A DNA stretch of 63,942 nucleotides, counting the filler, from Lenisia limosa (taxonomy: Eukaryota; Protista; Breviatea): the NCBI GenBank assembly GCA_001655205.1. It is 11 parts of 11 records of this genome, joined end to end, with 100 filler letters (N's around TTAATTAATTAA, not from the genome) between each part and the next. Parts side by side here need not be neighbours in the genome. Positions count along the whole stretch, not along the records: positions 47,335 to 52,179 come from LPNZ01009116.1; 10 more parts are not named here. One strand, 5' to 3'. Position 1 is the stretch's first letter; the number at the start of each line of letters is the position of its first letter. Positions 1 through 63,942 of the stretch are shown piece after piece. Position numbers and translations under genes: made by a program. Below the pieces are notes generated by a model that saw nothing but the letters and a program-made list of their open reading frames with translations, was not told the origin of the DNA and did not search any database.

Positions 1-2
1 CA

Positions 3-2067
3 TCATCACCATTTAACAAAGCAGTCGACAAAACCGCCCGCCTGTCCATTTACGACGGAAACAACTGGACTTATGAGGGTGCTCAGCCCTGCCAGTCCTA
101 CAACTTGGGCATGAGGAATACCGGCACGTGCATATCATTGGCTAAGGTTGGATGAAGCTTCATTTTCGGCCCCAAAATCCTTGGCAAATATTCGATAGAT
201 ATCTACATGTCTTTTTGTAGGCTCTACAGAATATGTATTATTTTGCCCAGAAGCTGTATAATTTTGTTGTACCAGCTATTTCCTTGTTCCTTTCTTATTT
301 TTCTCTTTACCGAGGGGGCATTATTTGTATCTTTCTTCCTCAATCGATTGATTCATTTACATTCTTGTTCTTAAAAATAGATGATTTTGGGTCACTGAGG
401 GTAACAGTAACAAAGATGATTTTGGGTCACTGGGGGTAGCAGTAACAAAGATGATTTTGGGTCACTGGGGGTAATAGTAACAAAGATGATTTTGGGTAAA
501 TGGGTTAGGGCGACTGTGTGTGCTTGGTTTTAAACCCTCGTTTGTTTCTAGCCAACAGAGTTGATTTTGGATTTTTCTGCCATTTTCTTTCATTCCTTTT
601 TTGAATTTTCCCTTTTCACCCCTCCATCTGCAGCAAGGCTCTTCCCTCCTTGTTGGTACTCTAGATGGTCGAATTCTGAAGTTTGATTCCCAAAGCAGCT
701 CCCCCATTTTCGAGGTTCCTGCCCATTCCAATGTAAGCCATCATCATCAAAATAATAATGGTTACGGTCATCGTCATACATATATCATATGATATACACA
801 TGCCCATTCCAATGTGCCCCAGTATTATTAATAATCATGATAATAGGAGTTGAAAACTTTATAATTTAACGAGAACTGCATTCCATACACTTTATTATCA
901 AATTGAATCAATCCATTTCTTCGTTAAATTAGTTTCAAGTTGTTCTGTAACAAAACGCAGATCTCTATCTATGAGACGATAATATCACTGCAGTTTTTGA
1001 CTGATTATAACAGCCCTGCAGGTTTGATTATAACAACCTTGTAAGTGTGATGATACTAACACTTTTGACCGATTATAATAATCACTCTAGGTGTTAACTG
1101 GAATCTCAGTGTACGGTGACTTCATTGCCACCTGCTCTCATGACAAAACTATTGCTGTAAGGGGGGGACTATTAACTGGGGTGAATTGTTTCTGATATAT
1201 TGGGAGGATTACTGGATGTTTCCTTTATTGTCGATGCATTTCTATAAATGCAATGATTTAGCGCATTAACAGCGTTTTCTCATTTGCCAATTCACGGATT
1301 TAGCTTTGGAACACATTGGACATGTCCGAGCCAGTCAAGCGCATCCTTGTTGACGGATCTGTGGTCAAAAAAGTGGGGACAGGGGTTACTATATGGGAAA
1401 TTATACTGGGGTTGATTGAGTGAACAGGTGAGTGGGGGGTTGATATTCTGGAGAGTGGGGTACGCAGTTAGCCTTGATTCTTTCAGCACCCCAATTTCGA
1501 CGTTCTTTTGTCAATATTACCCACATTCTAATGGGATCTGCTAGGACAAGGTTTAACCTATGGTACTTTTGAAATCTTGGGAGATTGGAATGTGGAAGGT
1601 TTCGATTCCTTCAAAAAACAGTTATAGGCTACTGGCCTGGGTTGTTTGTTTATTTCCAAAGGTCCACTTGAACCCTAGCAACCCAGCCTTCTTCTTCGCT
1701 GTAACGGACCGTCGGCTTGCCTATGTCAACGCCTCCGGGGACGACAGTGCGAGGGGTGGTGGCGGTATTATTATATGATTGGGTGAATTAATACTCTTAT
1801 TAGCATGTTGTGAAAGGCTTCAGCCAGATACAAACCTTGTTTTTTTATTTCTCATTGTTATATTGGAAGACGAGGAACCTTTTTTTGTTTCATAAATTTT
1901 CCAATTACACCTCTCCCCATTCATTTCATAATTCCCCTTTTCTCACCATCCCAGTCTCCTTCCAGACGCTGGGCGTGAGTCGAATATCCGACTGCCATCT
2001 TGTCCATAACCAGGTCCTGTCCTGTCGAAAGGACGGAGGCATCGATATCATTGAGTTGCTTGAGTAG
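3..2067 (+). CDS. WD40-repeat protein, 3' part (multi-exon, 5' truncated)
   Basis: GT-AG exons ~3-146, 634-732, 1091-1156, 1662-1755, 1955-2067 give ...SLLVGTLDGRILKFD...EVPAHSN|VLTGISVYGDFIATCSHDKTIA...CRKDGGIDIIELLE*; H-x-ATCSHDKT is WD40-like. Confidence 0.72.
379..497. repeat. 35-bp tandem repeat x3.5 (intronic)
   Basis: AGATGATTTTGGGTCACTGGGGGTAACAGTAACAA; period 35 (G at 380, 415, 450, 485). Confidence 0.9.
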
Positions 2068-2213
2068 AGGGTTTCATGTCGTTTCTAAATCTAATGTAAT
2101 TGAGGGTTTCATGTCGTTTCTAATCTAATATATTTGTTTCTTAACTTAGGGATGTGGAGTTATGGTTGATGCATAAACGAAATCATACTAGCTTGTAAAC
2201 TCCCATGATAGAA

Positions 2214-2642
2214 TAAGGCTTCATTACGGCACAACTTGGGATCCCCATGGAGTATTTGGGCATCCCAAAAAGTTCCAATGTAAATAATGCGATAACCTTT
2301 CCATAAAAATCCATGTCAATGCGCCGTAGTGTTCTGAACGTTTGATTCAAATGAGCCTTCCAACTAAGCTACAATTATTGCCACATTTTTTTTTTTTTTT
2401 CGATTGTACAGGGTCCTACAAATATTGATGCTCAGTTCCCTCCATTAACCTCGAAGACTCAGTGCTGCCCAAGTGGCAAAACACTCTATTAAAATAGTGT
2501 TTTGGGAGTGCTTCACTACGGCGCATCGATTTGGGAATCCCATATAATTCTTCGTCCATAAAATTTCATGGGATTCCCCTGTAAAATCTATGAATTCCAA
2601 CGTTTTCACAAGAATCCCAAATCGATGAGCCGTAGTGTTCTA
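2214..2642. mobile_element. Two copies of MITE family A, type III (2214-2337, 2506-2642)
   Basis: Ends GCTTCACTACGGCGCATCG...CGATGAGCCGTAGTGTTCTA; different internal sequence. Confidence 0.65.
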
Positions 2643-2764
2643 CGATCCAACTGTCTCATCGAATGAGGGGATCTCTGTTTTTTTTTTAAAAAAAATCAGA
2701 AATACTAGAGGATGGTGCAACGGGTGGGGAGGGGGGTCCTTCCTGCGGTGAAATCAGAATTATA

Positions 2765-5700
2765 TCAGAACTTAGGGGTGCCATCACCTCCTTCCTCCAC
2801 GCACAGACTTCTCTCCTCCTAAAAGATGAAGCCATAATGGAAACTGAATATCACAAAACCCAAGGAAATTGTCATATCACGGAATTGAATCTTAAGACCT
2901 CTGCGATTACGATACCACCCTCCATGCATAAACACAACAATCTGTACCAGCATACTATTAGGGCTTTCCTACGGCCCCCAAAAAGACTGAATTTATCGAT
3001 ATTTTAAAGGTCATTTCCGGACCGTAGGGACTACAGACCCTATTTATTTATACAATGCTATACCCCCCACGATTGGTGTCTTCGAGAACCTCTTGCCTAT
3101 ATAACGTGAGAAGATGAGAATGAGGCACATTCCTCGATACACCCATGCTAGCTATATGATGATTATACATGATTATAGTTTAACTTTATATCCCCACACA
3201 CATNNNNNNNNNNNNNNNNNNNNNNNNNNNNNNNNNNNNNNNNNNNNNNNNNNNNNNNNNNNNNNNNNNNNNNNNNNNNNNNNNNNNNNNNNNNNNNNNN
3301 NNNNNNNNNNNNNNNNNNNNNNNNNNNNNNNNNNNNNNNNNNNNNNNTCTGAATTCGTTAAAAGCTGTCAAGAAAGGGTATTTCATGGGGGCTTTGTCAA
3401 ACAATTCTGCCCTGAAGCCTAATGAGAGATTATTATTACTCCCTGGAATTAATTGAAAAGTTCATTTCAAATTTTAAAGTGAAACTTATTGTAACCATAG
3501 TACTAATATCATACATGTATATGATGATTATATGATGATTATATGAACAGTTACAAACATATGATGATTATACAATTACAAAAATATGATGATTATACAA
3601 ATACAAAAATATGATGATTATACAATTACAAAAATATGATGATTATATGATTACAAAAATATGATGATTATACAATTATTACAAAAATATGATGATTATA
3701 CACCTACAAACACCTTGAGGAGATGTTGAAAACCAGGCAATTGCATTGCCCATGTCCACTCCTCTAATGCCTCCCCCCCCTCCCCCAACCCTTAGCTGGA
3801 AGGTCGAAAGGCATGGGTGTTTCATCAGGAGTGCTGATAAACTGTATCGTCGCCAAGGCTGGGTCACTCTGATGGGGGGGGGGGNNNNNNNNNNNNNNNN
3901 NNNNNNNNNNNNNNNNNNNNNNNNNNNNNNNNNNNNNNNNNNNNNNNNNNNNNNNNNNNNNNNNNNNNNNNNNNNNNNNNNNNNNNNNNNNNNNNNNNNN
4001 NNNNNNNNNNNNNNNNNNNNNNNNNNNNNNNNNNNNNNNNNNNNNNNNNNNNNNNNNNNNNNNNNNNNNNNNNNNNNCCTCCAGGTAGCTTGGGGTCGAT
4101 ATACGTCCATTCTTCACTGCTCTCCTTCTGGTGCTGATACTCCCATGACTTCTCTCTTCTCTGTTGGAACATTTTGACCTGCTCCTCCCTCCGAGTGGTC
4201 ATCTAAACACAGTAAATAGTGGGTGGAAATGAGAAACAAAACAAGGAACGCAGTATCAAGCTGAAACAAGGAACACAGTATCAAGTATCAAACTGAAACA
4301 AGGAACGCAAAGCTGAAGCTGGCTCGTGATTTATTTATGACATCCCTATTTCCCAAGATTTATTATATTTCTTGTCAAAAAGAAACCGGCTCACAACACC
4401 ACCTTACATTTAATTCACACACAATAACTAGGAATCTATGCAATGCCAAAAGATATTAGCTTCCCTTTTGTCTCCAAAAAATATAAAATAATCGATATAT
4501 TCGTGATATGTCACTCCCATGTCCTTGGGAACGATATAGGTCACTCCCATGTCCTTGAGAACGATATATGTAGGTCACTCCCATGTCCTTGGGAACGATA
4601 TGGAACGATATAGGTCACTCCCATGTCCTTAGGAACGATACAGCAAAACACAAATTATCAACAATAGAGGTGCCCCTCCCCCCACAGCCATTGGGGCAGA
4701 TTTGAGTGCGTCTTCTTCTTGCTTCTGGGCAGCCTCACGCGCTTCTTCAACTTCCTAATATAGTAAGTAGCAGTTGCTTAATATGGTAGTGCTAATTGCA
4801 ATTCACTCTACTACCTAGGTTATAATGTTAAAAAAAAAAGTTAAAGCACCATAGATGTGATCTCAAATCCCTCCTCACCAGTGATTGTGTGCAAAGCAGT
4901 CTCCTTCACAAAACACCTGCTCACCCACTCCATTGAACATTTCAACTCATCCTGGTGTCAGAGATCTAACAGATCCTTTCACCCCCCCTCCTCTCCTGTT
5001 TACACCCCCCCCCCTTCTTCAACTATATATACATTTGCCTAATATTGAGGGCCAATTTCAATTAATTCACTAAATTACAATTATGTTCAAAACTAGGTTG
5101 AAGTGCAATGGATGACTGTGTTTTTGTGCAAAACATCTACTCCGCCCCCGCCCCCCTCCTGCTCTCTATATATTTACGTGTTTAGTACCTTACGCCAATA
5201 TTCTTCATCGAGATTCCCTTCGTTTTACCCCTCCACCCTCCCCTCACATTGGCAGTTGGATAGGCCGCTTTAGCCCGCTCATCGTAGTCGTCGACATGCT
5301 GGAACGAAGGCCGCATTTGGAGGTAGTTTTGAAGGGGCACGAGGTGCACCGCTCCTGAATAGTTATTTTTTTTAACGAATTAAAAAAAAAAAAAACATTT
5401 ACTGAAATCCTGGAATACAAGAAAAACACTTAAATTCGTTAATTACAAAAAAATTTTTGCGACTGATTAACTATTAGAAATGCACATTTAAGAATATATT
5501 TCAGAAATACATTCTTAAATGTGAATTACACAAGGAGCGGAGACATAACATAATAAGAATAAAAAGGTGGTTCCCGGGGATGCTGATCCAGAGCCCCGTT
5601 TCATTCCCGTCCTTCTTGTGAACCAAATAGAAAAAGGAGACGAATTTTTGGGAAAACCAGAACCGGTTTGTTCCCAGGCAAAACACAGATTAATTTCTTA

Positions 5701-6216
5701 TTGCTTTTCTTCTTTTTCGACTACATTCGAATCGCCTCTGTAGACCCCCCCCCCCCNNNNNNNNNNNNNNNNNNNNNNNNNNNNNNNNNNNNNNNNNNNN
5801 NNNNNNNNNNNNNNNNNNNNNNNNNNNNNNNNNNNNNNNNNNNNNNNNNNNNNNNNNNNNNNNNNNNNNNNNNNNNNNNNNNNNNNNNNNNNNNNNNNNN
5901 TTATAATGTTCCCCCCGTCACTGGTTCGTAACCAGGGCTTCACTTCGATTCGAAACAGACCGTTTAAATATCGATAGTTTTCGAGGATTTATAGAGAAAT
6001 TCAGTCTTTTTTCTCACCGAAATGAAGCCAGATTCGTAACTGTTTGATTCTTTGCTCATGTATTCTCTCTTTTGAATACTACTTCCCCCCAACCAACCAT
6101 TTGAAATCACGGCCACTGTATGGTTGGCGGGAATGGGGTTCTTGGACGACGTGAGTACGCAATGCGGCTGCGCGTAGGCGTGGTTCGGATCCATTTGGAC
6201 GCGGCTCGTGTTGAAC
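2765..6216 (-). CDS. POLR3E: RNA polymerase III subunit RPC5 (Rpc37/Sin-like), 5' truncated
   Basis: Exons 6216-6098, 5354-5248, 4754-4686, 4202-~4079 splice in frame to CVLTSSKNPIPANHTVAVISNGAVHLVPLQNYLQMRPSFQHVD...RREKSWEYQHQKESSEEW, matching the recalled RPC5 motifs GELHLTPLxxILQLRPSF and QSYEFL...EEPW; downstream exons (~3870-3790, 3755-3705, 3420-3349, 3150-3065, 2819-2765) are less certain. Confidence 0.82.
2959..3033. mobile_element. MITE family A, type II
   Basis: TAGGGCTTTCCTACGGCCCC + family core AAAAAGACTGAATTTATCGAT + GGACCGTAGGGACTA. Confidence 0.75.
3571..3700. repeat. 25-bp tandem repeat x~5
   Basis: ATGATGATTATACAATTACAAAAAT units. Confidence 0.9.
4505..4640. repeat. ~30-bp tandem repeat x4
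   Basis: GATATAGGTCACTCCCATGTCCTTGGGAAC units. Confidence 0.9.
5935..6029. mobile_element. MITE family A (POLR3E intron)
   Basis: GGGCTTCACTTCG...core GAGAAATTCAGTCTTTTT...CCGAAATGAAGCC. Confidence 0.8.
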
Positions 6217-6228
6217 CTGGAATGTGAC

Positions 6229-6275
6229 TAGGACTTCACTTCTGTTCAAAAAAAGACTGAATTTCTCGATAAATC
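6229..6275. mobile_element. MITE family A, left half truncated at contig end
   Basis: TAGGACTTCACTTCTGTTCAAAAAAAGACTGAATTTCTCGATAAATC. Confidence 0.75.
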
Positions 6276-6375
6276 NNNNNNNNNNNNNNNNNNNNNNNNN
6301 NNNNNNNNNNNNNNNNNNNTTAATTAATTAANNNNNNNNNNNNNNNNNNNNNNNNNNNNNNNNNNNNNNNNNNNN
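6276..6375. other. Artificial contig-join spacer
   Basis: 44 N + TTAATTAATTAA (6320-6331; stops in all six frames) + 44 N; identical 100-nt unit recurs ten times. Confidence 0.97.
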
Positions 6376-6477
6376 AGGCAGTTGACAAATGTAGAGTTAA
6401 TTATATGTTTGTTTTAACTTAATACTATATGGGTGGGTTTCGTGCAAGTTTCGTGGTGAAGGAAAATTGTGGTTATT

Positions 6478-8010
6478 TTAGTGGTGAAGTCTGGAGTATG
6501 GTGAAGTACAATATTCCAGGAGAGAAGGCCCCTTGCTTGTAGCAACCTTCTGGATATTATTGTATCTCGCAGGTATATAGTGCTCGGTGTATGTGTAAGC
6601 ATACTCGGAAACAAAATCAGCATATTGTACATTGTAGAAACAGAAATCAGGACGTTAAAACAGATAAATTGCCATCTTCGGCACCAATAAATATAGAGGC
6701 AGCAGCGGGATAGGTCGCCACACTGGTCAATGTAGTGGCCCTGAGCCTTGACGATCGATATTGTGGAGCTGTCATCTTCATAGGTCCCTTGGAGAGATAA
6801 AGACAATACTTACACGGTAAATACAAATGTCATCGTATCAGTTTTGGATAAGATAAACTTGGACCAAAGTAAAGCCCAAGTTATCCGCAGAAAACTGTGC
6901 TTAGAATACTGTTTTCAAGAAAAAACATGTGGCTATCTTATCTGGTGGCTATCGGGGTTCGACTCACCTCACAAAACGGGGTTACATAAAGACCTGAACC
7001 CGCGGCAGTCACTAACGTGTCGTTTGACATTTGCATGGACATAATAATATCCTGGTAAACTGCATGTGCCTGGATAATATTAGGAAAAGAAGGGATTATG
7101 TCAGAAAAGAATAAAATTAAAATACCCTCGTTTGAGGCTTACAATCGGAGTGAGAGGCTGCAGTGGGTTCCAAAATGTTACGGTCTTAGCGCTAGAAGTA
7201 GCAACCAGGTTGTTGAACGAAACAACCTGGAAGGTGATAAGAGAACTATACAAATTCGAAATCTAACTTCCGATACTGCGGATCCGGATGCCCTCCATGA
7301 AGAAAGGAGTGAGTGCGTGCGTAAATCGAGAACTGATGTCAGTCCAGTACTACTCCCCACCTAAGATAGTTAAAACAAGCGTTCTACATGCACTGAGAAA
7401 ATCATTTACATAAACCAACAATCAGTGACGTATCTTTGGAGAGACATAACGATCTCACAGTACCCTAAAAAAAAGTCAAAATCATCAGGTGGAACTTTGT
7501 AGGGTGGAAATATGGAACAGTCTAATTTTTATCCGAATACCTTAACAAAATCACGTGGGGAAAAAATATGAATAAATGATATGGATAGCCCATTTTTGTA
7601 TTATGGATCCCACAAACCGTGGGGACAATTGTGGTTTTAGAAGGCCTCATCCCTCCCCGAAATTCAGACAGGGCAGAAGGGAAAGGCTTGATCGTAGAAA
7701 CAGTTGACTTTGGGGAGCGACAGTCAAGAATGGATACTGTGCCGTCACCCTTTCCAGTGTAGATCAAGTTTGTTGAGAACTAAAAATGTGAGTTCCTCAT
7801 GTGCAAAAATGAAGATTAAAGAAAAGCAACTGTGGAGGGGGGGGGGGGTCCCAAAANNNNNNNNNNNNNNNNNNNNNNNNNNNNNNNNNNNNNNNNNNNN
7901 NNNNNNNNNNNNNNNNNNNNNNNNNNNNNNNNNNNNNNNNNTGACGTGACTCCAGGAATATCAAAGGTACGAATAGTGTCCATGTTCGAAGGGTCCCTGT
8001 GCACCATTAA
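6478..8010 (-). CDS. WD40-repeat protein (multi-exon, partial)
   Basis: Exons encode IYTGKGDGTVSILDCRSPK, VGSSTGLTSVLDLRTHSLLSSW, LVATSSAKTVTFW and TSVATYPAAASIFIGAEDGNLSV: repeated beta-propeller blade motifs with GT-AG ends. Confidence 0.65.
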
Positions 8011-8111
8011 GTACTCAATTCAAAAATTAATGTACATATAAATCATCAATCATATATATGCTCCCGAACAAAAACTGTGACGGTTTTGAAAAACTGTGAC
8101 GGTTATGAAAT

Positions 8112-8211
8112 NNNNNNNNNNNNNNNNNNNNNNNNNNNNNNNNNNNNNNNNNNNNTTAATTAATTAANNNNNNNNNNNNNNNNNNNNNNNNNNNNNNNNN
8201 NNNNNNNNNNN
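8112..8211. other. Artificial contig-join spacer
   Basis: 44N-TTAATTAATTAA-44N. Confidence 0.97.
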
Positions 8212-9122
8212 TGAGGACAAAATGCGTCCATGTATTACGAGCTGAAACGAATTAAAATATAATTTGATTGTGTTGCAGGAAAATAAGAAAATTCCACCAA
8301 TATTGAAGAATAATAAGATAGTATGTAGATATGAAGGATTTTATTTTTACTCACCTGAAAAAAAGACAGAATATACGTATGATAAGTATTATTTAAATTA
8401 CAAGGGCTCCGTGCAATTAGTTGATGAATTAATTTCAAATGCAAAGTCGGACATATCATAACGACAACCCTATTCAAGACATTTATATTTCTCAAATTAT
8501 CAATAAATAAAGTACTCAAAAAACTAATTGCACAAAGCCCCAACAATTACCCATTCTTGAAAAAGACAAAAAAAATCAAGGCAAGTATTATCAATAACCC
8601 ATGTTAAAATGTTCGGCGTATCACTAAAACCGAAAAAAGACTGAATTTTTTCACTACTCCTGAGGTTGTATCTGGTCAAAGCTGTCCACACTATCACGTT
8701 TATAAGAGATATTTGGTTCGCCCAATACACAGCTTTCCCCGTCCCTCCCCCGAATAGGATTGGAACCCACTTCCAGAATTGAGAATTTAGTGAGAAATTC
8801 AGTCTTTATATAAACCGAAATGAAGCCCTATATATGTAATATCAGAAATAAATGAAAAAAAGACACTTTGATCGGACACTTTGATCGGTTACATGAAACC
8901 AGGCTTACGCAGGACACTCGATGACAGAAACGTTTTCTGAACGCCGTCGATATAAGTCCGAATGTAGTTGACTGAAAATTGCTGAAATCAAATGAGAAGA
9001 ACAGGAATTCCCTTCAGTCCTTAAAAAAGCCTGCGTGTTTTTTAGATAAATCTTAGATTTAAATTTATCGCGGATGAATCGATATTTATCGAGTACTCAG
9101 TCGATTTTGGAGCGAAAATTAG

Positions 9123-9325
9123 GACTGAAAGACCCTAATCACCCAACCCACATAATAGACCAGAATGCGGTTGGTACCAGTTTCCCCAAGAAATCCAAAA
9201 GTGATCCTATAGTCCGCATGGCCAAGAGCGTCACTGTAGAAGAAAGTCTGCAAATGTTAGAATTTTCCTACAACAAAGCCCCGAGTTTTTCCTGGGAGTG
9301 GTTTTCTGCTGGAGATTTCTGTTGA
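9123..9325 (+). CDS. Probable terminal exon of a hypothetical protein
   Basis: AG acceptor at ~9122, then LKDPNHPTHIIDQ...FSWEWFSAGDFC*; GC higher than flanks; no family recognised. Confidence 0.35.
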
Positions 9326-9989
9326 GGAAAACTCCGAGTAACAAAAGGAAGACAACCACGTAAAAAAAAAACGAGGGGGAATTCGAATAAAAAAAACACT
9401 TGAGTCGGGATTTTTTTCACTTTTCCTGTATACTTCCCGGAAAAATACAATAATTTTCTGAAAAAAGTTTTTTCCAAAGCTACTGTAGGTTGGGGCCCTA
9501 CCCATCCTACCACTCTAACTTCAATAAAGGCTTCTAAGCCAATTTTTTAATTCAAAATATTGTTAAGCAAAGGCATAAAAATATGTATCATTATAAAAAT
9601 TCTAAACTTATGAAATACATGTTAAAAATGCTTATCATACCAAAACATGAACCTGTTTTTCAAGCAAGGAGTAGAACATGTCGACAAATGTTCAAGCAAG
9701 GAGTAGAACGTGTCGACAAATGTTTTTTTTTTTTTCATAAGAAATATCAGGCACGTGACTAACCTCAAGAGCATAGCCGCCGGAGGCCGAGGGGGCAAAG
9801 TCAAATGGCTTGGACTGGCCGCTTTGGCCGCTGAAACCGCCATATAATCCCCCCTGAATAAAGTAAAGTGTTTTGCAGTAAAGTCTCCATTGAAACTATG
9901 AGATCATAGAGATCCAGCAGTTGACTACACGAAAAAACCCAAGTTGCTATACATCTAAAACCCAAAAACCCCCAGCTAAGTGTTAGGTA

Positions 9990-10058
9990 TAGGGCTTCAC
10001 ATCGGTTTCGAGGATTTATCGATAATTTCAGTCTTTTTCGAATCGAAGTGAAGCCCTA
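9990..10058. mobile_element. MITE family A, internally deleted
   Basis: TAGGGCTTCAC...GTGAAGCCCTA with shortened core. Confidence 0.8.
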
Positions 10059-10187
10059 GGTATAAAGAGAACTATGCTTTTTGAAGATTTGATTAGAACT
10101 CCATTTCAGACAATTATATTATGAATTAATTTCTCAAAAAAAAAATAACAAGACTGAAACCAAAGCCACATATTTGTATTGCAATCA

Positions 10188-10305
10188 CCCACACCACCAC
10201 CACCATCATCATCATCACCTTTTCATCACCATCATTATATTCACCATCATCACCATCATCATCATCATCGTAAGACCATTATCATCATCATCAACACCAG
10301 CATCA
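10188..10305. repeat. (CAT/CAC)n microsatellite
   Basis: Imperfect trinucleotide run. Confidence 0.85.
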
Positions 10306-10673
10306 ACCCCCACATGTGTCAATGGCGATGAAACCGAGCGTTCGGCACCACATCTTCCAGCCGCTCTGCTACACGCCTAAAACATGGTGAATATGATGTG
10401 AGGGAATTTGATCAATCTCAAGGGTTCAATTTGATTCTGACCAAATGGGCAAACTTGTCGAAAATATCACAACAAAATCCCACTCTCCCTCTTACAATGA
10501 CAACAAAATCACAGTTTTCGAATGGGAAATTCACATCCAAAATGTCTTCTACAGAGAATTAACAATCATAAAGAGAAAAAACTGATCCAATAAAAAAAGT
10601 AAGGGAGTATCTGACAGATGTCATCCACACCATCAAGCTTATACGAGATTTGATAAGTGATATCCAACAGAAG

Positions 10674-10765
10674 TAAGGCTTCACGGTGATCCCGAAAATA
10701 ACTGAATTTTCCATAAATCATCGATATATTTCGATAGTTGACATATCTTTCCGTGCTGAAGCGAT
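10674..10765. mobile_element. MITE family A, degenerate
   Basis: TAAGGCTTCAC...ACTGAATTTTCCATAAATCATCGATAT...TGAAGC. Confidence 0.6.
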
Positions 10766-11317
10766 GCCATACACATAATATATAGTAGTATATCAAAAAA
10801 AATACATATTAATACGTACTACCTATAATTCAAGCAGCCACCCAAATTGCTGAAACTACGATTCAATAAGCCAATCTTACCAGTAACACCGTCAAGCTCT
10901 ACCAGAGTCTCTGTTCCTCTTTTTTGAATGTTGCGAACCTATATTTGTAAATGGTAATCGACGTTCCCCCAAGAATAAAGGGTATTTCCTTTGTTTGTTT
11001 GGAAGAGAGAGGGAGAGGGTCAACTAGATAATCACCTACCTAGATAAGCATTTTATAATTATCAAAGAAGGTTCCTACCAGCACGCAGATAATCCATGAA
11101 TTACATGTTAAAAATAAAGAAGCTTTACAACCAAAACAAAGATAATCGTCTCGTTATATTTCATGAAATAGAGATCAAAGAAAACAAAGTTTCCCAAAAC
11201 ACTTAGATAATCATTATAAATTAAAGCAAAAAGAAAGCTACCCAACCAACACTAAGATAATCATCAGCTGTGCGGGGAAGGGACGAAATATCGACTTTGA
11301 AGTGGAATCGCCCGAAG

Positions 11318-11417
11318 NNNNNNNNNNNNNNNNNNNNNNNNNNNNNNNNNNNNNNNNNNNNTTAATTAATTAANNNNNNNNNNNNNNNNNNNNNNNNNNN
11401 NNNNNNNNNNNNNNNNN
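11318..11417. other. Artificial contig-join spacer
   Basis: 44N-TTAATTAATTAA-44N. Confidence 0.97.
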
Positions 11418-14046
11418 GGGGAGGGGACTTGGGTATATGCAATACAGATGGAAAGAGGGGAGGGGACTTGGGTATATAGATGTAGTAATATATGATATAT
11501 GATTTATTATTATTATTGGCTGACTCTTCAGAAAAGCGGAAATCTGCCGCGATCCAATTTGGTGCCGACAAAATCCTCAAGTACCAAATGCTGTCACAGT
11601 TAAAAGGTTGGGGCTGGTGAAGTTATAACTTCTAGTTTATAATACGTCACTCATCCGCTACATATTTGATATCTTTTCGGACAATGGAGTGAGGCCGTAA
11701 ATATAAACCATTTTTTATGCTGACGATTTTTCCAAAAAGTTCGGGATATTTATTCATAATATATCGAGATATTCAGTCTTTTTGGTACCGTGGAGGCCCT
11801 CTGCTGTGCTGACTATTTCTTCACTTCTGCGATTTATCGATTTGGTTTTTGGTAAACAGAAACAAAACCGAACTGAAAAACACTAATGCTGACGCTTTTA
11901 AGGCAACGTCAAGCACAACTCATACATTGCGCCCTTCCGCAACTTCAAGTTCAATCTCGGCAAGTTCCAAGGTAACCGAGTAGTTTGGTCCATGATATGT
12001 TGATAACAAGGAAGTTAAATACACTTTTATCCAAGAATATTAAATAATAAATAGGAATGCGATATGTAATGTAAAATTCATCATTATTCAACCTCAAAAT
12101 TTAATATCTCTAAGACTTCAAAAAGTTTTCAGACACTGATGGTGCTGATTTTAGTAAATATCTTTGAACACACATGTCCCTCTCTCCTTTCACCTAGTTG
12201 AGCTTTCTGTGTATACGTCATTAACCCAGTCATTTGCGTACATCTTAATTGACCATAATCAACAGTTCAGCTATGTCTGTGTGCATCATAATTAACCCGC
12301 CTCCCCATCGCCCTAACTGTTTCAGACCTGGCTATCCAGGACAGTATGCGTCTGGAGGGTACCGGCGTTACTATTGTTAACACTGTAACGAAGGATTTGG
12401 ATGGTTGGTCTGGGTTACACACATATGTATATTACCAGGAGGGTGGGGACACAACTTCAATATTTCATCTTTCCTTCGTTTTATTTTGGGCTTTTTTTGT
12501 TTCATAAATTTCCAATAATATTCCCCCCCCCCCTCACCCAAGTTTTTTTTTCTTTTACGTACACTGGAATGATGGGATTCGGTGCTGCAGAAACGACAGG
12601 CTAGGGATTTGTTTGTTTTGTTGTGTTTAACCCTCATGTGTTGCTTTTACGCTTTTTTTTTTCAATTTTTTTTTTAATTTTACACCTTTGCAGAAGTTCA
12701 GTGCGCCGTACTTTCCCCCAACCAAGCCAAGTTAATCAAAGAAGACAAAACGTCCTTTACGCAGCTCCCTCTTTTCCTGGTTTGAGGCAAAATAGTTAAT
12801 GTTGAAATGAGAAATAAAAAAAAGGAAGCCTATTTATCCTGACCCATAGACACTATCACATTTTGTGAGAGTAGATGATATTTGCTATTGTGGCGTTATG
12901 CTGGTCTGAAAAAAACCCAGATATCTATCGAGAAATTCAGTCAAATAATGCATACAAAGGTTCAATAGAGATCTACCATTGGGGAGGGGACAAAAGGCAA
13001 AACAAGGCACATATGGTTGGGATGAACACCCTATATGTAGGGATTCCTTTTGAGACCGTGTAGCTGACGCTTGAGCAACTCCAAAACCCCTACAAGCGTC
13101 AGTCGAAAGTGGTCTATCAAACATCGTTTAAGCCTCCAACACCGGAAACATCCCGCCTTATTTTCACTGTTTGGAGGGGGGAAAGATGATGCTCTGTGTG
13201 TTTATATACAAATATGTAGATCATATGTACATATTCTCAGTACATGAATGTTACCCTGAAAAAAATAATATTTTAGATATGGAATTTTATTTCTCTCCCC
13301 TGTATCAAAACAATAAGATAAATGTAACCGATGATGATTCTCAGATTTCGAAATGCTGTATCTGGCATGTTAAAAATGATATTTCAAAATGGAGATTCAT
13401 GTGTCAAAAATGACATTTTAGATTATGATGAGTTTTAAACGGTATTTGAATGTATCAAACAAATGACATATCAGATTATGGAGATCCCAGATGCGGGAAA
13501 GCCAGAGCTGAATCAGATCATCACCCCGTCAAGAAGAGGCGTCATGTTCTTCACTCGCGATAACTGGTCGTATTCGACTATTACATACACCATCAGTAAG
13601 CAGGGGTAATCTTCAGGTATAATATCTTGCGATTTATTTTTTGGATACTATTTGCATACGATCCATCCACATAAGGGGTCTTTAGACAAGCATCTTCCTG
13701 AGACCTGTTCTTACTTAAACCCTGCTCAAATAAAAAAAACAACCTCCTACCTACGAACTATTATCACCTTGTTTTCTTTCTTATTTCTATTCATGATATA
13801 TGATATTGGGAAACCTACCACATCATAATGTCAAGGATGCTCTGATAAATAACAGCAACACATAATGTAAATCATGTAATATATTTCTATTGACATATTA
13901 TTGATTTTCTTTTGTTATATAGTTATATAGTGTACTATGTGCTAATACCCGCCCCTCTTTTATTACACTATTTTTGGAAGGTACTCTGATGACGTACAGA
14001 ATTCTCTTTTTTTATTATATAAAACAACTTTCGTATTTACCTTCAA

Positions 14047-14160
14047 GGCAACCCAGCCCCTACTGGAGAAATCACAAAGGAGGAAATTGCAGACCTGAAG
14101 AACAGAAGTTTGTCAATCTTCAAGAAAATGGAATTTACCCCCGAGACAGATGCGAAAAGG
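14047..14160 (+). CDS. Isolated exon, hypothetical protein
   Basis: AG...GT-bounded segment reading NPAPTGEITKEEIADLKNRSLSIFKKMEFTPETDAKR. Confidence 0.4.
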
Positions 14161-15057
14161 TTAGAAGAGTCATAATTTAGTTGAGATTAATGCGATTTTG
14201 TTTTTCTCTAAACTTTGTTCGGAAGTAACAACTTTCCGCTTCCGTTTTGTCACATGTACAACAGCTTTGACCCGTACCCAAAACAGCGTACACTGTCTAT
14301 TTTATAATAATGTTAATAATATCATATTTCTACTTACCGCGAAAACGTCTTGTCAATGCCAGGATATCGTAGTTTATATTACTGAATTAATGTCATGTAA
14401 AAATTTCGCGTGTGCTTTGCAATTAAAAAAGAGCTATTTTTAACTGTTCATGGGGTAAAAAGTCCATCTTACGTTTTAGGAGGAAGTAACTTGTCATGGT
14501 CTATTCTATGGTTTTGTTTTTCCTACATGTACACTATTCTAGTCTGAGAGAGTGGAACCTTCATCACCCAGTATTAGGCCCACTGTATCCGTTGCAAATG
14601 GTTTTCTTGTCTTGGAAATTCTGCTTTCTTCACCAAAATGTGATGTGGATGATGTCATGATGCTACTACATTGTCCCTATTGTTATATTTACGGCTTCGA
14701 TATTTATCGAGGATTGATAGAGAAATTCGTTCTTTTTTGGGACGGTCCCTAATACCATATCCAGCTTGATAGACCAAAATAACTTACATCCTAAAATACT
14801 AACACTGACCAACACGTCAGTTTCAAAACAAAAACAAAAAAAAACAAGCATAGACGTCACCTTGAGCATTTCATCATGGTTGACCGGGGTTTTGGGAAAC
14901 GTGTGACCTGGAAAGATCGCCTAAAGAATTATGTAATATACAATCCTGAATTATTTCTAGGTTATCTCAAATAAAGTTAGAATTATACAGTGACCGTGAT
15001 AGTCATGGAACGGATTGAAACTGTATCTTGTCAATTGTGCCAGGACTTAACGCGCAG

Positions 15058-17633
15058 TTACAGTATTATAAGAGAGAAGAGGCTTAGCCAAGAGAGCAGA
15101 CGCTTACGGTTTGATTGGGATACTAGACAGGGTGTTGACTTGCTGGAGGACAGGCGGCTGAAGGGACTGTTGCTTGCTGGTTTTGATGTATCGCTGACGC
15201 TGATATCGCGCACTGTTGTGGTGAGAGGGTGATTTTTGGGTGTGACAGTATGAAACAAAAAAAAAGCCCAAATCATCTGTTGGCTGACAACACACGAGGG
15301 TTGATAACAACAATTACACTACAGCTGGCGTGGCGATATGCCTCCGCAATAAGCCCCCACTCTTCGGCAAGGGCTCTTCGCGCCGCTCGAGCGCTGATGT
15401 CGTCATCGTAGTGCTCCCTTTCGGTCTGGTCTTCAATGGGGGCCAGTCCAGTGTCCAGGGTCAGAAGAGTGTTGAAACGCCTTCCAAACTAAAGAGTCAT
15501 TGGTCACAGAGTAGAAAATTATATTGATACGAAATATAACAAGGTTGCTGCCGAAGAGGTCCACACCATCACGCTGATATGCGATATTATTGCATAATAT
15601 TAATTCACCTAATCATTTGTTTTACAACTCATACTATATGCATATAGGTATAGAGATGAGAAATAAAACAAAGTTTTATCTGGCCGAAGCCGTCCACCAT
15701 GAATGGGTGTGGCAACAAAATGAGAGGAAATGGGATCCGGTTCCCAAAAAACCTAATTGATTGGAAAATCCTCAATAATATTGATATTTAACGGACTTGT
15801 TTGAACCATAAGCATTCCTCATGTACAACCAAGGAAATCAACATAACACAATGGATTTAAGACCCCTCTAACGGACGGCGCGGGTTCAGGGGATGAGAGC
15901 ATTGAAACAGTCAAGGGAGTCAGCGGAGAATTCCGTCCGGTGGTAATCTGAACTAATCACTGTGGTATTGTGAATATTCAAGTATGTGTCTAATCAAAAC
16001 TATTCTTATGACAGATATGAAACTTCAGATTATGATTATCTGTACATTTTTTTAATAATTGAAAAAGTGGTCATCTCCATCCTCCAACCTGTGCATTTCT
16101 TTCAGGAAGGCCCAGTCGGTTCCCTGATGCTAAGGATGGTAAGTAAAGAAGGAAATGTTGATGATTCTAAGGATAGTGAGTAGAGAAGGAAATTACAATA
16201 AGATTGTTACGGGGTGTAAGGTGGGGGGTGAACTATGATAAGAAAAGAGTAATATTTATGAACATTTTTGGAGTAGTGTGAGTCATTCGTTGTAACTTCA
16301 AAAAGCAAAAAAACAAACAACAATATCATCAAAGAAGCAAACCCAGAAAACCAAAAGACAAGACAATGCATTCTTAAATATTACAATAAAACAGTACCAC
16401 ACCCCAAACCTCCAGTGGATTTCACACTCCTGCTGCTTTCTTGGCTGCCCTTGAAACTCCTAATGCGTAAACAGGAAAGTGGAGGAGATAAAATTGGAAA
16501 ATTACGAAACAAAAAATAGCGAAACAAAACAACAGATCCAACATTGGAAAACACACAAGAATTAAAAACAACAAAACAAACAANNNNNNNNNNNNNNNNN
16601 NNNNNNNNNNNNNNNNNNNNNNNNNNNNNNNNNNNNNNNNNNNNNNNNNNNNNNNNNNNNNNNNNNNNNNNNNNNNNNNNNNNNNNNNNNNNNNNGGGTA
16701 CTTTGGATGTCTGAGGCGTAAAAAGACAATTTCTCAATTAATTCAAATTCCGAAAAGATTTTTTTTGCAGTGAATCAAATAATTTTCAATCTAATCTGGG
16801 TGTCCTACGGTACTGATCTCAGCCCCCCATGCAGAACCTACAGTTGGAGCAAAATAAGGTTTCGTTGTTGCTTTTCGAGGCTTTATTTTCTGTCTCTCCA
16901 AATTGGTTCGTCTATAAAATATCAGCAAAAGGACAGCATTATGTTGACACGCATCATAGTTCCCACACAGACATAGAGCTTTATCTATAGGTGGAAATAG
17001 TAAACTGTTAAGGTTATTGGCCAACGCCGCCCACACCAAAATTGAGCATTAAATTGTGATTTAATTTCATGAAAATAGTGTGGAAAACAATGGCCGTCTT
17101 GGGTGTTGTCCGATTTGATCTGATTTCCAGACTGCAAAAGTTGACACGAATAGCTTTATCTCCCGTCAATCGTGTCAGGACTTATCATGCCCTTCCCCCC
17201 ATGAATAGCGAGAAAAAGCACCCCTGAATAACATTAAGCCCCCACGAAAATCGGGTTGAAGGAACATGAAGCTCGAGTGTCTTGGCTGTTTTGGCCTGGA
17301 CAAGTTAATATCTAACAGTATTGGGTTCTGTATTCGCGGAATAAATAGCCGCCCTTGGGATGAACCCTCATGTTATCTTCGTTCATCATTTCGCCTCGAA
17401 AGTCGGTCATACGATCATATCACAAGGGGATATGATATGGGTTAAACCGTATCACATTAGTAGAAATGGGGGTAAGTACCTCTGGAGGCACGCGCTGGTC
17501 CAAAAACGAGTCCACATCATCAGCACCAACCCTCCGGCCGATAATGCGCCGCACGTCATATGCCTGATGCGCCGATGTCAGGTTGTTGAGGACTGCTGAC
17601 GTGGCTGGGATAGCCAACTTATCTCCTGTGGTT
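15058..17633 (-). CDS. Hypothetical multi-exon gene (exon chain uncertain)
   Basis: Exon-like blocks QETTGDKLAIP...AYDVRRIIGRRVGADDVDSFLDQRVPPE (17633-17484), HQGTDWAFLKEMH (~16130-16088), FGRRFNTLLTLDTGLAPIEDQTEREHYDDDISARAARRALAEEWG (~15495-15320). Confidence 0.45.
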
Positions 17634-17698
17634 TCCTGGGGGGCTAGGGGAGGGAGTAAAACGAAGGATTTTGATGAAGAATATTGGTGTAAAGGTAC

Positions 17699-17798
17699 NN
17701 NNNNNNNNNNNNNNNNNNNNNNNNNNNNNNNNNNNNNNNNNNTTAATTAATTAANNNNNNNNNNNNNNNNNNNNNNNNNNNNNNNNNNNNNNNNNNNN
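17699..17798. other. Artificial contig-join spacer
   Basis: 44N-TTAATTAATTAA-44N. Confidence 0.97.
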
Positions 17799-18263
17799 GG
17801 GGGGGGGGGGGGGTAAGCATGTTTCAGTAAAAAAACTAATATACTTGATACAATGAGTGAAAGGAATAAAGATACTCCATCTTTACCCCCTCCGCCCACC
17901 CAGGATATGAATTCAATAATTCACCCCCTTTGTTTGTTTTGCTGTTATCCAAAAGAATTGATTTTGGGCTGTTTTTTTGTTTGTTTGTTTCATAAATTTA
18001 CCAATTTTACTCTACGCTGGAGTGATGGGATGACTGGGCTTTTTTTGTTTTGTTGTTATCAATCCTTGTGAGCCAACCGAGTTGGTGGGGTTTTTTTGTT
18101 TCATAAATTTTCCAATTAATTTTCCAATTGTACACCTTCCCCCCCCCCCNNNNNNNNNNNNNNNNNNNNNNNNNNNNNNNNNNNNNNNNNNNNNNNNNNN
18201 NNNNNNNNNNNNNNNNNNNNNNNNNNNNNNNNNNNNNNNNNNNNNNNNNNNNNNNNNNNNNNN

Positions 18264-21200
18264 CCATGTCTGCCGGGAACTTTCAAGTCCACTGTCGATA
18301 GAGGCTCATGTACTCCTTGTGGAGGCGACCTCACAAGCATGTAAGGATTGTGTGTCTTTAATTTTCCTATAGAAAAAACACAATAAATTGTATAGACAAA
18401 ATAGCTAGAGGGAAAAAAATGATTTTGTGGAGTTGATCAATATTGGATAGAGAAAACACGCTAGAGGATAATTTCTTATGAAAGGGGGGGTTTATAACCC
18501 CGGCATTTATCCATACATAGTATTTGGTTGAATGTATATAATGTAAGAATGACTGGTTAAGCTCACCAAAACACGTGGTAATAAATGTTGGAACTGAAAG
18601 TGAAGTACCTTGTCACCACATCATCCCCAGGCCCGGTTCTACCTCGCAAGACAACTGCACATGTCCTGCAAGAACGCTGCCTCGAAATGGCACTTTGTTG
18701 TGTGACTGCTTGTGAGGAGGGGGTTAGAGATTAAACAGATAGAACGGATAAATTAGAGTTTTTTTAAGCGCGAAGGGGGGGTCTTGATAAATGGCAAATT
18801 TTTGTGTGACTGGTTGTGGTGAGGGACTGACTGTCATCTGCTTTGTTCAGCCATTTCATGCTTCTTAAATGTTAATGTTTACTGTGTTGTATCTTGGTTT
18901 TTTTTTTTTTTTGTTTNNNNNNNNNNNNNNNNNNNNNNNNNNNNNNNNNNNNNNNNNNNNNNNNNNNNNNNNNNNNNNNNNNNNNNNNNNNNNNNNNNNN
19001 NNNNNNNNNNNNNNNNNNNNNNNNNNNNNNNNNNNNNNNNNNNNNNNNNNNNNNNNNNNNNNNNGCACATCTTGCGGGAGCGGCCAGGTTTGCTCTTTTA
19101 TTATTATTATTATAAATCAGTATCATTTTTCTTAGTTTTATTAGTTTTATTGTTTTGAGCGATATGCTATTTCATACATTGACCGGAATAAGTCTTGACC
19201 TATTACCTTGCCAAATCACAGAGCATGACTTATCCCGGTTACTGTATATCAAATAGCAAATCGGTCAAGATTTATCCCGGTAACTGTTTATCACATAGCA
19301 AATCGGTCAAGACTAATCCTGGTCACTTTATGTCTACAGTATGTACATATGCATAATATGATATGATATACTATAATTCAAACACAAAATCCTGAGCCTT
19401 GCTTTTGTATTTTGACCAAGTCAAATTGACGGCCTAGATTCTCGTTAATGCCACATGTGAGTGCCTTCCAGGCCATTCGCCTGAAACGTCTTCGTGTATT
19501 CCCTGTGCAAAGGCAACCTATTTCGACAGCGACCTTGTTTGGGGGATTATTGTTGCGGAAGTTTATTGATTATTATACTATATATAAATTGACAGATACT
19601 TTGGGGGAGAGCTTCACTTTTGGTTCCAAAAAAAGACTGAATTCTCGATAAATCCTCGATAAATATCGATACTTTACAGGTGTTTCGGAAACGAAAGTGA
19701 AGCCGTACTATGGGGGGAAACGATTTTATACAGTGATCTGGATCAGTCTTGACCGATTTTCCTTGGGAAATAATCCTACAGTAAATCGGTCACGACTTAT
19801 CCCCCTCACTGTATGTATAATATATAATATATATAATATAGTAACAGTCATATCATATTTATTAACATCAAATACATAGGGTTGTCAATACCCCGAATAT
19901 TCCAAAAAATATTTATATAGCTAGTAGTATATCATACATACATATTTCTATGATCCAAAATATTCACCAAAATTGGGCTTCCCTTAACCGAAATTATCAC
20001 CAACACAGGTCACATGTCGCCCCTGCCCCCTCTACGCGACCACCAATAACCTGGCAGCAACAGCCATTGATGAGTGCGTTTGCATTCAACACGCCACTAG
20101 TGGTAGGTGTATTGGGCTTCGCGATGTATTACAAGAATATGTCTATATGTTTGTATGTAAATTGAATTGAAATGAACTTAACTCAACTGCTTTCTAGCAA
20201 CTGGAGACCCCGAAGACTGTATATGTGTTCCTGGAACCTTCTTCAGTGGTGGAGAATGTCTGACCTGCGCTGCGGATGAATATCGAAGTTCGACTGATGA
20301 GGTTGGTTTGAGGTTTTGATAATTAGCTTTATATTGTTTTAGGATAGTGCAATAAATAGAATTGAGTTTTAAGATTGATATCATAGACATAATATGCAAT
20401 ATCATATCTAATTTTACTAAGAGTGTTGTAAATGATTATATATAATATGTAGAGCTATAATAACTTCCTGGTTCAGCTCTTGACAAATAACTAACTTTAG
20501 GTCACCAAATGCGTTCCCTGTCCAGAGTTCAGTGAATCGGATCCTGGCTCAGAGGCAATTGAGGATTGCAAGTGCATCCAAGGTCGGCCCTATTATTAAG
20601 GCAAATGATTGGGTGAATTAATATTTTACTATGATCCAATATCGCTTATTTGCGTGATGGTGCAGACGGCTTTGACCAGAAACAAAGTTGATTTATAATC
20701 ATAATTATACTAGTATTATATGTACATGTGATTTAGATACTACTAGTATCTATCGATAGATGGAAAAGTAAATATATACTGTATGTGTGTATAAGTCCTT
20801 GTATATGAGTGTTATTTTATAATTATATATTATTTATACTATTCATATCGGACATATATCCCACAGACACAGACACACGATGATCCTAGTTTCAAAAGAG
20901 ACTTTACTGCAAAAAAACACACGCACACGCACCCGTAAAACCCCCCTAGGATACTACCCCGAGGCACACAATTGCCTCAAGTGCCCTGAAGGTGCCAAGT
21001 GTGACGGCCTCAATATGCCCATTGCGGCCCTGGTGGGGGTGGGGGAATAGATGGTCCTCTACTTTGAGAATTGTTGGTCTCTACTTTGGTGGGAATAGCA
21101 TGAGGCCTCTTGGGTGAATAAGGAGTGCTTTTGGGAGGGGGGTAAGGTTTCTTTAGTTGGTGTGGAAAGGGGGAGAGAGTGGATGCTTATCACAGATCTT

Positions 21201-24200
21201 CTCCCCTTCTAATAACCCGCTCAACCAGGGTAGCAACCCCCCACACACTCTCAGTGTCCTACTTCCATAGAACCATCATATCATGCCTTCTTCGAGCGAG
21301 AATTTCTAACAATAGAGTTTTCTTCCCGTTTATTGACAGTTTCTTCTCATAACCTCCTCTGAATCGAGGGTTTCACCCCTGCTCACATTTTCTCTTCTGA
21401 CTTCTCTTCCGTCCTAATTCTTACCACCACTAGGGCTACTTCGAGCGAGAAGATGCCTTCTTTGAGTGCCCAGCCGGGGGTTCTGCGTGCCTTGGTTACA
21501 ACGTTTGTGCTGACGGCTATGAGGGAAGCCTGTGCTCCGAATGCGCGGTTGGAGGAGGGGGGGGTGGCTCGCTCTTATTGCTATTAACTGAAAAGTTACA
21601 TATTTCATTTACCAAAACAACTGCATATGTTACTCACCGAAAAAGCTTGGTTACTATCGAGACGTTAAGCACTGTTATGAATGCACAAGTATAAGCACGT
21701 TGTACTTTGTGATCCTCTTCATTGCCCTTGTTGTCGCTATTGTGGTATGTTGGGGAGGCACACAGAAAAAAGCTCTTTCAAGAGTTTTGTAAGGCAAATG
21801 ATTGGGTAAATTATTATTATTCTATTATCCAATATCGTCGCATCACTCCTCAAATTATCAGCTTTCATTCAAACATATTCACATAAAACTATGTTTTTTT
21901 GTTTTTTTGTGAGTAAAAATGACAAAAAAAAAAAAATAACTGTCCTTGAGACATGCTGGCGTCAATTAGATAAATCCTCACTTCTCAGATTATCCAATCC
22001 ATGAACCTCAGCATGACGGCAACAGTAAATCCCAAACTAGCCATCGGCCGAATTGTCTTCGGAATGGTTCAGATTGTCTCGCTCTTTACACTGTTTGACG
22101 ACGTTTCTTACTCAAAAACCTTGAGACTGCTCCTCGACATCATTGCAGTGGCCAATTTCGACTCGGAAGTAGGCCATTTTGAATCGAATCATTCCGCATT
22201 CACCTTTGAGCACTTTTGATTTTGTAAATATAAGGCTTCACTCCGATCCAGAAAATGATGGAAACAACCCTCGATAAATCATCGATATATTTCGATTATT
22301 TACCGATCTGTTTCGTACCCGGGTGAAGCCTTATTTAATATGGATTTTCATGCATCTTATCAATGCAGAAATCTCGCCCCGAATGTGTCTCTCATTCCAC
22401 AATTGCGTTTAACTTGGTTGGGGGGTTAGTTTCATAGTTATCCCTTTTTAGCAAAATAAATACGTCCCAGCTCAACTTTATGATATTTCTTACTTTTTCA
22501 TTTTTACCCCCATATTACGTCCCAGCTCTACTTGCTGCGTCTCCTTATTCCAGTCGCTGTTCTGGTTGTGACATTATTCATCATCTATCTTCATTCCACC
22601 TTTATGAGGATCGTGAAGAAACTGTGAGCCAAAAGGAGGTTTCTTACTTTTTTTCATTGAAACAAGGAACATAAAGAGTAAAGTCGCATTGAAACTAGGA
22701 ACATAAAGAGTAAGGTCGCATTGAAACTAGGAACATAAAGAGTAAAGTCTCTATTGAAACTAGGATCATACAAAAAGACTATTGAAACTAGTCTCTATTG
22801 AGAAACTGTATAACAAATAGTTACATCTTTTTTGAAACTGGGGACGTAAAGGTCTGGCGATTCAACAGATTTGAGTTTCCGGTTGACACGTATTTCTTGA
22901 GGAAATGAAAGATTCTGAAATGGAGCTCAGCAATTTGTCCCATTCAAATTTGAAATTAATATCTCAACGAATTGCACAGATCTTCTTTTTGTGGCGAGCA
23001 CTACACTATATCTCCCCTCATATTCTCATACCCTAGACCCTTCAATCGCAACGCGTCCATACGAACAATAATCACCATCGCCAGTGCCCTTTACCTCTCC
23101 TCTTGCATGACGGCTTTCTTACCATTTGCCTGTCATAAACTCGAAGATGGGACGTGGCGTCGAACTTATGGTATGGGCTTTGCTTCGGCCTTCGGGTTCT
23201 TTGATGTACTTTTTGTTTAAATTTGGTTACTTTTTTCATTTTCCTTACTTTGTTGTAATATTCAATATGCTTCAAGTTTCTTCACTTGTTTTGTTTCGGT
23301 TTAATAACATCGCCTGCTGGATTATAGTGAAGAGTGGAGTAAAAGGGAAGACAGTTGGAAGGAGTCAACTGAAGAAAAGTGATGGGTAATATTTGAGAGT
23401 GGAGGGTAGAATGTTGGACATTGGGGTGACAAATTACTGAATCACGCTTCCCTCCAGAGCTTTCTTTACGCCTCCCCTCATAGATCTTTCGACCGAGTGT
23501 TATACATCCGACTTCTTCCAATCATCCATCATCTTCATCATTTTGGCCGCTGCAATTTGCTCTATTCTCCCAGCTGCCATTTTCTATTTATTGAAGTGGG
23601 AGGGAGCTTTTCTTTGAACACTGTTACACCAACGTTGTTCTTTTTAAAAAAAGGACGGAGTGCAATGATGGCTCAGCTTTATAAATAACATTCTCACAAA
23701 CGCATAATCTCATTACTTGTTAGATTTGCATAATACTATTATGACTCTGTCAATTATTTTTAAAAAGTAAATTTTTGAATGAATATATTTGAATTACTTC
23801 CCGTTACAATATGTGCTGCTTCAAATTGTGAATTGAATTTCACAATTAACAGCATTGAGCATTAATCACCCTTTGACAACCTAGGCGAAACACGCGAATC
23901 AAAGGCAGCACCTCGTCAATGGCAGTGATGTTCTCTAAATACCATTCGCAATTCTACTGGTTTGCTTGGCATATTAATTCAACCAAATCCATTTTGTATT
24001 ATTAGAGCAGTTTAGTCATATACTCAAACCTCCAATTCATTCATACCGTTCTCTTATCAACAAAACTATACGCTGACCGGATACTGAGCTTTGTCTTGAG
24101 TCAATGCCTGGACTTATCGCGGTCGCTCTACACATATTTGGAATTGAGATTTATGGAAGAAGAAATCCTCCACTTTCATTACTCTTCCCTACAAATTCGT

Positions 24201-24598
24201 TCATATGACATTGTGTTCACCCAAGGAGTAACTAGTACCTAGGTGGGACCTTCTGACAATGTTACGAAGCTTCACCATAGCCATTGTCACCCGAGTAATT
24301 TCCCAAGATACTGTCGTTCAGGTATGATACCCCAACACTTTTTGGTTCATACAGGTTAACTATTTCTTCTTATGATCAATCGATATACTTATCATTGGTG
24401 AATATCGACATTTACCCGGCTTTTTGGGAATAAAAGGCAATATTCACAACCAGTTTAGGTTGTAATGATGTCCTCCTATCATCACCATTTCAGGTTGTAA
24501 TGATGGCTGTGGTCCTCTGTCTCTACCTCGTGTTTCTCTTCAGCTCCCATCCATACTCCCTACCCATTCTTAACCATGCAGATATGGTTGTCACGCAG
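18264..24598 (+). CDS. Cys-rich-repeat, multi-pass membrane protein (ephrin-receptor-like Cys repeats plus C-terminal TM bundle), both ends incomplete
   Basis: >15 GT-AG exons: CLPGTFKSTVDRGSCTPC, CECLPGHSPETSSCIPC, CVPCPEFSESDPGSEAIEDCKC, CLKCPEGAKCDG, CADGYEGSLCSECA, then TM segments, FACHKLEDGTWRRTYDLSTECY, FSKYHSQFYWWDLLTMLRSF, HPYSLPILNHADM. Confidence 0.8.
19607..19707. mobile_element. MITE family A, type I
   Basis: TIRs; TSD CTTTGGGG/CTATGGGG (7/8). Confidence 0.85.
19731..19811. mobile_element. 81-bp TA-flanked MITE, family F
   Basis: TA|CAGTGA...AGTCTTGACCGATTT...AAATCGGTCACGACTTAT...TCACTG|TA; related copies at 19177-19244 and ~48010-48086. Confidence 0.72.
20598..20690 (+). repeat. 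Interspersed intronic repeat family D (reference copy)
   Basis: AAGGCAAATGATTGGGTGAATTAATAT...CCAATATC...GCGTGATGGTG...ACGGC; ~13 copies (1775, 8671, 10615, 15546, 20598, 21791, 29436, 35385, 40983, 47560, 51174, 52003, 60418). Confidence 0.8.
22231..22333. mobile_element. MITE family A
   Basis: TAAGGCTTCAC...CCTCGATAAATCATCGATAT...GTGAAGCCTTA. Confidence 0.75.
22657..22790. repeat. 32-bp tandem repeat x~3.5
   Basis: TTGAAACTAGGAACATAAAGAGTAAAGTCGCA units. Confidence 0.85.
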
Positions 24599-27049
24599 GT
24601 GGGACAATACTGATTTCACAGCTTCTTCATAACTACTATTTAACCTCTTTTTATTTATTATATTTGTGTTTTACCCTCGGCCATTTTAGTTATTTAACTT
24701 GCTTTCGGGTCAATTTGGATTTTCTTGTCTGAACTGGGCTTTCTAAGTTCATTTTTTTGATCTTTGTATTACTTTTATAACATCGTATTATCGTATTACC
24801 TGTTTCTCTTTACCACAACTCTTCTTGGGACCCTTCTGCAACTAGTTCACAACGAAAAGATAAATACTGAAACTGCTCTGTTGTTGAGTGCGTCTGTTAG
24901 GTAGGATGATACAAAGTGAGAAAGCCAAAGACAAAAAACTCCCTCCATTTGGTTTTGTTTCAATTGCCAGTGCCTGCCCTCGGCTGCCTTGGACAATGCC
25001 AATTGCTCCTACAAAGTGTTTATCATTCCCAACAAAATTGAAATGAGAAGAATGGCTACAGAAAACCCACAATAAAGGAAGATAATCAAATTATGAAAGA
25101 TTCAAGAACCATATAAATGCTCTTGGTAGGGGCAAATACTTGAATAAATTAATACTAGATCAAAACTACCCACACAACCCATTCACCGTCCAGTCTTCGT
25201 TGAAGTGAATGTTGAGATATCTAAAATTGTCAAAAAATGGAAGTTGAAAAAGCGCCTAATGAGCCCCTCTTGGGCAAAAGTGCAACAGAAAACGTCTTCC
25301 AGAGGCATACAATTGACCTGAAATTGTCTTGGAGCTAAAGACCATCGAAAGAACAGAAGACACATCAAGGCAGTCTTAAACCTTGTCACCTATAAAATGA
25401 AACTTATACCGGAATAGTTTGTTTCTCACCATTTGCAAAGAGTATAAAGGACCCTGGTTTGACTGCTTCAAGTCGAGTTTGAGGCTGGCGGTGTCAGTTG
25501 GGCAATGATTATTTACAGCCGAAGGATTTCTTCTCTCAAGCGCCAGTGGGAGCTTGATGCAGATCTCCTCAATGAGGTCCCGTCTCCGCTTCAATGGTGA
25601 CATTTGGGGTCAATTGGGGTCTTAAAAAAAAAATTATACTTTCGTAGGATGAAATAGAGCCAGTCAATGGGCCACCATAGAACCTCATCTTGATCACAAC
25701 TTCCAGACCTGAAAGAAATTAGTTGTTCTCTTTTGAGGCCATCAAGGCGAAAGCCGCACGCCTTGTCACGCTTGGGGAAAAGCGATTGACTGTCAAACAG
25801 TCAAACAGAGACCTTCGGAGTTCCCCAACAAGCATGCACGGGCTCAAATGACAGACTGGACATCTAAATAATGACGTGTTGGGCCTTTGTAGCTATAATG
25901 ATCATAATATTGGAACAAAGCACACTTTACTTCATTTCCACGCGCTGCGTGCTCTGATAAGGAATGTAAAGTGAGCTGAGCCTGGTTTGCCTTTCAATTA
26001 AACGTACAGATGAGGAAAAAAAAACCAATAGACAAAGAGTAGTTCTTTCAACCAAGAGCAAATTTGATAATTGAAATGCCAACAGTCGACATTAGTATCA
26101 ACAGAATATACAGTAGCCTACGTCTGCCCTGTAGACCCGCCAAATGGCATCTCTTGCCTTTGAATAATCCAAAAAAATACAACTGAAATCAACTTATTTT
26201 CTTAAAATATGATTGACGTTCATTGAAAAGGGCAATAAACATTGTCAAACAACAATCTCCTACTAACATGGGGAAGACCATTCCGCGCAGGTCCGCAATG
26301 CCCTGCGTGGCCGAGTCCAGCACACTTACGTGTCACCGTGCTTTGGAAGAGTTAGCTCAAAAAAGAAGACAGATGCTCAGGAGAAAACTGCAGCTGAGGT
26401 AAAACAAAACAATCCAACATTTAAATACCCATACATTTTGTACAGTGCTCAGAGAGTTCCTTGAAGACCGCCGGCCTTGGAACACAATTTCCCTTTCAAA
26501 AGATGGGCCTCATGCTAAGGAGCGTTAAAAAAACCTTGATGCTCTGTAGCAAAATGATTCCCTCATCTGAGGATCACAGCCTGCTCCTTGCCTGCATCTG
26601 TTCGTTGACCCCTTTGATTGGAGTAAAATATCTATTCAGATTTTCAAGAACCATTAAACTTACTGTTATCATATCTGCCATGAAGTGGGGCAACAAAAAA
26701 TCTACTGTGTTATCTTGTACGACCCTGGTCACAATTGATCATACCTTGTGCTTCTCTTTTGTTTGAAAATACGGTAGAATATCGATATTTTAAATCATTC
26801 TTTGATATTTGTTGATAACACTAACGTGATTTGTATATTACCACTCTTGTACGTGTGCTTCCCTACCCCTGATTTGCCTCTTGTACTTTCCTCTGGTCCC
26901 TTAAATGATAGTCTTGGATATTGATATTATCTTAAACCCTCTCTGTCTTCTCATGATTTTCAGATCGCACTTATCATCTTGTGCACCATTTTACTATGGA
27001 TTTAAGAAGAGAAGAGGTGAGCTTTCTTCAATGGTTGTTTTTGTTTTTC

Positions 27050-27123
27050 ATTGGCTTCGAAAATAGAAATATTGATGATTTATCGAGAAATTCAGACATT
27101 TTCTGGCTCGGAATAAAGCCCCA
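27050..27123. mobile_element. MITE family A, degenerate
   Basis: Core GATTTATCGAGAAATTCAG with eroded ends. Confidence 0.55.
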
Positions 27124-27800
27124 GTTTTACATGAAACAATAACGCTTCATTTGGCATACTTTTATTTTGCCTGCACTAATTTGAGCTTTAGTTTCCTTAA
27201 TCGTGTTGAGTATGTCGAAATTCACACTTTTTTTTTTGGGGGGGGGGGGGNNNNNNNNNNNNNNNNNNNNNNNNNNNNNNNNNNNNNNNNNNNNNNNNNN
27301 NNNNNNNNNNNNNNNNNNNNNNNNTGTATCAGAGATGAAACACTGAATTGAGGATAGCATATTCACCATTTCCTTTGTTGACACATTCAGGTGTTTCGAG
27401 TTCAGGGCAATTTTAGTTGTATTATTATTATTTTGGTTGAGTTGGGCCGTTTTTCAATACATGTTTTAGTTTCTTTTGGTCGACCAGGTTTCTGGAATGC
27501 AATTGGTTGCGCTGTACAAAAAACTATTTGTTAAAAACATGCAACTCTCGGTGCATTAACAAGTCAGCCATTAGTGGTGTTTCAATCCTGTTTGATCAGT
27601 ATTAGGTGCAAATTGATATAATACCCATTTCAGTGGTAATCCAGTCAAATCATTGGTTCATTTTCACACTTCTGAGTGGACAAAGAGAACACCAATCAAC
27701 TTGAGTGCCCATCTTTGGGGATCGGGAGTTACATCCGCAGAGTAAGAGTTAGTCAATTGCAGTATATTGCTAAATTATAATATGCTATCATATATGTGGG

Positions 27801-28339
27801 TCCTCAAAGCTCCGGACATCATTCAAAATTCCCGGACACATCAANNNNNNNNNNNNNNNNNNNNNNNNNNNNNNNNNNNNNNNNNNNNNNNNNNNNNNNN
27901 NNNNNNNNNNNNNNNNNNNNNNNNNNNNNNNNNNNNNNNNNNNNNNNNNNNNNNNNNNNNNNNNNNNNNNNNNNNNNNNNNNNNNNNNNNNNNNNNNNNN
28001 NNNNNNNNNNNNNNNNNNNNNNNNNNNNNNNNNNNNNNNNNNNNNNNNNNNNNNNNNNNNNNNNNNNNNNNNNNNNNNNNNNNNNNNNNNNNNNNNNNNN
28101 NNNNNNNNNNNNNNNNNNNNNNNNNNNNNNNNNTAGCACTGTCTACAGGGGTAGACTTTCCCGGATAATTGCCATTTATAAATTGGGGTTTCATTATTTG
28201 ATTAAGATTGAGATTACTTTCAAAAACAGAAAGGAAATAGGGTTTCTGGGTGGTTTATGGTGATTTTGTATGGAAAACTCAAGCTGTCCGGGAGTTTGAT
28301 GTGTCCGGGAATTTTGAATGATGTCCGGAGCTTTGACTA
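27801..28339. mobile_element. Family E element (gap inside)
   Basis: 41-bp perfect inverted repeat TCAAAGCTCCGGACATCATTCAAAATTCCCGGACACATCAA at both ends; right end ...TTTGACTA|TA. Confidence 0.8.
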
Positions 28340-28486
28340 TACATATAATACATGTCATATCATATATATATTCTCATGAAATTTTGAATGGTCAAATCCA
28401 CCATTCCACCCACGTGGAGAGAAACTATATACATATGATAATAATTCTGTACTACACAAATTCCAACAAAAAAACACTATAGCGCG

Positions 28487-31125
28487 TTAGGCCATGGGGA
28501 AAGCCGCTGTGTCGGCATCACGTTGGCCAGAGCGGCAGTCAATTCCTGACCCGTTAGTTGGATAGAGTGGTGGAATTATCAAAAACGGGGGAGTTTTGTT
28601 TGAAACGTTGAATAATAATCTGTTTGGGACGGAGTTAAGCATAAGTTAAAACCCACCAAGCAAAAATAAAACACATGCGGGTTGAGAACAAAAAAAAAAA
28701 ACAAAGCCCAGGCCAGCACTTCTGCAGCACAGCATACCATCACTCCAGGTGACATTAAGNNNNNNNNNNNNNNNNNNNNNNNNNNNNNNNNNNNNNNNNN
28801 NNNNNNNNNNNNNNNNNNNNNNNNNNNNNNNNNNNNNNNNNNNNNNNNNNNNNNNNNNNNNNNNNNNNNNTGACTTGAGTTGATAGGGGTGTTAAGTTCC
28901 CATTGCGTACCAGGGAAAGGGGTGAAACGAGCATCAGGGCTGTTCTTCTGTTTGGTGTTAGAGAAAGAAACAATTCGGTAAAAGTAAAATTTGAGATAAG
29001 AGAAAGAAAGGAAAAGGGTAAAAGTAAAAATTGAGTTACCAGTGAACATGTTCCATGTGACCCCCCACTCGACGGTCCTGTTGTGTCCTTATTAGGGCTT
29101 CACTTTCGGTTCCAAAAAAGACTGAATTCTCGACAAATCCTCGATAACCATTGATATTTTACAGGTGTTTTGGAACCGAAAGTGAAGCTCTAGTCCTTAT
29201 ACTGGACAAANNNNNNNNNNNNNNNNNNNNNNNNNNNNNNNNNNNNNNNNNNNNNNNNNNNNNNNNNNNNNNNNNNNNNNNNNNNNNNNNNNNNNNNNNN
29301 NNNNNNNNNNCAGAGTTCCGGAAGACTCGTCACCAATCTGAACCATGCGGCCTAAGGGGGGGTAATTAAGCCGAATGAAGTCAGCCTAATATATATTAGA
29401 GAGAAAACAATGATAAATAAATAAAAAAAACCCCCAAAGCTGTCAACACAATCATGCTTATAAGAGATATTGAATTATCGTATAGTCACCCAATTCATCC
29501 AATTCAGCCAATCATTTGCCTTAAAACAACTCTGTGTGCAGCTTTGGGATCAGATGACAGTAAATATCAGTAAATACTGCATCCCCTCACCATCATCAAG
29601 AGCAATGTCAACAGTGGTCTTGCCTCCATCTTCCTGAACAGCTTGCCAGCGCTCAACCTTGATAGTCAGCATGAGGCGATATCAGGCTTTTCTTCATAAT
29701 AGTTGCGGTACCAAAAAAGACTGAATTCTCGATAAATCCTTGATAAATTTTGATATTTTACCGGTTCTTTTAGGAATTGAAAGGGAAGTTCTATCCAACC
29801 TTGACGCCGTCATCGGTAAAGGTGCCAAGAGACTTGTTGAAGTAAGGGTTGAGGGGTTCTGAACGGTGAGACCTAGATGAGAAGGCATAAAAGGAGAGTT
29901 TCAACTTAAAACCGGTACTTTGAAACCAAACAAAAATAATAAATAAAAGGCACTTATGCACCTACAGACGTTTCAACCTTATTTTGGCAGAGCTTTATTT
30001 CCTGTTCCCAAAAGACTGAATTTTCGAGAAATCCTCGATATTAACAGTCTTTTTTGGAACCGAAAGTGAAGCTCGCTGGAGTGTAACCCCCACCGGAGGG
30101 TGCAGCGTTACACATCATTTGTCCCGCGTATTTGTAGTAGGAGTAGATCTTGTGATCAGCGTTAGACTAAATCGTAAGTGGTAACAAAAAAGGTCTAAAT
30201 TTGCCTATAAACTCGAAAAAATATCAATATTTTTCAAGTTAATGTATTTTCTATTATGCCACCTTACCAGAATCACCACCATGGGCATTGGGCCCGATCC
30301 GAAGTCAACGTAAATGGCCATATGAACGCCCTAAGATGTTAAAAACAGTGAATTGCAAGATCGTTTCACTTTCGGTTCCATCTTGTTCTTAGCTATATAT
30401 TAGATAGATTTCAGTAAAAATTTCGACAAGGAGCTGGGTAGAATTACTTTCAAAATGGGATAAAAAAAAAAAATCATATATCTTCTTACTCCAAAACACA
30501 CCTCTTCTCTTGAGTAGTTAATCTTAACTGGCTTTCCAGAATCGTCATTGTACTCTGCCTCAAAATNNNNNNNNNNNNNNNNNNNNNNNNNNNNNNNNNN
30601 NNNNNNNNNNNNNNNNNNNNNNNNNNNNNNNNNNNNNNNNTTAATATAAAATAGTATGATAATATAATGATTATATTATAATAGACATTAATAAATTAAT
30701 TAATATGAATATTAACACATGTGGTATTAATTAAAATTTTCATATTTACGATGAACAAAAATATACATAGGATATTCGCCGGACCCGGAGCATTAGGAAA
30801 CTCAAAAAAACTGCAACCTCTGTAAAATGAATACCAATCATACAAGTATTATTGCCAAAAACCCACAATAAACAGAGCAAAAATTACATCAAAGCAAGAC
30901 AATACACAACAATCATTGATGGTAGTACAAAGGGACATTTGGCCGAGGAAAAACATATAAAGGTTAATAGTTGCAGAATATAGTGTAAAACTTCATAACA
31001 GTTGTCAAATGGACCAAAGGGAAAGATATATAGTTTCTTCGGGAAAAATTCATGGTACAAGAAACCTACTAGGCAAGAGCCGCGCTCAACAAGGCAAATA
31101 GACACAGAGCAAACGAAAGCTTCAT
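28487..31125 (-). CDS. Secreted protein paralog 1 (possibly ependymin-related/LolA-like fold)
   Basis: Signal peptide MKLSFALCLFALLSAALA (exon 31125-31070); exons GVHMAIYVDFGSGPMPMVVIL|SNADHKIYSYY...|EPLNPYFNKSLGTFTDDGVK|VERWQAVQEDGGKTTVDIALDD|GRMVQIG...|PDARFTPFP|GIDCRSG...PMA*; exon boundaries match paralog 2. Confidence 0.78.
29093..29192. mobile_element. hAT-like MITE family A, type I (reference copy, 100 bp)
   Basis: TIR TAGGGCTTCACTTTCGGTTCCAAAA...TTTTGGAACCGAAAGTGAAGCTCTA; perfect 8-bp TSD GTCCTTAT (29085-92 / 29193-200); lies in an intron of paralog 1. Confidence 0.9.
29705..29793. mobile_element. MITE family A, degenerate
   Basis: CCAAAAAAGACTGAATTCTCGATAAATCCTTGATAAAT...GAAAGGGAAGTTCTA. 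Confidence 0.7.
29988..30076. mobile_element. MITE family A
   Basis: AGAGCTTT...AAAAGACTGAATTTTCGAG...GGAACCGAAAGTGAAGCTC. Confidence 0.75.
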
Positions 31126-31251
31126 CTTTAAGGCCAGAAAAGTAGAAAATTGAAAAATAAAATAAGTTTAAATGGGATTAGTTTTGATTACCTTTAATAT
31201 TGCCACGTCAAGGTCATCTCTGGTCATCTAGTCAGTCAGCTACTTGTAAAG

Positions 31252-33766
31252 ATGAAGTTAACTGTTATTTTGAGTCTATTTGCCTTGTTGAGCGTGGCTT
31301 TTGCCTAGTAGGTTACCTGTACAATGAATAACCAAGAAAACTCTCCTATATATTTCTCTTTGGCCATTTTGGCATCTGTTGTATTGCATTTATACCAGTT
31401 TAGAACAAATAAAGCCACTATGAATACCTACATACTTATTCCCTTCCAACACGATCTCGGATTTTCCAATCATGAATGATCAGATCCTCTGAAACAGACA
31501 TTCTCGACCAATGAAATTATTGTTATTTCTATTCATTTCTTCATTTTCAGATTTGTACTTCAGTGTTTTAATGATTGATTGGCTTCTTAATTTGAAAATG
31601 GAGACAGATTTTGACAGTATTAGGATTTTGAGTTTCCAAATGTCACTTTCAGTTCAAAAAAGAGAAAACTTATTGACTGATTAATATCGATAAATTCGAT
31701 ACCATTGACCCAAAAGGCTCTAATACCAAATCATTTCCAAACGAATACCAAGAGAAGATTCTTTAAAATGGGATTTGCAATTTTTTAATCTTTACAATTA
31801 AAACTTCTTTAAAATGTGATTTATAGTTTTCGACATAGGCCCTCGCGTTGCAATTTGCAATACAATACACACCTCTTTACGTACAAATACTCGCTTTCTT
31901 CAAAAAAACTACATTTTAACATTTCCAACTGTTTAGGCTTCCCGGGCGACCGGCCCTTAACCTAGAAAATCTGGATATGAATAATTGTCCTCTTTTTTAT
32001 TTTTACCCCCCCCCCTCTCCCCACCTAGTACCTTCCCTTCCATTTTTGAAGTTGAGTATAATGACTTTTCCGGAAAGCCTGTTAAGATCAACTACTCAAG
32101 AGAAGAGGTGTGTTTTGGAGCAAGAGAATATCTGAAATATTATCTTGGTCAATAATGCTAGGGCTTCACTTCGATCCGAAAAAGACAAATTAATTATCGA
32201 TAATCTTGAAATGACTGCACATTAATCCTTCAGGGAGGCTATATGGACCTCTATGTTGACCTCGGCTCAGGACCAGTGCCTTTAGTGGCGATAATTGTGG
32301 GTCACCTTCTGTTTAAACTAAAAATGATATAATTTGACAATTTTTTGAGAGTACAATATTCGTTCCCTTCTGCTTATAAATAGGGCACTGTGGTATTATT
32401 TGTTTCAAGAAATTAACTGTTGCTGTTGATTTTTGAATTAAAGTCTGAAATGTGGTTCTGTTGCAATATAGTCCGCTTGAAATTACCAAGTTAATTACAC
32501 AATTAATTGCACAACGTCCTGCTTATAGTGCACAAGTTGTCGTATAATAATGATGTCAGTTTTCTCTGTGTCTCTTTTTACAGACTTTAATTATTTGCGA
32601 TGGTCAGGCAGTTAATTGAAAAAATAATTGCTGGCAATTAATTGCCAGGTGCCCTCAATAATAGTGATTTTAGTTTTCTCTCTGTGTCTATTTCTTCAGC
32701 CTAGCCAGTTTTGTGTTTGTGTTAAACGTCTGAACGAAAAATGAAGGATTACTTCTGAACTTTCATTTCTTTGCATCATTCTCCTTCCCTTGTTACTATT
32801 TTTAGTCCAACAAGGATCACACAATCTACTCCTATTTCCAAATCGGAGGAGAAACGATATGTTACGCCGAACCCTATGGTAAGATTGGGACGATTTCGCA
32901 TAATCTTGCATTGTTTTTTTTTGTTTCTTTTTCTTTTTTCAGTTTTTTTGCATTTCGCTTGTTTCTTTATTTTCGGACGAAATAGATAATCTACTCTTTG
33001 GCCTTGAAAAAAGCGGGTTTATTGATAAATTCCTGGAACATCTTGATTATGTGACATCTTTTTTTGGACTAAAAATGAAATTAGAACAATATCAACAAGT
33101 GATATGAACATAAACCGAAATAAAAGTTCAATCAACCCTCTCCATTTATTCATCAAATCAAAGGAAATTAATATAGGGATACTTTTAACAAACCAGCACT
33201 TTTATTCACTGAGGTCCGAAACAGATTGGTAAATGTATCACATCCTGTACTAGATTTTTGAGGATTTATCGTTTTTTACCAAAGTGAAGCTAACCTTCTT
33301 ACTTCTGTGCTAACGATTATTCACATAGGGATTAATTACATGTAATATATCAACATATCACCACTTCTTCGATCATACATAGGGATACTATAAATGAATT
33401 ACCACTGTTACTGTTTGCACTAACAGTTATTCAGCCCCCATCAACCCTTACTTCAATACGTCCCTCGGTACTTTCAACGATGACGGCGTAGAGGTGTGTT
33501 AGTGACTATTTTCTTGTGTTTTGGTCATTCTATAGCTTCACTTTCTTGTGTTTGGATGTTGATTTTCTTGTGTTTTGATGTTCATTTTCTTGTGTTTTGG
33601 GTGGTCATTTCTAATGTAATACCTCCTTTCAGACAAATTCCCCTTTTTTATAACATGATTATGACAATAGAATATTAGTCTGTATGATCATTTTAGGTGG
33701 AGCGTTGGGAGAGAATTCTTGATGAAGACTCCGGCAAGAGTACCATAGATATTGCCCTTGACGACG
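31252..33766 (+). CDS. Secreted protein paralog 2 (3' end missing at contig end)
   Basis: Exons 31252-31307, 32029-32107, 32234-32296, 32806-32878, 33435-33493, 33697-33766 splice in frame: MKLTVILSLFALLSVAFAYTFPSIFEVEYNDFSGKPVKINYSREEGGYMDLYVDLGSGPVPLVAIISNKDHTIYSYF...PINPYFNTSLGTFNDDGVEVERWERILDEDSGKSTIDIALDD. Confidence 0.8.
32159..32210. mobile_element. MITE family A, left half
   Basis: TAGGGCTTCACTTCGATCCGAAAAAGAC. Confidence 0.65.
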
Positions 33767-33869
33767 GTAATAGGAGACCCCTAAACTACTTCGCCCATTA
33801 TACATACATGTATACATAATTATAGATGATATATAATATATATATACATACTGTATATATATATTATAA

Positions 33870-33931
33870 TTCACAAAGTCGGACTAGAGTCAAGCTCAAA
33901 AGGGCTTTCTTTCCCCGCTGATTCTGCCAAG
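33870..33931 (-). rRNA. ~60-bp fragment of large-subunit (28S) rRNA (pseudogenic insert)
   Basis: Minus strand CTTGGCAGAATCAGCGGGGAAAGAAAGCCCTTTTGAGCTTGACTCTAGTCCGACTTTGTGAA matches the recalled conserved eukaryotic LSU segment GGCGGAATCAGCGGGGAAAGAAGACCCTGTTGAGCTTGACTCTAGT; flanks do not look like rRNA. Confidence 0.85.
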
Positions 33932-33985
33932 TCTGTATATTACTCATATTAGGACGCATGTTTGCTGAATTAACTCACATTCGGC

Positions 33986-34085
33986 NNNNNNNNNNNNNNN
34001 NNNNNNNNNNNNNNNNNNNNNNNNNNNNNTTAATTAATTAANNNNNNNNNNNNNNNNNNNNNNNNNNNNNNNNNNNNNNNNNNNN
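33986..34085. other. Artificial contig-join spacer
   Basis: 44N-TTAATTAATTAA-44N. Confidence 0.97.
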
Positions 34086-34193
34086 TTGCCGAAAAGGTAC
34101 TAATCACGAACCGAATGATCTGAAACTCCAAAAACAAACAACAAAAAAAAAGGCAAAATGGGGAGAGGTGGGGGGCCTGACAGTAATGAATAT

Positions 34194-34297
34194 TAGAGCT
34201 TCACTTTCGGTTCCAAAACAGACTGAATCTCGATAAATCCTCGATAAATCCTCGATATTCTGTCAGTCTTTTGGAACCGAAAGTGAAGGAGGCTCTA
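34194..34297. mobile_element. MITE family A, type I
   Basis: TAGAGCTTCACTTTCGGTTCC...GGAACCGAAAGTGAAG(GAG)GCTCTA; degenerate TSD. Confidence 0.85.
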
Positions 34298-36017
34298 GTA
34301 ATTATGAACCGAACACTACCCCCCTCCCGTACCTCGTGCATTCCCGGTCAAGGCAATAGGTACCCAATTCTCCACATTCGCTCGAACTGTGGGATTCATT
34401 GGCTGAAAAGAGTCAGTTCAATTCAGTTCAGTTCAGTCCAGTTCAGTTCATTTAAAATACAAGAGCATTTCACAGCTTCCCTCACTCTATGTGGCTTTTC
34501 ACTCAGGTACCAGAGGTAGACAACTGATGAGTCTCCGCCTATACGGTGAATTTCGATGAATTGAAAAGTGCTCCAATATCATTTAAACATGAATTAAGAG
34601 AAAAAGCCTTTGGTAGAGTCCAACTACCAGACTGTTANNNNNNNNNNNNNNNNNNNNNNNNNNNNNNNNNNNNNNNNNNNNNNNNNNNNNNNNNNNNNNN
34701 NNNNNNNNNNNNNNNNNNNNNNNNNNNACAAGTAGACAATTTACAGAAACCAAAAAAATAGAAGAAGAGAAAAAAAATCCGTATTTGAAAGCGGGTGCAA
34801 AATGGTTCTGTTTTTTTTAAAAAAACAGGCCCTAGCTCTCTCTTCTGAATAAGGAACGAAGAACTTGGCTTCATGTACTGTACCTACTTGTGTTGAGAAA
34901 TGTCTCTGAAATTAGATGTAATATCCACCTGTTAAGTCTGCGTGGTATACGGTTCTGGATTTCGGAGACCGCCACTTTTTGCCTTTTGCTCTCTCAATCG
35001 CCGCTCTATGCTTTCATTTTATTACAGATTTTGGGTCGCGTGACTAAGGTTCCAGGCAACTATTGTTTGATAAGCAAAAGTGTATATATTTACGTGAATC
35101 AACAATAACATTGAAAAATCCAAAAAAACATAGTTTTTTTTTGTTTTCTTGTTTTTTTGGTTTTTGTTTTTTCTTCAACTCTCGCCAATAGTGGTAGAAG
35201 CACCTCCCCCACACCATATTATATGATATACACTTGAACTCCCCTTTCCACCCGCTACACATTACCCCTTGACCTCCCCCCTCCCCCACAAGACGCTAGC
35301 ATTGAGCCTGTAGGAGACCACCTAACACAGTTCACGGACCGATGGGATAGTCTAAGGGGTTATATCGATAATGATTAATAATAACATAATTCACCCAATC
35401 ATTTCCCTTAAAACTCTAGAAAATGTAAGCAGATTGAAATACACCGCCCCCTCTCATACTATTACGCACGGCAATAGTCTTCAACAAAATTTTCTTCACG
35501 TACCTTTCACTTTGATCCATCAGCTAATATCTTTGCGTCAATACCCCCTCCTCCTCTCCCATCCTACAATCCCTTTCCNNNNNNNNNNNNNNNNNNNNNN
35601 NNNNNNNNNNNNNNNNNNNNNNNNNNNNNNNNNNNNNNNNNNNNNNNNNNNNNNNNNNNNNNNNNNNNNNNNNNNNNNNNNNNNNNNNNNNNNNNNNNNN
35701 NNNNNNNNNNNNNNNNNNNNNNNNNNNNNNNNNNNNNNNNNNNNNNNNNNNNNNNNNNNNNNNAACGTCCAAAATCGGCTTTGTTGCCCAGATCCGCACA
35801 TGATTGTCTGAAAGAGTGTCACATGAGATACTGGGAGTTTCCGCGATATATATACATAGCAATGATAAATAAAAACAAGGATTCATCTGGTCACACCGTC
35901 CTGGATATTGATTGAATAGATAATTCACGAGTTGTTATGTCAGGTGTTGAACGGACAGTGATTGATTTGACAAAAAACTTGACATTACAGGAAAATATGG
36001 ACAAACCCCCCCATATC

Positions 36018-36068
36018 TAGGGTTTCATTTCGGTTCGAAAAAAGTCTGAAAATCTCGATAAATCCTCC
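36018..36068. mobile_element. MITE family A, left half
   Basis: TAGGGTTTCATTTCGGTTCGAAAAAAGTCTGAAAATCTCGATAAATCCTC. Confidence 0.65.
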
Positions 36069-37061
36069 TTACCCATTTCCTCCCCCCCCCCCCCCNNNNN
36101 NNNNNNNNNNNNNNNNNNNNNNNNNNNNNNNNNNNNNNNNNNNNNNNNNAGCATCGTGATTTCTAAAAGGAATTACAAATAGGTGAAAATAATTGCAGCG
36201 GGTGGTAGGTGACTATAAAAAAGGGACAGCATCACCATTCTATGGGCATCTTAACCAACTGGGTAATTTTGGTATCATTTTAAAATTATTTATTTAAAAT
36301 ATGGCAAACTGGAACTTTGATAAGAGCACGGGTTTTTCAAATAGCGTCAAAAGAATATTGGCGCGCAACCATGACTGAACTGAGAAGAGCAAAACAATTA
36401 TAAATAATTTTCTCAAAAAGTTGTATTCGATTATGTAAATCAAACAAAGCCACACTAGATTTATTAAACGATATCAAAGAGGTACTCGAGCAAACCAGAG
36501 CAAACAAGTCGAAACAATAGTTCACGCCACCAACTGTTTGTAAAGACGTTCTCTTGAGAGTCATCGTCAAAACCTCCACCCGGGATTTGCTCTGTCGACG
36601 CATGTGCAACCCATAGAGGCTGAAAGATCTTCATGGCACAAGGCCAAGGCTGAAGACCAAAAGCAAGATCAGTGGCCAGAAGGTTTTATCCGTCTATCAG
36701 TCTTATATCCTTATTTCCGTTTTAAAATTATAATATAAAACAATTTACGTCTAATGAGGTGATTGAACAATAGAAAGGGCAAACACATTCAAAAATTCAT
36801 AATAAAGGCACATTAGTTACACGAGTTGCATTATATATAAACTAAAAAAAAATATCCTGGTTTGCCTTTTTTTCGCCATTCCTGCTTGTTTACGTGTACT
36901 TTGATTGTATTTATAACTCTTTGTTGAGTCTAGACGTGTTTGCCTAACTTTTCGCATAAAACAATTTGAGAAACTTACTGAAGCGGCAATCGGCCCGATA
37001 ATGCCTTAATTCAGCATTAATTTGAAACTTGGTGTTGTTTAGAGCAGCAAATTGCGACATA

Positions 37062-39424
37062 ATGAACTTCAGACAGGTATTGACTATAACCGTTTTTTTG
37101 TTCTCATTCCTCTACCGCGCATCCACGCCTCTTATCATCGTTTTAGAACTCCCTTGGCTCTCTTAGAGCAGAAAACTCCTATATTTCAAGTGCAAAGAGA
37201 GGACCCTTGGACAACAGCCGATCAGCACTTGGGGACATTACGAGCACAATCTCAGCTATTCAGAGGAAGGTCAGATGGAGGGTTTATGTGAATTTACACT
37301 GAATAATGAAAATGGGGTAATAATTTATGTTTAATTCTTAATCTAAGTGATGTAATTTTTTGGGTAAAACACCATGAATACCTAAAAAAATAAATGATAA
37401 TTGAGGTTGCCCTTAATTGGGGAATTCATGGTGTTTTTTTTGGTTTTATTGTTTTTAAGAATCACAGCTTTTATACACCACCAAATTCTTTTCCTATCTT
37501 TGTACATTAGTCGTTTTCTGGTTTTGCCCATGACCCTTTGGTTCCCAAATACCCCAGTTGCACCTTCATCGAAATTCCTTTTTTTACCCACCTGTTTTGA
37601 ATTTAATATGTATGTATTGTGGTTTTTATTTTTCAATTTAACGGTTTTTTTTTCAAGTTGCGTCAGTAGTGTTAAGAAGGCTCTTCAAAAGCTATGTCTC
37701 CAATAAATGGGATTCTCAATGTGTTCCACAGTTTTTTTTTTTGTTGTTGTTGTTTGTGTAATCTCAGAACTCTTGCACAAAGAAAATTGTGAATCACAAC
37801 GAACCCATCATCTCATCCTCCCAGCCAAGGTCAGGCACTTCCAATGTCAGAGCCCCCGCAAATGCTCGCCGCATCACCCCACCTAATGCGTAGGCTGAAT
37901 ACAATGACAATTATATGTTCAAGTCGAACTATTTCTTTTTAAAAAAGAAATGTCATTTTCGCTCATTTTTGTAACTGTTTTTTTTTTTTTTTTTTCGTTT
38001 TTNNNNNNNNNNNNNNNNNNNNNNNNNNNNNNNNNNNNNNNNNNNNNNNNNNNNNNNNNNNNNNNNNNNNNNNNNTTGTATTACCCTTTTTCAAAAATAA
38101 TAATACAGAGTAATGGCATTAAGACTTTGATTGTACTAAATGTAATATCGTCTCACAAGTTGAAATTATTCGGAGGAATCAAATGTTTTAACAGCTTTAT
38201 AACCGTTTTTTTTTACAATGAACACAAATAACGGTTACAGTCGCACCTCCGGCCGCCTCCCCCGTCCCACATTCCCCACTTCTCAGTCTAGCTCAATGGG
38301 TTAGCTCGAGGGACAGGAAACAGGCATATTGAAATTATTGGACTTTCGCCTGAGTTGCATCTACATATGTGCCGCCTTTATAATATCAATATTTTACATG
38401 TCTTTTGAATACATTGATCACCATGATCTAATTTGACAGATGTCGACATAGACACCCTTAACGACTGTCTCAACAACCTGAACTTCATCGATATTGACGC
38501 GGAAGACGCTGGCGACCCCCAGAATTGCCCCACTTATATTCACGATATTATGGACCACCTCTTCCGAACCGAGATGGACTATGTGGTAGCGCCAACGTAT
38601 ATGGCGCGCCAGCAAGACGTTACGTCTCAAATGCGCGTTGTTTTGGTTGATTGGTGAGGGGGGGGGGTCGAAATTAATATTCTGTCTAATTTGGGAGTTC
38701 AGATTCGCAGAATTTTCTCTGAGGTAGCAATCTTACTCCTCAGGCTAATTGAGGTGCATATGAAGTTCAAGCTCATGCAGGAAACGCTTTACCTCTGTAT
38801 TAGCCTTGTTGATAGGTGAGGTGAGACTTTCTTCTTTTTCTTCTTCTTTTTCCTCTTCTTTTGCTGCTTTTCCTCCTCCTCCTCCTCGCTTTCAAGTCTT
38901 TAATTGTACTTCAATTTTTGACATAGTGCGTCTTGATTCGACAATTCAAGGCCAAATTACAATTCAGTAATCCATCGCTTACCCCCCTCCCCCCCAGGTA
39001 TTTCTCTAAAGTCAGCGTGAGGCGATCTCAGATCCAACTTGTCGGTGTGACTGCTCTTCTTATCGCCTCGAAAATGGAGGAAATGTACACCCCAGAAGTC
39101 CAGGTGTGTTTCCATCTGACTCAAAGAAATAATTAAAGTGAATGTGTTTCTCAATTCTCTTTTCACCCCCCTCCCCGAAGGGGCTCAGATTTTTTAAAAT
39201 AAAATTGTCATAGATTTACCCTCCATCCCCCTCCAGTTCGTAATTAGTACTTGACACCAATACTTTTCGTCGTTTCACCCCCTCCCCCCTAGGACTTTGT
39301 CTACATCACCGACGACGCATACACCATCAGAGACATTACGCGGATGGAACTCCATATCCTCTCTACCGTCAACTTCGATCTCACCCCGCCCACTCCCCTC
39401 CACTTCCTCAGACGCTTCTCTAAG
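37062..39424 (+). CDS. cycB: B-type (mitotic) cyclin, 3' truncated
   Basis: MNFRQ|...RSALGDITS (destruction box RxALGDI); cyclin box QMRVVLVDW|[24 protein letters not shown]|Y...[24 protein letters not shown]|[11 protein letters not shown]...[12 protein letters not shown] across GT-AG exons. Confidence 0.93.
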
Positions 39425-39465
39425 GTTGGTTGAGTAATCGCTCATACATATTATTATCTTTTCTA

Positions 39466-39565
39466 NNNNNNNNNNNNNNNNNNNNNNNNNNNNNNNNNNN
39501 NNNNNNNNNTTAATTAATTAANNNNNNNNNNNNNNNNNNNNNNNNNNNNNNNNNNNNNNNNNNNN
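39466..39565. other. Artificial contig-join spacer
   Basis: 44N-TTAATTAATTAA-44N. Confidence 0.97.
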
Positions 39566-41310
39566 ACTCATCAGGGATTTCCATGGTATCGAAGTCTGAG
39601 TTGGACAGCCTTCGTGCCCTACTATGTCGCCTTCTTTCCTGTGGGGACAGCAAGCTGGGGGTGGGGGAGTAAAACGAAGGATATTTCGATGAAGAATATT
39701 GGCGTCAAGATAAATAATGTGAAAATGGAAATTTATGAAACAAACAAAAAGCCCAAAATCAACTCTGTTGGCTGATAAAAACAAAACAAACAANNNNNNN
39801 NNNNNNNNNNNNNNNNNNNNNNNNNNNNNNNNNNNNNNNNNNNNNNNNNNNNNNNNNNNNNNNNNNNNNNNNNNNNNNNNNNNNNNNNNNNNNNNNNNNN
39901 NNNNNNNNNNNNNNNTATTACGAACCGAATAATATAAAACCCCAAACAAACAACCAAAACAAGGGGGTGGTGGGTAACTCTCTCAGCCACATAATTAAGA
40001 CAAACCCAAGGTTTGAGCACAACAAATCAAAACCAAACAATACAACAATTCGGTCCCACGAGAAAACCCGAACAACTCGAAATCCACCCACTCTTGTTGG
40101 GACGCGTCAGCTGCAGATACCTCAGACAGGTCGGATAGGGTAGTGGAGACGTTGGCAATCTAAGACGTGAAACCATGGGATTAGGGCCTCACTTCGGTCT
40201 GAAAAAAAAAAACCCCCGGTAAAATATCGTTAGTTTTCGGGGATTGATCGAGAAATCCAGTTTTTTTTTTTTGAGCCGAAGTGAAGCCCTCGATAGGGCT
40301 TAAAATAGGACAAAGGGACTACTAATCCAGTTGAACTCTCAAGCATGGACAAAGGCACTGCTGGCCCAGTTGAACTCTCTATCATTGACACAAAAGATCG
40401 AATTGTCGATAAATCCTTTATAAATCTCGATAGGATATTAACTTCAAGTAATACGTAGAAATGAGAAAGAAAAAGGTTGTATAAAAAGTAGAATGTGTAA
40501 TCGAGGGAAGCCACCTCCATTTGCCCGCTTACGTTCATTTCAGGCTGGTGTCGGGGGGAGTCTTCCGTAATCATGATTGGGGGCGACATGGGGAGAGGGT
40601 CTGATGCTCGGCTGAGCGGGGCTGAAACTGTCACCATTGATGGATGGTCATAGTATTCTGTAATTCTTTGTCATTGTCACGGTATTAAATTACAATGCCA
40701 TATCATATTTGTATTACAATAGAGAATACAAAAATATAAATGATATGTAGGGCTTCTCCACAGTCCCAAAAAAGACTGGATATCTTGATTCATGTCGATA
40801 AATCATTAATATTGTTGTAATTGGCAATACCTGCTGAGTTGTTTTGAACCCGATTGAGGGTTCGGGGTCTTCGGTCAAATGACTCCGAAGGCTGTGAGGA
40901 CGGGCGCACTGATGCGGGTTATTGACAAGCGGTGATTAATAATGCTGCTGTTAAATATTTGAAGAGTCAAAAAAAGGTTGAATCTGGCCGAAGCCATCCA
41001 CACCATCACGCATATCAGGGATATTGAATTATAGTTTAACCAATCATTTGCCATACAACTCCGTGCACACAAAGGTTATTAATAGGAATTTGAAAAGAGG
41101 GTTGAATTGCAAATAAAGGGAGGTTTTCTTATTGAAAGAGGGCGCTATGGTGACCTTGTTATTCCCACAATAATTTTTCAAATCTGCGAATTACTCTATA
41201 ATACATGATGCAACGGTACTGTCATACTTGAAGAGGGGGAGAACTGGACTGAACTGAGCTTCGGGGGGCTTGAGAGAAGGGCGGGGAGTGATGACGTTGA
41301 AGGCGGTTCG
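39566..41310 (-). CDS. Hypothetical Ser/Pro-rich multi-exon gene
   Basis: Exon-like blocks HEPPSTSSLPALLSSPP, MVTVSAPLSRASDPLPMSPP, IANVSTTLSDLSEVSAADASQQ, ERRRHSRARRLSNSDFDTMEIPDE with AG/GT ends. Confidence 0.4.
39660..39712 (+). repeat. Splice-site-adjacent repeat family C
   Basis: GGGAGTAAAACGAAGGAT...GATGAAGAATATTGGCGT; also at 17648-17698 and, reverse-complemented, 5183-5245. Confidence 0.75.
39725..39793 (-). repeat. Interspersed intronic repeat family B (reference copy)
   Basis: AGCCAACAGAGTTGATTTTGGGCTTTTTGTTTGTTTCATAAATTTCCA; copies at ~535, 1877, 12482, 15250, 16500, 17935, 18050, 39725, 60765. Confidence 0.78.
40182..40291. mobile_element. MITE family A
   Basis: TAGGGCCTCACTTCGG...CCGAAGTGAAGCCCT; no clear TSD. 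Confidence 0.75.
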
Positions 41311-41349
41311 TGCCCTTTTTGGGTTAAAGAACTAACAATTATGAACATA

Positions 41350-41959
41350 TACACAAAGCTCCGGACATCAGGACACATCAACACTCCCGGACTTGAAGTT
41401 GACGCCAAAAAAGGCCATTGTTTGTGTTTTTTGAAAAACTGCTTCGACAAATACATTGAGAAATGGAACTCCTAATGTTCCCCAATTTTATTTTTTCAAT
41501 TTTGAGTTAATGAAAAATCCGTGACTTTGGTTTTTCTAAACCTTACCCTCTTTTAGTGTTAAGAAACAAAAAATTGTACCCGTCGGAGTAATTGGTTCCG
41601 GATTCCCCTTTGCTTTGGCTATTATGTAATGGTGAATTTTGAGAGAAGAACGCTCAAAATAGCACTGTGTATAGGGTAAACTTCCCCAGATAGTTGCCAT
41701 ATCTTCCTTGAATATGGTCTTTTATAACGGTTTTTTTGTGTTTATAGCACTATTTAGGCTTTAAACAGACGGCTGAGTCACTTAATTTGGTTTTGACCCG
41801 AAAATATATGAAATTGGCGTTTCATCCTTTGATTAAGACTAAAATTACTTTCGAAAACAAAAGGGAAATGGTTTATGATGATTTTAGATGGAAAAATCAA
41901 GCTGTCCGGGAGTTTTGATGTGTTCAGTGAACTTTGAATGATGTCCAGAGCTTTGACTA
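41350..41959. mobile_element. Non-autonomous Tc1/mariner(pogo)-like element, family E (~610 bp)
   Basis: Long TIR TAGTCAAAGCTCCGGACATCA..., TA on both sides, no ORF; internal similarity to the 27801-28339 copy. Confidence 0.75.
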
Positions 41960-43085
41960 TACATATCATATATTATGTTCAAATGGTTAAGAACAACCTT
42001 ATAATGTATCAATTTGGTCAAAGAAAGAACAATCGTATAATGTTTCAATTTGGAACAATCCTAAAATGTGTTCACTTGGATCAATCGTAATGTGTTCAAT
42101 TGACGCCTGTTGATATTTCATAAGAGAAATATTAAATGCCTGTATAAAATCATGACAACTTGGGATTTACTCCTGTTCAAAAAAGACCAATAAAATATCT
42201 CTATTTTTTGGGGGAAATTTGGTGTTGTTTTTGGACCAGTGTGATTTCCCTTAGGATATACTTTCAGCTGATNNNNNNNNNNNNNNNNNNNNNNNNNNNN
42301 NNNNNNNNNNNNNNNNNNNNNNNNNNNNNNNNNNNNNNNNNNNNNNNNNNNNNNNNNNNNNNNNNNNNNNNNNNNNNNNNAGCATATAACGGTGAAGAAG
42401 ATCCCCATCACATCATTAAAGCTATGACACGTCACACCATTAAAGCTATTAATACGTCATACCATTCAAGGGTTCAACAGGATTGCCCATGTGATCGACA
42501 AACGTAATGTCCTCAGTACTGTTTGGTGGCTCGGTTCCAACACAGGACTGCTGGAAGGAGGGGATTGAGAATTTATGAGAAAAAAACCCCAAAACAACTC
42601 TGTGCTCAACAACAAAACAAAACTACCATCCCTCCAGGGGGATGGAGAGTGAAAGAAATCCCAACAATTTTAATTGAATATCACTTTACTATCAAAAGGT
42701 TTAACTCGGTTCAAGTGTACACTTTTATAGAGGATTTATCTGAAAAAAACTAATGCCCTTCATGACCCCCTTTCCCTACTTGCAAGAGAGCCGTGAGGCG
42801 CGAAACCTCCAAACGCAGCTCCTTGACTTCATTCTAAGGAATTATGAAACTAACTCAAAAATTCGAAGTGGAAGTTAATACTGCAACGAGGACTCCATTT
42901 TAGAAACTCAATATGTTTCTTAACTGCGGAGTCTTGTATTATTGGGTGTTAGTTTTAATTCATTTTATTTGTGAAGAGAACTGACAAATCCCCACCTTCC
43001 CCCACCTCCCACAAAAAAAATAATAATAAAAAAAAAATAAGAAACAAAATAACTCCGATGTGGAATGAGTACTAACTATTCCCTC

Positions 43086-43185
43086 NNNNNNNNNNNNNNN
43101 NNNNNNNNNNNNNNNNNNNNNNNNNNNNNTTAATTAATTAANNNNNNNNNNNNNNNNNNNNNNNNNNNNNNNNNNNNNNNNNNNN
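43086..43185. other. Artificial contig-join spacer
   Basis: 44N-TTAATTAATTAA-44N. Confidence 0.97.
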
Positions 43186-44057
43186 TGTTTTCTTCACAAT
43201 CCAGGTTTCTTCTCACGTTGAGCCAATTGAGCCTGTTTCTTCAGTGTCGCTACCAGTCCTGCTACATGAGAATCCTACCTTAAAACACCACTCTCAGCTT
43301 CCATGTTGCCAATGCCCCTCATAACCTGATTAATTGTCTTCAGAGAGAGATGCTAGCTTTCTCTAAAGACTGTTGGAGCATATAAACACTCCATCTCCTC
43401 TTATCTGCTTGTATCTGTTGGATGGGTTCTGGCCAAGAGAGCGAATTGCATGATGGGCATGTGAATACAGCCGTTTTCCGCTATTGAAAGCTCTTGAAAG
43501 CTTAACTGCCTCTTCTGGCTAAGGTATTAAGATGAACATAACAGGGGGGGAGGGTGATCATACATTTTGTTTTATCGCTCTTGTTTTCCCTCTCGGTGAA
43601 ACTTTAACGATTAATATTTTGCCGGAGAAGACGGTGTGGGCCGATCAAAACAGCTCACGGCCCCCGATGGCAGCGTTGCTTCAGTAATTGACATAGTACG
43701 TACACTTTTATTATTAAAGGCGCCCAAAAAAGAAATTTTAATCGAGGACCTCAAAAATGATGTAGCAAATGCTCACACTCTTTCTGCCGAAGTGCTTCGG
43801 GAAAAGTGAATGGTTAACCTCTTCCCCAAAACGCGGAGTACCCTACCCAATTTGCCCCAATCGTGAAAGGCACCTTTTAAAAATCCCTATCGTTTTCCTT
43901 GAAATTCCTCCTGTCACCTCAATTATCAAATCAATTCCGAAAACACTGAAATCTTAGTAATGCCAGATCTCGACCCAGGTCATTTATTTAAGAGGTGTAT
44001 CGCAGATATTAAACGTAGTAAAAGTTACTTTTTTAAAAACGATTTCATTTGTTGCAG

Positions 44058-47000
44058 AGGAAGATAATGATACAGGCATTGATACTCATAATTTTTACGC
44101 GGATCCACAGTCAATTCCCAGAGCTCGGACTTTTGTTTCAGATAAAGTGTTGGAGAGAATAAATCTTTTGGTTTTAGATGGTTTTGAAGGAGCAAAGGAT
44201 ACGTATGATTTTTTGACGGAGCGCCTTGGTCGAGCAAAAAGGCACGGAAATGGTTCTTCCACCGAATGACGACCCAGGCGCTCACAATTTATTTTTTGAC
44301 CAATATGCTTCTACTTTTCAATTTTCAATTTCTGGACCAATTCGATATCGAACAGACCCCGCATTGCTTTCAACTCCTTGCAATTATCGAGCAAAATCAA
44401 CAGACGTGGTAGAGAACTATTTTTCATATGTGCGTGTTATTTGCGGTACTCCTACCCTTCATGTTTTTTTAAAACTCCTTCCAAACATCCTCAGAACTTT
44501 CTATATTTGTGTACTCCCTGATAAAAAGTTTCATTGTGTTACACAGGCTTCAAATATATATAATCATGATGACCTAGATTCTTCACTCCTTGTCCAAAAA
44601 TATGACCCCATAACAAAACAAGCATACACCGAAATAAAAGCAAAAACAACTCAGCAGGCAGCCCCACTCCAAGCTTTTACAGCCCGTCTGTGCAATAAAC
44701 TCCCTCAAAACCCACTTGGTAGCATGTCCTGAGATTTTATCATTTTATCAAATCATATTATTTAATATTTATTATTTAATTTGTACATTATATTTATACT
44801 GTTTTGTACATTATATTTAATTGAATTTAAAAATATGTCATTGTGTCTTATATTTAAGTGTATATTATAGTTAGTTGCTTTCTAATTATTTTAATTGTCT
44901 TTTCTTGTAGTTTGATCTAGCTTTTATCCACATTTCAGCCTCTAAGTTGTTTCATGTTTTAAAATGTATGCAAGTTTGGTTTTGTTAGGTTTTAATTTCT
45001 ATTCCGCAACATACACTCCTGTTTTATCCACATTACCACCTCCCAACTCTTTCGCGCTAAAATTCCCACTACAGCATGAACTCACAGTGAACTCTGCCCT
45101 CTCTGTCCTTAACCTCACTCACAAGCCATGCTACAATTTGCCTCGGCCATCAAAACCATGGGCGTTTCCAAGATGGTAATGCTATTGAGAGGACTTCACA
45201 AGCAAAATAACACCGTTCTTGTGAGGTCCATTTTCCCAGTAACCCAAGCCGATGCAGATGCAGATGCAGAGGACTCAGCAAATGAATGCGGCGAAGACTA
45301 CATACCTCGTGTTGATGAGGATTGGGACCAGTCCCACATTGGTGATTCCGTTCCCAGGATTGAAATGCAACCAATGATATTATCGATTCCAACATGTTCA
45401 CGCTTTGATGTACCTTCTCTGATGCACCTTAACACCTACCAAGCCCTCCTTCCAGATGAATCCCAATTTTGACCATTCTAAGAGTCAGCCTTTTAAACCT
45501 TCCCTCCTTTCCCTGTCTCCGAAAAGTCACGCGGTTTGAAAAAACTCTTCCTTCCGGAAAATCAACAGTTGGTCCTTAAAACAGATCAGCTGAAAGTCTT
45601 GGCGGAAAAGATGACAGCGCCAATTCGAAAAATGTACACGGAGTTCACACAGACCGGAAAAGTCAATCAGATTGAATTTTCAAGAAGTTACAGCAAAGTC
45701 CTCTCAATTGCTAATTTATGTGATGAGTACTCCTTGAACGGCTTGCAGGTTTGTAGCTGCGTTTGATTATCTTGTTTTTGCTTTTTCTTAAATATTTAAT
45801 CTCACTCTTCACCATTAGAATCCTGATCATCCTGATTCCATGAAGCACTTTGGCATGTTTCAGGCATTTTTGGACAATTTCCAAAAGCTCCCTTCGCTCC
45901 TTGAGAATGCACAACGTTCTAGGTTTGCGAATAGTATTCAAATTATTGTCACAGTTGTTTATTACATTTCATTATAATAGTAAAATAATATGATAATGTT
46001 TATGTACTATGTATATGTAGTACATGTACATATTGGGGATTATGTTATGTGGGAAGGGGAGTATTTATTACGGGGGAATGATAGGTGTACTACATATTAT
46101 TATCATATGGTATCATACGATAATATGAAATCTGCATTGTTCTTATTTTGAATGATATCTGAGCTCCTCAACCAGCTTCTTACTGTTTGATTCACAAATA
46201 TTGTATCAATCGTTTTGGAACTTCGCTGAATTACTGCCTTCTCCATCTTCTCCTCTCGATGATTCTCTAGTAGATGAGTTAACCCCAGAAGGCAAGGCGA
46301 ACCCAAACGAAAACGAGCATAGAAACAACTTCCTTTTGCGCCTACACATCGTATATTTGGTCCAATTGTTCTACCAAAACAGCACAATGATACAACTGTG
46401 GAACCACTGCTTCCCTTACCGGACGTAAACATTTCTTTGGCTGTTTATCGGACCAAGAATGTCATACAATTGCGGAGAGCGCGGCCTCTGTTTTCATCGA
46501 CATTTGGCAAGTAAGGAGTGGAATTGTTAACTTGTGTCATTATCTTCTCTCTTTTTTAAAAGCAAACGGTTTGTTCATAGAGTTGTAACAAGTGTGTAAA
46601 TCTATGGTATATTACTATTTTATATAACATGAGATGGTAAAAAATTGCGTCTGATTTTATTTTAGATCATATAATAGTGGACTATACTGAGAGATTTTAT
46701 GATATACTATTACTATATCATATACTCTACACCATATAGCATATCGAGATGTATATTACTATAAAACAGCAATGTTCCGTATCCGAAACGACTTTTTCTA
46801 TGTAAAAATTTATTAACATAATAGCACGCCGATTCTGGAGTTTGGAACCTTGCCTTTGACCAGTATGCATCGGCCAAAACACATACTTGTGAAGCTTACT
46901 CAGGGCATCAATGCTGCTCACCGGCTATGCTGAAGTGGTCAATGCTGTGAATAAGGTTCAATCAAATGATGCTTCAGAAAAAGAAAAGGCAGCTTACACT

Positions 47001-47234
47001 GCTTACGGCATGACGCAATGTAAAAATCTGATGGTCTCCAGTCTTCTTAGCTCTGCTCGCCTCTTCTTGGATGGGTTTTGATAAAGGTTTGTTGCAAATG
47101 TATCACTTTTCTAATTATTTTAGCGTGTGAATTCGCCCATTATGAGCTGACAGAATACGAAAAGCACATCTTGGTTTGGCGAGTTCTTCCCTTGGCCCAT
47201 CATTCTGTGAAGTTGAAAAGACCCTTATCAATGT
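44058..47234 (+). pseudogene. Long intron-poor block of frame-disrupted ORFs (decayed gene, TE or viral insert?)
   Basis: Overlapping ORFs 44226-44732, 45128-45472, 45536-45766, 46201-46428 and more to the contig end, switching frame without obvious splice signals; no family recognised. Confidence 0.35.
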
Positions 47235-47334
47235 NNNNNNNNNNNNNNNNNNNNNNNNNNNNNNNNNNNNNNNNNNNNTTAATTAATTAANNNNNNNNNN
47301 NNNNNNNNNNNNNNNNNNNNNNNNNNNNNNNNNN
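47235..47334. other. Artificial contig-join spacer
   Basis: 44N-TTAATTAATTAA-44N. Confidence 0.97.
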
Positions 47335-48943
47335 TATCGTAATTTGTGTTGATGGTATACCTATGTATGTATGGATATATATTTTCCATGTTCGCCCTCA
47401 ATAAAGTTGGACTGGTCTTAGATAGTTTGCTGTTAAAGTAACAAGACTGGGCTAGCCGTGCAATTACGATGGTAACGAGAAACCCATTTCAAATGCTTTA
47501 ATGTCGAATTTAGAAAATTAATTTTCTCAAAAAAAACGCCTCAGAAATAATGAAGGAGTATCTGGCCGAAATCAATTCACGCCATCACGTTTGAAATATG
47601 ATAAAGTGTACAATAAAACAAGACTAGTTGTAATATATCTTAGAACAGAGATAATTCTTTATCACGGTTGTATTAGTACAAATAGGAGGACGCTATCGCG
47701 GAAGGAATAACTAGAAAAGAGGGGCTTAAAGCAGGTCTCCACACCAGATTCATTACACAATCTTAACCGAGCCCCAAATCCATGAATTTTGGTCAACCTT
47801 ACACTCCGCGGTTGCATTGGTTTAGCTGCCTGCATTAAAGACACATAACACCAAAATGGTACTTGAAATGTAAGATGGTTCTTGGATTTGAGAGTCTCAA
47901 TTTTTGACTAAAAGCTTCGGTTAAGACTCATAATGCACCTGGCTGGTGGGCCCCTTTAATCATTGTTTAAAGAAGCGGGGAATGGGTGTTTAATTTCATT
48001 AAATGGGGTCATTCTTACCGGGATAAGTCTTGACCGATGCTCTGTGGTTTCCCAAGGACAGTAGGTCAAAACTTATCTGGTTACTGTATATTAAAAATAT
48101 GAACATTACTCCTTTAGATGGAAAAAAAAAAAAAAAAGCATTACTCCCTCACAGGGTTNNNNNNNNNNNNNNNNNNNNNNNNNNNNNNNNNNNNNNNNNN
48201 NNNNNNNNNNNNNNNNNNNNNNNNNNNNGTCTACCTCAAAAAATCGGTTCAAACTCCACATTATGTATTGTTATCTTAAACCGCAATGCCTATCCACTTG
48301 GGATTCTTATGAAAAGTTGGGATTACAATTATTTACATGAAGAAAGAGAAGAGTTTCGGGGAACAGTGAAGGAGGAGGTTCTTCAACATTTAAAGAGGTT
48401 CTCAGGATAAATGAACATTTTCAGCAGAAATTCAACTTTGGAGAGAGGGAAGAACCCACAAGACCGAAGAGAGAGAAACAAACCGGAGAGGATGATTTCC
48501 TTTTTGAAGGTTGTATTCAGGCCTTGGCTACAGAAAGTAAGAAAATACTACAGTAAGCAAGGTTACACCCATTATCTCGATGAAAGTCAAGGAGAAATCG
48601 AGGAAAGTCCCTCCCAAAACATAACTCACTCAACCCCTCTTACATAATGTCATCTCTATAGTATCTACTGATGACCAGATCACCCTTTGGGCCTAGGAAG
48701 AAGAACGCCGAGATCATTGTCCAAAACTAGGACTCTAATAACTAAGCTAAGCCTTGAAAGCTACCAGATATATATTTTTGAGCCAATAAAACAGGGCTAA
48801 TGTTTTGAAATCCGCGAAATAAAGGCATTTTGATACTTACAATAGTTACACTGTAATGCTTAAGTTGTTTTTGCGTGTAAAATTAGGCCGATTTACTAGG
48901 AGACGAGGAGAATTTACACTGTGTTCCTTATCTTATCATAAAA

Positions 48944-51900
48944 ATGGCAGACCAATCAGATGCTCGGCTTGAGGCTCTCAAAGGACTCGGTTCGTAACCT
49001 CTCAAAGCTCCTTCAGGCTTACTCTCTTCAGATATGTTCTCAGATGACAATTTGCCGTTGGCAAAGGCCTTCCTCCGTTTTGCTAAGAAGAAGGATGTCG
49101 ACTACACCACCGCGGTGGGTTTGGAGATCCAGTCATCCGTATCCTTCTTAACTGGGCTCTTAACCACTCTTCTTGCATTTCAAAACGACCAACATTGGCT
49201 TTTGAAACCGTGCAATTGTTTTGTTTGTCTTTCTTCTTTTCCTTGGTGTTTCACAAAGCAACTCCGAACAATTTTTTGAATGACAAAATTTGAAATTAAA
49301 GAGTCGGAACGAAGTTCTGGTTACAGTATGTCCCCTCTTCAAATTTCACAAATAATTTTACAATTAATTTCACAATTGATTGCACTGAGTCCCATTTTTT
49401 ATTGCGTATGCTGGGAAGGCTTACAGAAAGCTGTGTACAGCGTTGTACAAATTGGGGGAATTATACTACATTCATATCTAATAGAAGCATGATGATGTGC
49501 ACGGCATCGGCCTGATACAAGCTTGTTTTATATCTAATTTCTGTCTAATTGCGTGAATGCTGAACCCCATCCACGCATTCTGGAGTTCTGGTATTTGGGC
49601 TGGAGGCAGGGTTTTGGCTTGTCTAAAGGGGTGGCTCTTTAAAAAAACGTATGTTGTTGCAAAAAATAACCTTTTATTTTTTAATTTTGTTCATAAAAAT
49701 ACCACTTTTATCACTTTTTATAGACGTTGACACCCCCTTTTTAGATAAGCCGGGTTTTTTGTGTGATGTTTTGTGATTACTGGGTTTTAGTATACCACCC
49801 CAATTCATTGCGAAAAGGACATAATAGCAAAAGAGCGAGTAATCTTTATGATCCTAGTTTCAATGAGACTTCAGTGCAAATAGTGCGAGTGAACATACCA
49901 CATTAAATGTAATCTTTTTTTTTTTTTTCGGGTAACGCACAACATTTGAAATGTGTCAAGTATTCGGCTTCCCTGCGGGCGAAAAAGACGGTGAAAATCT
50001 CGATAGTTTCCCAGGATTATTGACAAATTCGTCTTTTTTGAGACCGTAGAGAAGCACATGTCAAGTACGTTAAAAGGATCATAATAATGCCGAAGCCGTC
50101 CAAATCGTCTCGTTTATTAGGCCTTGTTTGTTTTGTTTATTAAAACCCTTTTGTGTTATTGGTAGAGTTTGTATTTCTGTGTTTGTTTCCAATTTGAACA
50201 ATTTTTTTTGAGCGGATAGGTTTCTTTCCTTTTTGCTGATATCCAAGAATTATTGAAAATTCACAGCAACTTACGAAATTAGACGAAATTCACTGTCACG
50301 GACACTAACACCGGAGTGGTCACTTCAAAAGTGGTGTCCTTGGCGCCAGAACTTGAGGTCTGGGCTCTATTCCATATAAGGAAAGATTGAAGTGTTATTG
50401 CCATATTAGGAAGAGATAGTACAATGTTACTNNNNNNNNNNNNNNNNNNNNNNNNNNNNNNNNNNNNNNNNNNNNNNNNNTGTAGATGTGACAGCAGACG
50501 CCCTCGAAGGACATCCGGTTGCCTGCAATCTAATGACTGACACAAACACCATTATGGGGCTTATGGGGGGCAGTCTTGACCCCATGACTGCCATGTTCTC
50601 AGGTATGTTGTTGGTTGGGCTTTCTTACGGTCCTAAAAAGACCGGGTAAAAGCGATATTTATCGAGGATTTATCGAGAAATTCAGTCTATTTTGGGACCG
50701 TAGGGAGCCCATAGTTGTTGGTCAAAAAGTGTTAACTTCTATAGTGTGCATTGCAAATTATGATATATATAGAGTTGTTTTTTTATTTCTTCCAGGAATG
50801 CTGATGGTAGACGACTTAACCGCTATTACCATGTTTATTGCCTCTTTTGACTTCTCAATGGAAACCTTCCAAGCCTGTTGGGGGAGGGGGGGGGGGNNNN
50901 NNNNNNNNNNNNNNNNNNNNNNNNNNNNNNNNNNNNNNNNNNNNNNNNNNNNNNNNNNNNNNNNNNNNNNNNNNNNNNNNNNNNNNNNNNNNNNNNNNNN
51001 NNNNNNNNNNNNNATAACAAACACTACATTAAAAAATACTCATTATAACATACAAATTTTGACTTCTAGTCTTGGACCAACACGGCGAACTTTTTGATGG
51101 TGCTAAAACCGCGGAAGATGATGCTGAAAGTGGGGGAAAGGGGTATAACTACAATACTAAGGCAAAAGATGAGGTGAATTATTATACTTTAATCCAACAT
51201 CTCTTATACGTGGTGGTGTGGACGGCTCAGCCAGATACTATAATTCAATATATCTTATAAGCGTGATGGTGTAGGCGGCTTCGGCCAGATTTAAGCTTGT
51301 TTTTTTTTCTTCTCATTGTTATACTATACTACTACATATCGATCAGAAATACTTATAACATATGATATGCATATAGGTACAGGTATTATATAATATGTGA
51401 TATATACGGTTGAAACTGATTTTTCAGAAACTGAGGAAGGCGGAGAACAAACCGGGCCTAAGAAGCCCTCAGGAACCTTCGCAGTTTTCAAGCAGGAGGT
51501 TGGGGGGGGGGGGGGNNNNNNNNNNNNNNNNNNNNNNNNNNNNNNNNNNNNNNNNNNNNNNNNNNNNNNNNNNNNNNNNNNNNNNNNNNNNNNNNNNNNN
51601 NNNNNNNNNNNNNNNNNNNNNNNNNNNNNNNNNNNNNNNNNNNNNNNNNNNNNNNNNNNNNNNNNNNNNNNNNNNNNNNNNNNNNNNNNNNNNNNNNNNN
51701 NNNNNNNNNNNNNNNNNNNNNNNNNNNNNNNNNNNNNNNNNNNNNNNNNNNNNNNNNNNNNNNNNNNNNNNNNNNNNNTCTATCTTATTTTGTTATTTTT
51801 ATTCGCTTATGGAGTTTCAAATATTTTGCTATACTTACCTGCTTTAGGGTTCTCAATGCTATTTTTACTTGCTTAGGGGTTCGCAGTGGTTGGTAGGTCC

Positions 51901-51945
51901 GTCTCTAAGGGCTACGAGAAGTTGAAAACCAATGAAAAGTTTGTG
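48944..51945 (+). CDS. Protein with SCP2-like sterol/lipid-binding domain
   Basis: MADQSDARLEALKGL|DMFSDD... (42-nt intron 48990-49031), TKFTVTDTNTGVVTSKVVSLAPELE, CNLMTDTNTIMGLMGGSLDPMTAMFS|GMLMVDDLTAITMF resembles the SCP2 motif GxLDPxxAFxxGxLxVxGD. Confidence 0.55.
49964..50058. mobile_element. MITE family A, type II, degenerate
   Basis: GGCTTCCCTGCGGG...GAGACCGTAGAGAAGC around the family core. Confidence 0.6.
50616..50713. mobile_element. MITE family A, type II
   Basis: GGGCTTTCTTACGGTCC...GAGAAATTCAGTCT...GGGACCGTAGGGAGCCC; flanking direct repeat GTTGTTGGT. Confidence 0.8.
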
Positions 51946-52179
51946 GTGCAGTGTGGGTATAGGGAGGGGGGTGTAATACTACTTCTGGGATGCACGCAGA
52001 TCAGGCAAATGCAAATGTTTGGGTGAATAATATGCTGGGGACGCACGCAGAAAGCTGAGTACACAGAATTGTAAAGCAAATTGTTGGGTGAATTAATATT
52101 ATACTATAATCCAATATCTCTTATAAGCGTGATAGTATGGACGGCACCTTTTTTTTTCCTCATTGCTATATACTATTGT

Positions 52180-52279
52180 NNNNNNNNNNNNNNNNNNNNN
52201 NNNNNNNNNNNNNNNNNNNNNNNTTAATTAATTAANNNNNNNNNNNNNNNNNNNNNNNNNNNNNNNNNNNNNNNNNNNN
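52180..52279. other. Artificial contig-join spacer
   Basis: 44N-TTAATTAATTAA-44N. Confidence 0.97.
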
Positions 52280-53130
52280 AAGTGATGTCTCCACTACAAG
52301 GGTAATTTATCAGCTTGAATAATCAAATGATCCAAATTACGAAAAAAACGAAGTTATCAGGCAATTATGTGCAATTCAATCAAGGGTGTGATCAGTTCGG
52401 TGAATACCATAGCACAATTGGCTCATACACAGCCCCTGCCTACTCAGTTACGGCCAGAGTCTTCTCATGGATTTCCACAAAGTTCAAGATTGCTTGGGCG
52501 TCCAGAATTGATTTGCTTTCGTCTTCTTTTTCGAGAATAATGACCTGGACGCGAGGAATCTGAGGGGGGGTGAGATTGGAATGTATGTAAAGAGGAGTCG
52601 CAGTAAATTTGAGTTGTGTAAGTGAGGGGCGAAATAAATGCAGGGAATAAGCCCCTCTCCTACTTCAACAAAGTATTCGGTCATATGGTCACCATTTTGA
52701 CTTTCCTCAGTGCCAGGAGGAATCCACAGTTCACCATTGTCGGTCTGATAAATTAAGCAAATTTATTGAAATTGAATCTGGTTGCAAAGTGCATCAACAA
52801 TGTTCCAAGCTTCCTTTAAATATATATAGTATATTTGTCAAAAATATATCAACAAAATACTGAACTCACTTCGAAGTGGAATAGAGCAAGTCCTGGAAGC
52901 AACAAGAGAAAGAGCAGGCAGTAGGAGCAGATTGAGCACCTAAAAGGAGGATGAAAATAATTTCAACAAATAGATAAAAAGCAATAACAACATAGAAGTA
53001 TATCCATCCATGGCAAAACCCATGCATACCATGGACGTCTTGCATGGAACTTGCCAAGTTTGTAGTAGCGTTTGCGGACGGCATCATTGATGCTGACCAT
53101 GAAGCCCTCATATCCTTCATATACGCCCAT
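52280..53130 (-). CDS. Patched/NPC1-family membrane protein, N-terminal part
   Basis: In-frame spliced RYYKLGKFHARRPW|CSICSYCLLFLLLLPGLALFHFE|TDNGELWIPPGTEE...EYF|IPRVQVII resembles the family motif FYxLGxxxAxxPW...ETDxxxLWxP. Confidence 0.7.
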
Positions 53131-54649
53131 CTGGAAAGTGAAACAAACAGAAAAATAGGATTGCCTGATTCAAAAAACAAAACGCAGTGTTTGTGGATAA
53201 TGAAATCATGCACAATAATCCGTGCATGACGTGTCAAATGACTGAAAAGGAGCCACATGGAAAGGGAATACAATCAAGTCAATTCAAAGAAATTCCTAAC
53301 CTTTTATAGAAAGCTATGAAAGATCTGGTAAGAAGGAATCAAAAGGGTCTTAAGAGGATGTGAGAGAAAAGTGGCTTTCTTAAAGGGCGTTTTCAAAGCT
53401 TGAAGTGACCAAACTAACTACTATTAAAACAAATAAAAAATAAAACCACTAAATATAGCAAAAAAGCCCCTTAAATAGTCCAGGAAAGCTCTCGGAAACA
53501 CAAATCTTCCATTCCAGAGGTGAGAGAAACTTCCTTTTGTGGACCAACTTCGGATGAATTATTTTGCTCTCTCCAAGGCTGTTTGGCGGCAAATATTATT
53601 AATATAATATAGTTAACTTGATTACATAAACGATATACTACGGTGAATTCTTGAAGAGGACCTGTGGAGTTTGATGTCGGATAATTTATTTCCAAGACTA
53701 TCCGGTCGGACAATTATGGCGGACAATTTTTGACTATGACCCATCATTCAGGCCTTCTTCCTGCTTCTGTCTGCGCGCAAGAATATTCTGTCTTCTTGCT
53801 TTTCCTTCCAGTTGCGCCACAGTTGCGCTTTCTTCGAGGCTCGTTTTTTCTCTCAGCTTTGCAGTCTTGCCTCTTTCTTTCTTTTTTGTTGCTTTTTTGA
53901 TTGCAATGTTCATTATTGTGAGTTATTCAAGTTATATCGTTATATCGTCAGAGAACTGTCATAGAATTATTGTATCAGCATTTCAATCTCTATGTGTTTT
54001 ACTACCAGCATTACTCTCATCATCAACTGTTAAATGGTCTTCCTACTTTTAAGGATTCGATTTGTAATACTATGATACTATGTGTCTCTTAGATCGGGGT
54101 GTCTTGCGCATCATCATCCAACATCATCATTACGAGAAGGTTGCCACTTTTCCTAATCGATCACATTTCACTGTGATGGGAATTACATCAATTTTTATAA
54201 AAAAACAAATGGAGTACATTATACTGAAGAATAAGGTGAGTAATAGGGTCCGGTCCGTTTTATGATGTAAAATAAGTTCGTAACTCCGATGTAAGAAGGG
54301 GAAGGAATGAAATCAAATGACTCCGATATTGTGTGTTTCTTCAAAATGTCCTGTTTTGGTGAACTCACACAATAATACTAAATAAAAACGGGGAAAACAA
54401 GATTAAAACAGCAACAACAGGATCTAGTCCTTAGAACACAAAACTGCAGTGTAGGCTTTGTTAATTGGCCCTCTTGCACATTCGTTTGTGTACCCACCAA
54501 GGGAGAAATCGGGTGTGACTGAGGCAAATTTGATTCCATCTAAATGATCAACACTAAATTCCAATACAAAAGTGGGTATCTCATGAATTTCGAGATAGTT
54601 TTTCTAATTCACCCAATACACCCACTGCAACTGCTACAGTCTCCAGAAT

Positions 54650-55555
54650 AGTAAGTTAACCAGTAGTAAATCTCAAAGTCATTGTTGGCCTTGTAGCTCT
54701 GGTAGTTTGGCCATAACCTATTGCGTGAAACTTTGACAATGTCTACATAATTATTCAAAAAAAAAACATATATTACAGTAAATATATTATTATAAGAAAA
54801 ATCGATCACGACTTACCATACTGTACATACAACATGTACGTACATATACTATGGATATCGATATGTACTCGTCCAAATTAATTTATTCAGTGACAATCAT
54901 TAACGAGACATTGATAAGCTTGGCACAGTACACTCCCAAATTCCATTGAGTAACCCGACTTACTTGGTGAGAGACTCAGGGTTGTATATGGCCACTAAAT
55001 AAGTTAATTTGTCACATGTAAGTCAAGATTGCTGACATGATAGATAAAAAGATCAGATAAAGATATTTAAGATTGAAAGATGAGAGATGATAATTCTAGA
55101 ACATGGGGTTGTAGAGTACAGGAAGAGCCCCTCCCCACAATTCGCAATAGCATTAAAGCCCGGATTGGTGCATCCCGAGTGGTTAATGAGACGGAGGAGA
55201 AAGACTCCCATAAAGGCTGAAAGCGTCAGGTCGAATGTTGGGGTTCAATCAAATTCTGTCTTTGATACCAGTTGAATTTGATCGCACAATAAAGGAAAAT
55301 ATACAAACCACAAAGGCAAATATTACATACAACCATGACCATTGACGTGATGGTTCCCTCAGACTTTCATCGTAGTCGTAAAACGCTGGATAAGTCAGTT
55401 TGCAATCATGTAGAAATAGTCAACATTAAAAGGGACTTCCCAAAAAAATAACTCATAAATACAAACAGAGGCGAGATAAATAGCAAATCGCCCCTAACTG
55501 TGGGCCGAGGCAGGGTTGCAACCACATGCAGAACTCATGGACTGGTTGGTCAGAA
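54650..55555 (-). CDS. Hypothetical exon cluster
   Basis: AG/GT-bounded blocks HEFCMWLQPCLGP, FYDYDESLREPSRQW, DIVKVSRNRLWPNYQSYKANNDFEIYY. Confidence 0.3.
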
Positions 55556-55895
55556 AACACGGGTAAACACAAAAGGCCTAGCTTTGTACTAATGATTTAT
55601 AACTTCTTTTCTGTTTCCCCCGTGCCAATGGAGATATGGCTGTTTTTCAGGAGGTAACATACCCATTGTTTGTAATGATGAACAATTGCGGCAGCCCCAT
55701 GTGTTGTGATCTAAATCATAAGTATGAAATTAACGAGACATGCAAAAAGCCATAATGCTGGTATTTCAAGAGATACTATTACGAGCCACCCCTTCCCCAG
55801 GGTTTCAATTTAGGTAATATTATATATTTGTGGGGATCTGCAATTAACAGAAACAGAAACATCAAGTGAAGAAGAAGATGATAAANNNNNNNNNN

Positions 55896-56800
55896 AGAAG
55901 TAGCAGTGGCTAAACGGGCCTTTGAGATGTCAAAAATGGCAGGTTTATCGGAAGCTGTTTGCTCAATGGCGTCGACAGCTGCAATTGCAGCTTTGAATTC
56001 AAGATCTCCAACCCATGTCTGCGACGTACTCTGTAAAGTTTCCGCACTTGCAGGAGGATTCAGTGAGGAAGAAGCACACCAAGCCAGCTTGCACGCCAGC
56101 AGTTCTGTTGAATTAGGAGCTTTGGACATCCCACATGACAAATCTGTCCGTATTCTCTGGGTGACCCCAGGCTTAAAAACGGCGGAAATCAGGGATGACC
56201 AAGTTATTGTTACCAAGAACGTTCTTCAGCAGAGGAAGCCGAGACAAAAGAAGGTGGATACAAAGCAGGGTGCAACGCTTGGTCCCGAGACAATTGATGC
56301 CACTGGTGGAGCAGAAGAAGTCAGGAAACGACAATTGGTTCGAAATGGAGGTAAGCCATTTGAACAATAAAATAATGATCTTTAGAAGGAGGAAATGGAC
56401 GAGGACGAGGCCATGGAAGGGGAAGAGGAAGGGAAAGAGGAAGGATTGATAGGTAAGAGAATACTGAGCATGTCTAACTTTCAGAAAACCAACGTCTTGG
56501 CACAACTGACAATAACGCACCTCAAGTTGAAACACAAAAAAGTTGGCTTCGAATTGTCACTCATATCTCTAGCAGTTGGTAGAACACGAGGAAGGCACCT
56601 AGCAATGGGGATGGAATATTTTCGGATCCTGAAGACAACAGTATTTCGTCATTTTAAATTGATTAAGAAATTTGTGGGGATCTGCAATTAACAGAAACAG
56701 AAACATCAAGTGAAGAAGAAGATGATAAACCCGCCATGTTGTTTAATCAAGTCCAAAAACAAAACGTTACAGAAGGTGGGTGGTTCTCTTGCTTGATAAC
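55896..56800 (+). CDS. Hypothetical protein (154-aa ORF plus acidic segments)
   Basis: ORF 55906-56370 AKRAFEMSKMAGLSEAVCS...; followed by MDEDEAMEGEEEGKEE; bounded by 10-N gaps. Confidence 0.4.
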
Positions 56801-57589
56801 CCCCTCTTATTTGTCTCAGTGAGAGTGACGGCAACTCGTNNNNNNNNNNCACAGATATCTAAAAAAACACAGATAAATGGACGGTGTGATATGTAGTATA
56901 TTACTATGTAGAAATAAGACAGCATAGTATAGTAACGTAAAAGTGATCAGTGAAAGTAGCAGAGGTAAAAGTTGCATAGGTAAAAGTAGCATACTTGGCA
57001 AAGGTATAAGTGGTCTAGCCCCAACCTAATATGTCAAAGATAGCAAAAGTAGTCACTTTGACACCTTCACCATGAGGCATGAAAACGGTTAAGTCGATTT
57101 CATAAACTACAGAGTGAGCAAATGTTTGAGCAATGAATTGCGAAATTCAGCAAATAATTGATAAACTACACCTCCCACACAATCTCTTTCTTCAGGAGTC
57201 TGGATTCCAACCCACCTTTTGAAGATGCATTTAAATAGAAACCCACGTATTTTTACTTGGTCTTAACAGGCTTGGNNNNNNNNNNGCTACAATATTTTAA
57301 AAAATATCAGTGAATATCAGTTTTGGGCCGCAAAGAGTGAAATCGCGCAGTAAAATCAATACAAGGGAACTTTTGTTTTATCATTTTTGACAATTCATAA
57401 AAAAACACAGATATCGAAAAAAACACAGATAAAAGGACGGTGTGATATATTATCTTTACTAACTATTGATGGAATTCGTATAATTGAGACAACCGCCTCA
57501 TACAAAACGTTGGAATAATGACCACATTAAAAATTTTCGGAATTCAAGCAAAAACAATCCCTCGCTTATGTTATTATGAAGAAATCCAA

Positions 57590-59195
57590 CCTCAGTTGCG
57601 AAGTGGGCAAGGAAAGCGTGACGATAGGCATTGGTACGGTCAACGAGGTTCGTAACCTTAAGACAATAAGTGAAAACGGATACTAAGAATAGTAAAAAAG
57701 AAAAAAAAAGTAATATTATAAAAATATACATAGTAGAGCATATCATGTCGGTATATCGTATGAAGAAACGGAGAAAGTTGAAACTCGCCCACCGAGAAAC
57801 CTGGTGCACATGCATTGCTTGCAGGCTTGCCAAGGAATGGGGTGGGATCAGCAATGTTCGTCGAACTAAAATCGTGAGTACATTATGCTGTACTAGGAAT
57901 TTGAGATTCTAACAAAGGGTCCACTTTAAGAAAAAAGACCAGGGATATAATTACATGTACACGTATGTAGAACCGAGCAATTAAAAAAAGAGATTTGACA
58001 GACGGTGTGTCAAATACCAATCATTATCAAGGGTTTCAAACAATATTCCTTCAAATTGAAGTCCCTGCCCCCATTCACTTTAAAAGGCAATGAACAGTTG
58101 CAGTCAATGAGTCGTCAAGATATACGGACGTAGCCTCGTACCCCTCAGTGCATCCTTGGCTAAATGGGTTACATTGAATCATCTATTTTTTCTGGATATT
58201 GGAAACTTTCTTGCATTTTATGAGGTTGCGCCTTGCTCTAACACGAGGAAACGCGAAACATCATTTCTCTTTGATTAAGTTGAGCAAAATAGCCCTTGTA
58301 TCTTTGAAAAGAGAAGGGTCTTATAGGCAATTTCCAAGATAGTAAAAAGCTGACTTTGCAACACTATTGTCTGCGAAAATCGAGGTGATGGCTTCCCATG
58401 ACTTGCCGTCTGAGAGGATAAGTATAATATCAGATAAAAGCTCCCAAATAAAGAGAAACAAGTCATCGTCATAAGGCTTCTTCACCCTATCCACAGACGT
58501 TCAATGTTGCCCCCCCCCCCACTGCAATATTGCAAATGTGGCTCCACACCAAAGGCAGAATGTTGTCTGATCTCTCCAACAGAATTTGAATCACAGGTCG
58601 GGCTGAGGGGGGTAAGTATGATTGAGAATAACGACAAAACCTACGATACTAAGTACCAATGAAACTGACAATTGTTATAACAGTGACGCGGTGTGTAGCT
58701 ACCATATTTCCCATTTGAATATCGTATTCGGTTTTATTTATCATATCAAATAATAGACACATGTCCTCTCACAGGGTTGAAGTGGTGAGCTTTACTGCAT
58801 CCAAATGAACCGAGTCAGTTGTGACCCTGAAGTGATGAAAGGGGAGTATCGAGAAACCAAAATTACAATAAGCCCATAAACTCTGTTGGCAAGAACCACA
58901 ACAACAAAACAAACAAAGGCCAAGCCAGTCGCCTCTGAAGCAAACCATAGCGCAAAATACCCAAAACAAATTTCCCCAACACACAGTTCTAGGAGGCTAA
59001 CGAAAATATAGAAATGAGAAATATAATGATAGTATTCATTCTTATACACATGATATCGAAATGCTCTCAAAGAACAGTGAAACCTGCACACTTGGTTGCA
59101 GTGACAATGGGAATGTCGGCAGAGGGAGCAATCAGATTGATATCCACAGCAACTGCCTGCAACTTTGTCAAAGCAAGAGACGAGAGGATCGCTAG
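57590..59195 (-). CDS. Hypothetical multi-exon gene
   Basis: Exons AILSSLALTKLQAVAVDINLIAPSADIPIVTATK, VTTDSVHLDAVKLTTST, RPVIQILLERSDNILPL, DGKSWEAITSIFADNSVAK, VTNLVDRTNAYRHAFLAHFATE. Confidence 0.45.
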
Positions 59196-59703
59196 GTGAG
59201 ATTTGTTCACTGTTCACCAAAAGCATACATGCAATTACATCAATTCCCCTCTCACATCATTATGAATACTGATCGAAGCTAAAGTAAAACTGAGGAGGGT
59301 GATGACCAACCACACTAACATAGTGATTGGTATTTAGCGAGATTATGAGATACTTTTTGTTTACCGCTTGTTTACGCTTGTACTCGTTGTTTTTGTGGTT
59401 GGATTGGTTGGATGTGGGGTTTTGGGTTTGTGTGTAATTAATTATGTGTATAAACAACAAACTGCGAAAAACAGCAACTATCCGTAATACCCCCACTATA
59501 ATTTTTTATATAAGTGAAAACAGCGGGAAACTGTATGAGAATAAGTTGAAAAAAGAAACTATTTGCGCAATAAGCAGCACACCAGCCACATATTTTTTAT
59601 TTTTTATTTCTTCAAAAAGAACGAAGGTTAGATCTTGTCACACTACCTCAATGACCCCCTCTTCATGACATATCAACGCTATACGGTGTTTAAGTAATTT
59701 CCA

Positions 59704-61920
59704 ATGGGACGACCAGTCCCAAATCTCAAAGACCGCCCCCCTCCACTAAGTAGCACTTCAAGTTCTCCTTCGAAGTCCCCTCAAGTCACCCCTCCGTCCA
59801 CTCCTGTCAGGATAAACCGAGCTCCAAAGTCTCCAGGTTTACAAGACCTCAAGGATGAAGATAAAAGTGATCTTGGTGCACCCCCAGCCTTCCCCATAAG
59901 TGCGATCGCGGAGGATGAAGAAGAAGGGTTTGCGAGGTTTAACATTATGCATTCTGATATTTGTTGCGCTATTTACAAGGATTGTGATTCACAATTAAAT
60001 TTTTTGACCTCATCACCTGTTTTTTATGGTAATTCACGGTTTTTTTTTCAAATCACGGTTCTAAAATATTTGTCCTGTAACTCTTGGACTTTCTTTGCTT
60101 TATTTTTTTGTTCACACCCTTTCGTGTTGTCAAAAACTGAGCCAACAGGATTTTCGATTTCTTTTTCTTCAAAAGTTTTCTAGTTCACTCCCTCATTTAA
60201 TAGGAATACCAATGACGGGGTGGTCCAGGTTTCACGCAACACGAAGAACTTAGTAAAATGGTTAGTCGGGGTGGTGGTATTCAATGCTTTAAGGGATGGG
60301 GGTGAATCATACAGCAATATGATTGATTGGAATAATCTTCTGGCCAGATACAACCTTCGTTTTCCCCCTCATTGCTATATACATAATATATTATTATATA
60401 ATTTATTACCTCTGAGAAACGTGATGGTGTGAATGGCTTCGGCCTGGCACTCGTTGTTCATATCCATTCTACACACCCTCGTAACATCGGTCCTTATTAC
60501 ACCAGGCGAATTCCTCATGAAGTCGCATCCGAACACTCTGTTGAACCTGTACCTGCTAAAACACCCCTGAAGAGCAGGGTGAGCACTGGGCGTACTTTTG
60601 ATTTGGTTTTATTTGCTGTTCATTCACCTCCACATTCCCGCATTTACGAGTTTAGACTGCCTCACCTGGAAGGACCCCCATGCCACGGAAAAGACCAAGT
60701 TCCCCCAAGGCCCCGGGTAAAGATGCCTGGACAGAAGTGGGGGGAGGGGGGTGTACTGTTAGAGCAAACAGAATTGATTTTGGGATTTTTTTATTATTAT
60801 TGTTATGTTAAAGTTGTTCATTTTCACCCCCCCCCTCGTTGCTGNNNNNNNNNNNNNNNNNNNNNNNNNNNNNNNNNNNNNNNNNNNNNNNNNNNNNNNN
60901 NNNNNNNNNNNNNNNNNNNNNNNNNNNNNNNNNNNNNNNNNNNNNNNNNNNNNNNNNNNNNNNNNNNNNNNNNNNNNNNNNNNNNNNNNNNNNNNNNNNN
61001 NNNNNNNNNNNNNNNNNNNNNNNNNNNNNNNNNNNNNNNNNNNNNNNNNNNNNNNNNNNNCTAAGGGCCCATATTAGTAGGGTCCGTACTTTAAGTAATA
61101 CAGGTCATATTTATATAGCTATATTACTCAATTTACCCCATTCACCCATTCCCCCCAGGTCCCTTGATGAGCTGTACTACACCTGTGACTACGATCTATC
61201 AGTAGCTGGCTGTAATCGCGTTGTCGCCATTCTTGCGTCCGCGCAACAGGATTTTACTGCTGTGGGGGGGGGGGGNNNNNNNNNNNNNNNNNNNNNNNNN
61301 NNNNNNNNNNNNNNNNNNNNNNNNNNNNNNNNNNNNNNNNNNNNNNNNNNNNNNNNNNNNNNNNNNNNNNNNNNNNNNNNNNNNNNNNNNNNNNNNNNNN
61401 NNNNNNNNNNNNNNTTTTGGACCGTATTAGGGTGGCTTTAACTCCCCGTTCCTCCATGATTAGGGCTTCACCTCGGTTCGAAAAAAAGATTGAATATCTC
61501 TATAAATCCTCGATATATTTCTATATTTTGTCGGTCTTCATACCTGAGTGAAGCCCAATCCATGATGTGTATCGTTTTCATACCAGTTCAATTAACGCGT
61601 CCCGCTCTCGGGTAAAATCAAAGCTCAGGGCCAATTCGACACCCAGCTTGATGAGAGTTTTGGNNNNNNNNNNNNNNNNNNNNNNNNNNNNNNNNNNNNN
61701 NNNNNNNNNNNNNNNNNNNNNNNNNNNNNNNNNNNNNNNNNNNNNNNNNNNNNNNNNNNNNNNNNNNNNNNNNNNNNNNNNNNNNNNNNNNNNNNNNNNN
61801 NNNNNNNNNNNNNNNNNNNNCCCGGTCATCGTTTTCTAGCCCCACGGTCCCGACCAGCGGCCTGAAAGTTGCCTGGGAAGAAAGGAGGACGGCACAACCC
61901 ATTGCGCCTCGAAGCTTGGT
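59704..61920 (+). CDS. Hypothetical Ser/Pro-rich multi-exon protein
   Basis: MGRPVPNLKDRPPPLSS...EEEGFAR|RIPHEVASEH...KSR|TASPGRTPMPRKRP|...SLDELYYTCDYDLSVAGCNRVVAILAS|...; GT-AG ends. Confidence 0.5.
61461..61558. mobile_element. MITE family A, type I
   Basis: TIRs as above; perfect 8-bp TSD TCCATGAT. Confidence 0.88.
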
Positions 61921-62556
61921 AGGCAGTGAATTTGTGTTCTTAAATCGTACATACAAATGTTTAATGATATTATTGAAGAGACAGAGTTTGGAATGATCAT
62001 AAGTGTATATTGTTGAGAATATTTTGTGGAGACTTGAAGTGAGGAGCTTTGTTTCAGACTGAAATTTGCAATGGCATGAACACTGATTCCCGATTGTAAA
62101 TATTCCCTGATAAAATTGTCTTTTCTTACGTATCAGCAGGCAAGACCATCATCAGCCCCGTCAAAAGAATCGTCAATGTAGGCTCCCCCCCCCCCCTTAT
62201 TTTTATTTGGAGGGAGAGGGCGCCGCTGAATAATAGGACACATACTAAATAATATTCTCATTTTGCTACAAATTGTCATATTGTTTCCTTAACAATGAAT
62301 TGAGCAAAAGAACAACACTAAATCTTATCATTTACATTTCTGCTCTCTCCTGACATACCAACAATGAACAATATTCAATAATTATAGACATCATATATTA
62401 TTTTCAATGCTCCAACCATAAATGTTGGTGATACATCTTAAATAGAACTATATACATAATTAGAATCAATTCCACTCTCTTCACATTGCAGCCCCACATC
62501 GCAACAGAAAACACCACCACCGTTCCGACGGCGCACTATGTCCAGTGGCTCCGATG

Positions 62557-62656
62557 NNNNNNNNNNNNNNNNNNNNNNNNNNNNNNNNNNNNNNNNNNNN
62601 TTAATTAATTAANNNNNNNNNNNNNNNNNNNNNNNNNNNNNNNNNNNNNNNNNNNN
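62557..62656. other. Artificial contig-join spacer
   Basis: 44N-TTAATTAATTAA-44N. Confidence 0.97.
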
Positions 62657-63274
62657 CGGCCCGGCCGGCCAGCCCTTCCACCCCACCCTCATCCGGCTTG
62701 TCGAGAAAGGTGGGCAATCGGTCGATCTTAAGATCCCTCGCTTCATTTGCATTTTGTTCTTCTTTTACAGCACAACAAAAATTTAATGATCCGCCTCTCA
62801 CTCATTTAGAAATAGATGAAGTTGACTTCCGCCTCCGCATGTCCGGCCGCAATCCCGGCGTACCCAAGCCGCCCATGGGCCCCCCTGGTCCGGTCAACCC
62901 CCTCGCGGTAGGCCTTTGTTATTTGGGAAATCGTTAGAGCTTCACTTTAGGGGGTCCCATATAGAGGAGAATTTTGTTTTTGTTTTTGTTTTGTTTGTAA
63001 CGCGATTCGATTCTCATGGTCATCCTCCTTACCAATATCCATTATTGTTACTTTAAATCTCTGAGGTAGCAGTATTTGCACGTGTGGTGTTTTGATTTAC
63101 TGTTCATAAACAATTGTGTTTGTGTTTATAATACTTGTTTAATTTTCTATTTTGGACAACTTTTGAAAAGCGAAAATGATTTTCGCACTATTTACCATAA
63201 AAATTCCCCAGGGAGTGAGGAGGGGTGGTTTTGGTTTAGCACCAGGCTGAACCCAGGAAAGGTGGGGTAAAACG

Positions 63275-63374
63275 TAGAGCTTCACTTTCGGTTCCAAAAA
63301 AACTGACAAAATATCGACATTTATAGAGAATATATAGAAAATCTATCTTTTTTTAGAACCGAAAGTGAAGCTCA
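63275..63374. mobile_element. MITE family A, type I
   Basis: TIRs; perfect 8-bp TSD GTAAAACG. Confidence 0.88.
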
Positions 63375-63631
63375 GTAAAACGCACGAACAGAGTAAACTT
63401 AGACATGGCAAGGGCCCAATAGCTGTAGTCTTGCGAACAAGGGGCATTTCCCTATTGGCTGAAGCCAAAGGTCTAAAAGCACTTTAAAAACACCTTACGC
63501 ATATCATCGATACACTATCGCTCTTTCCATGGTGCTTATTTGGCCATTGCACGGGCTTTTGCAAGTGTTGAATTCTTCTCATTCAACAGCAACGCCCAAG
63601 CAATGCAAGCCCTCTTGACGTATACGGGAGC

Positions 63632-63788
63632 GGTGATGGTGGTGGTAGTGGTGACGATGATACCGCCAATGAGTGTATTGGTGGTGGTGGTGGTGGTGAT
63701 GATGATGATTGCTGGTAGTGGTGATGATGATGAGGGTGGTGGTGGTGATGATGACGATGGTGAGTAACGATGCAAGTGGTGGTGGTTG
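63632..63788. repeat. (GGT/GAT)n microsatellite
   Basis: Imperfect trinucleotide run. Confidence 0.85.
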
Positions 63789-63942
63789 GCAATGTGTATT
63801 ATTTAAGTAGAAGACAACATAGAAATTCTAAAGATACACATCAACACCAAAAATTATTTTGCATTGTTTTAGAGCAATAAAGATGCGATTGGGGGGGGGG
63901 TGACTATTAAAGGAGGGCAGTTCACCACGATTGTTGCCAAAA

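Follow-up and report, generated by a model that had tools for sequence, protein, structure and literature searches.

The host gene and its transcript

Positions 47335-52179 of the window (the whole 63,942-nt stretch of Lenisia limosa DNA, filler included) are a piece of eukaryotic draft scaffold with gaps. The piece has a G+C content of ~37%, five N runs and spliceosomal introns. It holds a gene on the + strand and several copies of a short repeat, here called Family D, most of them in the introns of that gene (Table 1). Breviatea are a poorly studied protist lineage. To our knowledge, breviate repeats are uncatalogued and transposons have not been described in Breviatea. Papers on Lenisia and other breviates describe transcriptomes and contain nothing on repeats or introns.

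The host gene was defined with a transcript. A HMMER search with a 41-aa exon against 1.8 billion representatives returned the window's own 53-aa ORF, P0001, and spurious repeat proteins. P0001 shares its 90% cluster with a single further sequence, P0007, which is a 411-aa Trinity product of EukProt set EP01086. The label of P0007, Lenisia limosa, rests on the EukProt name and may cover a contaminant of that culture. Comparison of P0007 with the piece by tblastn gave segments that were 100% identical, on the + strand; the genome piece and the transcript come from the same organism. Because the exons are 100% identical to P0007, the host gene lies on the + strand and its true splice sites are fixed. 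The P0007 exons were matched individually against the piece, and the junction codons were read directly from the sequence. One host exon is lost in the sequence gap at 51517-51778. Pfam detected nothing in P0007 at E 0.01 or better, and single exons of the host gene gave only a weak match to SCP2 (E 0.02-0.04).

Table 1. Host gene, splice donors and Family D copies in positions 47335-52179 (a slash marks the exon-intron junction)
Feature	Position	Strand	Remarks
Host gene	48944-51938	+	Codons 1-222 of 411; no difference from P0007
Host exons, first part	48944-48989, 49032-49114, 50283-50357, (gap)-50602	+	From P0007 and junction codons
Host exons, second part	50796-50876, 51070-51129, 51424-51498, 51877-51938	+	From P0007 and junction codons
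True 5' splice donor, intron 6	51130-51135	+	A/GTGGGG; GTGAAT of c51 lies 44 nt downstream
True 5' splice donor, intron 9	51939-51944	+	AA/GTTTGT; first GTGAAT of c52 (52023) lies 84 nt downstream
Copy c49	49401-49562	+	X-H-B-T; 290 nt inside intron 2 (49115-50282)
Copy c51	51159-51345	+	Copy flagged by the sequence-only reading; wholly within intron 6 (51130-51423)
c51, module H	51159-51179	+	GTGAAT at 51174
c51, module B1	51180-51236	+	
c51, module B2	51237-51290	+	
c51, GGC-TTCG-GCC mini-hairpin	51277-51286	+	3-bp stem; in B2
c51, tail T	51291-51318	+	T run and CTCATTG; followed to ~51345 by the beginning of one more B-like unit
Copy c52	51986-52179	+	Runs off the end of the piece; within intron 9 (starts 51939)
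c52, module X' (short)	51986-52007	+	
c52, module H	52008-52029	+	
c52, module X	52031-52072	+	
c52, module H	52073-52096	+	
c52, module B	52097-52145	+	Cut at GGACGGC
c52, tail	52149-52170	+	T run and CTCATTG
Fragment m50	50072-50120	-	49 nt, 3' half of module B; within intron 2
Fragment m47 (borderline)	47560-47629	-	1.3 kb upstream of host gene ATG

Copies and modular build of Family D

A sequence-only reading of the window had proposed Family D as a repeat family. This is borne out by comparison of the piece with itself (blastn) and by the count of the core, both far above chance. The stretch 49407-49506 matches 52031-52146 over 116 nt with 71% identity (E 6e-11), 51153-51226 matches 52067-52145 with 77% (E 4e-12), 51235-51303 matches 49463-49529 with 77% (E 1e-9), and 51235-51279 matches 52101-52145 with 87%. 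The 17-nt core of the previously proposed consensus was found three times with at most three mismatches, compared to 0.00 expected from shuffles. There are three + strand copies in the piece, 70-87% identical, the most diverged of which is c49 (70-77%). Copy counts and orientation refer to 47335-52179 only (4.8 kb, one gene and its upstream DNA). Since identity is only 70-87%, the family is old.

Two further pieces lie on the opposite strand. Fragment m50 matches 13 nt of the core exactly in reverse complement, GGACGGCTTCGGC. Its local score is 18.5, whereas shuffles average 9.7 (sd 1.5, maximum 15). Fragment m47 retains TTCGGCCAGAT and CGTGATGG and is weak, with E 0.001 in blastn and a local score of 17 against a shuffle mean of 11.3 and a maximum of 18.5. 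Copy c49 was absent from the loci listed by the sequence-only reading, and both m50 and m47 had been missed.

Family D is built of modules. Module X reads TATGCTGGGGACGCACGCAGAAAGCTGAGTACACAG..., and its occurrence at 52031-52072 resembles 49407-49445. Module H is GCAAATnGTTGGGTGAAT. Module B measures ~53 nt and ends in GGACGGCTTCGGCCAGAT, and the tail T consists of TTAAGCTTG, a T run and CTCATTG, with 51291-51323 resembling 52149-52170. The unit, previously put at ~100-150 bp, is longer, about 150-190 nt, once the upstream module and the tail with its T run and CTCATTG are added. The T run is internal, as conserved sequence follows it (only 1 of 2000 shuffles attains the tail score of 15). 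The tandem copies described at 51174-51340 and 52003-52150 are real and correspond to a 53-nt duplication of module B (B1/B2) and to a doubled 5' module (52008, 52073). Tandem Repeats Finder did not report the B1/B2 duplication because its copies are too diverged. Inverted repeats were not found at the copy edges, in agreement with the earlier description of the family as lacking TIR. A direct repeat, ATTGCGT(GA)ATGCTG (13-15 nt, p about 0.02), stands on either side of copy c49; it more likely marks the restart of a ~147-nt unit than a target duplication.

Relatives were sought by several routes. Core patterns had no match in metagenome contigs, viral contigs or prokaryote genomes, a full-text literature search for Family D strings returned none, and the stop-free stretch 51063-51257, which covers both exon and element, gave no candidate in a protein word search. 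Family D is apparently an undescribed repeat family, and an ordinary one on present evidence.

Splice donors, orientation and RNA structure

The GTGAATT of the element at 51174 had been read as the 5' splice donor of the intron. This is contradicted by P0007, which sets the donor at 51130: the transcript reads ...AEDDAE/KTEEGGEQ, which can be encoded only if GAA A, up to 51129, is spliced to AA ACT GAG, from 51424 on. With 51174 as the donor, the exon would gain 44 nt and the 250 residues that come next in P0007 would fall out of frame. At the donor of intron 9, P0007 reads ...KLKTNE/NYQQ compared to ...NEKFVV in the unspliced genome, and the GTGAAT motifs of c52 (52023, 52088) lie within the intron and are unused as donors in P0007. 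Family D supplies no splice site in this gene, and the true donors lie outside the element.

Two candidate extensions of the element or the exons were rejected. Exons extended to the GTGAAT of the element are ruled out by the transcript, and the open frames that run from exons into Family D are misleading: in a piece this AT-rich, chance alone should produce several ORFs of such a length, 60-70 codons. A Family D that reaches into the exon was likewise dropped, as the exon part beside module H scores 9, a value equalled by 213 of 1000 shuffles. The starts of introns 6 and 9 are slightly alike (p 0.02-0.14) because they share G-rich tracts just after the donor, which are common to four introns of the host gene. 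Copies c51 and c52 start 29-47 nt after the 5' splice site, nearer than random placement in long introns suggests (n=2).

Within the host gene, whose + strand is supported by mRNA, three copies lie in sense: c49 in intron 2, c51 in intron 6 and c52 in intron 9. Fragment m50, in intron 2, is antisense. The earlier claim that the family is always sense therefore fails in this piece. A ratio of three sense copies to one antisense fragment in one gene is too small a sample to judge bias. The host strands behind the original claim had been called by eye, in the same way that misplaced the donor at 51174. A genome-wide sense bias of Family D may exist; three of the four intronic pieces are sense here, the sequence-only reading lists seven further sense loci, and any real bias would need explanation.

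The GGC-TTCG-GCC motif had been described as kept in four copies. Within the piece it is intact in one + strand copy only. Among six aligned pieces, B2 has the intact mini-hairpin, B1 has the loop TCA, c49 has the loop ATCG, the 3' half is deleted in c52, m50 has GGC..GCA and m47 has GAT..GCC. The proposed check of stem covariation was run on these six sequences and gave none, with no inner-stem pair changed on both sides (six sequences give low power). Paired cells amounted to 66.7% in the alignment compared to a shuffled mean of 69.3%. Fold z-scores of the sense-strand modules against dinucleotide shuffles were +0.77, +0.70, -0.38, +0.96 and +1.05, that of the whole of intron 6 was +0.99, and the minimum-energy fold of B2 did not choose the UUCG register. 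A search of the whole piece against Rfam, with E up to 10, returned noise only and nothing at the copies, and ARAGORN predicted no genes and no tRNA-like head was found. The idea of an intron-borne structured RNA is thus unsupported, since the folds are no stabler than shuffles, the stem variants break pairs and Rfam is empty. GGC-TTCG-GCC looks like an inherited sequence feature of Family D rather than a selected RNA hairpin.

Origin of Family D and comparison with known systems

Family D is probably an old, unclassified, non-autonomous interspersed repeat that is carried as passive cargo in repeat-inflated introns. Intron 1 of the host gene is 42 nt long. Intron 6 (294 nt) minus Family D is ~100 nt long and keeps its own GT and AG, which is comparable to intron 1 and to intron 4 minus its MITE. 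Most of intron 4 (193 nt) consists of a MITE that has inverted ends and a target duplication of 9 bp, GTTGTTGGT, and a second copy of this MITE, flanked by TGTCAAGTA, is present in intron 2. Introns 2 and 4 were likewise inflated by the MITE, so that introns enlarged by repeats are usual at this locus. The host introns were probably short at first and lengthened by repeat insertions. Family D is a set of short modules, X, H, B and T, with a full unit of ~150 nt prone to local tandem duplication, and its copies are probably transcribed and then spliced out as passive cargo. We infer from its dispersal that it is a mobile element, which would have spread by transposition, class unassigned. Any sense excess would come from insertion mechanics or from selection on intronic insertions, not from function. 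Ends, target duplications and a coding partner of Family D were not found within the 4.8 kb of the piece, nor outside copies in the collections searched, with ends judged from three differently built copies. The earlier notion of a splicing-compatible mobile element survives in its general form, a repeat tolerating introns, and loses the donor of its own.

The lack of inverted repeats at the copy edges could also point to a strand-specific transposon without TIR or target duplications and with a genome-wide sense bias, spread by a Helitron/Helentron-like or hairpin-guided single-strand mechanism, the bias arising from the mechanism of insertion or from selection against antisense copies. The 3' part has a short GC palindrome with a T run behind it; this, the three sense copies compared to one antisense fragment in the host gene, and the nine of nine sense loci of the sequence-only reading (strands called by eye) are consistent with such an element. 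We nevertheless regard it as unlikely. The palindrome is followed by AAGCTTG, the T run and then conserved element sequence, so it is not subterminal; its stem is just 3 bp, no CTRR end comes after it, no TC start was seen and one fragment (m50) is antisense. A strongly sense-biased element throughout the genome, strand-specific and without TIR or target duplications, that arose by transcription-coupled or hairpin-guided single-strand insertion or from a decayed introner burst, seems distinctly improbable to us.

Insertions of an old introner might have created some of the introns, with splice signals that have since shifted. Introners can lack TIR and target duplications, bring a 5' splice site and add codons (PMC9860276). 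The short distance of c51 and c52 from their donors, the GTGAAT of the H module and the CTGAAA/CAGAAA shared by the junctions of intron 6 (weak, ~p 0.05) would fit this origin. Against it, the donors used in the transcript lie outside the element and the GT at 51174, 44 nt downstream of the true donor, is not in frame, c49 sits deep in a 1.17-kb intron, m50 is antisense, the exon part beside H is not significantly element-like, the likeness of intron starts is explained by shared G-rich tracts, and the copies are far from identical; together these make an introner origin very improbable. The intronic and mostly sense placement of the copies would also be expected of a functional intron-encoded small RNA with a kink-turn or C/D-box-like hairpin, for which sense orientation is needed for processing. 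In c49, AAGC-AUGAUGA-16 nt-CUGA-UACA-AGCUU can be read as boxes resembling C and D enclosed by a stem, and B2 can form an outer stem of AUAAGC and GCUUGU. Such a role is barely credible, as both boxes occur in c49 only (the others have GUGAUGG, GUGGUGG or GUGAUAG, and CAGA), the 16-nt spacing of the boxes is filled by the mini-hairpin and leaves no guide room, pairs occupy 64.5% of the outer-stem cells, which does not exceed shuffles, fold z-scores are positive, and Rfam offers noise only (snoU61, opposite strand, E 9.4).

Read as passive cargo, Family D is one more unclassified repeat, and shows how short native introns are inflated by repeats. The practical result is negative: the element's own donor, the UUCG hairpin and the absolute sense orientation fail against the transcript and simple controls. 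The sole mildly interesting point left is a possible genome-wide orientation bias. A strong genome-wide sense bias or an association with intron boundaries, if true, would let breviates join the lineages in which transposons shape or create introns.

Introners and introner-like elements are known from Micromonas, Aureococcus, fungi and many aquatic protists; they are diverse, some lacking TIR and target duplications and bringing a 5' splice site along (PMC9860276). Typically, introner ends fall at or within a few bases of both intron limits, the element or its target duplication contributes at least one splice site in use, and many highly similar copies each make up an intron of a different gene. 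Family D shares with them an intronic and mostly sense placement, no evident TIR or target duplication and a GT motif on the 5' side. In contrast to introners, Family D copies do not define introns: c51 (51159-51345) and c49 (49401-49562) end inside introns 51130-51423 and 49115-50282, and the GT of the element is found 44 and 84 nt downstream of the donors that mRNA supports, with the GTGAAT motifs at 51174, 52023 and 52088 not serving as P0007 donors. The copies are also diverged rather than near-identical, with one copy deep in a long intron and one fragment antisense.

Helitrons and Helentrons have a 5'-TC and a 3'-CTRR terminus, the latter preceded at 10-15 nt by a hairpin, insert between A and T (or T and T) with no target duplication, and depend on an autonomous partner with Rep/helicase. 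Like their non-autonomous members, Family D is TIR-less, has a GC palindrome in its 3' part and contains variable internal tandem units. It differs in having no TC...CTRR termini and in that its 3-bp palindrome precedes more conserved sequence, the order palindrome, AGATTTAAGCTTG, T run and CTCATTG being kept in three copies. SINEs have a tRNA, 5S or 7SL head with an internal pol III promoter, a 3' A-rich or simple-repeat tail, and target duplications. No such head was detected at the copies with ARAGORN (0 genes) or Rfam (to E 10), the T run is internal, and an A tail was not seen at copy ends on either strand. C/D box snoRNAs carry a C box (RUGAUGA), a D box (CUGA), a terminal stem and a guide of at least 10 nt. 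They are intronic and require sense orientation, and Family D has motifs of the GUGAUG type and CUGA/CAGA; its boxes, however, are unconserved, with no guide room, no Rfam match and no structural signal. In the MITEs of the same gene, both the inverted ends and the target duplications of 9 bp are clear, whereas Family D has neither. Like Family D, these MITEs are short and non-coding, lengthen introns several-fold and are spliced out passively.

Host protein

The product of the host gene (48944-51938, + strand) is represented by P0007, which is 411 aa long in the transcript. A Pfam search with P0007 returned no family at an E value of 0.01 or better. Single exons of the gene gave a weak SCP2-like match (E 0.02-0.04), and the C-terminal 250 residues are rich in K, E, S, T and P and look to be of low complexity.

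Repeats in and near the host gene

A MITE that is palindromic and has inverted ends (GGCTTCYCTRCGG...) occurs twice in the host gene. Intron 4 consists largely of the second copy, which also gave rise to spurious Rfam matches to MIR319 and MIR1862. A foldback and a tandem repeat were also observed, the latter shortly upstream of c49, the Family D repeat copy in intron 2. Within c49, perfect C-like and D-like boxes are flanked by a stem (AAGC-AUGAUGA-16 nt-CUGA-UACA-AGCUU). Since the other Family D copies are without this box pair, its occurrence in c49 is probably due to chance.

Features of the host gene and its surroundings
Feature	Position	Location	Sequence detail
Foldback	48018-48085	upstream of gene	ACCGGGATAAGTCTTGACC ... 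GGTCAAAACTTATCTGGT
Intron 1	48990-49031		42 nt
12-nt tandem repeat, 3.7 copies	49342-49385	intron 2	AATTTCACAATT
C-like/D-like boxes	49480-49530	c49, intron 2	
MITE copy 1	49963-50058	intron 2	9-bp target duplication TGTCAAGTA (49954-49962 / 50059-50067)
MITE copy 2	about 50617-50711	intron 4	9-bp target duplication GTTGTTGGT on both sides
G-rich intron start	50877		GTTGGGGGAGGGG
G-rich intron start	51130	intron 6	GTGGGGGAAAGGGG
G-rich intron start	51499		GTTGGGGGGG
G-rich intron start	51939	intron 9	GTTTGTGG...GGGAGGGGGG

Intron starts and intron length

G-rich tracts lie directly 3' of the donor in four introns of the host gene. Two assembly gaps, at 50877 and 51499, open within these post-donor G runs, and the poly-G at their edges may therefore be no sequencing artefact but genuine sequence that interrupted the assembly. 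Repeats fill the gene's long introns. Together with the very short intron 1 of the same gene, this suggests that native introns are short in this organism.
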